Below are positions 1 to 64,000 of a DNA stretch of 64,000 nt, one piece after another; position 1 is the first letter of the stretch, and every line of letters starts with the position of its first letter. The stretch is taken from assembly GCA_964549595.1 (NCBI GenBank), contig CAZJWK010000005.1, positions 1,393-65,392 on the forward strand, written 5' to 3'. Under the pieces are notes generated by a model. The model made no database searches, had not been told where the DNA came from, and saw nothing but the letters and a program-made list of their open reading frames with translations. The stretch comes from an uncultured Sphingobacteriales bacterium (GTDB taxonomy: Bacteria > Bacteroidota > Bacteroidia > CAILMK01 > CAYYUA01). The translations under genes and the position numbers were made by a program.

Positions 1-1370
1 TCAAAACGAAAAGTACGGGCCCCTTTGATGAGGATGGCTTCCTGGTTGAATGAAAGGTTGTTCAGATCCTTCAGAAAACTATCCGTAGTGGGGTATAATG
101 TCTTATCAACCGGTATCTGTTGTTGCTGCCGTTCAATGGCCGGTCCTATACCGATCAAGCGATCAATACCCTTGCTTTCAAGAATGTGGCCTACCTCCTT
201 GTATAAATGGGCTTCACTCCTACCGCTTTGTAGTATGTCCGAAAGAATAACTGTCTTTTGGGTATGCTGATTTTGCTGATTCAACAGATCAATGGCTATT
301 TGCAGCGAAAGCACATCGGAGTTGTAGGTATCGTTGATGATTGTGGACCCATTAATACCCCTTTTCATTTCAAGGCGCATTTCCACCGGTGAAAGGTGCT
401 TTAAATCCTCTTTAAGGGAATCCTGAGGAATGGCCATATATGAGCCCAGAAACCAGCAATTTATCGCATTCTCAATAGAAGCCTGGTCCGTATAGGGAAT
501 AGTCACTTGAATGTCCTGATTAATCCATTGTGCCGTTATTTCAGTTGTTTGACGGTAAGGAACAATTGAATTCAAAGTCAACTCGGCATCTTCATCCTCA
601 CGAGACCAGGAATACGTTGAGAAATCCCAATGTTCGAAAAAGCCTTGATCTTTTTGTTTTTCGATCATTTCATGAATTAAACGATAATCACGGCAATAAA
701 ACAACTCCCTGCAATGACGAAAAAGCTGTAGTTTTTCTTCCACTTTTTGTTCCATGGAATCAAAAGCAGCCTGATGGGCTTGGCCGATATTGGTAAATAG
801 CCCCAAATTGGGTTGAATGACCTCTTCAAGCGCTTCCATCTCTCCAGGTTGAGAAATTCCGGCCTCAATGATAGCCACCTCATGGTCGGATTCCAATTCC
901 CAAACGGATAAGGGCACCCCGATCTGTGAATTGTAACTCCTGGGACTACGATGAACATGAAAATGTTGATCAAGAAGCTGGTTCAACCATTCCTTAACAA
1001 TGGTTTTCCCGTTACTACCCGTAATTCCGATTACCGGGATAGAAAATTGCCGGCGGTGATAGGCCGCTAATTCCTGTAAGGCCATTATACTTCCCCTAAC
1101 CACAATAATATTGGATTCCGCAATGGCCTCTTTACTTAGCCATTGTTCAATGCCCCGGTCTTCTACAACAAAGCACCGGCAACCTTTTTGAAAAGCCTCT
1201 TGCAAATATTTGTGGCCGTCATTATGAGCACCACGAATAGCAAAAAACAGTAGTTGCCCTCCCTGGTGGAATTTCCTGGTGTCGTAGCCCAGGTGCTTTA
1301 TGCTTCGGTTATCAGACACATGAAGCACTTGGCCGGTCAGGATCCCGGCAATACGATCAAATGTGTACAT
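1..1370 (-). CDS. murF: Bifunctional UDP-N-acetylmuramoyl-tripeptide:D-Ala-D-Ala ligase / alanine racemase (MurF-Alr), 5' part; runs off the window
   Basis: Not in the ORF track; hand-translated from ATG at 1370: MYTFDRIAGIL...IPVIGITGSNGKTIVKEWL (Mur ligase P-loop), RSPRSYNSQIGVPLSVW, EAGISQPGEM. At the window edge the frame reads ILIKGARTFRF, the typical junction before the Alr domain in Bacteroidota fusions. The Alr half is inferred, not seen. Confidence 0.9.
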   Translation of the reverse strand, partial: MYTFDRIAGILTGQVLHVSDNRSIKHLGYDTRKFHQGGQLLFFAIRGAHNDGHKYLQEAFQKGCRCFVVEDRGIEQWLSKEAIAESNIIVVRGSIMALQELAAYHRRQFSIPVIGITGSNGKTIVKEWLNQLLDQHFHVHRSPRSYNSQIGVPLSVWELESDHEVAIIEAGISQPGEMEALEEVIQPNLGLFTNIGQAHQAAFDSMEQKVEEKLQLFRHCRELFYCRDYRLIHEMIEKQKDQGFFEHWDFSTYSWSREDEDAELTLNSIVPYRQTTEITAQWINQDIQVTIPYTDQASIENAINCWFLGSYMAIPQDSLKEDLKHLSPVEMRLEMKRGINGSTIINDTYNSDVLSLQIAIDLLNQQNQHTQKTVILSDILQSGRSEAHLYKEVGHILESKGIDRLIGIGPAIERQQQQIPVDKTLYPTTDSFLKDLNNLSFNQEAILIKGARTFRF

Positions 1371-1637
1371 GGATTATCAACAAATGGATTTATGGCGTTT
1401 GGCCCTTTTATTTTGGAACGGAAATTTAGGGATTTAACCTGAAAAGTGAAGTTCGTTGATGGGTTTTATGTTGAAATATTTCCTCCTGCTCATACATTTA
1501 ATAAAGGGGAGACTTTGGTGATACCTCACCCCTTTCAAGTGGGAACACTATACCTCAGATTACACCCAATAAAATACGCCACCTTGGTTTCCATACCTAT
1601 TGCATTGGCTTTAAATAAACTTTTTGAATTCAAAAGC

Positions 1638-3707
1638 CTATTGGTTCACCGCATAGTAAGGGTCCATTATCCCTTTGCGTTGGTAGGGTTGCTTTTTAAA
1701 AAACTGAACAGGATTAATCCGCGCTGAGAAAGTATTACTGTAAATCGCCGTGCTATCCATTTTATCTTCTATGTGACGGTTCCTAACGGTATTAGAATGC
1801 TCATCCGGGTTTAGCTTTAGCCGTATTTGAGTTTTTAGGGCTCCGGTAGTTATCGGTACAGTAAAATCCCAGAAAAACCCTGGTGGCAATGCTACGTTGT
1901 AATAGCTATTACCGCACCAACTACTTGGCAAGTACATGATAGGCTTCCAGTTTCCTTTGCGGTCCTTAGCCTGCATCTTCATGTACAAACGGTTATCCTG
2001 AACCGGCAACACGGCAGTATCTTTTGCATTATTAACCAGGTATACTTTGTATCCCTTATAGTGACCGAAGATCGTATCTTTGGTTGTAGTATCGACCCAT
2101 AATTTTAATCCTGGAAAACTATCCCAACCTGAAGGTATTTTCCTTGGGTAATTGTATTGCTTCCTTTCCTTTTTAGAAGGCTTTCCTTCATTAAAGGACC
2201 GGGCATAGAAAAAGCCCCTGAACCGGTAAAGATAGTCTAACTTTTGATAAGTCTTTTTTCTCTTAGTGGATTTTTTCCATACCCATTCACTCTTTAAAGG
2301 ATTGACAACAGCACTATAACCAGCTGTTTTGATTCGAATATAGGGATGATGGAGGCTATACCCTTTTAAGCTGTCAAAACTAAAAAGGCGCTCATTGAAT
2401 TTGTCGATAATATAATATTTCTCCGAATCCCCTTTTGCCCAGTAATAATCATCAAATGATTTAACTTTTTGAAGGGTCTGATATTGAGGCTGAATTATCC
2501 ATTCCCCGGCTTCATTTAGCAAGCCGGTTTTTTGATTGGATTCGGCTATCAGCAGTCCATCCTCAAAATTTCCTTTAAAATCGGTAATTTTCTCATCAAG
2601 CAGCTTCTCACCAGTTTTGAAATCTATCAAATGGAAATCATTAAAATCCCCTGCAAGGCCTTTTCCCTTCCCCACATTTTTAATGACCTTATATTTTGGA
2701 CTGTCCAGAATCACATGGCCTTTATCATTGATCACCACCGCTTGGTCTTTATAGTCCTTTGAGTAATACTTCTTTTCCCTCTCTTTAATGATGGGGGCTC
2801 CATTATCCTTAAAGCCTACTGTGTCCTCCACGGTTAAGGTATTCGCTGTACTATCGACTCTGTATATATAGTCTATTATGGCGTAGCCATCTAAAAAATT
2901 CTTTCCCAGCCAATATTTTTTGTAAGGAAGCGTAAACAAGAGGTCCCCCTTCCTTTCGATATAACCGTACTTTGGACCAAAATCCGGATCATTTCCTTCC
3001 ATTTCAACTTTGATAATTTCTCCTTGAAAAGCATCAATCTCCTCGTAAAGTCCGAAAGGTGTCAACCGTTTACCTGATGTATCGATAAGGCCCTCCACTA
3101 CCGTTTTTTTGCCATTGATAAAGGTATCCATACTGGCTACAGCCACGCCATAATTGAATTTATGAATTTTGGTAAAAATGGTATCAATTACCATCTTTCC
3201 AAAACGATCGACAAAACCTTCATGCTTCCCATGAGTTCGGATTTTCGCTCTTTGATTTTGAAAAGACTCTATGTCCTTAGCACCTAAGGAGTCAAGGCTG
3301 AACACAAATTCACCTTTCGGGTTGATCACATATTTTTCTCCCTTATAAATTACCTTGGCCCTTTCCTGGTTAAAAGGGGTGGCAAAATCATAAACTGGCG
3401 GCAAAGCAAACTTCCCGGAGTTATCGATGTAACCGAACAGCCCTTGTTTCCTGGCAGGCGCAAGGCCATTAGAAAAAGGCCCGGCATTGTTAAATTCAGG
3501 TGGAATAACCATCTCTCCTTCTTCATCGATAAAACCTTTTTTCCCCCGGACATTCACACTAATAAGGGTATCCCTTTCTTCATACTCAGTGAAAGTGTTT
3601 TCTAACCCTGCATCCATAAAATGGGGATGAAATTCGAAACGAAAGAAAGCCAGAATGATAGTGACTAAAACCATGGTTTTTGAAAACATATATAAGGCTT
3701 TTCTCAA
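1638..3707 (-). CDS. WG (KWG) repeat-containing protein with a C-terminal domain of unknown function
   Basis: N-terminal hydrophobic segment; repeated GFID/GYID-x2-G-x4-P-x-F/Y units (GKKGFIDEEG, GLFGYIDNSG, HEGFVDRFG, KYGYIERKG); C-terminal domain with WKPIMYLPSSWCGNSY. Confidence 0.8.
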   Translation of the reverse strand: MRKALYMFSKTMVLVTIILAFFRFEFHPHFMDAGLENTFTEYEERDTLISVNVRGKKGFIDEEGEMVIPPEFNNAGPFSNGLAPARKQGLFGYIDNSGKFALPPVYDFATPFNQERAKVIYKGEKYVINPKGEFVFSLDSLGAKDIESFQNQRAKIRTHGKHEGFVDRFGKMVIDTIFTKIHKFNYGVAVASMDTFINGKKTVVEGLIDTSGKRLTPFGLYEEIDAFQGEIIKVEMEGNDPDFGPKYGYIERKGDLLFTLPYKKYWLGKNFLDGYAIIDYIYRVDSTANTLTVEDTVGFKDNGAPIIKEREKKYYSKDYKDQAVVINDKGHVILDSPKYKVIKNVGKGKGLAGDFNDFHLIDFKTGEKLLDEKITDFKGNFEDGLLIAESNQKTGLLNEAGEWIIQPQYQTLQKVKSFDDYYWAKGDSEKYYIIDKFNERLFSFDSLKGYSLHHPYIRIKTAGYSAVVNPLKSEWVWKKSTKRKKTYQKLDYLYRFRGFFYARSFNEGKPSKKERKQYNYPRKIPSGWDSFPGLKLWVDTTTKDTIFGHYKGYKVYLVNNAKDTAVLPVQDNRLYMKMQAKDRKGNWKPIMYLPSSWCGNSYYNVALPPGFFWDFTVPITTGALKTQIRLKLNPDEHSNTVRNRHIEDKMDSTAIYSNTFSARINPVQFFKKQPYQRKGIMDPYYAVNQ

Positions 3708-3900
3708 AATAACTCATTAAATCTTTTTATTATTATTTTAATCATTTTTCTCTAAGCCATAAATATTGGCCATTTTATCGATAATGGCTAGCAATTAGGC
3801 AAAAAACCCGTATTAATGGTTATATACCCGGGGAATTTTTAAGAATGGTAACCCACAATTTAATCGACCCTGGGCTAAATTCTGGACTATCTGACAAACA

Positions 3901-4710
3901 CTAACTTAAAGCCGGATCGTAGAAATATTCCTTAAGAATGTCTGTCAGCTTACGGGTAGTAATCCTCAGGTAAAGCTCGCCTTTTTGAGCCACTGCTATA
4001 GACCCGTTTTCTTCCGAGATAATGATGGTAATGGCATCTGTTTGCTCGCTAATGCCTAAAGCAGACCGGTGCCGCATACCAAGTTCACGGGGAACGGTAT
4101 CGTTTTCTGAAACAGGCAATATACACGAAGCAGCCTTTATCTGATTGTTGGCTACGATAACAGCCCCGTCATGTAGGGGACTGGTTTTATTGAAAATGGT
4201 TTCCAGCAGACGGCTGCTAACACGAGCATCCAACTCCACGCCCGAAGAAGCATAATTCCGCAATTCCGAAGTATTGGCCAGCACGATCAAAGCCCCCATT
4301 TTCTGCCTGGCTAACGTCCTGGAAGCCGCTATGACTTCCGAATAATTCAAAGGTTTGAGTTCCGTATCAATGCGCCAATTCCAGGGTAATATTTTACTCC
4401 AACTAAAATTTCTATTGAACAAGATGCTGTTCCGCCCTATCATAAGCAAAAAGCGCCGGATCTCCTGCTGAAAAACGATCAATAAGGCCAACACTCCGGC
4501 TCCTAAAAACTGTCCCAAAATGGTGGAAAGCAGCTTCATATTTAAGGCATTGACGCCCCACCAAACGAAGTAGACCAATAGCAGCCCGAGAAAAATATTG
4601 AAGGCAATGGTACCCTTTACCAACTTGTAAAGGGTATAAATAAGCAGTGCCACTAAAAGTATGTCAAGGATATCGAGTATGCGTATTTCCAGAAAGTCAA
4701 AAAGCCTCAT
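3901..4710 (-). CDS. cdaA: Diadenylate cyclase CdaA/DacA (DisA_N domain, 3 TM)
   Basis: Three N-terminal TM helices, IVFQQEIRRFL, catalytic PLHDGAV and GMRHRSALG motifs. Confidence 0.93.
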   Translation of the reverse strand: MRLFDFLEIRILDILDILLVALLIYTLYKLVKGTIAFNIFLGLLLVYFVWWGVNALNMKLLSTILGQFLGAGVLALLIVFQQEIRRFLLMIGRNSILFNRNFSWSKILPWNWRIDTELKPLNYSEVIAASRTLARQKMGALIVLANTSELRNYASSGVELDARVSSRLLETIFNKTSPLHDGAVIVANNQIKAASCILPVSENDTVPRELGMRHRSALGISEQTDAITIIISEENGSIAVAQKGELYLRITTRKLTDILKEYFYDPALS

Positions 4711-4719
4711 AAAAATGGT

Positions 4720-5616
4720 TTAAGCTTCGACCCCTCCATCGGCTGCTTTATCCACAGGCATGGAAAGGTATTTGGCCGTTAAAGCAATGGCTTCCATAGC
4801 CGGTTTCACATCGTGGACCCTTAGAATATTGGCCCCATTCATTAATGCCATCGTGTTCAATACGTTGGTGCCGTTCAGTGCTTCTTTGGGTGGTACATCC
4901 AATACTTTTTTAATTATGCTTTTACGGGATAAACCGACCAACAGCGGCAATTCAAATACCTGAAAAACCTCCAGCTGCCGCAAAAGCTGAAAATTGTGAT
5001 CCAAGGTTTTACCGAACCCAAAACCGGGATCAATAACCAGGTCATTGACATTTTTCGTCTTCAGGGTTTCCACCTTTCCGGATAATTCCCGGATGATAGA
5101 CTGGGTTACATCCTCATATTGTGGATTTTGTTGCATCGTTTGAGGCGTTCCCTGCATGTGCATCATGATATACGGAACCTGATACCGGGCCACGGTATCA
5201 AAAATGGCCTCATCAAAATTGCCTGCACTGACATCATTGACAATGACAGCCCCTTCATCCAAAGCCCTTTCAGCCACCTCACTCCGGTAAGTATCAATGG
5301 AGATCAAGGTGTCCGGATGGCTTTTAAGAATGGCCTTAATAGCGGGAATGGTCCGGTTTAATTCCTCATCTGTTGAAATGGTCTCAGCACCGGGCCGGGT
5401 AGAATGACCACCCACATCTATGAAAGTTGCGCCATCCTCCAGGAACCGATCAGCCTGTTCTACAATATCCTTTTCTTTTTGGTAGCGGCTTCCCTCATAG
5501 AATGAATCCGGAGTAGTGTTGATAATTCCCATCGTTTTCGGATAAGAAAGGTCAATCAGTTGGTTATTACAGCGAAGGCTTTTTTGAACCGGATAAGGGA
5601 ATTTTTGGAATTCCAT
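4720..5616 (-). CDS. folP: Dihydropteroate synthase
   Basis: MGIINTTPDSFYEG, IDVGGHSTRPGA, SIDTYR, DPGFGFGKT, GLSRKS, LRVHDV. The ORF track starts at 5691; ATG at 5616 (or 5637) is more likely because a + strand promoter lies at 5620-5627. Confidence 0.95.
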   Translation of the reverse strand: MEFQKFPYPVQKSLRCNNQLIDLSYPKTMGIINTTPDSFYEGSRYQKEKDIVEQADRFLEDGATFIDVGGHSTRPGAETISTDEELNRTIPAIKAILKSHPDTLISIDTYRSEVAERALDEGAVIVNDVSAGNFDEAIFDTVARYQVPYIMMHMQGTPQTMQQNPQYEDVTQSIIRELSGKVETLKTKNVNDLVIDPGFGFGKTLDHNFQLLRQLEVFQVFELPLLVGLSRKSIIKKVLDVPPKEALNGTNVLNTMALMNGANILRVHDVKPAMEAIALTAKYLSMPVDKAADGGVEA

Positions 5617-5619
5617 AAT

Positions 5620-5627
5620 TAAATTTG
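5620..5627 (+). promoter_or_regulatory. Bacteroidota primary-sigma -7 element (TAnnTTTG) for the DUF1599 operon
   Basis: TAAATTTG 40 bp upstream of the TTG start at 5668. Confidence 0.55.
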
Positions 5628-5667
5628 TCTCAAACATTTTGAGGGTTAAAATTAAAAAATTATCCAG

Positions 5668-6234
5668 TTGGGGCATCAAACAGCCAAACAATATAAAACC
5701 GCCTTAGCCCAAACGCGAGAAGTTTTCATCAATAAAAACAAGGACTACGGCACATCCTGGCGGATTTTACGGGTAGCTTCGCTTGTAGATCAAATTTTCA
5801 TCAAGGCCAAACGGATACGAAGCATTGAAGAAAAAAAGGCCCAAAAGGTCGCTGACGATAAAAAAAGCGAATACATCGGCATAATCAATTATGCCGTATT
5901 AAGTTTGATTCAATTAAGGCTCCCCGGGGAAGCACCTTTGGAAATGCCATTTGAGGATGTCCTTGCTTATTACGACTCGATTACTGAAGAAGCCTTTGAG
6001 TTAATGGAGCAAAAAAACCATGATTACGGAGAAGTTTGGCGGGAAATGTGGATATCCTCTTATACGGATATAATTTTGATGAAGCTTTTGCGCCTCGGAA
6101 AAATTATTGAAAACGATGGCAAGACCATTGCTTCCGAAGGGTTAGAAGCCAACTTCTTTGACATCATTAACTATAGCATTTTTGCTTTAATAAAAATTCA
6201 AGAACACTATGAAAGTAGCAATAACGTGGATTAG
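5668..6234 (+). CDS. DUF1599 domain-containing protein (two tandem domains)
   Basis: KNKDYGTSWRILR...DQIFIKAKRIRS and KNHDYGEVWREM...DIILMKLLR repeats; typical position divergent from folP; TTG start. Confidence 0.8.
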   Translation: MGHQTAKQYKTALAQTREVFINKNKDYGTSWRILRVASLVDQIFIKAKRIRSIEEKKAQKVADDKKSEYIGIINYAVLSLIQLRLPGEAPLEMPFEDVLAYYDSITEEAFELMEQKNHDYGEVWREMWISSYTDIILMKLLRLGKIIENDGKTIASEGLEANFFDIINYSIFALIKIQEHYESSNNVD

Positions 6235-7351
6235 CCGCCTATTAGTCGGGGCGCTTTTTATATTTTCCGGTTTCATAAAGGCCAACGACCCATTGGGGTT
6301 TGCTTATAAATTGGAAGAATATTTCACCGTTTTCGGGATTGAATTCCTGAATCCATTTTCTGTATACATGTCCATTACGGCCTGTGTATTGGAAATGTTT
6401 GTAGGCTTACTCCTTTTGCTGGGTATTTGGCGGAAGTTTACCACCACTTTGCTCTTACTCCTAATTGTCTTTTTTGGTTTTTTGACCTTTTATTCAGCCT
6501 ATTTCCAGGTCGTTCAGGATTGCGGTTGCTTTGGGGAATTTCTTAAATTAACCCCCTGGGAATCTTTTTACAAGAACCTAATCCTTTTTGTATTAATCCT
6601 TTGGCTTTTCTTCAACAAAAATTACATCAAAGGGCTTTTCAGCCCGATTCAGGGCCAACGTATTGCTTTTACCTTACTGGCATTGGCCATTGTATTCCCT
6701 GTTTACACCTACAATTATCTGCCGGTTATGGACTTTCGGCCTTATCATGTGGGCAGTAACATCAAAAAGAAAATGACCATCCCTGAGGATGCCCCGGAGA
6801 CCAAATATGAAACAAGGGTCATCTATAAAAATACCAATACAGGAGAAAAAAAGGCTTTTAAAACCAAAAATATCCCCGAAGATACCACCACCTGGAAATG
6901 GGTGGAAACCAAAAACAAAAAAGTTCAAGAGGGCTATACCCCTCCTATTCATGATTTTTCTATTGAAGGGCTTGAGGGATACGATTATACCGATGATTTT
7001 CTGAGTCAAAAAGGCTATCGCCTGGTGGTTGTCCAGTATGATCTGACTAAAACCAATACAGGAGCTCAAAAAGCCCTGACTAAATTGGCCAAAAAGGCGA
7101 AGGGAGAAAACAACCTTGCCTTCTGGGCATTGACTGCCTCTCCTGAAAGCAAAATCAAGCAATATCGTGAAAAATACAATGTAGGTTACCCCTATTATAT
7201 TTCTGATGCCACTACTTTGAAGACTATTATCCGCGCCAATCCGGGCTTGCTATTAATGAAGAACAACGTGATCAAGGCCAAGTGGTCAGATTTAAACATC
7301 CCTTCCGTGAAAACCATTAAATCATACTTGAATAAGGACAAGGAGACTTAA
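6209..7351 (+). CDS. BT_3928-family / DoxX-MauE membrane protein with a C-terminal thioredoxin-like region
   Basis: SRLLVGALFIFSGFIKANDPLGFAYKLEEYF, VVQDCGCFG, 5 TM helices, LPVMDFRPYHVG. Confidence 0.8.
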   Translation: MKVAITWISRLLVGALFIFSGFIKANDPLGFAYKLEEYFTVFGIEFLNPFSVYMSITACVLEMFVGLLLLLGIWRKFTTTLLLLLIVFFGFLTFYSAYFQVVQDCGCFGEFLKLTPWESFYKNLILFVLILWLFFNKNYIKGLFSPIQGQRIAFTLLALAIVFPVYTYNYLPVMDFRPYHVGSNIKKKMTIPEDAPETKYETRVIYKNTNTGEKKAFKTKNIPEDTTTWKWVETKNKKVQEGYTPPIHDFSIEGLEGYDYTDDFLSQKGYRLVVVQYDLTKTNTGAQKALTKLAKKAKGENNLAFWALTASPESKIKQYREKYNVGYPYYISDATTLKTIIRANPGLLLMKNNVIKAKWSDLNIPSVKTIKSYLNKDKET

Positions 7352-7379
7352 CGCTAACCAGGACTAAAACTTGCCACCC

Positions 7380-8438
7380 ATGGGACGTTTTATTCTTCGC
7401 AGGCTTATTTACGGGGTAATGGTCTTATTGGGCGTGGTGATAGTGGTATTTCTTTTATTCAATGTATTGCCGGGAGATCCTGCCAGGCAGACCCTTGGCC
7501 AAAGGGCTGATGTAGCAACCGTTGAAACGATACGTGATCAACTGGGCCTTGATGAACCCCTTCACACCCAATTCCTGATGTACCTCAATGATGTGTCGCC
7601 CATGTCTTTTCACGAAGATACCCCTGAAAATCAGGAAAAATACCATTACACCGAGCTCTTTAAATTCGGGGATAACAATGTGGCTGTCCTGAAAACCCCC
7701 TATTTGAGGCGTTCATTTCAAACCCAGAAACCCGTATCGGCCATTCTTGCCAATGCCTTACCGCAGACAGCCCTACTGGCAGTAACGGCTCTTTTTTTTG
7801 CCACCATCATTGGTATCATACTGGGAGTATTTTCAGCCCTGAAAATGTACACCTGGAAAGACAATGGGTTAATGGTACTGGCCATTCTGGGCATTTCTAC
7901 GCCTTCTTTTTTCTCAGCGATCCTCTTTTCCTGGATTTTCGGTTTCTTATTAAGCGATATCACAAACCTTAATATGTATGGGGGATTATACCATTACGAC
8001 CCATTTCAGGGGAGAGTGCTGGTGCTTAAAAACCTTATACTCCCGGCAGTGACTCTGGGAATCCGCCCATTGGCGATCATTACTCAACTAACCCGCAGCT
8101 CTATGCTGGATGTTTTAAATACGGACTATGTCCGAACAGCCACCGCCAAAGGTTTGAAACATTACACCGTAGTTTTCAAACATGCATTGCGCAATGCACT
8201 TAACCCGGTTCTTACAGCTGTTTCAGGCTGGCTGGCTTCCCTTCTGGGCGGGGCCTTTTTCGTGGAATACATTTTTGACTGGAAAGGCATTGGTAAAGTC
8301 ACCATCGATGCGTTGAATAAAAATGATCTGCCGGTGGTAATGGGGGCTGTACTGCTTATATCTACCATTTTTGTGGTGACCAATATTGTTGTGGACATCT
8401 TGTACGGGGTGCTTGACCCAAGGGCAAGGATTCAATGA
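7380..8438 (+). CDS. Peptide/nickel ABC transporter permease (DppB/OppB family)
   Basis: LPGDPAR, LGLDEPLHTQF, EAA-type loop TRSSMLDVLNTDYVRTATAKGL, HALRNAL, GAFFVEYIFDWKGIG. The ORF track uses TTG 7371; ATG 7380 is likelier. Confidence 0.88.
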   Translation: MGRFILRRLIYGVMVLLGVVIVVFLLFNVLPGDPARQTLGQRADVATVETIRDQLGLDEPLHTQFLMYLNDVSPMSFHEDTPENQEKYHYTELFKFGDNNVAVLKTPYLRRSFQTQKPVSAILANALPQTALLAVTALFFATIIGIILGVFSALKMYTWKDNGLMVLAILGISTPSFFSAILFSWIFGFLLSDITNLNMYGGLYHYDPFQGRVLVLKNLILPAVTLGIRPLAIITQLTRSSMLDVLNTDYVRTATAKGLKHYTVVFKHALRNALNPVLTAVSGWLASLLGGAFFVEYIFDWKGIGKVTIDALNKNDLPVVMGAVLLISTIFVVTNIVVDILYGVLDPRARIQ

Positions 8439-8571
8439 AGTGATGGTACTGAGTATTGAGTTTTTGAGACGGTTAAACTATCCCATGCGCATTTCAGGTG
8501 GTTCTCAATCTTGGTAGGATAAGTTGCTTTTTGGTGGGTTAAAAAACAAGTGAAACGCTGAAGAATAACCA

Positions 8572-9084
8572 ATGAAAATCTACCTCATCGGCTTCATGGG
8601 AAGTGGTAAAACGGTTTACGGAGAACGTCTCGCCAAACAATTGAAATGGGATTTTTACGATCTTGATCAATTGGTAGAAGCTAAAGCAGGAATGACTGTT
8701 CAGGCCATTTTCCAAGGCCAAGGAGAAGCTTATTTCCGGAAACTGGAAAAAGAAGCCCTGCGGGAAACCAAGGACCTCCATCAGACAGTCATTGCAACAG
8801 GAGGCGGTGCACCGGCTTACCACGATAACATCGATTGGATGAATACCCATGGGGACACCATTTACCTCAAGTTACTCGAGGAAAAGCTGGCTAAAAGGCT
8901 CAAAAAGGAAAAGGATAAACGCCCCCTGATTCAAGGCATGAAAGACCATCAACTTCAAAATTTTATCAGTGAAAAGCTAAAGGAACGGAGCTATTATTAC
9001 CTCCAAGCGAAGCGAGTAATAGACCCCATTCATGTGCAGCCGAATGAATTGGCTAAATTGCTTAAGACAGAAACCACAAACTAA
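8572..9084 (+). CDS. aroK: Shikimate kinase
   Basis: IGFMGSGKT P-loop, DLD, GEAYFRKLE, ATGGG, RPLI. Confidence 0.93.
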   Translation: MKIYLIGFMGSGKTVYGERLAKQLKWDFYDLDQLVEAKAGMTVQAIFQGQGEAYFRKLEKEALRETKDLHQTVIATGGGAPAYHDNIDWMNTHGDTIYLKLLEEKLAKRLKKEKDKRPLIQGMKDHQLQNFISEKLKERSYYYLQAKRVIDPIHVQPNELAKLLKTETTN

Positions 9085-9089
9085 GCTTT

Positions 9090-9635
9090 TTAGTGATCTC
9101 CCTGATCTTCAAAAAAACTAAAAACAGATTTCCCGTATTTGCGCTTTTCCCGGAAATTAGGATGATCATCGAATTCTTCTTTCTTAAAATGCTCCATGAT
9201 CACCCATCCGTCCTGCTTCAGCAAACCCCTTTCAAAAATGATGTCAATTAGGGTTTTTTTATCGGCCAAAGCAAAAGGCGGATCAATAAAAATGATATCG
9301 AAAACCTGAGAAGTAGCCCGCAAATATTCAAAGGCATTCATCTGTAGCGCCTCAACCTGTGGTAATCCTAACCGCTCCTTTTCCTTGTTAATAAATTTTA
9401 CGGATTGGGGATGATTATCAACGGCAAGGACCTCCTGGCAACCACGGGAAGCAAATTCATAACTAATTCCACCGGTGCCGGCAAACAAGTCCAATACTGA
9501 TAAATCCTCAAAATCAAAATAATTCCAGATGATATTGAAGATATTCTCCTTGCTGTTATCCTTTATGGGCCGCAGTTTCATAGTTTTTAGCGGCTGGATG
9601 GCCTTACCTTTTTTTGTGCCTCCGATTATTCGCAT
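9090..9635 (-). CDS. rsmD: 16S rRNA m2G966 methyltransferase RsmD
   Basis: MRIIGG, LRP, VLDLFAGTGGISYEFASRG, IFIDPPF, RKYGK; start overlaps the DUF3822 stop by 10 bp. Confidence 0.92.
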   Translation of the reverse strand: MRIIGGTKKGKAIQPLKTMKLRPIKDNSKENIFNIIWNYFDFEDLSVLDLFAGTGGISYEFASRGCQEVLAVDNHPQSVKFINKEKERLGLPQVEALQMNAFEYLRATSQVFDIIFIDPPFALADKKTLIDIIFERGLLKQDGWVIMEHFKKEEFDDHPNFREKRKYGKSVFSFFEDQGDH

Positions 9636-10486
9636 AGCGGAATGCCTAACATGTTGTAAAAAAAGTGATCCGGGATTTCATTCAATTTATTGCTATAACT
9701 GAGGTTTTCCGGTTTTTTCAAAAATCGGGGATACCGAATGTAGCGGTACAACATTTTGAAACGGTTAGATTCCTTGAAAAGATTACCTGAAAAGAAAAAC
9801 GCATCCTGATGCGGATTGATTCCCAATTGTTCAGCAGTGTAAAGGACGTAATAAAGCAGATCGTTATGGGTTTCAAACCGGAAAAGATTGAATAGTTGTA
9901 ATCCTTGCTCATCGAGTACAGCCAACCTCACCAATGGGTCCTCTATGTCCGCAGCCAACAGGGGTTTGCTTATGCCTTGAAATTGCGAAAACAAACCCGC
10001 CAGCCAGGGTGTACCAATGTGGCAATAGGTTTTTACATTGAACCCCTCGGGTAAAGCATTCAGCCATTCATGCGGAATACTGTATAGCAAATAGCTATCT
10101 ATGAAAGGCAGGTAATCTTCTTTGAGGGATTCACGCTCCGGTTGCCCGAAATTAAGCTGGAAATAATTTTGTCTTAAATCCGCTGCAAAAAAATCGTTGG
10201 GAATAGGAGTAACCTTAGGCGAGGAAACCACCAAACGCTTATGCTGAAAAACCTCCCTAAGTAGTGGCTCTTTTTTCAACCCGTCCGCTAAGGCATCCTG
10301 ATTATCCTCATTGACTGATTTTTGACTGTTAGAAATGGTTTTTAGATAAATCAGCCTTTGGCTACTATCATAAATCTGGATTACATAATAAGAATGGAAG
10401 AGCCCTAAAATTAAACTTGCTTCAGCACTTGAGATATGGTCGAAGGCATCATCCTTGATTTCTTGTTGAACAAGGAGTTTTTCCAT
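9626..10486 (-). CDS. DUF3822 family protein
   Basis: VTPIPNDFF, LFNLFRFETHNDLLYYVLYTAEQLG, FFSGN, LYRYIR; canonical position upstream of rsmD in Bacteroidota. Confidence 0.82.
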   Translation of the reverse strand: MEKLLVQQEIKDDAFDHISSAEASLILGLFHSYYVIQIYDSSQRLIYLKTISNSQKSVNEDNQDALADGLKKEPLLREVFQHKRLVVSSPKVTPIPNDFFAADLRQNYFQLNFGQPERESLKEDYLPFIDSYLLYSIPHEWLNALPEGFNVKTYCHIGTPWLAGLFSQFQGISKPLLAADIEDPLVRLAVLDEQGLQLFNLFRFETHNDLLYYVLYTAEQLGINPHQDAFFFSGNLFKESNRFKMLYRYIRYPRFLKKPENLSYSNKLNEIPDHFFYNMLGIPLCE

Positions 10487-10510
10487 GACAGATTTTTAAT
10501 CGTATAGCGG

Positions 10511-10518
10511 CAAACCTA
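10511..10518 (-). promoter_or_regulatory. -7 promoter element for DUF3822-rsmD
   Basis: Minus-strand TAGGTTTG 24 bp upstream of the ATG. Confidence 0.55.
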
Positions 10519-10541
10519 TTCAAAACGGACAAGCCCAATAT

Positions 10542-11072
10542 TTACCAATTTCCTGAGGTGACAGCTTTTTGCATAGAGCCGACTTTCAGGGTTTTGTCTT
10601 CCAGGATGGGTTTGACATCCTTTATTTCAAAGACATTAACGGCTACCCCGCGTTGCTTAATTTTATCGGCATCAATTTTAAACTTTTTGCCGGTCATTGG
10701 GGCATATTGAATGGAATCTACCGGGTAATTGGGGAAAAGGGACTTTTTCACAGGTACCATAACCGTATCCCGTTGAATTTGTTGAGTGGTATCATTGGGA
10801 TCCCCTTTGGTAGAGACAACAGGAAGCGTATCCCTTTTGACAAAATGCATCAGGGTATCCCAGCTTCCGGCATAACGACCATTGACATCTTTAAAGGTTT
10901 TTTGGGCTTCCCTTCCTTTCTCCAACCGTTCTATAACCATCTTCTTTCTTTTAAGACGCTTTTTCTTTGCCATAATCGGGTCCTTAATAACCCCGTACAG
11001 CGAATAAATAGCAATGGCTGCCAGTACAACCAATAAAACTTTTGTGATGTATTCGACCACTTTGTTACCCAT
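10542..11072 (-). CDS. Conserved hypothetical membrane-anchored protein with a pilin-like N-terminal helix
   Basis: Single N-terminal TM, then VIERLEKGREAQKTFKDVNGRYAGSWDTL; typical neighbour of DUF3822. Confidence 0.7.
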   Translation of the reverse strand: MGNKVVEYITKVLLVVLAAIAIYSLYGVIKDPIMAKKKRLKRKKMVIERLEKGREAQKTFKDVNGRYAGSWDTLMHFVKRDTLPVVSTKGDPNDTTQQIQRDTVMVPVKKSLFPNYPVDSIQYAPMTGKKFKIDADKIKQRGVAVNVFEIKDVKPILEDKTLKVGSMQKAVTSGNW

Positions 11073-11111
11073 CTTTAATTTGGTTCATTTTCAATGTTTA
11101 AATTGGCATAG

Positions 11112-11119
11112 CAAAAGTA
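11112..11119 (-). promoter_or_regulatory. -7 promoter element for the 10542-11072 gene
   Basis: Minus-strand TACTTTTG 39 bp upstream of the ATG. Confidence 0.55.
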
Positions 11120-11184
11120 TAAATATTTAGGGAAAATAGTACTTAGATTCCTATATGAAGGTTACAACTTAATGCATTATGGTG

Positions 11185-13281
11185 TCAGAATTGCAAACGA
11201 ACCTGGGTTTTAACGGTTGTTTTGGTATTACCGTTAATCGCCTGGTATCCTGACCCCACGGTATTTTTGTTGAAATAATGGGTTCTTCCGGCTTTGATCC
11301 ATAAACTCAACTTTCCCCAAGCCTTTAGTTTGGAAAGCAAATAATACCTCATACCCCGGTCCTGGAAAAACGGAATGCTAAACGTGTACAGTAGGTCGTT
11401 TTCATACGTATAAATACGCGCCTGGTAATCATCTACATTAAAAAGCGCATAGCGTCCTATGACATAGAAATCATTGTCAGCAACTTCATAGCGTACATCC
11501 TGGAAAGCAAGCCAACCTCTGATCGGTGATTGGTCCTCCATTTGATAAAAACTATGGACTAAGCGTGTTTGAAAAGACCAATTCCTGGAAATTTTGTAAT
11601 CCAGGTTCCAGCGAAAATACCATTGCTGGTAACGACCGGTTTTACCAACCGAAGCCTCACTTTCAGACAAGTTCCTAACCTTACTTTGGCCCTTTATTCG
11701 CCAATACATCTCAAATCCTCCCGGATCATAGGTAATGTTGGTCTGGTATTCACGCCCTTCGGAGGGTTGATCAGTACGAAAACGAAGCCAGGGGAATTTA
11801 AAATAATCAAAATAGGTGCTCACCTGCCAATTTTCAAAAAGCTCCGTCTGGAGGGTTAAAAATAGGCCATTCTCATTGCTTACTTGACCACTTTCCCGAA
11901 AGGCATTTCCATAAGGCGCATTATAGTTTCTGGGATAATGGCGGTAAAGAGCCCCTAATTTAATACCGGACGGGAAATTAATCAACATGCCGTTCAAATT
12001 GGCAACGGCCCCGCTATGACTATAGCCAAATTCCCCGAAAAAGTAAAAATTCCGGTATAACCACTTGTAATCCAAACCCAAATTCCAGGCTTCCTTCCCG
12101 GACCAGTCAAATTGGTCGTAAAGCTTGTCACTGATAGATAGGGGTTTTTCATTTTTGACGTATAAGCCCGTCAACCCTATATCCAGATTAGCAAAATCCT
12201 GGCTAATATGAGCACCGGCCAATTCCTGGCGGAAAGCATTTTTATCCGCAAGCTCAGCTTTCCGGCGGTGCATGCCACTACTTTTAATGGAAGTGATGGC
12301 TCGGGATTCCCTTAACGTATCCTGAGTGGCAAGGTTAGCATCCTGTAGTTTATTCGAATAAAAACCGGTAACCTTTGTATTCTTCAATCCCCATGTAGCC
12401 CCTATACCCCGAAAGTAATTGTTTTCATTGGCTGATGTATAAGCATCCAGGCCTTCGTTGCCTTTGCTCAGACCAAAAGCATTGGGCGTTTTGCCCAGGG
12501 ATAAACCACTGGCCATTACCAGGCCCTGACCGAATTGTGCCTCAAAATCTCCCAAGGCCAATGATTTTAAAGGCCCGATGTCTTTCATGAACAGATGACC
12601 CGAATAATAATCAAACCCCTGGGATTGGCTACCCTGAAAAAACTCCTCCCCGGCATCTTTTTCAGCTGTAAAGCCTAAACTTATCCGGTCTGAAAGGGTA
12701 TATTGGTAACGGGTATAAAGATCCAAAGGACTTCCCAAATAGCCTTTATTGTTTTCACGGGAAGAGGCTGTGTCAGCTATCCTTTGACCTTTCACTTTTT
12801 CCAGAAGGCGTTCACCCCTTAAAAAAATGTCATGGTTTCCAAATTGGGTTAAATTTTTGAGATTGATGGCAATCCGGTCCTTTTCTTTCCTGGTATTGAC
12901 AAAAGGCAATAACCATTTGATGGTTTTTCTGTCTAAGCTTGAAACGGCTTGCAACTCATAAACTGTAGTGAAACCATCATATTGGTCCCGGTAAGCAATG
13001 ATTCCATTCACCTGGGGTACGTTCAGGAAAGGCAGGGAAAGCAGTTCATCCTTGCTAGCTTTATTCAACGATAATGGGTTTTCGTAATAATGGTTTAATG
13101 AAGTGACCAAATCCGAATAATCCAGGGCTTGATCCTTTTCTTCGAGGATATTCTCAATGATGCGGGAGACGGTTTGAGAGGTAGGCCTTTGGCAATACGC
13201 CTTATCCATAGTGATGGTAAAGACCAGGATTAGGATGAACCCTTTTAAGAAAGTGTTTTGTATGCCGTACCCTAAATCCAT
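11185..13281 (-). CDS. ComEA-like helix-hairpin-helix domain fused to a predicted outer-membrane beta-barrel
   Basis: PLSLNKASKDELLSLPFL...IIAYRDQYDGFTTVYELQAVSSL (HhH_3 pattern); aromatic-rich alternating strands; C-terminal QVRLQF barrel signal. Confidence 0.8.
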   Translation of the reverse strand: MDLGYGIQNTFLKGFILILVFTITMDKAYCQRPTSQTVSRIIENILEEKDQALDYSDLVTSLNHYYENPLSLNKASKDELLSLPFLNVPQVNGIIAYRDQYDGFTTVYELQAVSSLDRKTIKWLLPFVNTRKEKDRIAINLKNLTQFGNHDIFLRGERLLEKVKGQRIADTASSRENNKGYLGSPLDLYTRYQYTLSDRISLGFTAEKDAGEEFFQGSQSQGFDYYSGHLFMKDIGPLKSLALGDFEAQFGQGLVMASGLSLGKTPNAFGLSKGNEGLDAYTSANENNYFRGIGATWGLKNTKVTGFYSNKLQDANLATQDTLRESRAITSIKSSGMHRRKAELADKNAFRQELAGAHISQDFANLDIGLTGLYVKNEKPLSISDKLYDQFDWSGKEAWNLGLDYKWLYRNFYFFGEFGYSHSGAVANLNGMLINFPSGIKLGALYRHYPRNYNAPYGNAFRESGQVSNENGLFLTLQTELFENWQVSTYFDYFKFPWLRFRTDQPSEGREYQTNITYDPGGFEMYWRIKGQSKVRNLSESEASVGKTGRYQQWYFRWNLDYKISRNWSFQTRLVHSFYQMEDQSPIRGWLAFQDVRYEVADNDFYVIGRYALFNVDDYQARIYTYENDLLYTFSIPFFQDRGMRYYLLSKLKAWGKLSLWIKAGRTHYFNKNTVGSGYQAINGNTKTTVKTQVRLQF

Positions 13282-13285
13282 TTGC

Positions 13286-14110
13286 TCACTGTTGGATGTA
13301 GTTCGTGCTTAAAGCCGGCGTAATTCCCAATGTCTGATGAAAATCAAAATTTAAATTTACAGTCAGCCATTTCCATCGATAGCGTAGGCCAAAAGAATAA
13401 GAAAACGGGGCGGTACTTACACCGGTCTGCAGTTGAAGCTTTTCGACAGGGCTGTAAGTTAAGCCACTTTTAAACCGGGTATCGTAGGAAATGCTTTTTT
13501 CAAAAGCCAGGTGCCAGGCAACCTTTTCTGAGAATTTGTAGCTTGCTCCCAAATTAAAAGTGGGTGGGGTTTCCTTTTTACCACCGGCTTCCCATCCTTG
13601 TGCAGTGGGATTAAACACATGGATAGCGGTTTTGATCTTATCGTTTAACCGGAATAAAAGGCTGGCTTCCCCCATTATCTGCCACTCATTTCCATATTCC
13701 CGGATAAAAGTATTAAAGGCATCAAACTGCAAACCTGCGGAGAGGTTTTCCCCAAAGCTACGGGAAATTGCCAGGCCATACTTCTGTTGTCCAAAATAAG
13801 GTCCATTAGAGAATTGGTGAAAGCTAATTCCTACCGTACCAATATCATTAATCGGATAAGCGATGCTTAGTGCCCCTGCATTTAAGGATTCAATCCCAAA
13901 TTTACGCTCTGCATAAATCCCGAAACGGAGGTTTTCCAATTCGGCCAAAGCAGCTTGGTTGTAAAAATTAGCCCAGTGATCTGTTATCGTGATACCGGAT
14001 TGGGATAGTGCGTTGTACTTTCCTCCGGCACCGTAATTTTTGCCACCTGCTAATATTTGGCAGCTCAGGGATAAAAGGAGGAAAAGAATGAAAAATTGAC
14101 GTACTACCAT
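13286..14110 (-). CDS. Putative outer-membrane beta-barrel protein (PorV/FadL-like superfamily, tentative)
   Basis: Signal peptide; ALSQSGITI...ANFYNQAALA pattern; amphipathic strands; ends 4 bp upstream of the HhH gene (co-operonic). Confidence 0.62.
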   Translation of the reverse strand: MVVRQFFILFLLLSLSCQILAGGKNYGAGGKYNALSQSGITITDHWANFYNQAALAELENLRFGIYAERKFGIESLNAGALSIAYPINDIGTVGISFHQFSNGPYFGQQKYGLAISRSFGENLSAGLQFDAFNTFIREYGNEWQIMGEASLLFRLNDKIKTAIHVFNPTAQGWEAGGKKETPPTFNLGASYKFSEKVAWHLAFEKSISYDTRFKSGLTYSPVEKLQLQTGVSTAPFSYSFGLRYRWKWLTVNLNFDFHQTLGITPALSTNYIQQ

Positions 14111-14134
14111 TGATTTTCAATACCATTCATCAGC

Positions 14135-14142
14135 CAAATGTA
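14135..14142 (-). promoter_or_regulatory. -7 promoter element for the barrel-HhH operon
   Basis: Minus-strand TACATTTG 24 bp upstream of the ATG. Confidence 0.55.
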
Positions 14143-14185
14143 TAAAAGATGAGTCCTTTTGAAATTAACAATATGTAAAAATTGG

Positions 14186-16606
14186 CTACTGGATACATTT
14201 TCTCCAGCATTCCTTAAAGGAAGAACGGGTTTTTCCCTTAAGCTTTAAATTTTTCTCCTTGGCAGCTTTTAGATAGCTTTTCGCGGATTCGCATTGATTT
14301 ATTTCACAATAACCCATACCAAGACTCAATAGGATCTGGCGGCTATCGGGTACTAAGCGATAAGCTTTTTCCAGGTATTTAAGCCGCTGTTTGAGATACA
14401 TTTCCTCTTTTTGAGAATTTTGACGGGCTTTCCGCTGGTAGATTTTGGCCAGGTATTGATAAGCCCTTTTGTTGCCAGGATCAATGTCAAGGGCACTCAT
14501 TAAGGTATTTTCGGCTTTGTCCAAATTGCCGAATTGCAGGTTCAGTGCGCCAAGACTGGTTTTTATATCCGCGGTTTCTAAACCTTTTTTCACGGCTTGC
14601 TTTAGGTACTGATAAGCTTGTCGGTAATATTGCTGTTGTTGGTTTTTTGCTTTTGCATTTTGGGCATATAGGCTGTACAGGTTTCCCATGGCGGCATACC
14701 CTTTTCCGGGATTTTCCGGGTGCTCCATAGCCTTTTTTGCTCGTTGGTAGGATAGCTCCAAATTCCCGATCTCCCGGTAAAAATCAGCTGCCAGGGCCGG
14801 AAAATTGATCGTTTCATATTGGGCAAATTCAAATGGCGGCCAAAAAAGATGATTAATAACCGTAGCCGGCATGGACGCTTTAACCGGCTCGGTGCGGTGA
14901 AAAATATCCCTTTCACCGTCCTGATAGCCAAGCCTTTTGATCACGGACTGATTATTTTTGTTATCCTTTAAATACAGAACAGCCACCGGATCCGCGAAAA
15001 CGGGTTTAAATTCTTGACTTTTCATCAGATGCTGATGAAGTTTGGGAAAATTTAACCGATGAACCACTGCATAATCAAACCCGTATAAACTATCCGCCTC
15101 CTGAAAAACCCTCGGATATTCAGTCATTTGGGCAAAACGGTTAAAAAACGCTTCGGGGAACACATCCAGATCCCTGAGGTCAATAAAAGTCTTAAAATCA
15201 GGACGAAAATGCCACATCAGATAAGAGGAAGTCAAATAACCTGAAAAACACCTTCCTTTTATATCGTGCTTTTGGATAAAACGAGAGACACCCACAGGAT
15301 TTTTTACCGCATTTACCTGTAAACCGTATTGATCATTCCTGTTGAAGGCTTCATAATAGGCATTGCTTGGAATTGCCATAAAAAAAGTAAGGCTTATCAA
15401 TACCAAGACAACTGCACTGCTAAAGCTGATCCCAAAAAGGTTTCGCTTGTAAATTTCGGATTTTTGGCCAATCCAACGTGCTATTGCATGCAGGCCAGTA
15501 CTCGCAACCGGTAAGCTTACCAGGATGAAAAAAGGGATGTTCCGATAGGCCGTAAGAGAAAGGTAAAAAAACATGCCCAAAAAAAGGATATAACCGCTGC
15601 CAAAATTGATTAAGGGGCGCAAATACCAACGGTGATTTTTACCCCTGTTTCCCGGATATCTAATAAAAAGGGAAATTAAGGTAACAGCAAGAAAAATCAG
15701 ATTAAGGTAAGCTTGGTACTGCCAGTAATTAGGGTGGGTAAAAGCAAAGAGCTCAGTGGTGTATTTATTGGCGCCCAATTGCTGGTAAATATTCCAGGGA
15801 TGAAATATCATCTCCCAACCTCTGGGATTAATGGCCACGGACAGAATAGCCAAAACCATAACGATAGTCAACCAGGTTGGCTTCTGAAGATTGGTGATTC
15901 CCCATTTGACTTTTAGTAATATGTAGTCCGACCAAAGGGTTACAGTAAAGACCCCAAGCATTATTAAACCCGTACCGTAAGCTTCGTGAAAATTGGTCCA
16001 GACCACTTGTAGCAATATTAGCCAAAATACACTTTTATGGGGTTTTTGTCGATAATTGATCAGGAAAAAGGTAAAAGCCAGCACCATAAAATGGCTTACC
16101 ATTTCCGGCCTGCCATTGATCCTGAATTCCCAGGCCATTAATCCGGTAATGACCCCAATAACAAAAGCAGCATTGGGATATTTGGTTTCATCCGGAAACA
16201 GCGGAATTTTTAGCTGCTGAAATATTCGGTACAGAAGTAATAGACAACCGGTAGTCACTATGGCTTGAAAAAAATACACAAAAGAAGGGCCCCCGATCCC
16301 CTGGAACCAATAGGCGATCACTTCAAACCCCCATTTCACATTGACCCATTCCTCGCCGGCCATTGTATAAGAAAACTGATCAACTCTGGGAACCTGGAAA
16401 TTTTGTACAATCCATTCACCGGTTCGAAAGATCCACCAAAGGTCCGGTTCTCTCAGGCTTTTTAAGCTCAAAGTAATTCCTGACAGGATGCAAATAAACC
16501 AAGCAAGGAAAGAAAGGTTTTTTAAAACGGGAGATTGATGCTTGGGATCAAACCATTTCTGGGAAGGTTTTGATTGCCTTTGGCTTTGCTTGGTTTTCTT
16601 GCCCAT
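14186..16606 (-). CDS. Multi-pass GT-C-fold glycosyltransferase-like protein with C-terminal TPRs
   Basis: First-loop motif EPDLWWIFRTGEWI...DQFSYT...WVNVKWGFEV, RPE and WTNFH motifs, about 11-12 TM helices, C-terminal TPR helices (LGALNLQFGNLDKAENTLMSALDIDP). The ORF track uses TTG 16636; ATG 16606 is likelier. Confidence 0.72.
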   Translation of the reverse strand: MGKKTKQSQRQSKPSQKWFDPKHQSPVLKNLSFLAWFICILSGITLSLKSLREPDLWWIFRTGEWIVQNFQVPRVDQFSYTMAGEEWVNVKWGFEVIAYWFQGIGGPSFVYFFQAIVTTGCLLLLYRIFQQLKIPLFPDETKYPNAAFVIGVITGLMAWEFRINGRPEMVSHFMVLAFTFFLINYRQKPHKSVFWLILLQVVWTNFHEAYGTGLIMLGVFTVTLWSDYILLKVKWGITNLQKPTWLTIVMVLAILSVAINPRGWEMIFHPWNIYQQLGANKYTTELFAFTHPNYWQYQAYLNLIFLAVTLISLFIRYPGNRGKNHRWYLRPLINFGSGYILFLGMFFYLSLTAYRNIPFFILVSLPVASTGLHAIARWIGQKSEIYKRNLFGISFSSAVVLVLISLTFFMAIPSNAYYEAFNRNDQYGLQVNAVKNPVGVSRFIQKHDIKGRCFSGYLTSSYLMWHFRPDFKTFIDLRDLDVFPEAFFNRFAQMTEYPRVFQEADSLYGFDYAVVHRLNFPKLHQHLMKSQEFKPVFADPVAVLYLKDNKNNQSVIKRLGYQDGERDIFHRTEPVKASMPATVINHLFWPPFEFAQYETINFPALAADFYREIGNLELSYQRAKKAMEHPENPGKGYAAMGNLYSLYAQNAKAKNQQQQYYRQAYQYLKQAVKKGLETADIKTSLGALNLQFGNLDKAENTLMSALDIDPGNKRAYQYLAKIYQRKARQNSQKEEMYLKQRLKYLEKAYRLVPDSRQILLSLGMGYCEINQCESAKSYLKAAKEKNLKLKGKTRSSFKECWRKCIQ

Positions 16607-16709
16607 TGGCCCAATGCTTTTCAGGACCAATTTCAATAATAATCAGCAAATGGCCAATTTGATAAAAGGTAATTGCTGAAAATGGAAATGCTGCTTTATT
16701 TGACCTTTA

Positions 16710-18134
16710 TCATAAGGAGGAAGAAACGGAAGTACGCTCAAAGGGCTCTTTATTTTTAGCCATCACCAGGTCAATTTGTGAATAAAGCTTTTTAAGTTTT
16801 TTGGCCATTCTTGGTTTCTTATTCCGTTCAAGGTATTGAATGACCCTTTTTAGTTTGTTTTGATCCAGCCAATCGGGTTTATCGGTCTTTAATGCCTTAA
16901 GTTTATCAATGGCCCCATCAGAGGATTTTTTGATTGTTTTCATAACCAGGCTGTGTAGCTTGGAGGGTTGGGCATTATTCTGTAAGTAGCGCTCAAGGCT
17001 TCTGACCAGATCGCCTTTGACCCGGCTATCGGTATTATTAAGCACGACCACACTTATTGTATCTTCAATATGGCGTTTAAAGCTAGTCCGGAATCCATTC
17101 CATAAACCATTGTGATACACCACTTTTTTCCCGTTTCGCTCTTCGATCCGGAAACCGTACCCATAATCTATTTGGTAACCATTCATTAGCCGGACACGGT
17201 TAAAGGCTTTTTCCAATTGGTTTTGATCTATCAAGGTTTGGTTATAAAGGGCTTGGTCCCATTTGAAAAGGTCCTCAGCTGTGGAGTAGATCCCTTTGTC
17301 ACCCACTACACCATCATGTACCGTTTCCGAAACTTTATGGTAATAATAACCACTCTTCCGGTAACCATTCATCTTTTCGGGGTAATTTTTGTCAAGGGCA
17401 GCACTGTAAACAAAGGTATTCTCCATATCAAGGGGCTCAAAAACTTGTTGATCAAGAAATTCCCCGAAACTTTGACCGGTAACCTTTTCAACAATGGTTG
17501 CCAAAACTACATAGCCTGTATTCGAATAATGGAAACGGCTTCCGGGGCGAAAATTAAGAAATTCGTTTTCAGCCAACAGATTGATAACATCATCATTATA
17601 GGCCTTTTTATCATCCGGGTATTTATGCTCTAAGAGCCACATATAATTAGGCAGACCTGCTGTATGGTTAAGTAAGTGCTTAATTGTGACAGCTTCATAA
17701 GGAAATTTGGGGAAATATTCAGTCACACGATCGTCATAATTAAGACGACCTTCTTTCTCTAACATCATGATGGCAACTGCAGTAAATTGTTTACTCACAG
17801 ATGCCAATTGATAAGGCTTAGCAGAATCTATAGGTGTGCCTTTTTTAGGATTTGCATAGCCAACCCCGTTTTTATAAATCATTTGCCCCTTGTAGTTTAC
17901 CATGACCTTCCCACTGAATTGATAATTGGTATGGTATAACCCTACAATCGAATCCACCCCTTCGACCAGATTCGATTCCAGCAATTTGGCAATATCGGTT
18001 TCTTCAGATTGAGATAAAACTTCCTGTTGAGGCACTTTATCCCCTTTTAAAGTGGAAAGAAAACTGACGGATAAAGATGCAACCGTGATCACAAACATTA
18101 AAATAATTACGCGAGTCGTAAATTGTAATCTCAC
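16710..18134 (-). CDS. Serine hydrolase, beta-lactamase class C / D-Ala-D-Ala carboxypeptidase family
   Basis: LASVSKQFT (SxxK), LLNHTAGL, FHYSNTGY (YxN), YHNG; N-terminal anchor and helical C-terminal extension. Confidence 0.88.
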   Translation of the reverse strand: MRLQFTTRVIILMFVITVASLSVSFLSTLKGDKVPQQEVLSQSEETDIAKLLESNLVEGVDSIVGLYHTNYQFSGKVMVNYKGQMIYKNGVGYANPKKGTPIDSAKPYQLASVSKQFTAVAIMMLEKEGRLNYDDRVTEYFPKFPYEAVTIKHLLNHTAGLPNYMWLLEHKYPDDKKAYNDDVINLLAENEFLNFRPGSRFHYSNTGYVVLATIVEKVTGQSFGEFLDQQVFEPLDMENTFVYSAALDKNYPEKMNGYRKSGYYYHKVSETVHDGVVGDKGIYSTAEDLFKWDQALYNQTLIDQNQLEKAFNRVRLMNGYQIDYGYGFRIEERNGKKVVYHNGLWNGFRTSFKRHIEDTISVVVLNNTDSRVKGDLVRSLERYLQNNAQPSKLHSLVMKTIKKSSDGAIDKLKALKTDKPDWLDQNKLKRVIQYLERNKKPRMAKKLKKLYSQIDLVMAKNKEPFERTSVSSSL

Positions 18135-18314
18135 TGGTTCATGCTTTTATTATAAAAAAAGTCATTGCAGTCATTTGAAAACTGCAATATTAAAGGTATT
18201 CACTAAATTTAAAGAAATCGGAATGATAAGAAGCTTAGGTTTTAAGTTCCCGGAGCAAAATTTCTTTCCATTCAATTCAAAAATATCAAACGTATAACAA
18301 ATCAAGCAAGAAAA

Positions 18315-18351
18315 GATTCCCGACTGCATTTAATAATCAGAGCCGGGAATC
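18315..18351 (-). terminator. Probable intrinsic terminator downstream of osmC
   Basis: Inverted repeat GATTCCCG...CGGGAATC followed by TTTT on the minus strand, just after the osmC stop. Confidence 0.55.
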
Positions 18352-18358
18352 CTGAGCA

Positions 18359-18787
18359 TTATTCCAGTTCTGCATCAAGGATGATTTCAGTACCCCCTAA
18401 TGCTTTAGAAACAGGGCAATTCTTTTTGGCACCCTCCGCATGTTCCAGAAATTTATCCTTATCAATTCCGGGTACTTTCGCCCTGGTTTTTAAATGAATT
18501 TTAGTGATCGCAAATCCCCCTTCTACCTCATCTTCAGTAACGCTGGCATCTGTATTCACCGATTCTGCTTTGTAACCATCACTTTCCAGCCCGGCAGAAA
18601 GGGCCATTGAATAACAAGCAGCATGGGCAGCGCCAATTAATTCTTCGGGATTGGTACCACCACTACCATCGCCAAAGCGGGAATTGAAATGATATTGCCC
18701 GTTGACTTCCATGGTTTCACTGGTTACAGAACCTTGGCCATTTTTAAGGCCACCTTGCCATACGGCATTTGCATTTCTTGTAGGCAT
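18359..18787 (-). CDS. osmC: OsmC family peroxiredoxin
   Basis: ANAVWQG, SRFG, TNPEELIGAAHAACYSMAL, AKKNCPVSKAL (two catalytic Cys). Confidence 0.93.
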   Translation of the reverse strand: MPTRNANAVWQGGLKNGQGSVTSETMEVNGQYHFNSRFGDGSGGTNPEELIGAAHAACYSMALSAGLESDGYKAESVNTDASVTEDEVEGGFAITKIHLKTRAKVPGIDKDKFLEHAEGAKKNCPVSKALGGTEIILDAELE

Positions 18788-18831
18788 AATGTTTTAGTTT
18801 TAGGGGTTAAAGGACCTTAAAATTACAAATT

Positions 18832-19893
18832 TCATTCCCAATAACGTTTAAAATAACGGTTAATGTTCACTTTTTCATTTAAAGTACCTTCACCTTCAAG
18901 AAAATTAATCATTTGAGAAGCAAAATAAGGGGCCAAAGAAACACCTTTGCTGCCCATGCCATTAAAAATGCCGATTACCCGATCTTCCGGATGAAGACCA
19001 AGGTAGGGCCTCACATCTTGGGTGGCAGGCCTTATACCGGCTTGTTGATCAATAACCTCGTAAGGCACTTTCAGGTTTTTATCCAATAGGCGCTTGAGTT
19101 GTTGAAACCCTTCTTCAGTAGGATAAGGATTATCAATGTCCGTTTCGTAAGTAGAGCCGGAACGGAAGTATCCATTTCCCAACGGTATCAGCCAAAAATC
19201 TTTATTGAGGATTTTGTCCATTTTAAGTTGCTGAGCCTTAATTGTTAGGATCTGACCTTTTACAAAGCTAAAGGGCAACCAATTAAACCAGGGATTATAC
19301 CTGGCCTCACTCCCCTCAGAAAAAATGATGTACCGGGCTGAATCACCTCCTCGTTTTATGCCGGAACCTCCTATAATGAGTTCATCATACGAAAGCTGCT
19401 CCTCCATAAGTAACCCTTTATGCTTTAGGAATTTCCGATAATGGCTCAGAAAGGTTTTGGTATCCAAAAAGCCCGATTTGGTAATTTCAATACCACCCAG
19501 TTCATTGACCAAAAATTCTTCGGGAATGCCCGGTTTTTCACTATCCGCTACATAACCCTTATACTCAGGATTAGCACTCCTGGCCAACCACTCATTTTGC
19601 TGTTCTATATTTTTGAAAACCTTCTGCACATTTTTTTCAAAATAAAATGTATCGTTCAAATGGTTTTCGAGCCCTCTGTAAGTTTGCAATGCAAAAGGCA
19701 GAATATCATCTGCCATCCACGTTTTCACCATTCTTCGTCCCGTTATGGGATTCACTAATCCGGCAGCCACTCGAGAAGCTGAACCCGGATCATTATTATC
19801 AATCACCAATGGTTTCAAGCCTTTTTGTAAGGCAAACCAGGAAAGCAACGAACCGCTTAACCCTTGACCCACAATAATATAATCAAAATGCAT
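18832..19893 (-). CDS. FAD-dependent oxidoreductase, DAO/glycine-oxidase family (MnmC C-terminal domain-like)
   Basis: IIVGQGLSG, SASRVAAGLVNP, KGQIL, GSTY, AGIRPATQDVRPYLG, NGMGSKGVSLAP. Confidence 0.8.
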   Translation of the reverse strand: MHFDYIIVGQGLSGSLLSWFALQKGLKPLVIDNNDPGSASRVAAGLVNPITGRRMVKTWMADDILPFALQTYRGLENHLNDTFYFEKNVQKVFKNIEQQNEWLARSANPEYKGYVADSEKPGIPEEFLVNELGGIEITKSGFLDTKTFLSHYRKFLKHKGLLMEEQLSYDELIIGGSGIKRGGDSARYIIFSEGSEARYNPWFNWLPFSFVKGQILTIKAQQLKMDKILNKDFWLIPLGNGYFRSGSTYETDIDNPYPTEEGFQQLKRLLDKNLKVPYEVIDQQAGIRPATQDVRPYLGLHPEDRVIGIFNGMGSKGVSLAPYFASQMINFLEGEGTLNEKVNINRYFKRYWE

Positions 19894-19995
19894 ACAGCCT
19901 AAGATGCTTTAAATGCCTAACTAATACTTACCAAAACGTAAACCTCGACTTAAAAAAGTGTTGATAACCATGTCAACCTCTTAATTAAGCAACAA

Positions 19996-20682
19996 TCATT
20001 TTTTAATCGCCCTTAACATTTCCCTTTTACCCGGAGGCCCCGATATTCGCTCAACTTCAAAACCACAACTCATCAAATCCCGCCTAACCTGACCTTTAGC
20101 TGAATAGGTAACAAAAACGGACCTTTCAGGCATTTGTTTCGAAATTTTTTGGAAAAGGAAATTCTCCCACATTTCCGGTTGTCGAGAGGGAGCAAAGGCA
20201 TCGTAATACACCAAATGCCAGGAACCTGATAGATCAGCCTTTTCCAATTTTTGTTGAAGCTTCTTTTGTTGAAAAAAAGGATTGACTTCGTACCATTGTC
20301 CAAACGGTAATTGGTGAATTTGTTCAAATTCTTTTTGGGCCTTTTCCCATTCCAATAAATCGGCATAATTGAGCTGGACTATTTGTTTCTTGCTCAAGGG
20401 GTAAGGCTCCAATGCCAGGTAATGCGTTCGCCAATGCCTTTGCTCAACTTCCAGTGCCGTTAATAAAGCATTTAATCCCGTCCCAAGGCCTACCTCCAGG
20501 ATATTCAACGGCTTTTCATTCTGGCTTAATTGATTTAAACCTGATTCAATAAACACATAACGCGACTCTGAAATGGCACCATTTCCGGAATGATAACTTT
20601 CATCCATTTCCGGGATGTAAAGCGTGTGAGACCCATCTCTCGTTTCCTTTAACTGACCGTTATACCCTTTTTTCGTGTCCAT
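19996..20682 (-). CDS. mnmD: tRNA mnm5s2U34 methyltransferase MnmD (stand-alone MnmC methyltransferase domain)
   Basis: DGSHTLY...ESYHS..GA..ES..VFI, ILEVGLGTGLN, YYDAFAP...PEMW, TYSAKG.VRR, GPPGKREML. Confidence 0.9.
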   Translation of the reverse strand: MDTKKGYNGQLKETRDGSHTLYIPEMDESYHSGNGAISESRYVFIESGLNQLSQNEKPLNILEVGLGTGLNALLTALEVEQRHWRTHYLALEPYPLSKKQIVQLNYADLLEWEKAQKEFEQIHQLPFGQWYEVNPFFQQKKLQQKLEKADLSGSWHLVYYDAFAPSRQPEMWENFLFQKISKQMPERSVFVTYSAKGQVRRDLMSCGFEVERISGPPGKREMLRAIKK

Positions 20683-20760
20683 TGCCCTTATTTAATGCCG
20701 AATGTTAGCAATGCTTCCAGGCATCACCTTCTACTTTCTCCATTCAAAAATCAGAAATGA

Positions 20761-21906
20761 TCAATACAAATCGTACTCTAATAACCGGCAATCAATTTTT
20801 CCGTTGTAAAAAGGGATTCGGTTTTTTGTTCTTAAACCAATATGCTTAATCATTTCAAGGTTACCGGTAAAAATGAATCCCTGGTATTCCCGGGCTTCTT
20901 GTTTTAAAAAATCACCAATGGATCTGTATAAATCGGCCAAATCCTCTTCTTCCTCCATCCTTTCGCCATAAGGGGGATTCATAACAATCGTACCAGGTCC
21001 ATCAGGAATCGGGGTTTCTTGAAATTGGCATTCCTTGAATTGAATAAATTTAAGCACGCCGGCCTTTCGGGCATTGGCCTCTGCTGCTTTTAAGGCTTTC
21101 GGATCATGATCGGTGGCAATGATTTCAGTGGCTATGGATTGTTTGGAATTTTTCCGTGCATTTTCCCGGATTTGGTTCCAGAGCTTAGAATTATACCCTT
21201 TTATATGCATAAAACCAAAATTGTTCCTTAATAAACCCGGTGGTCGGTTAAGGGCCCATAAGGCTGCTTCAATGGCCAAAGTCCCTGTTCCGCACATTGG
21301 ATTGATGAATGGTTGGGTAGCAACCCACCGGGTCGCCCTGATAATGGCACCCGCTAAAGCTTCTGACAAAGGGGCCGGACCACTCCTCTGACGATAACCA
21401 TGTTTAGACAATGGTTCACCGGAAGTATCCAGAAAAATAGCACATTTTTCTTCCTGCCAAAAAAGGAATAAAACGGCGCGGTCTTTATTAGGCCCACTAT
21501 CCGGTCTCTTACCTATTTTATCCTGAAAGTGGTCCGCTATGGCATCTTTCACCTTTAAACTGGCAAACCTTGTGTCTTTTATATTATCGTTCTGAACGAA
21601 ATTATCAATACTGAAATATCCGTTTTCCTTTAAATAGTCTCCCCACGAAATTTCTCTTAGCGCATCGTATAATGCTTTGGGTCCGGGAGCCTTGAATCGT
21701 TTTATTAAAAAAAGGACCTTATGCGCAGTCCTGAGGTAAAGATTCAGGTATATGCAATCCCTTAACGAGCCCTTAACCTCGACACCCGTATGGCCCTCTT
21801 GTGTTACTTTATAATCCAGTTCGCGAATTTCTTCTGCCAAATAAGGAGCCATTCCCTTAGGGCATGTCATACGAATTGTCGAAAATTCAGAGTAAAAATC
21901 TACCAT
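20761..21906 (-). CDS. THUMP-domain RNA methyltransferase (RlmL-like, m2G2445)
   Basis: TCPKGMAPYLAEE, NLYLRTAHKVL, LKVKDAIADHF, LDTSGEPLSKHGYR, APLSEALAGA, NPMCGTGTLAIEAA, MNPPYGER. Confidence 0.88.
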   Translation of the reverse strand: MVDFYSEFSTIRMTCPKGMAPYLAEEIRELDYKVTQEGHTGVEVKGSLRDCIYLNLYLRTAHKVLFLIKRFKAPGPKALYDALREISWGDYLKENGYFSIDNFVQNDNIKDTRFASLKVKDAIADHFQDKIGKRPDSGPNKDRAVLFLFWQEEKCAIFLDTSGEPLSKHGYRQRSGPAPLSEALAGAIIRATRWVATQPFINPMCGTGTLAIEAALWALNRPPGLLRNNFGFMHIKGYNSKLWNQIRENARKNSKQSIATEIIATDHDPKALKAAEANARKAGVLKFIQFKECQFQETPIPDGPGTIVMNPPYGERMEEEEDLADLYRSIGDFLKQEAREYQGFIFTGNLEMIKHIGLRTKNRIPFYNGKIDCRLLEYDLY

Positions 21907-22116
21907 TGGATAATGCTTGAGTCATTAAAGATTAAAAACATGACCATGAAAATGCTGAGGATGCATTTGAATACCCCGTTTTTTATCATATTGAAAAATT
22001 AAGCTGATGGCTTAATTTGCATGAAAACCATTACTAACATTTCATACGCAAAATGTTTTACTTTGTAGCGCAAAAATAAGGATATTCTGAGGCGAAAGGC
22101 AGTTTGCCATTGAATC

Positions 22117-22923
22117 ATGTTGAATAGCAAGAATTATTACGAAGCCGATAAAAAACCCTTCATGGATCATTTGGATGCCTTACGTTGGCATTTGATCAGA
22201 TCCATAGTAGTCATATTTGCCTTAACCATTATTGCATTTGTCAACAAGGATTTTGTTTTTGACGGATTGGTTCTTGCTCCCGCAAGAACAGACTTCTGGA
22301 CTTACCAAACCCTTTGCCTGCTCTCAAATAAACTTTATCTTGGGGACAACCTCTGCATTAAGGAAATGGGGTTTGAGCTTTCCAATATCCATATGGCCGG
22401 GCAATTCACCCAGCATATTTTTGTATCCGTTGCCATGGGAATAATCGTAGGGTTTCCATACTTAATGTTTGAGCTTTGGCGTTTTATAAAACCCGGCCTT
22501 ACCAAGGCTGAACGCAAATACGGACGCAACCTGATTTTTTTTAGTTCATTGCTTTTTTTCCTGGGGGTTCTTTTCGGGTATTTTATGCTTAGCCCAATGT
22601 CCATCCAATTTTTGGGTAGTTACCGTGTGACGCAGGAGATTACCAACGTGATTACCTTGCGAAGCTTCATTGCTACCCTCGCTTCTGTCATTTTTGCAGC
22701 GGCCATCATTTTTGAGATCCCTGTTTTGATCTATTTCCTCTCAAGAATGGGATTGGTAACCCCGGATTTGATGAAGGCTTACCGTGCCCATTCCATAGTA
22801 GGGGTATTAGCCCTTTCGGCTATTTTAACCCCGCCGGACCTGACCAGCCAGATATTGCTCTGTGTTCCTTTTATCCTGATTTATGAGTTTAGTATCAGGA
22901 TTGCTAAGTGGATTTACAAGTAA
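22117..22923 (+). CDS. tatC: Twin-arginine translocase subunit TatC
   Basis: FMDHLDALRWHLIRS, 6 TM helices, FEIPV, SAILTPPDLTSQ, YEFSI. Confidence 0.93.
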   Translation: MLNSKNYYEADKKPFMDHLDALRWHLIRSIVVIFALTIIAFVNKDFVFDGLVLAPARTDFWTYQTLCLLSNKLYLGDNLCIKEMGFELSNIHMAGQFTQHIFVSVAMGIIVGFPYLMFELWRFIKPGLTKAERKYGRNLIFFSSLLFFLGVLFGYFMLSPMSIQFLGSYRVTQEITNVITLRSFIATLASVIFAAAIIFEIPVLIYFLSRMGLVTPDLMKAYRAHSIVGVLALSAILTPPDLTSQILLCVPFILIYEFSIRIAKWIYK

Positions 22924-23067
22924 AAAGGAGGTGAAATTGAGTAGCAATAAGAGTAAAAAACCAAAAAAGAAAAACAAAACAGGGTTATAAGCCAGAATAC
23001 ATTGTGTTGGGTTGTTGTTTTCAGAAGTTAGCCTTTGACATTAAATTTTATGCAAGGTTGGCCAGGC

Positions 23068-23724
23068 CTAATAGACCTCACACACTTCTTCAAAACTTTT
23101 CCGTTTCAGGTTGGGTACCTGCGCATCCTTAGCCGGATAGCCCACGGGTATGAGTAGAAAAGGCCTTTCGTTTTTGGGACGTTCCAGGACCGATTTCAGG
23201 AAATCCATTGGGCTTGGCGTATGAGTGACCGCTGCCAGGCCGGCATTGTGGATAGCAACCAATAGAAAACCACACGCCAATCCTACGCTCTCATTGACAT
23301 AATAATTGGGGTATTTTTGGTTATTAATGAGATCATAGGGCTTTTTGAAAACTACCAACAGCCAGGGCGCTATCTCCAGGAATGGTTTGTTCGGCTCGGT
23401 CCCTAACTTGGCCAAGTCTTCTTTCCATTGCTCACTCATTCGCTTTTCATAGTTGATGCGCTCTTCCTCTTCGGCTGCATTACGGATTTGCTTTTTTACC
23501 GAAGCATCTCCTACCAAACAAAAGGTCCAGGGTTGCTTATGAGCCCCTGAAGGCGCGGAAGAGGCAGTCATGATAATATGCTTCATTACCTCGAAGGGCA
23601 CCTGTTCATCCGAAAATTCCCGGACGGTGCGTCTATGGTCCAAGGCCTCATAAAATTGGCGACTCCGAATAAGGACTTCTTGATTGCTTAAGGGGTGGTG
23701 CTGATAAGGTATAAAATCTGCCAT
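23068..23724 (-). CDS. Iodotyrosine deiodinase-type nitroreductase-family flavoprotein
   Basis: RRTVREFS, APSGAHKQPWTF, substrate lid E-x3-Y-x20-K (ERINY...NK), SVGLACG, THTPSP, LLIPVGYP. Confidence 0.85.
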   Translation of the reverse strand: MADFIPYQHHPLSNQEVLIRSRQFYEALDHRRTVREFSDEQVPFEVMKHIIMTASSAPSGAHKQPWTFCLVGDASVKKQIRNAAEEEERINYEKRMSEQWKEDLAKLGTEPNKPFLEIAPWLLVVFKKPYDLINNQKYPNYYVNESVGLACGFLLVAIHNAGLAAVTHTPSPMDFLKSVLERPKNERPFLLIPVGYPAKDAQVPNLKRKSFEEVCEVY

Positions 23725-23957
23725 AAAAGCTTATTTGAAAAATCCGGGTTCGAATATAGGAACGCTTAAATTGAAAAAATCATCGAAATAAGCGCCTAAG
23801 TAATTCTCATAATGAATGAGTGTCTGCTTCCTAATGAAGACTTTGGCTTTAAACCTGTTGGATTGACTCAATGGAAGGGCTACAGGTGGGATAAAAAATC
23901 CGTTCAAAACTGGATACTTAACCTTTGGCTTAAACTTACTTCAGTAATTTTTTTAAA

Positions 23958-24617
23958 TTGGCTATCTTTAAAAAGCCTTTTATGGATCCTTATTCCTTTC
24001 AGGATAACACCTTTGAAGAAGACAATCAGATCATCCGGGACAGCCTAAAAACCATAGGTCAGCGATACCAAGTAACGAAAGTGACTGAAGCTGAAGAAGG
24101 CCAAATACAGCAACAACTAGCTCAATTTGATGCTTTTCAGGCTTATCAGCAGGTAATCCTGTATGGTGCGGCTAAAGTAACCCATAACAATCATAGTAGC
24201 TACTTCACTGTAGTCACGCTAAATGCACAGCCGGAGGGCTTAACTGTTTACCAAAGCCAACAGCCGGATTTGACGGAATTTACCTTTGCAGGCTTGACGA
24301 GATTGAAGAAAAATTACGGTGATGTAAAAATCCGTCCGGATACTACCACCGATAAACTGGTTGAGCTGTTCAAACCCACTAAGATTAAATTTCCGATGGA
24401 TAAAGCATTTCATAAGCACTACCATGTGACTGCTGACGACACCCAACATTTAAAAGAAAAGGTAACCACCCAATTTCTGGACACCATAAAGCAACATGAG
24501 GCACTCGAAATAGAGATCAAAGGAAGGGATTTGCTGGTACGCTTACCTAAAGGAATATCAGTAAAGGTTGCGGAGCAGTTAGCCGATTTTTTGGCGGGGA
24601 TTACCGTAGCGGGTTGA
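23958..24617 (+). CDS. Hypothetical protein
   Basis: 219-codon open frame filling the gap between convergent neighbours; start uncertain (TTG 23958 or the internal ATG of MDPYSF). No family recognised with confidence. Confidence 0.6.
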   Translation: MAIFKKPFMDPYSFQDNTFEEDNQIIRDSLKTIGQRYQVTKVTEAEEGQIQQQLAQFDAFQAYQQVILYGAAKVTHNNHSSYFTVVTLNAQPEGLTVYQSQQPDLTEFTFAGLTRLKKNYGDVKIRPDTTTDKLVELFKPTKIKFPMDKAFHKHYHVTADDTQHLKEKVTTQFLDTIKQHEALEIEIKGRDLLVRLPKGISVKVAEQLADFLAGITVAG

Positions 24618-24710
24618 ATAAAGGTTAATCGAAATGCTTAAAACCTTAATCAAAAACCAAAATTTAACCTTAGGAATTCCTTACAAGCATTTGGAAAATG
24701 TGAAAGACCC

Positions 24711-26603
24711 TTAATAAGCCCGCTCATCGCTCCCCTCATAATAGTTAATAAAAGCCTTATTCATTACTTTATTTCCACCGGCAGTGGGGAAGTTACCGGT
24801 AAAATACCAATCACCCTTGTTTTTAGGACATGCTTGATGAAGATTTTCGATACTTTGAAAGATGACGTCCACTTCGGAATCCAACGATTCAGGCTTAATA
24901 AGCTCGGCGATTTTTTGAGAGACCTCCCGCGTATCAAGGGGATCATAGATAGCCTTGACATGGTTTTCATGCTGGCTGGGTGGTGCTTCTTCCTGATTTT
25001 TGCATTTTTCATAGACTTCATCAATGATATGAGCCTGATTTTTTTCCTCAAGCAGGGAGATGGCCGCCCGAAACGCAATAAATTCACCCAGCTTGGACAT
25101 ATCAATGCCATAGCAATCCGGGTATCTGATTTGGGGTGCTGAAGAGACGATGACAATCTTTTTGGGTTTTAACCGGCCTAAAATACTGATTATGCTTTGC
25201 TTCAAAGTGGTACCCCGAACAATGGAATCGTCCAGAACAGCCAATTGATCTACATGGGGCCGAACCACGCCATAGCTCGTGTCATAAACATGGGCCACCA
25301 ATTCATCACGGGCATTGTCATCGGTAATGAAAGTCCTTAGTTTGGCATCTTTTACCGCCATTTGTTCTAACCGTGGGGTAAGGTTAAGCAAATTGGTTAA
25401 TGCCTCATCGCTCATATTGGGATTTTGCTGAATCTGGGCTTTTTTGTAATCATTAAGATAATTTTCAAGTCCTTTCAACAATCCAATGAATGCGGTTTCA
25501 GAAGTATTGGGGATATAAGAAAAGATGGAGTTTTCAAAATCATAATCCACACTTTTCAGCACATCATGGGTTAAAAGCTTTCCTAACATTTTTCTCTCCT
25601 GATAAATTTCCTCATCTGTACCCCTTGAAAAATAAATGCGCTCAAATGAGCAGGAAAGTTTTTTCTTTGGAGGCAGGATCTCTTTTTCACTTACCGTGCC
25701 GTCTTTTTTTGAAATTAAAGCATGGCCGGGTTTAATTTCCGGTATGTCTGCAAAGGGCACATTAAAAGCTGTTTTGATCGCCGGTCTTTCAGAGGTAACG
25801 ACCAGGATCTCATCATCCTGGTAATAATATGCGGGTCGTATGCCATTGGGATCCCTGAAAACAAAAGCATCTCCATGTCCTGTCATTCCAGTCATGGCAT
25901 AGCCTCCGTCCAGGTCATGGGCAGAATCTTTCAGTACATTTTCCAACGAAAGGTGTTTGGCAATTAAAGGGGATATTTGCCTTTTTGAATAGCCTGCCTG
26001 CCGAAAGTGGTTGTAAAGCCGCTCATTTTCTTCATCCAGAAAATGCCCAATTTTTTCAAGGACCGTTACTGTGTCATTTTTAGCCCTTGGATGCTGCCCT
26101 ATGTTGACCAGGTGATTAAACAACTCTTCATTATTGGTCATATTAAAATTCCCGGCCACAACCAGGTTGCGACTCATCCAATTATTTTGACGAATAATCG
26201 GGTGGCAAAACCGCAAACCTCTGTCTCCATAGGTACCGTACCTAAGATGGCCCAGCAATAATTCCCCGTAATAAGGAACATTTTTCTTTAACCATTCGGC
26301 ATCTTTCAGTTTTTCCGGGTCTTTCACATTTCCGAAGAAACCCTGTATGTACTGGAAAATGGCTTCTATAGGATTGGAGTCAATTGAGCGTTTCCGAAAA
26401 ATATACTGCTCACCGGGTTCCGGATCAAAACGGATAGAGGCTACACCCGCTCCGTCCTGGCCACGGTTGTGTTGTTTTTCCATGAGCAGATACAACTTGT
26501 TAAGGCCGTAAAGAGGAGAACCGTATTTTTCCAGGTAATAAGAAAGGGGTTTTAAATGGCGAATCAGTGCTACGCCACATTCATGTTTAATTTGTTCACT
26601 CAT
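24711..26603 (-). CDS. purF: Amidophosphoribosyltransferase (long Bacteroidota type)
   Basis: Propeptide MSEQIKHE|CG, QHNRGQDGAG, GHLRYGT, FRDPNGIRP, CSFERIYFSRG, LDDSIVRGTT, SSAPQIRYPDCYGIDM. Confidence 0.94.
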   Translation of the reverse strand: MSEQIKHECGVALIRHLKPLSYYLEKYGSPLYGLNKLYLLMEKQHNRGQDGAGVASIRFDPEPGEQYIFRKRSIDSNPIEAIFQYIQGFFGNVKDPEKLKDAEWLKKNVPYYGELLLGHLRYGTYGDRGLRFCHPIIRQNNWMSRNLVVAGNFNMTNNEELFNHLVNIGQHPRAKNDTVTVLEKIGHFLDEENERLYNHFRQAGYSKRQISPLIAKHLSLENVLKDSAHDLDGGYAMTGMTGHGDAFVFRDPNGIRPAYYYQDDEILVVTSERPAIKTAFNVPFADIPEIKPGHALISKKDGTVSEKEILPPKKKLSCSFERIYFSRGTDEEIYQERKMLGKLLTHDVLKSVDYDFENSIFSYIPNTSETAFIGLLKGLENYLNDYKKAQIQQNPNMSDEALTNLLNLTPRLEQMAVKDAKLRTFITDDNARDELVAHVYDTSYGVVRPHVDQLAVLDDSIVRGTTLKQSIISILGRLKPKKIVIVSSAPQIRYPDCYGIDMSKLGEFIAFRAAISLLEEKNQAHIIDEVYEKCKNQEEAPPSQHENHVKAIYDPLDTREVSQKIAELIKPESLDSEVDVIFQSIENLHQACPKNKGDWYFTGNFPTAGGNKVMNKAFINYYEGSDERAY

Positions 26604-26631
26604 TGAATTCCATTAAGCCATTTAAAGCTTG

Positions 26632-26639
26632 CAAAGGTA
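26632..26639 (-). promoter_or_regulatory. -7 promoter element for purF
   Basis: Minus-strand TACCTTTG 28 bp upstream of the ATG. Confidence 0.55.
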
Positions 26640-26799
26640 TTAAATATGCATTAAAAAGCACCCTCCAAGGGTTCGTTAAAAAAGGATAGGCCTCAGCTTA
26701 TTGCCTTGAATAACAAAACCTTATTTAAACAACCAAAAACCGAAGCTAAATCCATTCGTTGGATGCTCTTTTCAAAACCCAATATTTCAAGGGAATTTT

Positions 26800-26807
26800 T
26801 AATTTTG
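26800..26807 (+). promoter_or_regulatory. -7 promoter element for the LapA-family gene
   Basis: TAATTTTG 32 bp upstream of ATG 26840. Confidence 0.5.
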
Positions 26808-26839
26808 GATTTGAAAGGAAATGTTTAAAATAACAAACA

Positions 26840-27163
26840 ATGGCGAAGCAAACCACGCGGCCAAGTAACTACAATTATCCTTACCTAATAGGGTTGTTAA
26901 TCGGGTTAATACTTCTTGTCATAATTGCCATCCAAAATTCAGAGGTAGTGACCCTGAATTTACTGGCCTGGAAAATGAAAAATTCCCTTTCTCTGTTTTT
27001 AACCATATTATTTACCTTAGGTTTTATTATCGGGGTTTTGACATCCTTGATCAATTTATTTCGCAAGGACCGGGTCATCCATAAACAGGCGAAACAAATC
27101 CAGGAATTGGAAAATGAAGCCGAAGACTTAAGGCGAAAGATCGAGGAAAATCCTAATTTTTAG
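26840..27163 (+). CDS. LapA (DUF1049) family membrane protein
   Basis: TM-IAIQNSEVVTLNLL-TM followed by a coiled-coil tail. Confidence 0.78.
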   Translation: MAKQTTRPSNYNYPYLIGLLIGLILLVIIAIQNSEVVTLNLLAWKMKNSLSLFLTILFTLGFIIGVLTSLINLFRKDRVIHKQAKQIQELENEAEDLRRKIEENPNF

Positions 27164-28523
27164 TTTTCGTGAAAACCCTAAAATGGCTATTGGTTAACAG
27201 GCTTGGCATTAGCCATTCAATGACCAGGAAAGTAAATACCAATAAATACTCCAATGCCGTTAGCCAAAGGTTTTCCTGGTAAGCCGGTGTCCTGTAGGTG
27301 GCATAGCTTAAAATAATTAAATAAGACCATAAAAAAGGAAACCGAAAACGGGTAAACAGGGAAAAGGGCAACAATGCAATAATATACCAGGGATGAACCG
27401 TGGTGCTGAAAATTAGATAGATGGTTAAAATCCCTACAATAGCCTGGGGCAAATGCTTTTTATCAGGCTTATCTTCTTTCCAGGCAAAGATTCCAATGCC
27501 AAGGACAGTCAAGATAGGCAAAATTTTTCCCAGGGTATTGATCATGTTGTACCCCTCAAACATAAACCCAAACCAGCGAAGCAGGTAATAAAAGCTGGCA
27601 TTGAATTCAAAGGTCTGAAAATATAATTCAAGGCTTTGGAACATGTGGTAAAATTGGGATAAATCGGTTACGGTTAAAAAGCTTAAAAAAGTGATGAACA
27701 ATGCCAAAAATCCATAGCCGATTGTTTTGAGCATCCCGATTCTTCTGATCAGGAGGGGTAAAAAAATTAATGGCAGCAGCTTTGCCATTACAGCCACTGA
27801 AAAAGCCAGCGAAGACAAGAAAAGCCGGTTTTTACATAGCATGACAAAGGCCAGAAGCAACCCGAAGATCATAACCCCCTCAAAGTGTAAATTTCCTGTG
27901 ATTTCAGCAATAACAAGGGGATTAAGGGCATACAGCAAAACCAGGTAAAGGGGTAACCGGAAAAAGCGGAGCAACCAAATTATGAGTAAAATATTCCCGA
28001 TTTCAAAAAGCAATAGTATGACCCGGATTAAAACAGTATTGGCCATAATACTTTCCGGAAACAAAAAAGCCGAAAGGGTAAATACCCACTGAGCCAGAGG
28101 GGGATAAATCGTGTAATATTCCGGGGAATTCAGCTTTTCATAGAGTGCCTTGTTGATTCCGGTTATATCCATGGCCTGGCCTTCTCCTGTAATGTAATGG
28201 CTTGGCAGGTATTTAAAAGGATCTATACCCTGGGCTAATAACCTACCATCCCAGATAAACCGATAAATGTCATCAGATAATGCCGGAATAGCAGGCATAT
28301 AAATCAACCGGAAAGCAAAAGCTCCGGCGAAGCCCAACCAGAATACTAACCGGTGGTCGGCAGATTTAATAATAACCAGGTAGGCAAGAAATAGTAAGGA
28401 AAAGCCACTTAGAAGCAATCCGAAATCAGAACGGTTAAGCTCATAAGCCATCCAAAGCCAGCAGAATAAGGAAATCAATAATCCTAAACCGGACCATAAA
28501 GGCTTTTTATAATTATAAAGCAA
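27153..28523 (-). CDS. GT87-like polyprenol-phosphate-sugar-dependent membrane glycosyltransferase (GT-C)
   Basis: LSDDIYRFIWDG, YYTIYPPLAQ, YALNPLVIAEITGNLHFE, AKLLPL, FEFNAS, TTVHPWY. Confidence 0.78.
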   Translation of the reverse strand: MLYNYKKPLWSGLGLLISLFCWLWMAYELNRSDFGLLLSGFSLLFLAYLVIIKSADHRLVFWLGFAGAFAFRLIYMPAIPALSDDIYRFIWDGRLLAQGIDPFKYLPSHYITGEGQAMDITGINKALYEKLNSPEYYTIYPPLAQWVFTLSAFLFPESIMANTVLIRVILLLFEIGNILLIIWLLRFFRLPLYLVLLYALNPLVIAEITGNLHFEGVMIFGLLLAFVMLCKNRLFLSSLAFSVAVMAKLLPLIFLPLLIRRIGMLKTIGYGFLALFITFLSFLTVTDLSQFYHMFQSLELYFQTFEFNASFYYLLRWFGFMFEGYNMINTLGKILPILTVLGIGIFAWKEDKPDKKHLPQAIVGILTIYLIFSTTVHPWYIIALLPFSLFTRFRFPFLWSYLIILSYATYRTPAYQENLWLTALEYLLVFTFLVIEWLMPSLLTNSHFRVFTKTKN

Positions 28524-28529
28524 GGCTCG

Positions 28530-30011
28530 TCAGTATTTCTGGACAATAAAAGAATGGTAAAGGGTGTACGTAAAAACACTTCCGAATCCAATCACCAACA
28601 TGAGGTGGAAGGGAAATAAACCATAATCCTGGAATTGAAAAGCCAGCACTATTCCGGCAATAAAATATAAAGCTAAAAACCCTTCCAAAATAGAAACCCA
28701 ATTTAGTTGAGCTTTCAGGTATTTTTTCCCCTTCCATTGATCTTTAACTGAACGTAGGTTGAATTTAGGCGTTCGTACGAAACCACTTTTTACACCTAAA
28801 AAACCCTTTATTACAGCCAACCCATTGTGTAAAGACATTCCCATTGATATACACAGGAAAAGGGGAAAAATACCGCCAAAGTCTTTAAAAGCTTTCCAGG
28901 AATTCCGGTAATTCTGCCGATACGCGTCAAAATAGACAAAACAAATGATCAAAAGACTCAATAAGAAAAATGAGGCTATTTTGAACAATTGGGGATAATA
29001 ACCCTGGTTTTTGATCACTAAAGCCGGAATGCTTAATATAGCACAAACAAGAATACACACAAAAACCGAACTGTTAAAAAGATGGAAAAAAGCCTGAATT
29101 TTATAAGAAAGGGCCATCCTGGCTTTTAAGATTTTAGGGTAAAGCTTCTTGGCTGTTTCGGCAGCTCCCTTATTCCAACGGAATTGCTGGGATTTAATAG
29201 AATTTAATTCCACTGGTAATTCCGCCGGAGATTTTAAGTCCTTAAGAAATTTAAACTTCCAGTTTTTCAATTGGGCTCGGTAACTTAAATCCAGGTCTTC
29301 TGTTATGGTGTCATAATGCCAACCTCCGGCATCCTCAATGGTAGTTTTTCGCCATATACCGGCAGTTCCGTTAAAGTTTAAAAAGAAATTGCCTTTATTC
29401 CGGCCTGTTTGTTCAATCTCAAAATGGTTATCCAGTGCCAAGGCCTGAGCTTTGGTAAAAATTGAATAACCCTTGTTGAAATGTTCCCATCTAGTCTGAA
29501 CCATTCCAATGTAGGGGTCTTGAAAATACGGAACAGTATTTTGTAAAAAATCAGGATTTGGAACAAAATCCGCATCAAAAATGGCAATGAAATCCCCTTT
29601 GGCTTTTTCCAGCCCATACTGCAATGCTCCTGCCTTGTAACCCTGCCGATTTCCCCTTTGTAAATGCTTAATATCTATTCCTTTTTCCTTTAGGGATTGA
29701 ACCTTTTGACTGATCAAGTCTACTGTCTCATCCGTAGAATCATCTAATACCTGTATCTCCAATGATCCCACAGGATAATTAATTTGAGCGGCCGCTTCTA
29801 TTAACCTGCTGGCCACATAATATTCATTGTAAATAGGCAATTGAACGGTCACATAAGGCCATTGGCTGGGAATATCGGGTTTCTGTGTTTTATGGTCGTT
29901 TATTTTGTCCTTTCTGTAGTAAATCCAGAGTTGCAACTGGCTTATACAGAAAAAGAAAATGAATAACAAGGCAAACCCGTAAATAACCAAAACAAAAAGG
30001 CTCATAATCAA
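28530..30011 (-). CDS. GT2 glycosyltransferase, cellulose-synthase-like, with C-terminal TM helices
   Basis: VTVQLPIYNE, QVLDDSTD, YKAGAL, FDADF, TEDLDLSYRAQL, QQFRW (QxxRW). Confidence 0.88.
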   Translation of the reverse strand: MIMSLFVLVIYGFALLFIFFFCISQLQLWIYYRKDKINDHKTQKPDIPSQWPYVTVQLPIYNEYYVASRLIEAAAQINYPVGSLEIQVLDDSTDETVDLISQKVQSLKEKGIDIKHLQRGNRQGYKAGALQYGLEKAKGDFIAIFDADFVPNPDFLQNTVPYFQDPYIGMVQTRWEHFNKGYSIFTKAQALALDNHFEIEQTGRNKGNFFLNFNGTAGIWRKTTIEDAGGWHYDTITEDLDLSYRAQLKNWKFKFLKDLKSPAELPVELNSIKSQQFRWNKGAAETAKKLYPKILKARMALSYKIQAFFHLFNSSVFVCILVCAILSIPALVIKNQGYYPQLFKIASFFLLSLLIICFVYFDAYRQNYRNSWKAFKDFGGIFPLFLCISMGMSLHNGLAVIKGFLGVKSGFVRTPKFNLRSVKDQWKGKKYLKAQLNWVSILEGFLALYFIAGIVLAFQFQDYGLFPFHLMLVIGFGSVFTYTLYHSFIVQKY

Positions 30012-30020
30012 TACCCGGGT

Positions 30021-30710
30021 TTATCGGTATTTAAAAATTGTCCAAAGAATTTTATAACCTGCCATTAAAGTCCCTTTTAATGTTCCGGTAACCTTGGAAA
30101 CACCAATTCTTCTGCGATAACTAACAGGTACTTCCATGCATTTCAATCCATTTTTGGCAGCCTTAACTTGCATTTCAACAGTCCAGCCAAAATCTTTGTC
30201 AGCCATTTCCAAATCTAACAATTTTTGCCACTTAATGGCTCTAAAGGGGCCTAAATCAGTAAATTCATACCCATATAGGTATTTTAAAAGTTTTGTGGCT
30301 AACCAATTACCGAAAACCGCCTGTGGTTCCATGGACCCCTTTTCTCTCTCTCCGAGTTTCCTTGAACCGATCACCAAATCATAATCATCATCCTGAAGGG
30401 GCCTGATTAACTTTGGTAATTCCTCAGGATGGTCTGAATAATCGCCATCCAAAAAAACCACTATGGCCGGTGGCGTTTTTTTTTCCAGCAAGTATTCAAT
30501 CCCTCTTAAGCAAGCCCTGCCATAGCCTTTAATGGGTTCATCAAGTACTTCAGCGCCTGCTTCCCTCGCTATAGTGGGGCTGGCATCCAAAGAACCATTA
30601 TTGACCACTACTATTTCCCTTATCCATTCCCGAGGCAGGTCATTAATGACTTTACCGACAGATTTTTCCTCATTGAAGACGGGAATTATGATATCAATTG
30701 GTTGATCCAT
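30021..30710 (-). CDS. GT2 glycosyltransferase (polyprenol-phosphate sugar synthase-like)
   Basis: IIIPVFNEE, VVNNGSLD, GYGRAC, FLDGDYSD, VIGSR, TDLGPFRAI, GWTVEMQ. Confidence 0.88.
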   Translation of the reverse strand: MDQPIDIIIPVFNEEKSVGKVINDLPREWIREIVVVNNGSLDASPTIAREAGAEVLDEPIKGYGRACLRGIEYLLEKKTPPAIVVFLDGDYSDHPEELPKLIRPLQDDDYDLVIGSRKLGEREKGSMEPQAVFGNWLATKLLKYLYGYEFTDLGPFRAIKWQKLLDLEMADKDFGWTVEMQVKAAKNGLKCMEVPVSYRRRIGVSKVTGTLKGTLMAGYKILWTIFKYR

Positions 30711-30783
30711 TAAGTGACAATCTATTGTGCAAAATTAAGCCTTGTCAGAATGACAAAAGTCAACCAAAAGACATTCCCAAAAA

Positions 30784-31278
30784 TTACCCACTACGGATTC
30801 TGCCTTCAATCAACGATGTTGAGTACCCTTCTAAAAAAGGTAAAATTTCCACTTTTCCCCCATTAGCCATTACTAATTGCCCTCCTACTACATCCTCTGG
30901 TTGATAATCCCCGCCTTTCACCAATATATCGGGTGTAATTTCCTCAATAATGTTATAAGGAGTGTCTTCCTCAAAGATCACGATAGCATCCACAAAGGTA
31001 AAAGCAGCCAAAATAAGTGCCCTCGCTCTTTGGTCCTGAATCGGTCGGTTTTCACCTTTTAACCTTTTGACGGAGTTATTACTGTTGATGCCCACGATCA
31101 GGTAATCACCTAAATCAGAAGCTTCACAAAGATAATGGACGTGCCCTAAGTGGATAAGATCAAAGCAACCATTGGTAAAGACTACTTTTTGGTTATCCGA
31201 TTTCATGTCATTAATCCCGGGCACGAGTTCAGGAAGCGGATAAATTTTCTTTTTTATTTGTTCGAATTGTTTGCTCAT
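30784..31278 (-). CDS. rfaE2: D-glycero-beta-D-manno-heptose 1-phosphate adenylyltransferase (RfaE domain II / cytidylyltransferase-like)
   Basis: VFTNGCFDLIHLGHV, VGINSNNSVKRLKG, PDILVKGGDY, GYSTS. Confidence 0.9.
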   Translation of the reverse strand: MSKQFEQIKKKIYPLPELVPGINDMKSDNQKVVFTNGCFDLIHLGHVHYLCEASDLGDYLIVGINSNNSVKRLKGENRPIQDQRARALILAAFTFVDAIVIFEEDTPYNIIEEITPDILVKGGDYQPEDVVGGQLVMANGGKVEILPFLEGYSTSLIEGRIRSG

Positions 31279-32281
31279 TTAAAGCAGCATTTTTCCGTTT
31301 GATGAAGGCAACGAAAATTAAAAAAGCCAGGGCACCAAACACTAAGAAAGTAAAAAACTGGGAACCATGAACTAATGTGGCATAAGTCAAACCATCGGAC
31401 ACAGGTAAATTGTAAAGTTTAAGGCCTTCCTTTACTGCCCAGTGATACGTTCCAATGCCCCCTTGCACAGGCATTATAAATCCTAAACTACCCACAGAAA
31501 AAGCCGTAAGACTGGCTTGAATCCCCAGATGCGAGGTAGAATCAAGGGCAAAGAACACTACGTAAGTCATGGCCCAATACATTACCCAAATAAAAACGGT
31601 ATGCCCTAAAAATAAACCGTTATTTTCCATTGACCGGATGGTTTTCAGGCCTGATATAAATTCCTTAACCAATGCCCTTAGCTTCGCAATAACCGGATTC
31701 TCTCGATATCGCTTCCTAAAAAACTGGATCAGAAAAATCAACAAAGCCAATGTAAGAATGCCCCCGATGATGATTTTGAAATCCGCAATTTGCTGAATTT
31801 GGCTCTTTAAATAAGGGTGAATTTTGTCCAGATAAAACCCTCTTAGCCGATTAAATTCTAAAATAACAGTTACCACTACGATACTTAAAAGGGTAATGAA
31901 ATCAAAAACGCGTTCAACAAAAACGGTTCCTACCAGCCGGTTGAAAGGCACCTTGTCTGTCCGGTTCAAAACCACGCAACGGGAAATTTCTCCCATCCTT
32001 GGCACAGCAAGATTAGCCAAATAGCCGATCATGACGGCTATAAAGCTATTAAAACCCTTTACGCGATATCCGAGCGGTTTGATAAGCAAAGTCCACCGGA
32101 GGCCTCGACTCACGTGGCTGAGCATCATCAAAAACAAGGAAAAGCCCACCCAGAAATAATTTGCATTTTTAAATCCTTCTATGATTTTTTCTTGATCCTG
32201 GTTTCTAAATGCCAACCAAAGCAAAAAAATGCCTAAGGCCAGAAAAAAAACATATTGGAAAATGGTCAGCAGGCGTTTCAA
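31229..32281 (-). CDS. UPF0104 / lysylphosphatidylglycerol synthase TM-region protein (putative flippase)
   Basis: RGLRWTLLI, GYLANLAVPRMGEISR, TVFVERVFD, PVQGGIGTYH. Confidence 0.85.
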   Translation of the reverse strand: MKRLLTIFQYVFFLALGIFLLWLAFRNQDQEKIIEGFKNANYFWVGFSLFLMMLSHVSRGLRWTLLIKPLGYRVKGFNSFIAVMIGYLANLAVPRMGEISRCVVLNRTDKVPFNRLVGTVFVERVFDFITLLSIVVVTVILEFNRLRGFYLDKIHPYLKSQIQQIADFKIIIGGILTLALLIFLIQFFRKRYRENPVIAKLRALVKEFISGLKTIRSMENNGLFLGHTVFIWVMYWAMTYVVFFALDSTSHLGIQASLTAFSVGSLGFIMPVQGGIGTYHWAVKEGLKLYNLPVSDGLTYATLVHGSQFFTFLVFGALAFLIFVAFIKRKNAALNEQTIRTNKKENLSAS

Positions 32282-32293
32282 ACCAGATTGGGT

Positions 32294-32635
32294 TTAAATT
32301 TTGTTATTTTCCGGGAAAATGATGGTCGGTTGAAAAGTTTTGGCTTCTTCAAAATCCATCTGGGCGTAGGAAACCACGATTATGATATCGCCTATTTGGG
32401 CTCTACGGGCAGCAGGCCCGTTTAAACAAACCTGCCCTTTGGCTCTCTCACCCTTAATCACATAAGTATCAAAACGTTCCCCATTATTGATGTTTAAGAT
32501 TTGAACCTTTTCATTTTCAATGATATTGGAAGCCTCCATCAAGGCTTCGTCAATGCTTATACTTCCAATGTAATTCAAATCGGCCTCTGTTACCTCTACA
32601 CGGTGAATTTTGGATTTAAGTACTTCAATAAACAT
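32294..32635 (-). CDS. panD: Aspartate 1-decarboxylase
   Basis: KSKIHR, YIG|SISID self-cleavage site, [16 protein letters not shown]. Confidence 0.96.
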
Positions 32636-32707
32636 AGGCTAAACCATTATGGCCCATTTAAAATCCTAAAGACTATAAAGACTAAATGATTGGCGTTTTT
32701 CCAAGGG

Positions 32708-32715
32708 CAAAATTA
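32708..32715 (-). promoter_or_regulatory. -7 promoter element for the panD operon
   Basis: Minus-strand TAATTTTG in the panC-panD gap. Confidence 0.5.
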
Positions 32716-32759
32716 GGAAAATCCCAATTCTCCATACCCCCCAATAAATCATTAAAAGC

Positions 32760-33641
32760 TTAAGTTCCCTTTTGGATTAACAAATTATCTATGAGTCTTA
32801 TTTTACCCATGCTTAAAGCGGTGCAGATAACCACGTTCTCATTGCCATTCCCCTTTTCATTGATCGGATAAAAGGTCAAAGCATCCCTAATTTCAAAATA
32901 TTCCACGTTATCAATCAATTTTTGTTTTTCCAGCTTTCTGAAGGCTTCTTCCTTAATGAACGTAACGGAGTAAGCATTTAATAACTTTTCCCTTGCCCAT
33001 TGAAGGGTTTGGTAAATTACCGGGGCTGCCGTTCTTTGTTCGGTAGTTAGCAAAACATTCCTGGAACTAATCGCTAAACCATCAGGCTCCCTTGTTATAG
33101 GTACCGGCACAATGTTAATGGCAAAGCTGAAATCCCGAACCAGTTTTTTGATGATAAGCAATTGCTGATAATCCTTCTGCCCAAAATAAGCCCTGTCCGG
33201 TTGAACAACATCAAACAATTTTTTCACAATGGTCGCCACACCCTGAAAATGGCCGGGCCGGAACCGGCCTTCTAATACACGGCCTAAAAAACCGGGATCA
33301 AAACCATGTAACTGTTCAGGACCTTCAGGATACATTTCTTGGTCACCGGGCATAAAAAGGATATCGCAATCATGCGCTTTTAACTTTTCAATATCCTGAT
33401 CCCGGGTCCTTGGGTAATTACGGTAATCATCGGGGTCGTCAAATTGGGTAGGATTTACATATATACTGACCACCAGAAGTGCATTTTCTTTTCTGGCTTT
33501 CCGTATCAAATTCAAATGGCCTTCGTGAAGAGCACCCATTGTAGGCACAAAGCCAATTCGCTTACCTTTCTCCCGGGCTTTCCTTATTTGGTCTGATAGT
33601 TGATCAGTTTTTTTAAAAATTTGAACCATAGTGTTCTTCAA
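32760..33641 (-). CDS. panC: Pantoate-beta-alanine ligase
   Basis: GFVPTMGALHEGH, SIYVNPTQF, RPGHFQGVATIV, YFGQKDYQQ, REPDGLAISSRN, RLIDN. Confidence 0.96.
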   Translation of the reverse strand: MKNTMVQIFKKTDQLSDQIRKAREKGKRIGFVPTMGALHEGHLNLIRKARKENALLVVSIYVNPTQFDDPDDYRNYPRTRDQDIEKLKAHDCDILFMPGDQEMYPEGPEQLHGFDPGFLGRVLEGRFRPGHFQGVATIVKKLFDVVQPDRAYFGQKDYQQLLIIKKLVRDFSFAINIVPVPITREPDGLAISSRNVLLTTEQRTAAPVIYQTLQWAREKLLNAYSVTFIKEEAFRKLEKQKLIDNVEYFEIRDALTFYPINEKGNGNENVVICTALSMGKIRLIDNLLIQKGT

Positions 33642-33738
33642 AGCCTGTTTTTAACATCCCTTTGCATAAATATCACTCTGCCACCTTTTGACCAGCATTT
33701 CGTTCAAGCCCAGCCTTTTTAAAAAAGCCCGATTTTAC

Positions 33739-33746
33739 TAATTTTG
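33739..33746 (+). promoter_or_regulatory. -7 promoter element for the glgA-like/DUF4270 operon
   Basis: TAATTTTG 43 bp upstream of ATG 33790. Confidence 0.55.
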
Positions 33747-33789
33747 TAAGCCTTTTTAGAACTACTTTATCACAAAATTTTTCAATAAA

Positions 33790-34602
33790 ATGGCCAATAC
33801 CAAAATCCTAACCATAACCAACGAAATGGACCCCTACGTGGAATTGACACACCAATCCACCTTTGCAAGGGCTATTCCACAAAAAATGCAGGAGCAGGGT
33901 ATGGAGGTTCGTTGTTTCATGCCTCGTTTCGGCAAAATTAACGAAAGAAAACACCGGTTGCATGAAGTCATTAGACTATCCGGCATTAACGTACCGGTCG
34001 GGGAATTTGACAATCCAATGATCATTAAAGTGGCCTCCTTACCAGCTGCAAAAATGCAGGTCTATTTTGTGGATAACGAAGATTTTTTTCAAAGAAAAGC
34101 TTTTTTTTACGATGAAAACGGGCAATTCTTTGAAGACAATGATGAAAGAACCATTTTCTTTAATAAAGGAGCCATAGAGATTTTACTGAAATTGGGATGG
34201 ATGCCTGATATCATTCATTGCCATGGTTGGATGACCGGCTTGATACCCTTGTATGCAAGAACCGTTTACAAAAATGAACCTGTTTTCAGGCAGGGAAAAA
34301 TTGTATACACTGCCTATGAAGATAATATCCAGGAAAACCTCGGGGAAAACTTTGTCAAGAAAACCCATTTAAAGAAAAACGCGGAATTGGTTAAGGATAA
34401 ACTGACAGACCCGAGGCCAACGGACATTCAAAAAGTCGGTGCTGAATATGCTGATGCAGTAACCTATGGGAGTGAACAAGTGCCCGAGGAATTGAAGTCA
34501 TTTATTTATGGCCTTGATAAACCCAAACTGGATTATTTAAACCCTGAATCAGACCAATTCTCCGAAGAATACGTTAAGCTTTTTGAAAACTTACTTGATT
34601 AA
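33790..34602 (+). CDS. Glycogen/starch synthase N-terminal-domain-only protein
   Basis: EVRCFMPRFGKINERKHRLHEVIRLSG, QVYFVDNEDFF, PDIIHCHGW; 270 aa, lacking the C-terminal GT-B domain. Confidence 0.85.
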   Translation: MANTKILTITNEMDPYVELTHQSTFARAIPQKMQEQGMEVRCFMPRFGKINERKHRLHEVIRLSGINVPVGEFDNPMIIKVASLPAAKMQVYFVDNEDFFQRKAFFYDENGQFFEDNDERTIFFNKGAIEILLKLGWMPDIIHCHGWMTGLIPLYARTVYKNEPVFRQGKIVYTAYEDNIQENLGENFVKKTHLKKNAELVKDKLTDPRPTDIQKVGAEYADAVTYGSEQVPEELKSFIYGLDKPKLDYLNPESDQFSEEYVKLFENLLD

Positions 34603-34609
34603 TTCTTTT

Positions 34610-35917
34610 ATGACAAATTTATTCGAATCATTGTATCCCGCTTTTAAGCCCATCATTAGTCGAAAAATTTTTTTCAGCGCCATTTTTTTGTTAGCCATTC
34701 TCATTTCTTGTCAAGATGAACAGAAACTATCCGACCCGCCGCCGGGAAAATCCACAGATTCGGGAAATGGTCCGGTTAAAACTTTAAAGGTGGACAGTAT
34801 TCAGGTAAAAACTCAAAAAGCTCAAAGCGTCAGGACAGATAATCTGTCCCGGAATTTAATCGGAACCTATTATGATAGCGTTTTTGGGCAGGTCCAGAGC
34901 CAATTATTTTTTGATTTTCACTTACCCTTTGAAGGGCTTTCGGATAAATTTGTCAATGACCGGGCTAACAATATAGATTCCGCAATCCTTTCAATTCCGT
35001 ATGATGAAAACAATGACCATTTAGGCAACCTTAACACCCCGCAAACCATTGAGTTTTATGAATTACAAGAAAAGTTGAATCCGGACAAAGACTATCTCTC
35101 AGATGCCAATTTGAGTTATGATGGTAGCAAGGTATTTGCCGAAAAAAGCGGCCCGTTCAAAATAAATCAGAGAGCTCACTTCAAGGTTAAACTCAAAGGG
35201 GCTTTTGTCAATAAATTTGAAAATGCTTCTTCTGAGAATTTTAAAAATAATGAAAAATTAAAGGCCTTTTTCAAGGGTTTAGCTGCAATTCCTCAAGACA
35301 ACTTTCAAAGTAATGAAAAAGGGGCTATAACTTATTGGCAACTTAAGAAAGGCGCAAGAATAGTATTTTATCATCACAACGATTTAACAGATACCTTAGT
35401 CGTGAATGACAATTCCACCAGTGTGGGCACCTATTCCCTTGACCATTCCAATGCCATTGCCAGTGCTAAGCCCAATCCTGATTATGGATTTATTCAACCA
35501 ATGGGAGGTTTCAAATTGCTTTTGCAATTGCCGGGTTCCTTGAAAACCATTCCCGAAGAAAACCGGGTTAAGGTTCATAAAGCTACTTTTACTTTGCCCC
35601 TTAGTAAAAAATACCACCCGAAAGTGGTTCAGCCCATTGGAACCCTTTTCATGTTCAATGAAGATCAGGGGGCAATAAAGTTTCTGGACACGGCGAATTA
35701 CCGTTCTAAAAAAGTAGAATACCGATTCAACAACCCCACTTATTTGCAAAGGTTATTGAATGCCTACTATGACCAACAAACCCCAAACTTGTCCGGGTTA
35801 ACAGTCCAAATCCCAAACAATTTGCCTGTAACGGCAAATCCTTTACTCATTCCCAAAGCGAACAAGATGGGAGGAAAGGGTGTTAGAATGACGTTGACTT
35901 ATTCAAAAGTCAGATAA
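34610..35917 (+). CDS. DUF4270 family surface lipoprotein
   Basis: Lipobox LAILIS-C followed by acidic QDEQ; LIGTYYDSVFG, IDSAILSIPY; canonical position between the glgA-like gene and glmS. The ORF track starts at 34583; ATG 34610 is used here. Confidence 0.75.
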   Translation: MTNLFESLYPAFKPIISRKIFFSAIFLLAILISCQDEQKLSDPPPGKSTDSGNGPVKTLKVDSIQVKTQKAQSVRTDNLSRNLIGTYYDSVFGQVQSQLFFDFHLPFEGLSDKFVNDRANNIDSAILSIPYDENNDHLGNLNTPQTIEFYELQEKLNPDKDYLSDANLSYDGSKVFAEKSGPFKINQRAHFKVKLKGAFVNKFENASSENFKNNEKLKAFFKGLAAIPQDNFQSNEKGAITYWQLKKGARIVFYHHNDLTDTLVVNDNSTSVGTYSLDHSNAIASAKPNPDYGFIQPMGGFKLLLQLPGSLKTIPEENRVKVHKATFTLPLSKKYHPKVVQPIGTLFMFNEDQGAIKFLDTANYRSKKVEYRFNNPTYLQRLLNAYYDQQTPNLSGLTVQIPNNLPVTANPLLIPKANKMGGKGVRMTLTYSKVR

Positions 35918-35919
35918 CC

Positions 35920-36966
35920 GTGATCATTACTTTAAAAAATACCATTCAAAAAACCCAGATAGACGAAATCAAACGGGTTTTACAAATCAATGGGTTATCC
36001 TTTACCCAAACCCGCTTTCGGGATCAACAAACCCTGGTGGTTCCTATTGAAAGTGATTCTGCTGGTTTAACCGCTTATCTGACCTCAATGGCAGGAGTTC
36101 ATGACGTTTACCAACCGGAAAAACCTTATCAGTTAGTAAGCCGGGAATTTGGTAAAACCCCTTCCCAATTCCCAATAAAAAAGGATACCATTGGAAAAGA
36201 AAGCTTTAATTTAATAGCGGGGCCTTGCTCCATAGAATCCCGTTCCCAGATTATGGAAACAGCCCACTTTTTAAGTGAATTAGGGATAAAATTCCTTCGG
36301 GGTGGTGCCTATAAGCCCCGGACTTCACCCTATACTTTTCAGGGCTTGGGTTTAGAGGGGCTGGAATATATTCGGGAAGCCGCTGACCATTACGGCATGG
36401 CTGTTGTTACCGAATTGTTGGATTACCACTTAATTGATGAAGTGGCTCCTTTTGCTGATATCTTACAGGTAGGGTCACGGAATATGTTTAATTACTATTT
36501 GTTAAAAAAATTGGGTGAACAATCCAAACCTGTATTGCTAAAAAGGGGTATGTTTGCTAAAATCGAAGAATGGTTATTAGCGGCTGAATATATCCTCTTA
36601 AACGGCAATGAAAAGGTTATCCTTTGCGAACGGGGATTAAGGACATTTGATCCGGCAGTAAGAAATCAAATGGACATTTCCGCAATCCCCCTTGCTAAAG
36701 AATTGAGTCATCTTCCTGTTTGGGCCGATCCCAGCCAGGGCACAGGGTTAAGAAGTTTGGTAAAACCGCTTTCTTTGGCGGCTGTTGCTGCCGGTGTGGA
36801 TGGCTTAATCATTGAAGTACACCCAGATCCCGATCAAGCATTATCGGATGGGAGTCAATCACTTAACTTCAATGATTATCGGGATTTGCTTAAAAACCTC
36901 CAACCGCTCGCTTATAATCTCCGTAAAAATTTATACCTTAGCGAAGCAAACAAGGATTTTGCTTAG
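35920..36966 (+). CDS. aroF: 3-deoxy-7-phosphoheptulonate (DAHP) synthase, type I-beta with N-terminal ferredoxin-like regulatory domain
   Basis: [48 protein letters not shown]; GTG start. Confidence 0.88.
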
Positions 36967-37103
36967 CAATCTGATTAATTTTCAGGAGGTACTGTGAAGT
37001 CCTTGAATCAAGTTTTAGGAATGGCTATATGTTATAACGCCATTTGGCTTAATTATTACACCTTTTTATATCTTAGCAGCAAACTAAAAAAATAAAGAAT
37101 GCT

Positions 37104-38942
37104 ATGTGCGGAATAGTAGGTTACATTGGTCAAAGAGAAGCCCTTCCGGTTATTCTCAAAGGCCTTAAGAGACTCGAGTACCGGGGCTACGACAGTGCAG
37201 GCGTAGCCCTTTTAGACAATGACATTAAAATTGAAAAGGTGGCCGGTAAAGTAAATGAGCTCGAAGAATCCCTTAAATCATTAAAAACCGATGCCAGAAT
37301 GGGTATTGGCCATACCCGCTGGGCCACACACGGAGAGCCCACACAGACCAATGCTCATCCCCATATTTCCGAAAAAGGCCAAATTGCCCTCATTCATAAC
37401 GGGATCATTGAAAACCATGAAGCGCTGAAAAAAGAGTTAGAGAAGAGAGGGCATGAGTTCAAAAGTCAGACGGACACAGAAGTACTGGTCCACCTTATTG
37501 AGGATATCCAAGAACATGAGGGCATTGAACTGGAACAGGCCGTTCGTATTGCATTATCTAAAGTAGTGGGTGCTTATGCGATAGTGGTTGTAGGAAAAAA
37601 CAATCCGGACACTTTAGTAGCAGCCAGAAAAGGAAGTCCTTTGGTTATCGGCATTGGAAATGAGGAATATTTTATTGCTTCGGATGCCACGCCTATTGTC
37701 GAATATACAAGGAATGTTATTTATCTCAAGGACAACGATGTGGCTATAGTGCGTGAAAACTCTATGGTGCTAAAAACCATTGACAACCAGATTCAAACCC
37801 CTTACGTGCAGGAACTGGAAATTAGCCTGGAACAAATTGAAAAAGGTGGTTACGAGCATTTTATGCTGAAGGAAATCCATGAGCAGCCTGATTCTATCCA
37901 TGATACCATGCGCGGGCGTTTGAATGTAGATAAAGGCCTTTTAAAACTTGGCGGAATTGAGGAATATGAAGAGAAATTTGACAACATTGACCGGATTATC
38001 ATCATTGCATGTGGTACCTCCTGGCATGCCGGCCTGGTTTCTGAATACATGTTTGAGGAGTTTGCAAGGATCCCTGTAGAAGTAGAATATGCCTCAGAGT
38101 TTCGGTACCGAAAACCCATCATCAAAGAGGGCGACTTGGTTATTGCCGTTTCCCAATCCGGAGAAACTGCGGATACCCTGGCGGCTATAGAATTGGCAAA
38201 GGAAAAAGGGGCCACTATTTTTGGCATTTGTAACGTAGTAGGTTCATCCATCGCAAGGGCTACCCATGCTGGTGTTTTTACCCATGCCGGACCGGAGATC
38301 GGGGTAGCCTCCACAAAGGCCTTTACTTCTCAGCTTATAGTGCTTTACATGATGGCTCTGATCATGGCCCACCGAAAAGGAAAAATTTCAGGATCCGAAT
38401 ACCGGCAAATGTTAAATGAAATGAGCCTCCTACCCCAAAAAATTGAACAAACCCTGGAATCCACCAATGAAAAAATCTTAAACATTTCATCGGAATTTCA
38501 GAATTCACCCAATTTCTTATATCTTGGAAGAGGGTACAATTTCCCTGTTGCGTTAGAAGGGGCCTTAAAATTGAAGGAAATTTCCTACATTCATGCAGAA
38601 GGTTATCCGGCTGCGGAAATGAAACATGGCCCGATTGCCTTGATTGATGAAAACATGCCGGTTGTTGTTTTAGCAACCAATAAGCATAATTATGGAAAAG
38701 TAGCCAGCAATATCCAGGAAGTGAAAGCCAGAAAGGGGAAGATTATTACCATCGTCAATGAGGGGGATACTACTATTAGAGACCTTTCTGATCATATTAT
38801 TGAGGTACCGGAAACCGATGAAGTTTTCACCCCCTTAATCTCAGTCATACCCTTACAATTGTTATCCTATCACATAGCCGTGATGAGGGGTTGCAATGTG
38901 GACCAACCCAGGAACCTTGCAAAATCCGTCACGGTAGAATAA
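37104..38942 (+). CDS. glmS: Glutamine-fructose-6-phosphate transaminase
   Basis: MCGIVGY, LEYRGYDSAG, GHTRWATHG, HNGIIEN, SQSGETAD, ASTKAF, LKLKEISYIHAEG, PRNLAKSVTVE. Confidence 0.98.
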   Translation: MCGIVGYIGQREALPVILKGLKRLEYRGYDSAGVALLDNDIKIEKVAGKVNELEESLKSLKTDARMGIGHTRWATHGEPTQTNAHPHISEKGQIALIHNGIIENHEALKKELEKRGHEFKSQTDTEVLVHLIEDIQEHEGIELEQAVRIALSKVVGAYAIVVVGKNNPDTLVAARKGSPLVIGIGNEEYFIASDATPIVEYTRNVIYLKDNDVAIVRENSMVLKTIDNQIQTPYVQELEISLEQIEKGGYEHFMLKEIHEQPDSIHDTMRGRLNVDKGLLKLGGIEEYEEKFDNIDRIIIIACGTSWHAGLVSEYMFEEFARIPVEVEYASEFRYRKPIIKEGDLVIAVSQSGETADTLAAIELAKEKGATIFGICNVVGSSIARATHAGVFTHAGPEIGVASTKAFTSQLIVLYMMALIMAHRKGKISGSEYRQMLNEMSLLPQKIEQTLESTNEKILNISSEFQNSPNFLYLGRGYNFPVALEGALKLKEISYIHAEGYPAAEMKHGPIALIDENMPVVVLATNKHNYGKVASNIQEVKARKGKIITIVNEGDTTIRDLSDHIIEVPETDEVFTPLISVIPLQLLSYHIAVMRGCNVDQPRNLAKSVTVE

Positions 38943-38944
38943 AA

Positions 38945-38973
38945 AACCCGTTGGAAGTAATCACCAACGGGTT
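38945..38973. terminator. Bidirectional intrinsic terminator between glmS and sodA
   Basis: Perfect 10-bp stem AACCCGTTGG / CCAACGGGTT with a 9-nt loop; T-run on the minus strand. Confidence 0.8.
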
Positions 38974-39011
38974 AGCATTGATCCATTCAAACTTTTGCTT
39001 TCTCAAAAGCC

Positions 39012-39626
39012 TTAAATGGCATTTTGGTATCGCTGACTCACTTCAGCCCAATATACTACATTCCACCAGTTTTGAATGTATTCATCTTTTCGGTTCTGGT
39101 ATTTGAGATAAAAGGCATGTTCCCACATATCAAGGCCCAGAATGGGGGTTCCGCTTAAACTTGTGACGTCCATTACTGGATTGTCTTGATTTGGCGTATT
39201 ACCGATTTCTAATTGACCATTGTTCACTACTAACCAAGCCCAGCCGGAACCAAATACACTCTTAGCTGCATTCGCAAATTGTTCTTTAAAGTCGGAGAAG
39301 CTTCCGAAAGTATTGTTAATGGCATCCCCCAGGGCTCCGTCTGGTTCACCACCGCCATTAGGACTCATGATCTGCCAAAACAAGGAATGGTTATAATGGC
39401 CTCCTCCATTGTTCCTGACACCTACAGGATGTTGAGAAACATTCTGCATTAATTCTTCAATGGACTTATTTTCAAGGTTAGTGCCTTCTATGGCACTATT
39501 AAGCTTGGTCACATAGGTTCCATGATGTTTATCATGATGAAGCGTCATTGTATTTTCATCAATGTAAGGCTCTAATGCTCCATAATCATACGGTAAACCT
39601 GGCAATGCGAATGACATAATTGACAA
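39012..39626 (-). CDS. sodA: Superoxide dismutase, Mn-type (or cambialistic)
   Basis: [37 protein letters not shown]. Confidence 0.93.
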
Positions 39627-39649
39627 TTTTTTGGTTCAACAATCTAATC

Positions 39650-39657
39650 CAAATTTA
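39650..39657 (-). promoter_or_regulatory. -7 promoter element for sodA
   Basis: Minus-strand TAAATTTG 23 bp upstream of the ATG. Confidence 0.55.
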
Positions 39658-39695
39658 GCTTATTTAATCAGTTAAACATAAAATGGAAATTAAAT

Positions 39696-40745
39696 TTAAG
39701 CCTTTTCTTTAGAAAGTTCCTTTAAGTATTTAACCATTAGGGAAAAATAGCCCCTCATTTCCTCCACACGTTCTTTTTCACGCCGAAGTGAATGTGGCTC
39801 TAAATCCATTAACTTCAAGGCAATAACTTTGCCACGGACGTTGGCACGGTAGCTTTTGAAATATTTAAATGCCCGCTGAGTTTTTAAGTCATCAGGATTC
39901 TCCGAGTAAGAAAGGTGACAATATTTTTCATAAAAAGCTTGACTTAGTGCATGGGCACCATTATACTCTAAGTCCATGCAGAAAAAGCCAATCTCATTCA
40001 GGGTGTCAATTTGACGGAATTTTTCGTTGAATTCAATACAGTCAAAAATCACAGGGTCATCATACAAAAAAATATTTTTGCTATGAAGGTCGCCATGCCC
40101 ATCTTTGACAAAGCCTTTGTCATTCCGGTTTTTCAAAAATTCGCTCAATTCTTCCAATACCTTGTCTGAAAGCATCTGGGCCTCTTCAATTTGTTTTACC
40201 ACACCATCCCCTACATAATCTTTTAACCAACTTTTCACCGTATTGATGTCATTAAACTTGTCTTTGAATACCTTCAAATCAAATGGTTGATTAATTGAAT
40301 TAGTCGCCTCATGAAATGAAGCCACTTTTTGAGCAATTTTTTCAATATCGTTCCTGAATACCTTTTGCTCCTTCAATCGCTTATTCATTAAAAAATCCTC
40401 ATCCAATTTAACCATCTCAAGGGCAAAATCTATAACCTCCGATTGGGAGTAATGCTTTTCATCACTAATATAAATCCGGCCTTTTTTTTCCAAAACCGGC
40501 AAAACCCGTTTGTACATGGCCGGAGCTAAGCGTTTGTTCAGTCTTAATTCCTCCTCACAATAAAACTTCCTCTTGGAAAGGGTAGAAAAATCCAAAAATG
40601 AGTGCTTAAAGGGCTTTTTTATCTTGTAAACCCGGTTGTCCGCTAAAATAACCCAGGAAATATGGGTTTCGACCAATTCAGAGTTTTTCCCTGTATCCGG
40701 GAAATTTTTCGATGCTATTAATTCCTTTACCGTTTTTGCTTCCAT
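39696..40745 (-). CDS. Aminoglycoside phosphotransferase-like kinase (the N-terminal module of APH/AAA_33 fusion proteins)
   Basis: VETHISWVIL, YKIKKP, FLDFSTL.KR...CEEELRLN.RLAP, DGHGDLH, FDCIEFNE.FR.ID. Confidence 0.85.
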   Translation of the reverse strand: MEAKTVKELIASKNFPDTGKNSELVETHISWVILADNRVYKIKKPFKHSFLDFSTLSKRKFYCEEELRLNKRLAPAMYKRVLPVLEKKGRIYISDEKHYSQSEVIDFALEMVKLDEDFLMNKRLKEQKVFRNDIEKIAQKVASFHEATNSINQPFDLKVFKDKFNDINTVKSWLKDYVGDGVVKQIEEAQMLSDKVLEELSEFLKNRNDKGFVKDGHGDLHSKNIFLYDDPVIFDCIEFNEKFRQIDTLNEIGFFCMDLEYNGAHALSQAFYEKYCHLSYSENPDDLKTQRAFKYFKSYRANVRGKVIALKLMDLEPHSLRREKERVEEMRGYFSLMVKYLKELSKEKA

Positions 40746-40759
40746 AATATTTTTCCAAA

Positions 40760-41263
40760 TTATTGAGGGTTAGGCATCCCCAGGTAATTTAACGCTTTAT
40801 CCAGCATGGATTGCATATATTCTTTCCCCGAATCCAGTTCCAGGTAAGAAACATCTAAAGGTTCAAATGATGCTTTAAGCTTTTGGTAAACGGCATAATC
40901 TGCTTCACTATCCGGCCTGTTTTTACTAACACGTTGATAAATAACTTCCTCACCTGCGGTAAGTTTCATAAAATACAAATTTTCCCTCAATTCAAAAGCT
41001 TTCTCTTGAACCATTTCCCGGGTTTGAGCCTGGTGGAAGGTGGCATCCAGTATCACAGGCTTTCTTTCTTTTAGAGGTTTTTCAGCCTTTTCTATGAGGG
41101 CTTCATAAACCTGTCGTTTGGTATCCATATCGTAATTACCCATTTTCTCCAATTCCGCTCGAACCTGATCACTTTTTATATGAACGGCTCCGATTTTCTC
41201 AGCCAAATAGGTAGCAAAATAGGATTTACCGGAGCCCGGTAAACCGAAAACCACAATAATCAT
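40760..41263 (-). CDS. AAA_33 / gluconate-kinase-like P-loop protein
   Basis: GLPGSGKS, IKSDQVR, VILDATF, RPDSEAD. Confidence 0.85.
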   Translation of the reverse strand: MIIVVFGLPGSGKSYFATYLAEKIGAVHIKSDQVRAELEKMGNYDMDTKRQVYEALIEKAEKPLKERKPVILDATFHQAQTREMVQEKAFELRENLYFMKLTAGEEVIYQRVSKNRPDSEADYAVYQKLKASFEPLDVSYLELDSGKEYMQSMLDKALNYLGMPNPQ

Positions 41264-41295
41264 AAAGCCATACTTAAATTATCCATCTCATTAAA

Positions 41296-42519
41296 TCAAT
41301 CGAACCTCAGGGCCTTTACCGGAACGATGGTAGCGATTAAAATAGCCGGCAAAAGCATAATTAAGGTGCAAAATATAAAACTTCCGAGGTTGACTATTGC
41401 AAACAGGCCCCATTGGTAGTAAACCGGTACAGTACTAAGGTAATACGAACTTTCCGTTAACTTAACGAACTCAAAAGCATCTTGCAGGTAAATCAATCCC
41501 AGCCCTACCAAATTGCCTAAACCTATACCAATGACAATCAGAAAAGCCGCACTGTAAACAAAAATTTTCATGATGGAAAAATTGCGGGCGCCCAAGGTTT
41601 TTAGAATGCCAATTAATTGGGTTCTCTCCAGTATCATGATAAGCAATGCGGTTATCATGTTAATGCCGGCTACCAAAGCCATTAACAATAGAATAATTTC
41701 CACATTGAAGTTCAATAAAGTCAACCAGTCAAAAATCTGAGGGAAAATGGCCTTTATGCTTTTCGCATTGTATTGAGCGGGGATGGCATGGTTAATCTGA
41801 TCAACAATCTGTTTTGAAATCCCTAAGCTCGTTAACATTACCTCATACCCTCCTACCTGACCAGAATCCCAATTATTTAGTTTCCTTATATGACGGATAT
41901 CAGAAATTATGAATACTTGGTCTACTTCCTCCAGCCCGGTATTATAGATCCCTTTAATCGTGAATTTTCTGGCTCTGGTTGGTTTTTGCACAAAATAAAC
42001 CACCACATCATCTCCCGTATCGAGGACCAGTTTATCGGCCAGGGCCCTGGAAATTAACACTTCATTAGAGACTGCGGAGTCTGTCCAATGAATAGTATCC
42101 CCTTTGACAATCTTATCCTGAAAAAATTGCCAATTGAAATCCTTTCCAATCCCTTTCAGGACGACCCCTTCAATCGCTTCTTCCGTTTTTAAAATCCCCG
42201 GTTTGTTGGCAAAAGCCTGAATTTGTTTAACTCCCGGATAAGCCCGAATAGAATCCAGCTTGGCATCACCCAATGAAATGGGTTCATTTTCAAAGGATTT
42301 GTTCAGCCGAAACTTAGAGATTTGTACATGGGAACCAAATCCAATAATTTTTTCTTTAATTTCACCCTGAAAACCTTTGACCACAGAAATGGAGATCAAC
42401 ATGACTGCCAGGCTTAAAGCTATGGCCGCTATAGCCAGCCTTACAACCAATTTGGAAAAGGAACGCTTGGATTGAAAGGTTATTCGCTTGGCTATAAAAA
42501 ATTCGAAATTCAACCTCAA
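41296..42519 (-). CDS. LolC/E-type (MacB/FtsX-like) ABC permease
   Basis: FFIAKR, ISVVKGFQ, ILERTQLIGILKTLGA, YYLSTVP, VKALRFD; TTG start at 42519 or 42513. Confidence 0.88.
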   Translation of the reverse strand: MRLNFEFFIAKRITFQSKRSFSKLVVRLAIAAIALSLAVMLISISVVKGFQGEIKEKIIGFGSHVQISKFRLNKSFENEPISLGDAKLDSIRAYPGVKQIQAFANKPGILKTEEAIEGVVLKGIGKDFNWQFFQDKIVKGDTIHWTDSAVSNEVLISRALADKLVLDTGDDVVVYFVQKPTRARKFTIKGIYNTGLEEVDQVFIISDIRHIRKLNNWDSGQVGGYEVMLTSLGISKQIVDQINHAIPAQYNAKSIKAIFPQIFDWLTLLNFNVEIILLLMALVAGINMITALLIMILERTQLIGILKTLGARNFSIMKIFVYSAAFLIVIGIGLGNLVGLGLIYLQDAFEFVKLTESSYYLSTVPVYYQWGLFAIVNLGSFIFCTLIMLLPAILIATIVPVKALRFD

Positions 42520-43697
42520 TGCTTTTAAGTAGGCTTACAAAAGTATTAATTCTTTGCCTGATTATCTGGACGAATGTTTCCAAAGCCCATGTGGAAGTCG
42601 GAGCCGGCCGCATGAAATTATATTATCCGAATATAAAAGCGAAAACCATTGGGGTAGTAGCCAACCACACTTCACAGATTAAAGGGGTACATCTGGTAGA
42701 TACACTCCTTGCTAAAGGTGTTGATATTAAACGAATTTTTGCCCCTGAACATGGTTTCAGGGGAAAGCATGGTGCGGGTAAAACCATTGTCGATCAAAAA
42801 GATAAAAAAACCGGGTTACCGGTATTCTCACTCTACGGCTCTAACAAAAAGCCCACAGCCAAAAGCCTTAAAGGGATTGAGGCAATGGTTTTCGATATCC
42901 AGGACGTGGGCTGCCGGTTTTATACCTACATTTCTACCCTTCATTATGTCATGGAGGCTTGTGCAGAACAGGACATACCACTGATAGTTCTGGATCGCCC
43001 TAATCCCAATGGGTATTACGTGGATGGGCCTGTTATGGAAAAGCAATTCCAATCCTTTGTAGGTATGCACCCTGTACCCATCGTTTATGGGTTAACCATA
43101 GGAGAATACGCCAAAATGATTAACGGTGAGGGCTGGCTTAAAGATGGGATTACCTGTCCATTAAAAATCGTTAAAAACAAAGGGTACACCCATGATACCC
43201 GTTATAAGCTTCCCATTGCCCCTTCTCCTAATTTGCCTAACATGGATGCGGTCTACCTTTATCCTACCTTGTGTTTATTTGAGGGGACTAAAGTAAGTGT
43301 CGGGCGCGGTACGCCTTGGCCATTTCAGGTTATCGGAATGCCGGGTTTTCCGAAAGGCAGTTTTACCTTTACTCCTGAATCCATACCCGGGAAAGCAGAA
43401 GACCCTAAACATGAAGGCCGGAAATGTAAAGGCTTTAAACTGAATTCATTTGCAAAGGAATTCATTAAAGGGTCCAAGGAGATTTACCTTTACTGGTTAA
43501 CGGGCTTTTACCAAGCAACAAAAGAAAAAGACGAATTCTTCAATAGCTACTTTGACAAACTTGCGGGAACCGATAAGCTTCGTAAGCAAATCAAACAGGG
43601 CAAATCCGTCTCGGAAATCAAGAAAAGTTGGCAAGATGACCTAAAGGCTTATCAAAAAACCCGTAAAAAGTATCTGTTATACGAAGATTTCGACTAA
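42519..43697 (+). CDS. namZ: DUF1343 exo-beta-N-acetylmuramidase NamZ family
   Basis: VVANHTS, IFAPEHGFRG, FSLYG, FDIQDVGCRFYTY, LDRPNP, HGxT-like YGLTIGE, SPNLP, SVGRGT. Confidence 0.88.
   Translation: MLLSRLTKVLILCLIIWTNVSKAHVEVGAGRMKLYYPNIKAKTIGVVANHTSQIKGVHLVDTLLAKGVDIKRIFAPEHGFRGKHGAGKTIVDQKDKKTGLPVFSLYGSNKKPTAKSLKGIEAMVFDIQDVGCRFYTYISTLHYVMEACAEQDIPLIVLDRPNPNGYYVDGPVMEKQFQSFVGMHPVPIVYGLTIGEYAKMINGEGWLKDGITCPLKIVKNKGYTHDTRYKLPIAPSPNLPNMDAVYLYPTLCLFEGTKVSVGRGTPWPFQVIGMPGFPKGSFTFTPESIPGKAEDPKHEGRKCKGFKLNSFAKEFIKGSKEIYLYWLTGFYQATKEKDEFFNSYFDKLAGTDKLRKQIKQGKSVSEIKKSWQDDLKAYQKTRKKYLLYEDFD
42538..42545 (-). promoter_or_regulatory. -7 promoter element for the LolC/E gene, embedded in the namZ coding sequence
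   Basis: Minus-strand TACTTTTG 18 bp upstream of TTG 42519. Confidence 0.45.
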
Positions 43698-44821
43698 GCC
43701 TTGTTCACCATTTTAAAAGCTTTTGGCTGAATGCCCCCTATCTCAATGGGTTTTACCTTTTGAATTTTAAAATTGCCGTCTTCTTTAACCACCTTTTCCA
43801 ACAATTCTCCTTTAAAGGCCAACAATACCAACTTACCTTGAGTCTTTAAAACCTTTGCGGCCTGACTAATGAATTGCCTGTAAAAATTCGGGAAAAATTT
43901 TTCTTTGGAAAGCTTTATCCCGAATGGAGGGTTGGTAAGGATAAAATCAAAGGCATTATGGGGATAAAGTTCCTCTAAGTAAAACACATCCCCTTGCTTC
44001 AGGCCAATTTGCTTCTCAGCGCCTGCCCATCTTACATTTTCCTGTGCGCCTTTCACAACGTTTTCATAGACATCATTGCCTTTCAATAGCATTTTCGGGA
44101 ATATTTGGTTCAATTCCAACAAAATGGTGCCTGAACCACAAAAGGGATCTAAAACGACCTCCTTATCGCTATTCACATTGGCCATATGGATAAGCCCAAA
44201 AGCTACATGGGGCTTTAATGAAACCCTTGGGATATAACTTCGATTTAACCGGTTTGTCAGCGATTGATTGGTTAGCTGAATACCCACCAAACAATGATTA
44301 TCAAATACATCCACTCGAACTTCCAGGTCATACTCTTCCAGGTCAACCCTGCTTTCGTACTTTTTATCAATTACAGTACCCGCAATTTTTTGTACATCCA
44401 GGCTTGAAAAATGGTGACTTCCCGTGCGAATAGTTGTTATACGAAAGGTGTCCGCACAATCCAAGGCTGGGATGGGCAAATTCTCCAAAACAGATGCTAT
44501 GGTCGATAAACCCTTCTTGCCTGAAATTCTAAAATCCTTTAAAGTGAGAATGGCATTCTCAACGGACCTGAGCCTCTGAATTATGGGTAAAAAATCACTT
44601 AGGGAATTTTTACTTGCCAGGTGAACATGACCGCCAAAATGATAAGGCTTTAAAGTGATTTCAGGAATTGGCAAATGGGCTTGATTACACTTGTTCACAA
44701 TTTCTTCCTTAACCACTTTTTCCAGGCCAGCATTTGTTGTTAAATCTATATTTGCCGGGTATCCAGCCAATTCTTCCGCAGCAAACCCATTTAAAAGGGA
44801 ATAATCAATGCTTTTATCCAA
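43694..44821 (-). CDS. THUMP-domain RNA methyltransferase, TrmN/Trm14-like (UPF0020)
   Basis: TTNAGLE, FRITTIRTGSHHFSS, RVDLEEYDLEVRVD, SLKPHVAFGL, VLDPFCGSGTILLE, ILTNPPFG. Confidence 0.8.
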   Translation of the reverse strand: MDKSIDYSLLNGFAAEELAGYPANIDLTTNAGLEKVVKEEIVNKCNQAHLPIPEITLKPYHFGGHVHLASKNSLSDFLPIIQRLRSVENAILTLKDFRISGKKGLSTIASVLENLPIPALDCADTFRITTIRTGSHHFSSLDVQKIAGTVIDKKYESRVDLEEYDLEVRVDVFDNHCLVGIQLTNQSLTNRLNRSYIPRVSLKPHVAFGLIHMANVNSDKEVVLDPFCGSGTILLELNQIFPKMLLKGNDVYENVVKGAQENVRWAGAEKQIGLKQGDVFYLEELYPHNAFDFILTNPPFGIKLSKEKFFPNFYRQFISQAAKVLKTQGKLVLLAFKGELLEKVVKEDGNFKIQKVKPIEIGGIQPKAFKMVNKA

Positions 44822-44949
44822 ATGTTCAATGCCTTTTTTCAGTATCCTTTAATAACAAAAAAATTCCTTAAGTTTAAAAAAAAACCCATTAAATGACCAA
44901 TTTACCATTCATCCTTTCGATTCAACTTTTCCAGATGAAGAGGAAATCA

Positions 44950-44957
44950 TAAATTTG
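44950..44957 (+). promoter_or_regulatory. -7 promoter element for tRNA-Gly
   Basis: TAAATTTG 10 bp upstream of the tRNA 5' end. Confidence 0.6.
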
Positions 44958-44967
44958 TCATCAATCA

Positions 44968-45039
44968 GCGGGAATAGCTCAGCGGTAGAGCACAACCTTC
45001 CCAAGGTTGGGGTCGCGGGTTCGAATCCCGTTTCCCGCT
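44968..45039 (+). tRNA. tRNA-Gly(CCC)
   Basis: 72 nt: acceptor GCGGGAA/TTCCCGC, D-arm AGCTCAGCGGTAGAGC, anticodon arm CAACC-TTCCCAA-GGTTG, T-loop GTTCGAATC, discriminator U; CCA not encoded. Confidence 0.97.
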
Positions 45040-45102
45040 CTTTTTTCTCTCACAATTCCTGTAAAATTATAAAAGGATTCAAAGCTTCAGAAATAGGGCG
45101 CT

Positions 45103-45981
45103 TTAAAGGGACAATTTATAAGCAACAACCCGGTTATCGGAAAAAGTGGGTATAACGGCCAGGCCTTTGGATGGAACGAAATCCATGTCTGCAGCATTTT
45201 GATTAGCCTTCCGGGTATCCAGTAACTTGGTTTTTTTATGGCTACCGGAAAAATCCTGAAGATGCATCCGGCCTTTCCAGTCGGTAGTCAAAAACCTTTT
45301 ATCCCCCAAAGCCACTAAACCGTCTATGGGACCTGTTTTTGTGCCTAGTTTGGTTACAGATTGGTCTTTTAGGCTTAAAGCCAGCAATGCGTCATTATTA
45401 CCCACATAGAGTTTCCCGTTACGACAATACAGCCCATTAGGCCTATTTAAAGCCTCTGCTTGATTCCAGGCCTTTAATTTCCCATCGGAAAGCTTGTAAA
45501 TTTTATCTGCGTACATATCCGAAACATAAACGTTTCTTTCTTTATCAATGGTTACATCATTCAAGAATTTAGCCTCTTTTGCCGGATACTTTTGGATAAC
45601 CTTACCGGCCCTGGTATCAATCACTACTAATTCATCGATATCAGAAACATACAATTTACCTTGGTTCAGAGCCATACCCTTAGGCGCGTTAAGACCCCTT
45701 ATCAATTTCCTGGTTTTGACTTTGCCATTTTCTTTTAAAAGCGTAATAAAGCCGTTCCCTTTCTTTTCCTGAGCATCCCCTGCCATATTGGAGACATAAA
45801 ACACCTCCCTCTTTTTGTTATACAAAGCGCATTCAGGGGTTTTCAATGTTTTTTTGGTTTCCCATTGCTTGGTTACCCCTTCAGCGGTGAAAACCTCCCC
45901 GTTTTGAGACTGACATTGGATGAAGCACAAACCAAATAAAACACTGAATGCCAATAAAAGGTGTTGCTTTAAAATAACCAT
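45103..45981 (-). CDS. SMP-30/gluconolactonase-like beta-propeller lipoprotein
   Basis: Lipobox CFIQ-C; PECALY, YVSNM, LNAPKGM, FLNDV, PNGL, DGLV. Confidence 0.8.
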   Translation of the reverse strand: MVILKQHLLLAFSVLFGLCFIQCQSQNGEVFTAEGVTKQWETKKTLKTPECALYNKKREVFYVSNMAGDAQEKKGNGFITLLKENGKVKTRKLIRGLNAPKGMALNQGKLYVSDIDELVVIDTRAGKVIQKYPAKEAKFLNDVTIDKERNVYVSDMYADKIYKLSDGKLKAWNQAEALNRPNGLYCRNGKLYVGNNDALLALSLKDQSVTKLGTKTGPIDGLVALGDKRFLTTDWKGRMHLQDFSGSHKKTKLLDTRKANQNAADMDFVPSKGLAVIPTFSDNRVVAYKLSL

Positions 45982-47216
45982 AAAAAAGCTTTTTCAAAGA
46001 TTATATACCCACTCATTTTTTCATTAATTTCCTCACTCTGGTTCCCTTCTCATTGGTAACGACTAAGCCATAAACCCCTTTGGCTAAACCGGAAATATTA
46101 ATTCCTATTTGCTTGCCTTTTGCATCGGGAACAGTTTTTAACGTTCTCCCATCCAGGGCTTTGATTGTGATTTTCCCTTTTGAAAGGGCTTTTTCGAAGG
46201 TCACTGTAATTTTTTCCTCTGCCGGGTTGGGCTCTATTTTAAAAGTTTCTCGCTTACTCAAACCCGGTTTAAAGCCCACAGAAGTTACCTCAACACAGGC
46301 GGAGGTATCCTTGCAGCCGTTCTGCGTGACTTCAACCGCATACCTACCATTTGAGAAGGGTTCATAAGTTTTGTTAAATGCGCCGGTAATTGAACTATAG
46401 CCATCATCCTCACACCGGAGCCAGCGGTATTGAGCCCCGCTTGCATTAGCCCTTAAGGTGGTCCCGTTTTTGGTTACCCCGGTATCTACTTCAATGATGT
46501 TAAGGTTAATGTTCAGGATACTATCACAATTGTGAACATTGGTAAGGGTATCCCAATATTTACCGGATGAAGTATAGGTCTCTCCTCCGCTTGGCAGGAT
46601 GTATTCATGACAAGCATCAGGATTGATAGTAACCCGGGATTTTTGGAGGTTCAGGTTAATATCGATAATGCTGTCGCAACCTTGCTGGTTTTCCAATGTA
46701 TCAGTATATTGACCCGTTTTGGTATAAACCTCATCCCCGCTGGGAACCCAAAAACTATCGCAGACACTAGTATCGAGGGAATAGCGATTAATCATTTCAA
46801 GTTGAATACCAATCAAACTATCGCAACCGGATGAGCCGGGAATGGTATCATGATAAAATCCTGATTGGGTATAAGTTTCATCTCCGCTGGGAACCATAAA
46901 GCTATCGCAAACAGAGGGGTAGATGGTATCCCGGTTTTTCACTTCTAAGTCAATGGTAAGAATGCTATCACAACCATTGCTACTGGGTAGGGTATCCCGG
47001 TAGCGACCGGAACCGGTGTAAGTCTCGTCCCCACTGGGCACTGTATACTGATTGCAAACTTTGGGAGAAATAGCATTGTAGGCATTGTTTTTTATGGTTA
47101 GGTCAATCACCAAAAAACTATCACAAGGAGCACTTCTTTTAATCCTGTGCGTATAAACCCCTGAAGAATTGTAGGTTTTGTTGGTTCCGGGAACGGTGTA
47201 GCTACCGCAAGCCACT
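45981..47216. repeat. 1236-bp direct repeat, copy 1
   Basis: Matches 48458-49693 at offset 2477. The encoded C-termini and the shadow ORFs (46080 vs 48557; 46607 vs 49084) are identical; one synonymous mismatch seen (47198 G vs 49675 A). Confidence 0.95.
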
Positions 47217-48391
47217 GGTTTCAAAGTATCTGACGGAAAATTATTTTCAAGCCAGAATATTTCATTTGTTCCAATGTTTGCAGCCACGATATCCATATCT
47301 CCATCCCCGTCAAAATCCGCCGCATCACAAGAAAAAGCGCCTTTGGAGGACACCAAATGATCAGTGAAATTGCCGAGCCCATCATTTTCATGCCAGTATA
47401 ATTTATCTGAAGCAGAAATAATATCTTTATCACTATCTCCATCAAAATCCTTGGCCAATACCTCTTCCGCATTGTTGGTTTGCCCGGATACATTTAACTG
47501 AGTAAAATTTTGATTGCCATCGTTTTGAAACCAATTAACCTTGCTTTTGTACTTCAAACTCGCAAAAATATCCATTTCCCCGTCACCATTCAGATCAGCA
47601 GCCCTGGATCGTTCATAATTACCATTGACTATTTTTATTTTAGTAAAACTATCTTGCCCATTGTTTCTATACCAATTAAGTTCATAAGCTATCGTTGAAT
47701 TTGAAACCAAATCCATGTGACCATCGGAATTAATATCCGCTACATAGACGCCAATGGGTTGATTAAAATTGGGGTCAACTTTTTTTCGAGTAAAACTATC
47801 TTTCCCTTCATTTTTATACCAAACTACTTTATCTTTTGTCCTTAAAGCGGCTGCTATATCTTTTTTCCCGTCACTGTTCACATCTTCCACGTGTAAATTA
47901 ATGGGATCAAAAAGCCGGTTATCTATAGTGTTAAATGTAAAATTTTCATTGCCATCATTTTCAAACCAAGCAATATAACCTTTTGAAGAACCGTTAGCAG
48001 AGGAGACTACCACATCAATATCCCCGTCCTGGTCTAAATCAGTAGGTAAAACATACCTTACGTTATCTTGATTACCAATAAGCTTATGGGTTTTAAAAGT
48101 CCCTTTCCCTTTGTTTTCGTGCCAGAATATTTTTCCATCGGCTGCGCTACTGTTCGCTGAAACGATGTCCTGATCACCATCCTTATCCACATCCGCTGTC
48201 CTCACTAAATGAGCGTCATTTGTTGTTTTAATTACACGAGGAGCACAAAAATTTTGACTGAAAGCTGAATTATTTGCCACAAAAAGAAAAAACAATCCTA
48301 AAACTAAGAAAAGCAACCGCTGGAAGGACTTGAAAGAAAATAAAGCTGATTTAATCATTTTTAACCGCAAATTAAAGAAAATTTTAAGCAC
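46013..48391 (-). CDS. T9SS-secreted FG-GAP/VCBS propeller protein with Cys-paired stalk repeats (paralog 1)
   Basis: Signal peptide; seven D-x-D-x-D-G-x-x-D blades; five 49-51 aa C-x27-C repeats; type-A CTD (KIEPNP...ISGLAKGVY...KLMKK). Start GTG 48391 or ATG 48358. Confidence 0.9.
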   Translation of the reverse strand: MLKIFFNLRLKMIKSALFSFKSFQRLLFLVLGLFFLFVANNSAFSQNFCAPRVIKTTNDAHLVRTADVDKDGDQDIVSANSSAADGKIFWHENKGKGTFKTHKLIGNQDNVRYVLPTDLDQDGDIDVVVSSANGSSKGYIAWFENDGNENFTFNTIDNRLFDPINLHVEDVNSDGKKDIAAALRTKDKVVWYKNEGKDSFTRKKVDPNFNQPIGVYVADINSDGHMDLVSNSTIAYELNWYRNNGQDSFTKIKIVNGNYERSRAADLNGDGEMDIFASLKYKSKVNWFQNDGNQNFTQLNVSGQTNNAEEVLAKDFDGDSDKDIISASDKLYWHENDGLGNFTDHLVSSKGAFSCDAADFDGDGDMDIVAANIGTNEIFWLENNFPSDTLKPVACGSYTVPGTNKTYNSSGVYTHRIKRSAPCDSFLVIDLTIKNNAYNAISPKVCNQYTVPSGDETYTGSGRYRDTLPSSNGCDSILTIDLEVKNRDTIYPSVCDSFMVPSGDETYTQSGFYHDTIPGSSGCDSLIGIQLEMINRYSLDTSVCDSFWVPSGDEVYTKTGQYTDTLENQQGCDSIIDINLNLQKSRVTINPDACHEYILPSGGETYTSSGKYWDTLTNVHNCDSILNINLNIIEVDTGVTKNGTTLRANASGAQYRWLRCEDDGYSSITGAFNKTYEPFSNGRYAVEVTQNGCKDTSACVEVTSVGFKPGLSKRETFKIEPNPAEEKITVTFEKALSKGKITIKALDGRTLKTVPDAKGKQIGINISGLAKGVYGLVVTNEKGTRVRKLMKK

Positions 48392-48457
48392 CTTATAGAT
48401 GATTATACAAGGAATAAAAGTAAAATGTCAATGAATGGTATTTTTCCAAAATTACCC

Positions 48458-49693
48458 TAAAAAAGCTTTTTCAAAGATTATATACCCACTCATTTTTTCA
48501 TTAATTTCCTCACTCTGGTTCCCTTCTCATTGGTAACGACTAAGCCATAAACCCCTTTGGCTAAACCGGAAATATTAATTCCTATTTGCTTGCCTTTTGC
48601 ATCGGGAACAGTTTTTAACGTTCTCCCATCCAGGGCTTTGATTGTGATTTTCCCTTTTGAAAGGGCTTTTTCGAAGGTCACTGTAATTTTTTCCTCTGCC
48701 GGGTTGGGCTCTATTTTAAAAGTTTCTCGCTTACTCAAACCCGGTTTAAAGCCCACAGAAGTTACCTCAACACAGGCGGAGGTATCCTTGCAGCCGTTCT
48801 GCGTGACTTCAACCGCATACCTACCATTTGAGAAGGGTTCATAAGTTTTGTTAAATGCGCCGGTAATTGAACTATAGCCATCATCCTCACACCGGAGCCA
48901 GCGGTATTGAGCCCCGCTTGCATTAGCCCTTAAGGTGGTCCCGTTTTTGGTTACCCCGGTATCTACTTCAATGATGTTAAGGTTAATGTTCAGGATACTA
49001 TCACAATTGTGAACATTGGTAAGGGTATCCCAATATTTACCGGATGAAGTATAGGTCTCTCCTCCGCTTGGCAGGATGTATTCATGACAAGCATCAGGAT
49101 TGATAGTAACCCGGGATTTTTGGAGGTTCAGGTTAATATCGATAATGCTGTCGCAACCTTGCTGGTTTTCCAATGTATCAGTATATTGACCCGTTTTGGT
49201 ATAAACCTCATCCCCGCTGGGAACCCAAAAACTATCGCAGACACTAGTATCGAGGGAATAGCGATTAATCATTTCAAGTTGAATACCAATCAAACTATCG
49301 CAACCGGATGAGCCGGGAATGGTATCATGATAAAATCCTGATTGGGTATAAGTTTCATCTCCGCTGGGAACCATAAAGCTATCGCAAACAGAGGGGTAGA
49401 TGGTATCCCGGTTTTTCACTTCTAAGTCAATGGTAAGAATGCTATCACAACCATTGCTACTGGGTAGGGTATCCCGGTAGCGACCGGAACCGGTGTAAGT
49501 CTCGTCCCCACTGGGCACTGTATACTGATTGCAAACTTTGGGAGAAATAGCATTGTAGGCATTGTTTTTTATGGTTAGGTCAATCACCAAAAAACTATCA
49601 CAAGGAGCACTTCTTTTAATCCTGTGCGTATAAACCCCTGAAGAATTGTAGGTTTTGTTGGTTCCGGGAACGGTATAGCTACCGCAAGCCACT
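48458..49693. repeat. 1236-bp direct repeat, copy 2
   Basis: Begins TAAAAAAGCTTTTTCAAAGA and ends GCAAGCCACT, as copy 1 does. Confidence 0.95.
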
Positions 49694-50799
49694 TTTTTCA
49701 TGGTATCTGCCAGGAATTTATTTTCAAACCAATACACCTTTCCTTTATCCTCATTAACCAAAGCCACATCCTTATCACCATCTCTATCAAAATCTGCGGC
49801 ATTAATATCTGAACCACCAATATTAGCGGTTATTAAGTGGTCTGTAAAATTTCCATTTCCATCATTCTCGTGCCAATATACCTCATTGGAGGCCGATACT
49901 ATATCCAAATCACCATCAGAATCTAAATCCAATGGTAAAACACCATCTACATCTACGGTTTGATTAGTGACATTATACTCAGAAAAATTTTCTTGCCCGT
50001 CATTTTGAAACCATGAAATTTCATCATCAAATGTGAAAGAAGTTACAATATCTATTTCACCATCCTGATCAAAGTCACCTTCTCCTATATTACGATGTTT
50101 GTCCCTTGAAATTAAATTACTTATAAAACTATCATGGCCATTATTTTTATAGTAGATCATTTCAAACGCAATAGTGGAGGTGGCAACCACATCTTTATAC
50201 CCATCTTTATTCAAATCCTCGACAAATAGGCCATTGACTTCATTGAAAGAGGAGTCAACAATCATACGGGTAAAATTTTCACTCCCATCATTTTTATACC
50301 ATACTACTTTATCCTTACCATTTAAACACGCCGCAATATCCATTGCCCCATCCCTGTTAATATCTTCCACTTCAAGGTCAATCGGGTAAGATAGTTGAGT
50401 GGATATGGTATGATTAGAAAAGTTTTGATTACCATCATTTTCAAACCAGAAGAATTTGTCCCATGAAGAAGCCACAATGTCAATATCTCCGTCCTGATCA
50501 AGGTCTGCAGAAGCAATATCCATAACCACCTTTTCATTGTTCGTAATTGTATGATTTTTAAAGTTGCCATCCCCATCACTCTCATGCCAAACTATCTTAT
50601 TATCCTCCTCAAAAAAATCACCGGTTGCTGAAACGATGTCATGATCCCCATCACTATCTATGTCCGATGTTTTCACCAAATGAACTTCCTTGGCATTCAT
50701 GATTACCCTGGATGCACAAAAATTTTGGGAAAAACCGTAGGAATTTCCCATCAGCAAGCAAATTAAAAGATTGAATAAAATAATAAAGCCTCTTCTCAT
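48490..50799 (-). CDS. T9SS-secreted FG-GAP/VCBS propeller protein with Cys-paired stalk repeats (paralog 2)
   Basis: Same architecture as paralog 1; the propeller is diverged, while the stalk and CTD protein sequence is identical. Confidence 0.9.
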   Translation of the reverse strand: MRRGFIILFNLLICLLMGNSYGFSQNFCASRVIMNAKEVHLVKTSDIDSDGDHDIVSATGDFFEEDNKIVWHESDGDGNFKNHTITNNEKVVMDIASADLDQDGDIDIVASSWDKFFWFENDGNQNFSNHTISTQLSYPIDLEVEDINRDGAMDIAACLNGKDKVVWYKNDGSENFTRMIVDSSFNEVNGLFVEDLNKDGYKDVVATSTIAFEMIYYKNNGHDSFISNLISRDKHRNIGEGDFDQDGEIDIVTSFTFDDEISWFQNDGQENFSEYNVTNQTVDVDGVLPLDLDSDGDLDIVSASNEVYWHENDGNGNFTDHLITANIGGSDINAADFDRDGDKDVALVNEDKGKVYWFENKFLADTMKKVACGSYTVPGTNKTYNSSGVYTHRIKRSAPCDSFLVIDLTIKNNAYNAISPKVCNQYTVPSGDETYTGSGRYRDTLPSSNGCDSILTIDLEVKNRDTIYPSVCDSFMVPSGDETYTQSGFYHDTIPGSSGCDSLIGIQLEMINRYSLDTSVCDSFWVPSGDEVYTKTGQYTDTLENQQGCDSIIDINLNLQKSRVTINPDACHEYILPSGGETYTSSGKYWDTLTNVHNCDSILNINLNIIEVDTGVTKNGTTLRANASGAQYRWLRCEDDGYSSITGAFNKTYEPFSNGRYAVEVTQNGCKDTSACVEVTSVGFKPGLSKRETFKIEPNPAEEKITVTFEKALSKGKITIKALDGRTLKTVPDAKGKQIGINISGLAKGVYGLVVTNEKGTRVRKLMKK

Positions 50800-50929
50800 A
50801 AAGGTCGAATTTAAACTTTGAAAAAATCAATACATATTAGTCCAAGAAAAAGTTACCAATACGGAACGCAAAACCCTTCCCTCTTTGTATAAACGGTGTA
50901 GAAAACAAATTTTTTAAAAAAACCCCGCA

Positions 50930-51154
50930 ATGAACACTTACGAAAAACAAACCCATAAAGCCAAAGTCCGGCGCGTATTAGGTTACAGCCTTTTATGGTT
51001 TTTCCTGGCCTTTTTAATTTGGTTTGTTTCTTCCTGGACCGGAAAAAATTACCCCATGGATAGCTTTTTAATCGGATTTTTAATCTTAATAGGATTGGCA
51101 AGGGTTTATCAAGCCGCCGGTTTTTACAAAAAGGAAAAGGAGTACTTAAAATAA
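50930..51154 (+). CDS. Small hypothetical membrane protein (2 TM)
   Basis: 74 aa, two hydrophobic helices with basic termini, A-rich leader; stop lies 5 bp from the convergent gene's stop. Confidence 0.55.
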   Translation: MNTYEKQTHKAKVRRVLGYSLLWFFLAFLIWFVSSWTGKNYPMDSFLIGFLILIGLARVYQAAGFYKKEKEYLK

Positions 51155-51159
51155 CTTTT

Positions 51160-51720
51160 TTAAAGCTCTGTAATTTTTAAGCTCCCTAAAACAGTAGTGC
51201 TTAAAATCGTTAAAGTTGGTACCGAAGCATCTTCAGATTCATGGCTCCTCCATTGGTTCTCCCCAAAAGAGCCGGTTGACCCATCAGGCCCTTTGGTTTC
51301 CCCTAAAAACGTAGAAGCCCGTATTTGATAGGGGACCCCTTTGGGAATAAAAATCCGACATTCCCCGAAAATCGTTTTAACCTCTACGCTACGGGATTCC
51401 TTTAAGGTGAAATGCTTAAAGTTCAATACTTGATTTCCAAAGAGTACGGTGTATTCCCGCTTAAGGCCGTCTGAATCTATTGTAAATTCATTCAACCCCA
51501 AAAAGACCGTATTTTGAAGGCCTTTTAATGGTTGATTATGTTGGCCCTGCCCGGGATTTTTTTCCCTGTCAATGAGTTCAATACCCAGGCCCACCAATAG
51601 GATGGCTATTACTAACCGGAAAAACGGAATTTCAAAAGTGAGCCATTCCGCTATAAACAAAAGAACGCCCAATGCCATAAACAGAAAAGCCCAAAAGTAA
51701 CGGCTGGTAAGTAGCTTCAT
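51160..51720 (-). CDS. LiaF-like / DUF2154 cell-wall-active antibiotic response protein
   Basis: Two N-terminal TM helices, then VFLG, VLFGNQVLNF, TIFGECRIFIP, TVLGSLKI. ATG 51720 is preferred over 51765. Confidence 0.75.
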   Translation of the reverse strand: MKLLTSRYFWAFLFMALGVLLFIAEWLTFEIPFFRLVIAILLVGLGIELIDREKNPGQGQHNQPLKGLQNTVFLGLNEFTIDSDGLKREYTVLFGNQVLNFKHFTLKESRSVEVKTIFGECRIFIPKGVPYQIRASTFLGETKGPDGSTGSFGENQWRSHESEDASVPTLTILSTTVLGSLKITEL

Positions 51721-52163
51721 AAACAGATTGAAATTGCTATTGAAATTAAAAAGATGACAAATCAAGTATTTTGAACGGGTATGTCAGCAATAATTCTCAC
51801 TTTTTTCTGCGAAAGCGAACTGGTCAAAAATAAGAAAACCTGGAGTTTTATCATTTTAATGGGGTCACCCTTTCCCGGCTTACAACTAAAAACAATGCTT
51901 TTAAAAGTTACCACAATCGTTTATTCCTACGAGATTCACAATCATTGGCCAATAAACCAGATAAATTTAAGTTACCCCATAAATAATCTTAACTAAGCTT
52001 CGCTAAATATCCAAAGGTCAATACTCACTTAAACTTTTCAAGGTTTAATGTCCTGTTTTCCAATGCTTTTGAAAAGTGGTAATCATCAACCTTTAGGCTG
52101 GTTACGCTTTAAGTTAAACTTTGCTTTAAATTCGTTGTTCACTCCAAAACTTTTTAGAAAAGA

Positions 52164-53513
52164 ATGCTTATGAAAATTACCCGTTTCATAGTCATCGCCA
52201 CAGTTGCCTTTTTTGGTGCAATCAGTTTAAGTTGCCAGGAAAGCCAAAATGAAAATGAAGATACCAAAGACACAGCTCAAAGTACTGCTACTTCTCCGAA
52301 AAATTACAAACCCGGCAAATACCACTCGAAAGCCGGTATTGAAATACCTAAGGGCTTTGAAGCAAAAAAGATTGCTGATAATCTGGGCTCAGCCCGGCAC
52401 ATAGCCATTAGAGAAAACGGTGATATTTATATCGCTTTACGGGAAAAAAACAACGGAAAAGGAACCGTGGCTTTGCGTGACAAAGACGGGGATAATCAAG
52501 CGGATGAAATGAAATACTTTGGGGATGTTACCGGAACCGGGGTTGCCTTACGCAATGGCTACTTATACCGCAGTTCAGAAACAGCGGTTTATCGCTACCC
52601 CTTGAGTGAAGACCAGTTAATCCCTAAAGTTGATGAAAGAGAAACCATTCTCAAGGGGATGCCGGAACAAAATTCGCATGCAGCCAAGCCTATAGATTTT
52701 GACAACAAAGGTAACCTCTACATCAATGTCGGGGCCCCGTCCAATGCTTGTATGAAGCAGAGCAGAACCAAAGGATCACCCGGGATGGATCCTTGTCCGC
52801 TGCTTAAGGAACACGGTGGCATCTGGAAGTACAGAGCCGACCAAACCGGTCAAACCCATGATCCGGGAAATCGTTTTGCCACCGGGATGCGAAACATTGT
52901 TGCCCTGGATTGGGATAATCAGCAAGAGAACCTTTTCGTTGTCCAGCATGGCAGGGATCAATTAAGTCAGTTTTTCCCGGAACTATACAATGATGAGCAA
53001 AACGCCAAGTTGCCTGCTGAGGAATTTCACCGCGTAGAAGAAGGTGATAACCTGGGCTGGCCTTATTGTTACTATGATCAAATTCAAGGAAAGAAAGTAC
53101 TGGGCCCGGAATACGGGGGAGATGGTGATTCCGTGGGCCGATGCGATCAATACCAAAAGCCCCTGATCGGCTTTCCGGGTCACTGGGGCCCGAACGATTT
53201 GATATTTTATAACCACAGTCATTTCCCTGAAAAATATGCCAACGGAGCTTTCATTGCTTTTCATGGTTCATGGAACCGGGCACCAAAGCCCCAGGCCGGC
53301 TATAATGTGGCATTTGTGCCTTTTAAAAATGGCAAATTAACCGGTAAAGATGATTGGTTCGTTTTCGGTAAGGGATTTAAGGGCAAGGATACATTAAAAT
53401 CACCTCGAAATGCACAACACAGGCCAATGGGGCTTACCACCGGACCACAGGGAGCTTTATACATTACTGACTCTCAAAAAGGGGCAGTTTGGCGCATTAC
53501 CTTCGAAGGGTAA
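52164..53513 (+). CDS. PQQ-dependent sugar (L-sorbosone/glucose) dehydrogenase-family lipoprotein
   Basis: Lipobox ISLS-C then QESQNENED; ARHIA, YINVGAPSN, FATGMRN, HGRD, GWPYCY, GHWGPND, FHGSWNR, HRPMGL, GALYITD. Confidence 0.85.
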   Translation: MLMKITRFIVIATVAFFGAISLSCQESQNENEDTKDTAQSTATSPKNYKPGKYHSKAGIEIPKGFEAKKIADNLGSARHIAIRENGDIYIALREKNNGKGTVALRDKDGDNQADEMKYFGDVTGTGVALRNGYLYRSSETAVYRYPLSEDQLIPKVDERETILKGMPEQNSHAAKPIDFDNKGNLYINVGAPSNACMKQSRTKGSPGMDPCPLLKEHGGIWKYRADQTGQTHDPGNRFATGMRNIVALDWDNQQENLFVVQHGRDQLSQFFPELYNDEQNAKLPAEEFHRVEEGDNLGWPYCYYDQIQGKKVLGPEYGGDGDSVGRCDQYQKPLIGFPGHWGPNDLIFYNHSHFPEKYANGAFIAFHGSWNRAPKPQAGYNVAFVPFKNGKLTGKDDWFVFGKGFKGKDTLKSPRNAQHRPMGLTTGPQGALYITDSQKGAVWRITFEG

Positions 53514-53523
53514 AAATGCCACT

Positions 53524-53952
53524 ATGTATCAAAAAGATTACTTGCTTAGGTATATTGAGCAATTGTCAAAAGCCATTACCAAGCTCCTAAACAAAAAGAA
53601 CGAAGGGGATATAGAAGGGGCTTTTGACTACCTCAACCACTATTATCAGGAAACGATTGGGCTAAACAATGATCAGCCCTTATATCTATTCACGCCTAAC
53701 CAGTTATTGAAATATTTATCCGACAATTTTCAACCCAGTGTTGAGGAATTAACAACTTTTGCAAGGCTTGTGGAAGCCGAGGCGCAATTATGGGAAACCA
53801 GGGAAAATATCGATGAAGCCATCCACCGGTACAGTTTGGCTTTTGCCCTGGTCAATGAAGCCATCGAAAAGGATAAAACCACTTTTTCCTTAGAAAGGAA
53901 CCGACAAAAGCGTCATTACGAGAAAAAAGTCAATCAACTTAGTCACTTGTAA
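53524..53952 (+). CDS. Hypothetical helical protein (DUF6483-like, tentative)
   Basis: MYQKDYLLRYIEQLSKAI start motif; ATG 53524 lies 10 bp after the dehydrogenase stop (the ORF track extends to 53410 inside the upstream gene). Confidence 0.62.
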   Translation: MYQKDYLLRYIEQLSKAITKLLNKKNEGDIEGAFDYLNHYYQETIGLNNDQPLYLFTPNQLLKYLSDNFQPSVEELTTFARLVEAEAQLWETRENIDEAIHRYSLAFALVNEAIEKDKTTFSLERNRQKRHYEKKVNQLSHL

Positions 53953-54077
53953 AGGTTGAAAACTTAGGCCTAAAATATATTTATGCCACAAATCCCCAAT
54001 TTTGGAAGGTTCGTTTTAATTGATTCTTGATTAAACTGTTAAGAACATTTAAGGATTATTGATGAACCTTATTATTT

Positions 54078-55058
54078 TTGGATGACAATTTAAAATCCAA
54101 TATTATGCAGAACGTCAAAAGTAACCTCACACGATGGATTCTGGGCATCATCCCAATAATTGGCCTGGTCACTATATTTTTCAGCTGCAGTAATAAGAGT
54201 AACTCCAAGGGCAATGAAGGAACAGAAGAAAACAATAAATTAGAGAACGCACTTTTGTGGAAGATCAAGGGAGAAAACTCAGATAAACCTTCTTATTTAT
54301 TCGGTACGCTTCATTTGATGAAGTCAGACTACCTGGATAATTGGCCCAAAGTGAAAGAAACCTACCAAAATGCTGATAAAGTAATCGTAGAGACTATTAT
54401 TGACTCTTCTAAGCTCATGCAATTCGGAAGGATGATGGCCATGAAAGGGAAAACCCTTCAGGATTATGTGGACAGTACCGAATACCAAAAAATAAAAAGC
54501 TATGCAACCGATAAGATCAGTTATCCCATGTCCACATTGGACCGTTTCAAACCAATCCAGGTTTTAATCATGCTTTCAATGGCTGAATACAAAGAGGTCT
54601 CGACTCCCTTGAATAAAGGCGATGGGATGATCATTGACCAGTATTTTGGCCGTAAGGGTAAAAAGCGTGGGAAAAAAGTGATCGAACTTGAGGAATTTCT
54701 GGAACAAGGCGAAATGCTTTACCAGAAGAAATCCAATTCAGAACAGGCAGAGATGCTTGTTTCCTATATCAATGAATCAGAAACCATGGGAAAAACAGCC
54801 AAATCCCTGATCAAATCCTACGAAAACCAAAACCTTAATCAATTGAAAACCCTTTATGAAAAAAATCAGGAGGTCTTTAAAAGCTTGGCTTTTCTTCTTA
54901 CCAAGCGGAATAAAAAATGGATAAAAAGGGTTAAACCCGTTTTCGAGAAAGGAGGGGCATTCATGGCGGTTGGTGCACTGCACTTACCGGGAAAAAAAGG
55001 ATTAATAAAATTATTAAGGGATAAAGGGTTTAAGGTGAAACCTATGGATGTCAAATAA
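54078..55058 (+). CDS. TraB/GumN family lipoprotein
   Basis: LLWKI, SYLFGTLH, ELEEFLEQ, LLTKRNKKW, FMAVGALHLPGKKGLIKLL; lipobox FFS-C. Confidence 0.88.
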   Translation: MDDNLKSNIMQNVKSNLTRWILGIIPIIGLVTIFFSCSNKSNSKGNEGTEENNKLENALLWKIKGENSDKPSYLFGTLHLMKSDYLDNWPKVKETYQNADKVIVETIIDSSKLMQFGRMMAMKGKTLQDYVDSTEYQKIKSYATDKISYPMSTLDRFKPIQVLIMLSMAEYKEVSTPLNKGDGMIIDQYFGRKGKKRGKKVIELEEFLEQGEMLYQKKSNSEQAEMLVSYINESETMGKTAKSLIKSYENQNLNQLKTLYEKNQEVFKSLAFLLTKRNKKWIKRVKPVFEKGGAFMAVGALHLPGKKGLIKLLRDKGFKVKPMDVK

Positions 55059-55068
55059 GATTTGGCAG

Positions 55069-55089
55069 CACCACCTTTTTAAAGTGGTG
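55069..55089. terminator. Possible hairpin terminator between convergent genes
   Basis: CACCAC...GTGGTG inverted repeat in a 50-bp convergent gap. Confidence 0.4.
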
Positions 55090-55108
55090 TCAAGCCGGTA
55101 AATATTAA

Positions 55109-55717
55109 CTACTCTTTGACAAATTTCAATTGAACCATTGCATCATTAATAATGGCTTTTTGCAAGCTTTTGTTGTCGTAATAGTAATAGTTTGTGTTAC
55201 CACTTGGGAGTTTCAGGGCATACTTCCCCGATGACTTTTCTTCTATGGGTATAAAATTGGCATAATTTTCGCTAAAAAGTTCAGACCTTCCCTTTGGCGC
55301 CCTAAAATAAAGGCAAGCCGTAGAGTACCTTGCTTTATTATGGCAAAGCTGATAAGGATCTTCCTCGTCCTTTTTTATCCGATAACAGTTACCTTTCCAA
55401 CGAATGTTTGACTTGTCCCATATTTCATCATTGACGACATTTTTTACCCGGGCTTTTACCATAAAATCCCGGTTAAAGACCACATTCAACCGAAAAACTA
55501 CATGAAACATCTTAATCAAACGGGCTTTTATATCCGATTTTATCTCATAATGGGTTTTTCCGTTTTCGACAAATTGCTTGGCGTGAAGGGTCCCGACTTT
55601 TGAATTCCCATACATTATGCTGTACTTTATTTTTTGTTCATTGTCCTCCGGATAAAATGATGAAAGTAAAATAAAGCAAAAGCCAATGAACAGTATTTTA
55701 AAAAGCCTTAATGCCAA
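55109..55717 (-). CDS. DUF6134-like exported protein
   Basis: Signal peptide, YSIMYGNSKVG, STACLYF..P, FSENY, YALKLPSGNTNYYYY. Confidence 0.65.
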   Translation of the reverse strand: MALRLFKILFIGFCFILLSSFYPEDNEQKIKYSIMYGNSKVGTLHAKQFVENGKTHYEIKSDIKARLIKMFHVVFRLNVVFNRDFMVKARVKNVVNDEIWDKSNIRWKGNCYRIKKDEEDPYQLCHNKARYSTACLYFRAPKGRSELFSENYANFIPIEEKSSGKYALKLPSGNTNYYYYDNKSLQKAIINDAMVQLKFVKE

Positions 55718-55902
55718 TTTTTTTCATGTTTTAATTAAACATTCAAAAGAATGATAAAAAACCCTGACTAATTAACGCAATGATTGGCTTTCCATTATAA
55801 AAAACCTTTTTAAGTAGGCCTTTAAGCAATACATATTTAATTCGTTTTTTGCCGGATTGGGCCTTTATCCATTAAAGAGTAGTTAAAATACCAGGCTGAG
55901 CC

Positions 55903-55929
55903 AAAAAATGCCAAATGAGGGCATTTTTT
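55903..55929. terminator. Probable intrinsic terminator downstream of the 56004 gene
   Basis: AAAAAATGCC-7 nt-GGCATTTTTT, giving U-tails on both strands. Confidence 0.55.
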
Positions 55930-56003
55930 CGATTACCATAACTTTCTACAAAAAACCTTTACCTTGTAAAGGATAAAAAAGCATAAGGGGAAAAGTAAAA
56001 TGC

Positions 56004-56969
56004 TTACCTGGGGAAATCACTTACCCCGAATTCCTTTCGGATACTACTATCTCCCAAATTATTTTTATTCCAATAATCCGTTTTGAGGGTTTTGTCTCGA
56101 ACAGCTATAGTCTTTAACTGCCGGCTATCTTCACCAAAACCGCTTTCATGTTTGTCTATCCAGCCCTGAATCCGGTAAGGGAAGGCCTTCTCATAAACAA
56201 TGGTCAGTGTCCTGGGAATTTCAGGATAATGGATCCGGTATGCCATTAATTTCTTGCCCTTAAATTGGTTGCCTTCATAAGCCTTTTGTTTAATTTCAGC
56301 TTTCTCAGGCTTTAGCTTCCTGTGCCGCAGCCTTTTAAAAAGAGTACCCGGTACCATCTTGACTGAACCGGTCGGTAAGGACTCAGGAGCTAACCGCAGG
56401 CGGGTCCATACTTCATCCTCAAGCCAAGCCCTTTCTGTTTTATAATCTTCATGGACTTCATCCTGAAAATAAGAAAAGCCCTGCCAATGGTATTCACCAT
56501 CCCGGTTATTCATTTGCAGGTAAGCATGTCCGCACCAATCCTGGGATGATGTAGTAACTTTTAAGGAATGGGGATATTTACCTCTATGTACAGGAGTGAA
56601 AACAGACATCATCATGGAGTAATCATAAAGCCCTGTTTGAAAGCGTTTGATTTTATTCAGCTTAAGTATTTTGGTAGCATTTTTACTGGGTCCTTTCTCA
56701 TGTTTGACCTGCTTATCCGTCAAAAAATCCTCGGTTACAAAAATTAAAATTGCTTCACCCGGATTTTTCTGGCCGTAGCGTCCTTGTTTGAGCTTGAAAT
56801 GGCTCAACTCTGCTTCGCCGGCATACCAATAGTCCTTGAATTCCGGAGAAAGCCGAACTTTTGAGGAAGATTCCTTTTTGCCCTCTTCTCCTTTGGGCTG
56901 TGAGTTACAAGCCGTTGTTAAAGCAACAAAAAAAGCCAGAATAAACAGGTTAGTATTTAAATTAGGCAT
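56004..56969 (-). CDS. Conserved Bacteroidota lipoprotein of unknown function (often mislabelled 'septum formation inhibitor Maf')
   Basis: Lipobox LTTA-C; YWYAGEAEL, QGRYG, ILIFVTEDF, KLN...FQTGLYDYS, SQDWCGH. ATG 56969 is preferred over 57110. Confidence 0.7.
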   Translation of the reverse strand: MPNLNTNLFILAFFVALTTACNSQPKGEEGKKESSSKVRLSPEFKDYWYAGEAELSHFKLKQGRYGQKNPGEAILIFVTEDFLTDKQVKHEKGPSKNATKILKLNKIKRFQTGLYDYSMMMSVFTPVHRGKYPHSLKVTTSSQDWCGHAYLQMNNRDGEYHWQGFSYFQDEVHEDYKTERAWLEDEVWTRLRLAPESLPTGSVKMVPGTLFKRLRHRKLKPEKAEIKQKAYEGNQFKGKKLMAYRIHYPEIPRTLTIVYEKAFPYRIQGWIDKHESGFGEDSRQLKTIAVRDKTLKTDYWNKNNLGDSSIRKEFGVSDFPR

Positions 56970-57099
56970 GATTATTTTTTTGGGTTTTCCTAACCACAAA
57001 AAAAACAAATACCTCAAAGAAAACCTTGAATATATAGTTATAAGAGAGGAAATACATCCTCCCTTATTTTTGACTAAAAGGCTTAATCCTAACCCATGC

Positions 57100-57504
57100 T
57101 TATTCCTCACTGCCCTCTTTTCCTTGTAATTCTTCTTCCAGGAGATTAATGCCCGCTACTGTTAAAGCACCCCCGATTAAGGCAATATTTTTCAGAATGG
57201 CCTGTAATTGCTGTTGAAATTGGTCACCACCTTCAGCCCCTATCATCATAGGCAAATGAACGCCAAGGATAAAAGCCAATAACATTAAGGCCAATAACAA
57301 TGCAGCCAGTTTTACTTTTTTATTGATAAAAAAGGCAATGGCCGCTAAAATGTGGCCGAGACCGGTCAAGTAAACCCAGAATTGGCCTGGTGGAATGGCT
57401 ACCATTTCACCCATCTGGGAAGCTTTCATAAAATGAAAAATGCCGAAAATTAAAAAAGGAATGCCAAAAATAATACGTGCAACAGAGGTAGTAAGGAGTC
57501 TCAT
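57100..57504 (-). CDS. DoxX family membrane protein
   Basis: ARIIFGIPFLIFGIFHF, 4 TM helices, LKNIALIGGAL. Confidence 0.82.
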   Translation of the reverse strand: MRLLTTSVARIIFGIPFLIFGIFHFMKASQMGEMVAIPPGQFWVYLTGLGHILAAIAFFINKKVKLAALLLALMLLAFILGVHLPMMIGAEGGDQFQQQLQAILKNIALIGGALTVAGINLLEEELQGKEGSEE

Positions 57505-57797
57505 AGTTTACCTTTTTTGGTTTGCAAGTATGAAATTAAAAAATAAAACAATTAATTCAAAATTTTTAGGCTTAATAAAGCCTTGGCAGATAATGCAAAA
57601 ATGAGGCAAGTCCCCACAATAAAAGTTTAAACATTTTTCTTGAATTCCCATTGGGAGTTCTTCTAATAGCTGCCGAATGATGCCTTTATTTATTCCAAAA
57701 CACAGAATCCCACAATCTATTGATAACCCGGCTTGAAAAACCTTTGAAAGCCTAATGAATTAAATGAATGGACTCCCTTTAAAATCCCTAAAATTTA

Positions 57798-57805
57798 TAT
57801 CTTTG
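57798..57805 (+). promoter_or_regulatory. -7 promoter element for pccB
   Basis: TATCTTTG 41 bp upstream of the ATG. Confidence 0.55.
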
Positions 57806-57846
57806 CCGGTTTCAGAAAGGCATTAACACCCAATAAATCCGATTTT

Positions 57847-59403
57847 ATGAGTAGCACCAATCAGCAAAAATTTGATGAGCTCAGACAAAAACGTGAAGAA
57901 GCAAAGCAAGGAGGTGGACAAGATCGGATCGATAAGCAACATGAAAAAGGTAAGTTAACGGCCCGCGAGCGCATTCATTTTTTGGTTGATGAAGGCTCCT
58001 TTGAAGAAATCGATGCTTTTAAGCAACACCGGAGTACCGACTTCGGCCTGGATAAGCAACAATACCTCGGGGACGGAGTGGTTACCGGTTATGGTACCAT
58101 AAATGAAAGATTGGTATACCTATTCTCACAGGATTTCACGGTTTTTGGGGGCTCCCTATCTGAAACCCATGCCGAAAAGATCTGCAAGGTCATGGATCTG
58201 GCCATGCAAAACGGAGCGCCCGTTATTGGCCTCAATGATTCGGGAGGAGCCCGCATACAAGAGGGCGTTACCTCATTAGCCGGCTATGCGGATATTTTTT
58301 ACCGAAATACCCGCGCATCCGGAATTATTCCGCAAATATCAGCCATTATGGGTCCCTGCGCTGGGGGTGCTGTTTACTCGCCCGCTATCACCGATTTTAC
58401 GTTTATGGTGGAGGAAACCTCCTACATGTTTGTAACAGGACCGAATGTAGTGAAAACGGTTACCCATGAGGATGTAACGGCTGAAGACCTGGGCGGTGCT
58501 GATACCCATGCTACCAAATCCGGTGTGACGCATTTTGCTTCCAAAAATGAATTAACCTGCATTGAAGATATCAAACAACTGCTCAGTTATATCCCGCAAA
58601 ATTGCGAAGAACAACCACCGAATCTTCAATACGAAGGAAAGGAAGATGAGACCCATTCTGCCCTTAACGATATCATACCCGAAAACCCCAACCAACCTTA
58701 TGACATGAGGGAAGTGATAAACGGGGTACTGGACAAGGATTCCTTCATGGAGATCCAAAAGGATTTTGCAGAAAACATCGTTATCGGCTTGGGCCGGATT
58801 GGTGGCCGAAGCATTGGAATCGTGGCCAATCAGCCTCAACATTTAGCCGGTGTGCTGGATATCAATGCATCCACAAAAGGTGCCCGTTTCGTGAGGTTTT
58901 GCGATTCTTTTAACATCCCCCTTTTAACTTTTGAAGACGTACCCGGTTTCTTACCCGGAACCGACCAGGAATGGAACGGTATCATAAAAAATGGGGCCAA
59001 ATTGCTTTATGCATTTGCTGAAGCCACTGTGCCACGGGCTACCGTCATTACCAGAAAGGCATACGGCGGCGCTTACGATGTAATGAACTCCAAGCACATC
59101 GGTGCCGACCTCAATTTTGCCTGGCCAACGGCTGAAATCGCTGTAATGGGTCCTAAAGGAGCAGCGGAAATTATTTTCCGAAAAGAAATCAAAGAAGCAG
59201 AAGACCCGGAGGCCAAACTCCAGGAAAAAATGGAAGAGTATTCCGATATGTTTGCCCATCCGTATAAAGCGGCTGCCAGAGGGTTCATTGATGACGTGAT
59301 TAAGCCAGAGGAAACGCGGATTAAACTCATGAAAGGCTTTAAAATGCTGGAAAACAAGGTGGATAATTTACCACGGAAAAAGCACGGGAATATTCCCCTT
59401 TAA
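57847..59403 (+). CDS. pccB: Acyl-CoA (propionyl-CoA) carboxylase beta subunit
   Basis: [65 protein letters not shown]. Confidence 0.95.
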
Positions 59404-59549
59404 AGGAGTCCTTTCCCAATTCTAAGGTTATTATGAATAGGAAAATTCGAATAAAGTAAGGCTTCTTTGATATCCCGGACTAAACATGGGGCTAATATAG
59501 AATCCAGCAATTAAAGAAAGTTCACCTTATTTCCCTCACAATAAAAGCA

Positions 59550-60500
59550 TTAAAAGGCTTTATACCGGTAATTCGGCACTAAAGCCAGGGCATTTTCCTT
59601 GTCCTTATCCATTTGAGCTTTCAAACCTTCCATATCGGGGAAATGTTCGTCACCCCTTAACCATTCCAGAAATTCAACCGTAATCGAGGCACCGTAAATG
59701 TCCTCATTGAAATCAAATAAGTACACCTCAATCCTTTTATCGCCATTGGCTTTCACAGTAGGGCGATTCCCTATGTTTAACATCCCAAAAAAAGCTTGAT
59801 CCTTCACAAAAACCCGGACAAGGTAAACCCCTTCAGCCGGAATTAATTTGATTTGCTCTTCCACTTCAATATTGGCTGTGGGGTAGCCCATTGTCCTACC
59901 CAGTTTATCCCCGGTTATTACTTTACCTTTTAACCGGTAATAATGATTCAGGAACTCCGTAGCCCTCGAAACATCTCCTTCCATCAAGGCATTACGGATT
60001 TTGGTAGAGCTAACGGTCACATCATCAATTTCCTGGGGCGGAATTTGTTCAATTTCATAGCCGTAAGTTGTCGCTCCTTCCTGGAGGTCCTCAAAAGACC
60101 CCTCCCGGTTTTTCCCAAACCGGTGGTCATGGCCTATCACCAACATTCGGGTACCAAGGTTATTTACGAGCAGATCCCGAATAAATTCCACTGCAGTCAA
60201 GCGGGAAAATTCCTTGGTAAAAGGAACAACCACCACGTTTTGCAAACCAAACCTTTCTAACAACTCAATTTTTTCATTAAGCGTATTGAGTAATTTAAGG
60301 TCCGGGTTATCAGGTTGAAGCACCAATCGGGGATGGGGCCAAAAAGTCAAAAGCAAGCTTTCTCCTTCTTTTTGCCTTGCCAAGGTATTAAGGCGGTCAA
60401 GGATTTTCTGGTGCCCAATGTGAACGCCATCAAAAGTCCCGATAGTAACCACAGGATTTCTGACTTTTTCGTAGTCTTCCAGACTCCGGAATATTCTCAT
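59550..60500 (-). CDS. ribF: Bifunctional riboflavin kinase / FAD synthetase
   Basis: TIGTFDGVHIGHQ, TFWPHP, IGHDHRFG, VSSTKIR, GYPTAN, NIGNRPTV; ATGA overlap with the truB stop. Confidence 0.95.
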   Translation of the reverse strand: MRIFRSLEDYEKVRNPVVTIGTFDGVHIGHQKILDRLNTLARQKEGESLLLTFWPHPRLVLQPDNPDLKLLNTLNEKIELLERFGLQNVVVVPFTKEFSRLTAVEFIRDLLVNNLGTRMLVIGHDHRFGKNREGSFEDLQEGATTYGYEIEQIPPQEIDDVTVSSTKIRNALMEGDVSRATEFLNHYYRLKGKVITGDKLGRTMGYPTANIEVEEQIKLIPAEGVYLVRVFVKDQAFFGMLNIGNRPTVKANGDKRIEVYLFDFNEDIYGASITVEFLEWLRGDEHFPDMEGLKAQMDKDKENALALVPNYRYKAF

Positions 60501-61222
60501 GACAAGGTGTTGCTTTTCGTTTGCTCAAAAAGTTGTTTTAGCTCCGTCAAGTTGAATGCTTTTTCAACCCGGTAATCCCCTATTTCCGTTCGCCTCAAGG
60601 CAGTGACATAAGCTCCGGACCGGAGGTAATTACCAAAATCACGCGCCAAACTTCTGACATATGTGCCTTTGCTACAGTGTAACCTGATATGCACATCCGG
60701 CCAATCAATGTGCTCTATACTTAACTCATAAACCTCCACCGGTTTGGATTGGGTTTTCACTTTTTTACCCTTCCTGGCTTCCTCATAGGCGCGTTTTCCA
60801 CCTACTTTGACAGCCGAATAATCAGGAGGCGTTTGTGCCAAACTTCCTTCAAAGCAAGATGCCGCTTCTTTTACACTGTCCTCATCAAGGTGCTCAAGGG
60901 CAAATTCCTGGTCAATTTCTGTATCAGCATCAAAGGAGGGCGTAGTAGCCCCTAACCGGAAAGTGGCTTCATACGTTTTGGGAAGCTTTTGAAAATCCTC
61001 GATGCTTTTGGTCATCTTACCCGTACAAAGAATAAGCAGTCCTGTTGCAACGGGATCTAAAGTACCGGCATGACCAACTTTCTTCACATAGCCAGGATAA
61101 TTTTCCCTTACAAACTTTACTACTTGAAAGGAAGTCCAGTTTTGGGGTTTATCTACCAGAAGAAAATTTCCCTGGTTAAAATCCAACGCCTTAGGCCAAT
61201 GATGTTTATCAATCTTTGTCAT
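60497..61222 (-). CDS. truB: tRNA pseudouridine(55) synthase
   Basis: LVDKPQNWTSF, KVGHAGTLDPVATG, PPDYSAVKVGG, CSKGTYVRSLA, LRRT. ATG 61222 is preferred over 61312. Confidence 0.95.
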   Translation of the reverse strand: MTKIDKHHWPKALDFNQGNFLLVDKPQNWTSFQVVKFVRENYPGYVKKVGHAGTLDPVATGLLILCTGKMTKSIEDFQKLPKTYEATFRLGATTPSFDADTEIDQEFALEHLDEDSVKEAASCFEGSLAQTPPDYSAVKVGGKRAYEEARKGKKVKTQSKPVEVYELSIEHIDWPDVHIRLHCSKGTYVRSLARDFGNYLRSGAYVTALRRTEIGDYRVEKAFNLTELKQLFEQTKSNTLS

Positions 61223-61277
61223 TTTTAGCTTGCAAAGGCTTTGTTTTAACAGGCAAATTTGCGGATTTTCCCTCTGA

Positions 61278-62069
61278 TTAAACCAGTGCGCTAATGATAG
61301 CCACAACGCCAATCATCAAGCAATAAAAACTAAAGTAAATAATTTTGCCCTTACGCACCAGTGCAACCATCCATCTGCAAGCCGCCACTCCTGCTAAAAA
61401 GGCCCCTAAAAAACCGGCAAACATAGGCCAGAAATCGGCATTTCCAGCACTCGGATCCTCCACAAGGGCTTTCACTTTCAAAGCGGTAGCCCCGAGGATG
61501 GGTAACAAAACCATCAAAAAAGAAAACCGGGTAGCCTGATCCCGCTTTATACCTAATAACAAGGCCGTACCAATGGTAGCTCCGGAACGGGAAATACCCG
61601 GGATAACGGCAAATGCCTGCGCTAAACCTATGATCAAGGCATGGCCAAACCCGACTTTTTTATCCTGCCTCCGGGCTAATAGGGTCAAATACAAAATAGT
61701 GGCAGTAATTAACAACATGGAACCCACAAGGAGCAACCTTCCTGAAAATAAGGCATCCACTTCCTCTTCCCATAGCACCCCGACAATAGCTACCGGAATC
61801 ATAGAGATGACAAGTTTCAATACGTATTTATTGCTATCAGTCCAATTTAGGGGAAATAAATTCCTCAGCAAGGCATAAATGTCCTTATAAAAAACGACAA
61901 TCGTGCTAAGTACTGTGGCCCCGTGAACCAGGACCGTAAAGGTAAGGGTATCATGAGCTTTAACACCAAGAAGCACCTTCCCTAATTCAATATGCCCACT
62001 GCTACTAACCGGTAAAAACTCGGTCAGGCCTTGCACGATGCCTAAAATCAGGGCTTCAAGGACGGACAT
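61278..62069 (-). CDS. uppP: Undecaprenyl-diphosphate phosphatase
   Basis: GIVQGLTEFLPVSSSGH, PGISRSGATI, ATRFSFLM. Confidence 0.95.
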   Translation of the reverse strand: MSVLEALILGIVQGLTEFLPVSSSGHIELGKVLLGVKAHDTLTFTVLVHGATVLSTIVVFYKDIYALLRNLFPLNWTDSNKYVLKLVISMIPVAIVGVLWEEEVDALFSGRLLLVGSMLLITATILYLTLLARRQDKKVGFGHALIIGLAQAFAVIPGISRSGATIGTALLLGIKRDQATRFSFLMVLLPILGATALKVKALVEDPSAGNADFWPMFAGFLGAFLAGVAACRWMVALVRKGKIIYFSFYCLMIGVVAIISALV

Positions 62070-62100
62070 GTTCAGAACAAGTAAAGATTACAAGGCAGGA

Positions 62101-62409
62101 TTACTCTTCTTTTTGTGCTTCTTTAGCCGATTTTGGGGTTTTCATGATGGCATAAATCTCTAAAATATAGCCGAACATCACCACAATAGGGGCAAGTGTT
62201 ATTTTGCGGAAACTATAAATATTAGTGTCTCCGGACATTAGGATGTAACCAATGATGATGATTACAAATCCAATGGCCATAAGATAAAAATTATCCCGGC
62301 CCAACGGAAATTCAATATGCTTGTTATTTGAGGTTGCTTTTCCCTTGCTCCCGGTTTTGCTTTGATTCGCTGTTTGCTGCTTTTTCCCTTGTCTCTGTTG
62401 TTTTGCCAT
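62101..62409 (-). CDS. DUF3098 family membrane protein
   Basis: NFYLMAIG...GYILMSG, IYSFRKITLAP, YAIM; canonical position between ftsX and uppP. Confidence 0.82.
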   Translation of the reverse strand: MAKQQRQGKKQQTANQSKTGSKGKATSNNKHIEFPLGRDNFYLMAIGFVIIIIGYILMSGDTNIYSFRKITLAPIVVMFGYILEIYAIMKTPKSAKEAQKEE

Positions 62410-62437
62410 TAGAATTAACCTTGCTGCTTAAGCCCTT

Positions 62438-62470
62438 CAAAATTACGAAATAATTCCAAAAACCTGCAAA
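62438..62470 (-). promoter_or_regulatory. Full Bacteroidota promoter consensus TTTG-N21-TAnnTTTG for DUF3098-uppP-truB-ribF
   Basis: Minus-strand TTTG (62467-62470), 21-nt spacer, TAATTTTG (62438-62445). Confidence 0.65.
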
Positions 62471-62624
62471 TGAAATGCGGATAACGTTGAGAATTGCTCA
62501 AACCGGTAATGGAAAAACCAGCTTTTGAAGCTTTATTAGGAATCTTTAACTACCAATAAATGCGCACGGGTTCGTTTTTCATTGCCCGCCAACTAATACC
62601 CTACACGTTAATGAAGACTCAGGA

Positions 62625-63488
62625 TCAATATAAATCCTCTAATTTCATTTTCAGGTACTTGTTAATAGAAAACAGGCCGCTCAAACCCGTAATAAGGCTA
62701 CCTAAAATTAACATACTACCGAATAGTATAAGGTAAAAAGCACTATGCCCGAACAAATCCATAAAAGGCACCATATCCTGCAAAAAATAAAGGATCAAAA
62801 TCAACAATAGAGAAGCCAAGAAACCTCCAAGCAAACCATGCAACATGGAACGATAGACAAAAGGCTTGCGAATAAACCAACGGCTTGCACCCACTAATTG
62901 CATGGATTTTATAAGAAACCGGCTTGAATAGAGGCTGAGTCTTATGGTACTGTTAATCAAAGCTATTGCAATCAAAAGGAAAATGACCGCCAATCCAAGC
63001 ACAATAAAGCTCGCAATCCTTATATATCTGTCAATATTTTCGACCAAAGCTTTTTCGTAAAACACTTCCTTCACCTGGTTATTGGCTTCCCACTTTTCTT
63101 TGAATTGCTGCAGGGTATCTGCATTGGTAAAGTCCGCATTAAAATAAACATCAAGGGATGGGGGATAGGGGTTATAACCAAGCAATTCTCCTGCCTCTTC
63201 ACCCAGGTTTTTTGCCATTATTTGCCGGGCCTCTTGCTTACTGATGTAATGAATTTCCTTGATGGCCTTTTTATCCTCCAGGCTTTTTTTGATACGGAAA
63301 ATATCCGGTTCATTGGCATCCTTCATAAAGTAAATGCTAACCTGGACATTCTCCTTGAGGAAATTTTTTACCTGATTACCATGAAAAATCATTAAGGCTA
63401 AAAGGCCGACCAAAAATAAAACCAAGGTAATGCTAATGGTAGTGGAAATGTAAGAAACTTTTCGGCGCCTTTTGGGTTGAACTTTCAA
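62625..63488 (-). CDS. ftsX: Cell division permease FtsX
   Basis: ISTTISITLVLF, LGYNPYP, INSTIRLSLYSSRFLIKSMQLVGA, FIRKPF; TTG start. Confidence 0.92.
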   Translation of the reverse strand: MKVQPKRRRKVSYISTTISITLVLFLVGLLALMIFHGNQVKNFLKENVQVSIYFMKDANEPDIFRIKKSLEDKKAIKEIHYISKQEARQIMAKNLGEEAGELLGYNPYPPSLDVYFNADFTNADTLQQFKEKWEANNQVKEVFYEKALVENIDRYIRIASFIVLGLAVIFLLIAIALINSTIRLSLYSSRFLIKSMQLVGASRWFIRKPFVYRSMLHGLLGGFLASLLLILILYFLQDMVPFMDLFGHSAFYLILFGSMLILGSLITGLSGLFSINKYLKMKLEDLY

Positions 63489-63627
63489 GCGTTAAACATT
63501 TTGAATGGTCGGTGCTAAATTATGAAATAGGCAAAGAAGTTGGAGAAAAAAACTTTAAGACCTGACAAGTTCGTTCTATCGCAAAATTTATGGATATCAG
63601 GAAAATGCTATAATTCAGGAAGAAACG

Positions 63628-63655
63628 GGAATTGATTTTGAAAGCATCAAATTCC
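63628..63655 (-). terminator. Possible terminator hairpin after the receiver-domain gene
   Basis: GGAATTGAT...ATCAAATTCC imperfect inverted repeat 18 bp past the stop. Confidence 0.4.
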
Positions 63656-63673
63656 TGTTACTTACCCGGGAAA

Positions 63674-64000
63674 TCAGGTTTTTGTTTTGCTAAGATGCGC
63701 CCCCCATCTTTCCAATAAATCTTTAATGGCCTCAATTTTAAAGGGTTTACTCACATAGTCATCCATACCAGCTTCCTGATACCTTTCACGTGCGCCTTCC
63801 ATGGCATCTGCCGTCAATGCAATAATAACCGGAGATTGTTTTAACTCCAATTCATTCCGAATGACTTTTGTAGCCTGGATACCATCTTTGTTAGGCATTT
63901 GAACATCCATCAAGATCAAGTTGTAACTATCCGGCTTATTTTTCAACTCCTCGATCACTTCATTGCCATCCTCCACTGCAACGGGCTGAAATCCAAATTT
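63674..64000 (-). CDS. Response-regulator receiver domain, probably the C-terminus of a hybrid sensor kinase (enters from outside the window)
   Basis: Frame is open to the window edge (KFGFQPVAVEDG...); LILMDVQMP phosphoacceptor, ALTA, GMDDYVSKP. Confidence 0.85.
   Translation of the reverse strand, partial: KFGFQPVAVEDGNEVIEELKNKPDSYNLILMDVQMPNKDGIQATKVIRNELELKQSPVIIALTADAMEGARERYQEAGMDDYVSKPFKIEAIKDLLERWGAHLSKTKT

Follow-up and report, generated by a model that had tools for sequence, protein, structure and literature searches.

The window, by which we mean the whole 64,000-nucleotide stretch of DNA analyzed here, comes from an uncultured Sphingobacteriales bacterium and carries two neighboring genes that encode the same order of parts: a putative signal peptide, a 7-blade FG-GAP propeller, five repeats, an Ig-like domain, and a type-A T9SS C-terminal sorting domain (CTD) (Table 1). 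Below, the head denotes the signal peptide and propeller, and the stalk the repeats and Ig-like domain. Both open reading frames are intact, and each gene is complete with its own start codon and its own putative signal peptide. They correspond to the database gene calls P0002 (gene 1, 781 aa) and P0001 (gene 2, 100% identical).

Table 1. Positions of the gene pair, its parts, the identical tract, and the flanking features in the window.
Feature	Positions	Strand	Remarks
Gene 1	46013-48358	-	781 aa from ATG; the ORF reaches further, to a GTG at 48391
Gene 2	48490-50799	-	769 aa; paralogue of gene 1, architecture identical in layout
Head 1	47213-48358	-	Putative signal peptide (…AFS/QNFC) and 7-blade Ca-binding-type FG-GAP/VCBS beta-propeller (predicted)
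Head 2	49690-50799	-	Propeller homologous to head 1, 49% aa identity, silent sites saturated
Five ~48-aa two-Cys beta repeats	46490-47212; second copy 48967-49689	-	All-beta in model
Ig-like 'Y(Q/R)W-x-x-C' domain	46232-46489; second copy 48709-48966	-	N-terminal to CTD; conserved in alignment; beta-sandwich in model, pLDDT ~90
Type-A T9SS C-terminal sorting domain	46016-46231; second copy 48493-48708	-	PF18962, TIGR04183
Repeat copy A	45981-47216		3' half of gene 1 and 32 bp past the stop; fixed-offset comparison
Repeat copy B	48458-49693		3' half of gene 2 and 32 bp past the stop; fixed-offset comparison
Sole mismatch	47198, partner 49675		Synonymous change in a Tyr codon (TAC/TAT), 18 bp in from the edge next to the head
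Downstream flanking gene	45103-45981	-	292-aa NHL/SGL-type propeller, conserved in relatives
Upstream flanking gene	50930-51154	+	74-aa membrane protein; oriented away from the cassette
Homologous shoulder beyond the identical tract	45947-45980	-	The 34 bp that follow the 'A' of the NHL gene start codon
NHL 5'-end relic	48424-48457	-	Diverged, ATG to AGG; between gene 2 stop and gene 1 start

By profile, loop count, and model, both heads are predicted FG-GAP/VCBS 7-blade beta-propellers. Pfam FG-GAP_3 (PF13517) matches them with 158.6 and 123.8 bits (cut-off 26.9), in 7 stretches in head 1, and each head has seven blades with DxDxDG loops. The AlphaFold model of the head 1 propeller (pLDDT 89, pTM 0.88) is similar in Foldseek to the FG-GAP-type propellers AUDH and CRTAC1 (TMq 0.74-0.80, that is, about 0.7-0.8), with further matches to ITFG2, integrin alpha-V, and Bap1. 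The resemblance to propeller lectins and Bap1 is at the level of the fold only, and the heads are putative lectins or adhesins. The putative signal peptides, read from the sequence alone, combine a basic n-region with a hydrophobic core and the motif (A/G)FS/QNFC; the cleavage context and the mature N-terminus QNFCA(P/S)RVI are common to both heads.

The stalk repeats follow the consensus C-x2-Y-x-VPSGDETYT-x-SG-x-Y-x-DT-x5-GCDS-x3-I-x-L, which has no match to any Pfam or NCBIfam model. The CTDs score above the curated cut-offs for PF18962 (37.5 and 39.4 bits, cut-off 27) and TIGR04183 (32.0 and 32.4 bits, cut-off 23), and their profile also matches solved T9SS CTDs in the PDB; both proteins are predicted type-A T9SS cargo. 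The domain reading of the first-pass annotation, with propeller heads, five repeats, an Ig-like segment, and a T9SS CTD, is correct. Each protein would carry its propeller at the distal end, where it probably binds a ligand or glycan in a Ca-dependent manner, on a rod of five small, apparently disulfide-type beta repeats and one Ig-like domain, and the type-A CTD would direct secretion and outer-membrane attachment. Among the window ORFs scanned we found no T9SS components (PorK/L/M/N, SprA/Sov, PorU/V). The window also has a BamH-like gene, which is typical of Bacteroidota.

An identical tract with sharp edges

Copies A and B, compared at the fixed offset of 2477, differ by 1 mismatch in 1236 bp, exactly the match that the first-pass annotation had described. 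The tract begins at the first stalk residue (V/ACGSY), runs through the five repeats, the Ig-like domain, the CTD, and the stop codon, and continues for 32 bp, so that copy A reaches one base into the ATG of the downstream gene. Beyond it, identity falls to background (~0.23) downstream and to ~0.61 (aligned) in the heads. Neither chance similarity nor low complexity accounts for the match: nucleotide identity among the five repeats of a single gene is only 48-59%. There is no further copy of the cassette within the window.

The two halves of the genes are sharply unequal in divergence, as had been claimed from the first inspection. Over 367 codons (NG86) the heads share 61% nucleotide and 49% amino acid identity, with pS 0.72, a saturated dS of ~2.4, and dN 0.39, vs. 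a single synonymous difference over 399 codons of the stalk with its CTD (dS 0.004, dN 0, 99.9% nucleotide identity). At fourfold-degenerate sites of conserved residues, 15/54 are identical in the heads and 174/174 in the stalk. In the aligned heads no stretch of exact nucleotide identity exceeds 17 bp, and silent-site divergence along the head has no gradient towards the boundary. The pair shows the within-genome pattern of partial concerted evolution: in paralogues of one genome, one segment is far more similar than the rest and is set off by a sharp boundary.

Base composition breaks at exactly the same head/stalk boundary. GC3 is 0.322 in both heads and 0.436 in the stalk; adjusted for amino acids and set against the window norm, the heads are far too low (z about -4.0 and -3.8) and the stalk is at -0.25, with 29 other genes ranging from -2.3 to +2.2. 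The gap of -0.114 between head and stalk is larger than in 25/25 related genes tested and is not a family trait. Plain duplication and conversion do not predict low head GC3, which hints at separate histories of head and stalk or at GC-biased conversion.

Origin of the pair and its relatives

Two syntenic relatives show the empty site: the spacer that measures 4948 bp in the window, about 2 x 2477, is 72 bp in L082 and 114 bp in L080. In L082 the gene order is GSDH-LiaF-s76-NHL-THUMP-NamZ-FtsX…GlmS and the 72-bp spacer lies between s76 and NHL; the 74-aa gene of the window is homologous to the 73- and 76-aa genes adjoining the NHL gene in relatives. Compared with these syntenic relatives, the cassette as a whole is a lineage-specific insertion. 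In a housekeeping methyltransferase, identity to the closest relatives sampled is only about 55%. Behind copy B, the NHL 5'-end relic matches the shoulder at 24/34 positions (background 0.23, binomial P about 1e-6). The relic lies where the duplicated unit ends and shows that the pair arose in place, by tandem duplication. One 2.48-kb gene unit stands where relatives have the 72-114-bp divergent intergenic spacer, and it was duplicated there, taking along the first ~35 bp of the NHL gene.

The heads are 49-51% identical to each other, and full-propeller matches elsewhere reach at most 44% (1.84 billion representative proteins). As each other's closest known relatives, they fit duplication and divergence better than import, and the head swapping suggested by the first-pass annotation lacks support. 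The further cassette copies with other heads that it had proposed to look for did not appear: a search of 5.8 billion protein clusters gave no third head or stalk at more than 53% identity. None of 79 related loci has a repeat between genes that reaches 300 bp and 90% identity, and there are no dispersed identical stalks within the related genomes. We found no second genome with the locus, and the best stalk match elsewhere is 53% identical.

The stalk repeat itself is very widespread. The stalk module occurs at 35-53% identity in Flavobacteriales and Chitinophagales MAG proteins (e.g., P0003, P0007, P0037, and P0111), T9SS proteins whose parts (head, CxxYTVPSGDETY-repeat, Ig-like domain, and CTD) stand in the same order as here, and some of these relatives also have FG-GAP propeller heads (P0012 and P0111). 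In other Bacteroidota the same module is joined to unrelated heads, including LTD, FG-GAP_2, Laminin_G_3, SBBP, PKD, and beta-helix. Tandem paralogue pairs also occur in relatives (L005, L018, and L077), but these are diverged over their full length (47-65% aa identity); identity over 1236 bp is a feature of this window alone.

Probable gene conversion and competing explanations

Homology-dependent gene conversion of the stalk-CTD half between the tandem duplicates, a known process, is in our judgment the probable explanation of the locus. After the duplication, the heads would have diverged to saturation, and the 3' 1236 bp (stalk, CTD, and 32-bp trailer) would have been held near-identical by non-reciprocal recombination of the RecA type between the copies, with the latest conversion event apparently very recent (dS 0.004). 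Both tract edges appear to be the exact points where perfect homology stops, a coincidence that suggests RecA dependence. Efficient pairing by RecA usually needs a minimum of roughly 20-30 bp. Because the longest head run falls below this minimum, recombination should not be able to extend into the heads, and conversion would stay possible only with continued homogenization of the stalk. A longer tract would presumably be harmful in either direction: headward it would erase head divergence, and on the trailer side the NHL start codon would be lost or the region upstream of gene 1 overwritten. That the heads are mutually nearest relatives and that there are published precedents (PMC3960876 and PMC5266723) speaks for conversion as the best explanation; counted against it are the low GC3 of both heads, the absent silent-site gradient, which leaves no head-side sign of a slowly retreating conversion edge, and the presence of the locus in one genome only. 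Ongoing conversion of the stalk was already one of the readings in the first-pass annotation, and with the identical tract and its contrast in fourfold sites, recent or ongoing conversion is the best account.

A real tandem pair whose stalks are merely similar (e.g., 97-99%) could look more identical than it is if a de Bruijn graph node was collapsed and used twice. The sole mismatch kept, at 47198, lies within one k-mer of unique head sequence, as expected if variants in the interior had been collapsed, and interior identity is absolute over ~1.2 kb, fourfold sites included. The contig itself was absent from both the metagenome scan and the gene index. If the assembly was a short-read graph assembly, a twice-traversed repeat node would be identical by construction and true identity may be a few percent lower. 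We consider this unlikely, and the biological conclusion would stand even so, since the stalks would still need at least ~97% identity vs. 61% in the heads. The evolved 34-bp relic after copy B, at the junction of stalk and gene 1, argues against a chimeric join and shows that this junction is real rather than made by the assembler; the intact ORFs point the same way.

The GC3 discontinuity, absent as a family trait, would also suit a mosaic origin in which a resident stalk-CTD was joined at the domain boundary to one or both heads from another paralogue or from horizontal transfer. That the module carries many unrelated heads elsewhere in Bacteroidota and that the cassette is a lineage-specific insertion would fit as well. 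Yet the heads are homologous end to end and nearer to each other than to any of the 1.84 billion representative proteins, they share an equally low GC3, their cleavage context, and their mature N-terminus, the NHL relic records duplication of the whole unit in place, and no donor was found, all of which makes this origin distinctly improbable. It is very doubtful that the stalk-CTD serves as a resident "landing pad" for newly grafted propeller heads, in which conversion would then hold the heads in register, the GC3 break would be a scar of the grafting, and varying copy number of the array would give a heterogeneous display of heads without a dedicated recombinase.

The first-pass annotation further proposed a recombinase-free surface-adhesin/lectin variation system. 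Such an array would serve to make the population heterogeneous, and frequent RecA-mediated excision or amplification of 2477-bp units would change which heads are shown and how many. Its geometry is right: with direct 1236-bp in-frame repeats, a crossover between the stalks could delete a unit with gene 1 and leave gene 2 intact and in frame. However, any 1.2-kb direct repeat is a substrate for RecA, so such deletion or amplification is physically possible as a by-product and is neither evidence of a system nor a demonstrated function. There are two complete copies only, with no silent or promoterless cassettes; a third head or stalk is absent from the window and the protein collection, as is a comparable repeat from the 79 related loci; deletion without a reservoir is irreversible and cannot work as a switch; and the searches turned up no contig that is arranged differently. 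The proposed system is thus unsupported, and we regard programmed variation of this kind as extremely improbable. Across 31-64 kb, the ORFs scanned include no recombinase or transposase, and the only inverted repeats are short, imperfect, and AT-rich, none of them convincing. Phase variation of the invertible-promoter or shufflon type was rejected, there being no convincing flanking inverted repeats and no site-specific recombinase among these ORFs. Cassette-type antigenic variation (pilE/pilS, vlsE, and msp2) was likewise rejected: silent promoterless donors are absent from the window and the protein collection, and a two-sided conserved flank is lacking, as conserved DNA lies on the 3' side only, head runs are at most 17 bp, and the regions upstream of genes 1 and 2 do not align.

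Counterparts and significance

The closest parallels to the proposed conversion come from pathogens. The Helicobacter pylori pairs babA/babB and homA/homB undergo partial concerted evolution (Pride & Blaser 2002, reviewed in PMC3960876): the 5' and middle ligand-binding part diverges, and the 3' membrane-anchoring segment is homogenized within a strain by RecA-dependent intragenomic conversion (PMC3960876). As here, these are surface-protein paralogues in one genome with a divergent binding part and a homogenized 3' anchor. Unlike here, they belong to another phylum and fold, are anchored by an autonomous beta-barrel rather than a T9SS CTD, and lie at dispersed rather than tandem loci; experiments have demonstrated both chimera formation and phase variation for them, whereas the present pair is known from one genome's sequence. 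In Porphyromonas gingivalis, the rgpA/kgp/hagA repeats confound assembly and have been ascribed to recombination and domain rearrangement (PMC5266723). These genes also encode Bacteroidota T9SS type-A CTD cargo and share identical adhesin-domain repeats, but they are dispersed, their heads are proteases, and the modules they have in common are haemagglutinin/cleaved-adhesin domains (IPR011628) rather than the two-Cys repeat seen here. P. gingivalis is moreover a host-associated pathogen with population data, unlike this bacterium.

The locus does not reveal a new mechanism. It is a clean, well-bounded case of probable partial concerted evolution in an environmental lineage of Bacteroidota: the half of a T9SS surface protein that serves as anchor and spacer stays uniform, and the binding half diversifies. 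A pattern of pathogens (H. pylori Bab/Hom and P. gingivalis gingipains/HagA) would thereby extend to free-living bacteria that have not been cultured. Also noteworthy is the ~48-aa two-Cys stalk repeat, which is very widespread and occurs together with many head types. If population data showed copy-number or head polymorphism, the locus would be a natural model for the evolution of modular T9SS adhesins.

Diverged heads on a near-identical stalk

The window carries two tandem T9SS surface-protein genes (Table), and we found that their 3' parts coincide at an offset of 2477 bp with a sole mismatch, which falls in a Tyr codon and is synonymous. The first-pass annotation had described this near-identical unit behind diverged heads, and the fixed-offset comparison of the window bore out every detail. 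The identical block starts at the first stalk residue (ACGSY, preceded by KPV in one gene and KKV in the other) and extends past the stop codon by 32 bp. Downstream of the block, identity at the same offset drops to ~0.23, and in a codon alignment of both heads it is ~0.61.

Table. Features of the two-gene cassette and its surroundings (window coordinates).
Feature	Coordinates	Strand	Remarks
tRNA-Gly (CCC)	44968-45040	+	Sole tRNA in the window; between the THUMP methyltransferase and NHL genes
First NHL-gene codons	45947-45980		34 bp beyond the perfect tract
Spacer between conserved flanking genes	45982-50929		4948 bp
Near-identical tracts	45981-47216 and 48458-49693		Sole mismatch at 47198
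Gene 1	46013-48358	-	781 aa from ATG; ORF extends to GTG at 48391
Gene 2	48490-50799	-	769 aa
Two-Cys repeats (five, ~48 aa)	46490-47212 and 48967-49689	-	C-x2-Y-x-VPSGDETYT-x-SG-x-Y-x-DT-x5-GCDS-x3-I-x-L
Heads with low GC3	47213-48358 and 49690-50799		Compared with 46016-47212
NHL relic	48424-48457		Between gene 2 stop and gene 1 start; ATG changed to AGG
TAATTTTG in relic	48454-48447	-
TTGACA-18-TATAAT	48431-48402		Perfect match
Small membrane-protein gene	50930-51154	+	74 aa; conserved
82-aa ORF	50853-51101	-	Probably spurious

Across 367 head codons and 399 stalk codons (NG86 for dS), amino-acid identity is 49% in the heads and 100% in the stalk. The heads have a pS of 0.72, a dS of ~2.4 (saturated), and a dN of 0.39, whereas the stalk has one synonymous difference, a dS of 0.004, and a dN of 0. 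Fourfold sites at conserved residues are identical in 15 of 54 cases in the heads and in all 174 in the stalk. With silent sites saturated in one half and 0.4% divergent in the other, even divergence after whole-unit duplication cannot explain the pair. The heads are mutual closest known relatives (49-51% identity vs at most 44% for full-propeller matches in a search of 1.84 billion representative proteins), and the longest exact nucleotide match between them in alignment is 17 bp. Low complexity is no source of the stalk identity, as the five repeats within one gene are just 48-59% identical in nucleotide sequence; at 33-57% amino-acid identity within each gene, these repeats are old. A head-side shoulder of intermediate divergence was also rejected (7 of 11 codons identical near the boundary vs ~55-60% in the rest of the head). 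The 34-bp shoulder beyond the 3' edge of the tract is real and is too short for dating against the heads.

If the contig was assembled from short reads through a graph, one node used for both repeats would make the copies identical by construction, and true stalk identity might be slightly lower. The sole difference is 18 bp away from unique sequence, as collapsed interior variants would leave; however, true identity must still suffice for collapse, and the conclusion is unchanged.

Base composition breaks at the same head/stalk domain boundary. Both heads have a GC3 of 0.322 against an amino-acid-adjusted expectation of ~0.415 (z -4.0 and -3.8), more extreme than the 29 other window genes (adjusted z -2.3 to +2.2), and the stalk is unremarkable (0.436, z -0.25). 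Between head and stalk the gap amounts to -0.114, larger than in all 25 related genes, among which low head GC3 is not a family trait (mean difference -0.010, head below stalk in 14). Head and stalk may have had separate histories, or conversion in the stalk may have been GC-biased; either could account for the break.

Encoded proteins and the stalk module

As read from the sequence, each precursor carries a putative signal peptide that ends in (A/G)FS and is followed by QNFCA(P/S)RVI. Their N-terminal halves match FG-GAP_3 repeats (158.6 and 123.8 bits, cut-off 26.9; Pfam and NCBIfam) with seven DxDxDG loops per head, and their C-terminus is a type-A T9SS sorting domain (CTD), for which PF18962 and TIGR04183 both exceed cut-off. 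Modeling of head 1 from a 10-sequence alignment gave a confident closed propeller (pLDDT 89, pTM 0.88). Its best structural neighbours are the FG-GAP-type propellers of AUDH, CRTAC1, ITFG2, and integrin alpha-V, and it also matches Vibrio cholerae Bap1 and Photorhabdus propeller lectins; a sequence search of the PDB with head 1 gave no match at E <= 0.01. Given these modeled neighbours, a ligand- or glycan-binding role of the heads is plausible.

The stalk consists of the two-Cys repeats, a 'Y(Q/R)W-x-x-C' Ig-like domain, and the CTD. No model in Pfam or NCBIfam covers the repeats, and the stalk profile matched the CTD alone in the PDB. The structural model is all-beta, with moderate confidence in the repeats and ~90 in the Ig-like domain and CTD. 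Foldseek returned just generic Ig-like chains at TM ~0.2, with Aureispira GhpA fragments ranking first, and we base no family assignment on these matches. Cargo with a type-A CTD is anchored to the cell surface by its C-terminal end, as established for Porphyromonas gingivalis, and the repeats would therefore serve as a spacer that keeps the propeller distant from the cell.

Searching 5.8 billion protein clusters, we found the stalk at 35-53% identity joined to many unrelated heads (LTD, FG-GAP_2, Laminin_G_3, SBBP, PKD, beta-helix, SdrD_B-type, and FG-GAP_3) in Flavobacteriales (Parvicellaceae, Crocinitomicaceae, and Salibacter), Chitinophagales, and Aureispira. Besides the window's own two proteins, nothing in these clusters exceeds 53% identity, and a third cassette is thus absent from every sampled contig. 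The two-Cys repeat itself is very widespread in T9SS proteins of the same three groups, where it occurs in 2 to more than 20 copies per protein behind many head types and always precedes a 'YQW-x-x-C' Ig-like domain and CTD. Unlike in the window genes, the repeats of a single protein are almost identical in several relatives (P0007, P0020, P0074, and P0095), suggesting that repeats recently expanded or were homogenised within the gene.

Insertion and tandem duplication in a housekeeping region

The cassette lies among housekeeping genes (NamZ, THUMP methyltransferase, tRNA-Gly, FtsX/LolE-like, SOD, GlmS, BamH, TruB, RibF, and others). The closest relative of the THUMP methyltransferase reaches only 55% identity, a sign of poor sampling of the lineage. 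Among the relatives of this enzyme, two loci (L080 and L082), with ~55% amino-acid identity to the window in housekeeping genes, retain the window's gene order, which in L082 reads GSDH, LiaF-like, a divergently oriented 76-aa membrane protein, NHL propeller, THUMP, NamZ, FtsX … GlmS. Further upstream in L080, ferritin and TerB replace LiaF-like and GSDH. The conserved membrane-protein gene of the window has homologues of 73 aa in L080 and 76 aa in L082. Between these homologues and the NHL gene lies a spacer of 72 bp in L082 (8829-8900) and 114 bp in L080 (6623-6736). The window counterparts of the two genes start at 50930 (+) and 45981 (-), and the spacer there is almost exactly two 2477-bp units long, which makes the cassette an insertion specific to this lineage, placed in a divergent promoter region. 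A scan for a tRNA-adjacent island found nothing relevant and no integrase near the tRNA-Gly, which the conserved NHL gene separates from the cassette.

The first NHL-gene codons are identical at 24 of 34 positions to a relic behind the gene 2 stalk (background 0.23, P ~1e-6). The duplicated unit therefore extended into the start of the downstream gene, and the two genes result from tandem duplication at this site. The relic also means that the stalk-to-gene-1 junction is evolved sequence rather than a chimeric assembler join. On the minus strand, it contains TAATTTTG, which fits the Bacteroidota -7 promoter motif TAnnTTTG, and it may have been recruited into the upstream control region of gene 1. 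A sigma-70-type promoter and terminator scan gave no excess over shuffled expectation.

Proposed conversion between stalks and known parallels

The simplest account of the pair is gene conversion (non-reciprocal homologous recombination) between both stalk-CTD halves, with a very recent latest event. Three points favour ongoing conversion over one late event. First, a stalk that had drifted as far as the heads could presumably not have undergone later conversion: the heads' longest exact match is shorter than the length required for efficient RecA-type pairing, and this supports repeated events. Second, both tract edges fall exactly where perfect homology ends. Third, extension of the tract would probably be harmful on either side, as it would erase head divergence on one and, on the trailer side, abolish the start codon of the NHL gene or replace the gene 1 upstream region. 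Selection and mechanics would therefore reinforce identical boundaries.

The first-pass annotation went further and proposed a recombinase-free surface-adhesin/lectin variation system based on crossover between the copies. Its geometry is right, since crossover between the direct repeats would excise a 2477-bp unit with gene 1 and keep gene 2 intact; yet the same holds for any 1.2-kb direct repeat and lends no specific support to a dedicated system. Against such a system, there are just two copies, both complete genes, with no silent cassettes, and the 5' side of the cassette lacks conserved recombination-competent DNA. We searched 31-64 kb of the window for recombinases, transposases, and invertible-promoter-type inverted repeats and found nothing relevant or convincing. 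Nor does the feature recur among the 79 related loci (with 10-kb flanks, none from the source genome) that a stalk-profile search of genome contigs returned: none carries a repeat between genes that reaches 300 bp at >=90% identity, and no loci of one related genome have identical stalks in common, which also disposes of family-wide homogenised stalks. Tandem stalk-gene pairs in relatives are diverged throughout (identity 47% in L005, 53% in Salibacter L018, and in L077 51% in the head vs 65% at the C-terminus). The contig index gave no record of the exact gene 2 product, and metagenome contigs yielded 0 matches to an exact 54-nt pattern from the stalk/trailer. That heads were grafted onto a resident stalk, with copy number varying in the population, is very improbable.

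Three pairs of related loci from different MAGs (L010/L014, L023/L028, and L068/L079) have 89-93% nucleotide identity over 2.5-7.5 kb. These are orthologous stalk-gene loci of related species and could serve head-versus-stalk rate comparisons in the family.

Concerted evolution is defined phylogenetically by similarity within a genome exceeding that between genomes. In Helicobacter pylori, the babA/babB and homA/homB pairs are homogenised in the 3' segment within a strain and diverge in the 5' and middle part, through RecA-dependent intragenomic recombination (PMC3960876); the window pair has a like pattern of a uniform 3' and a diverged 5' part. Identical segments in T9SS cargo genes are likewise found in P. 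gingivalis, where rgpA, kgp, and hagA have identical adhesin-domain repeats in common (PMC5266723). By analogy, the window pair, known here from one genome, fits partial concerted evolution of paralogous surface proteins; the observation is real, and the locus offers a tidy example of an already known pattern.
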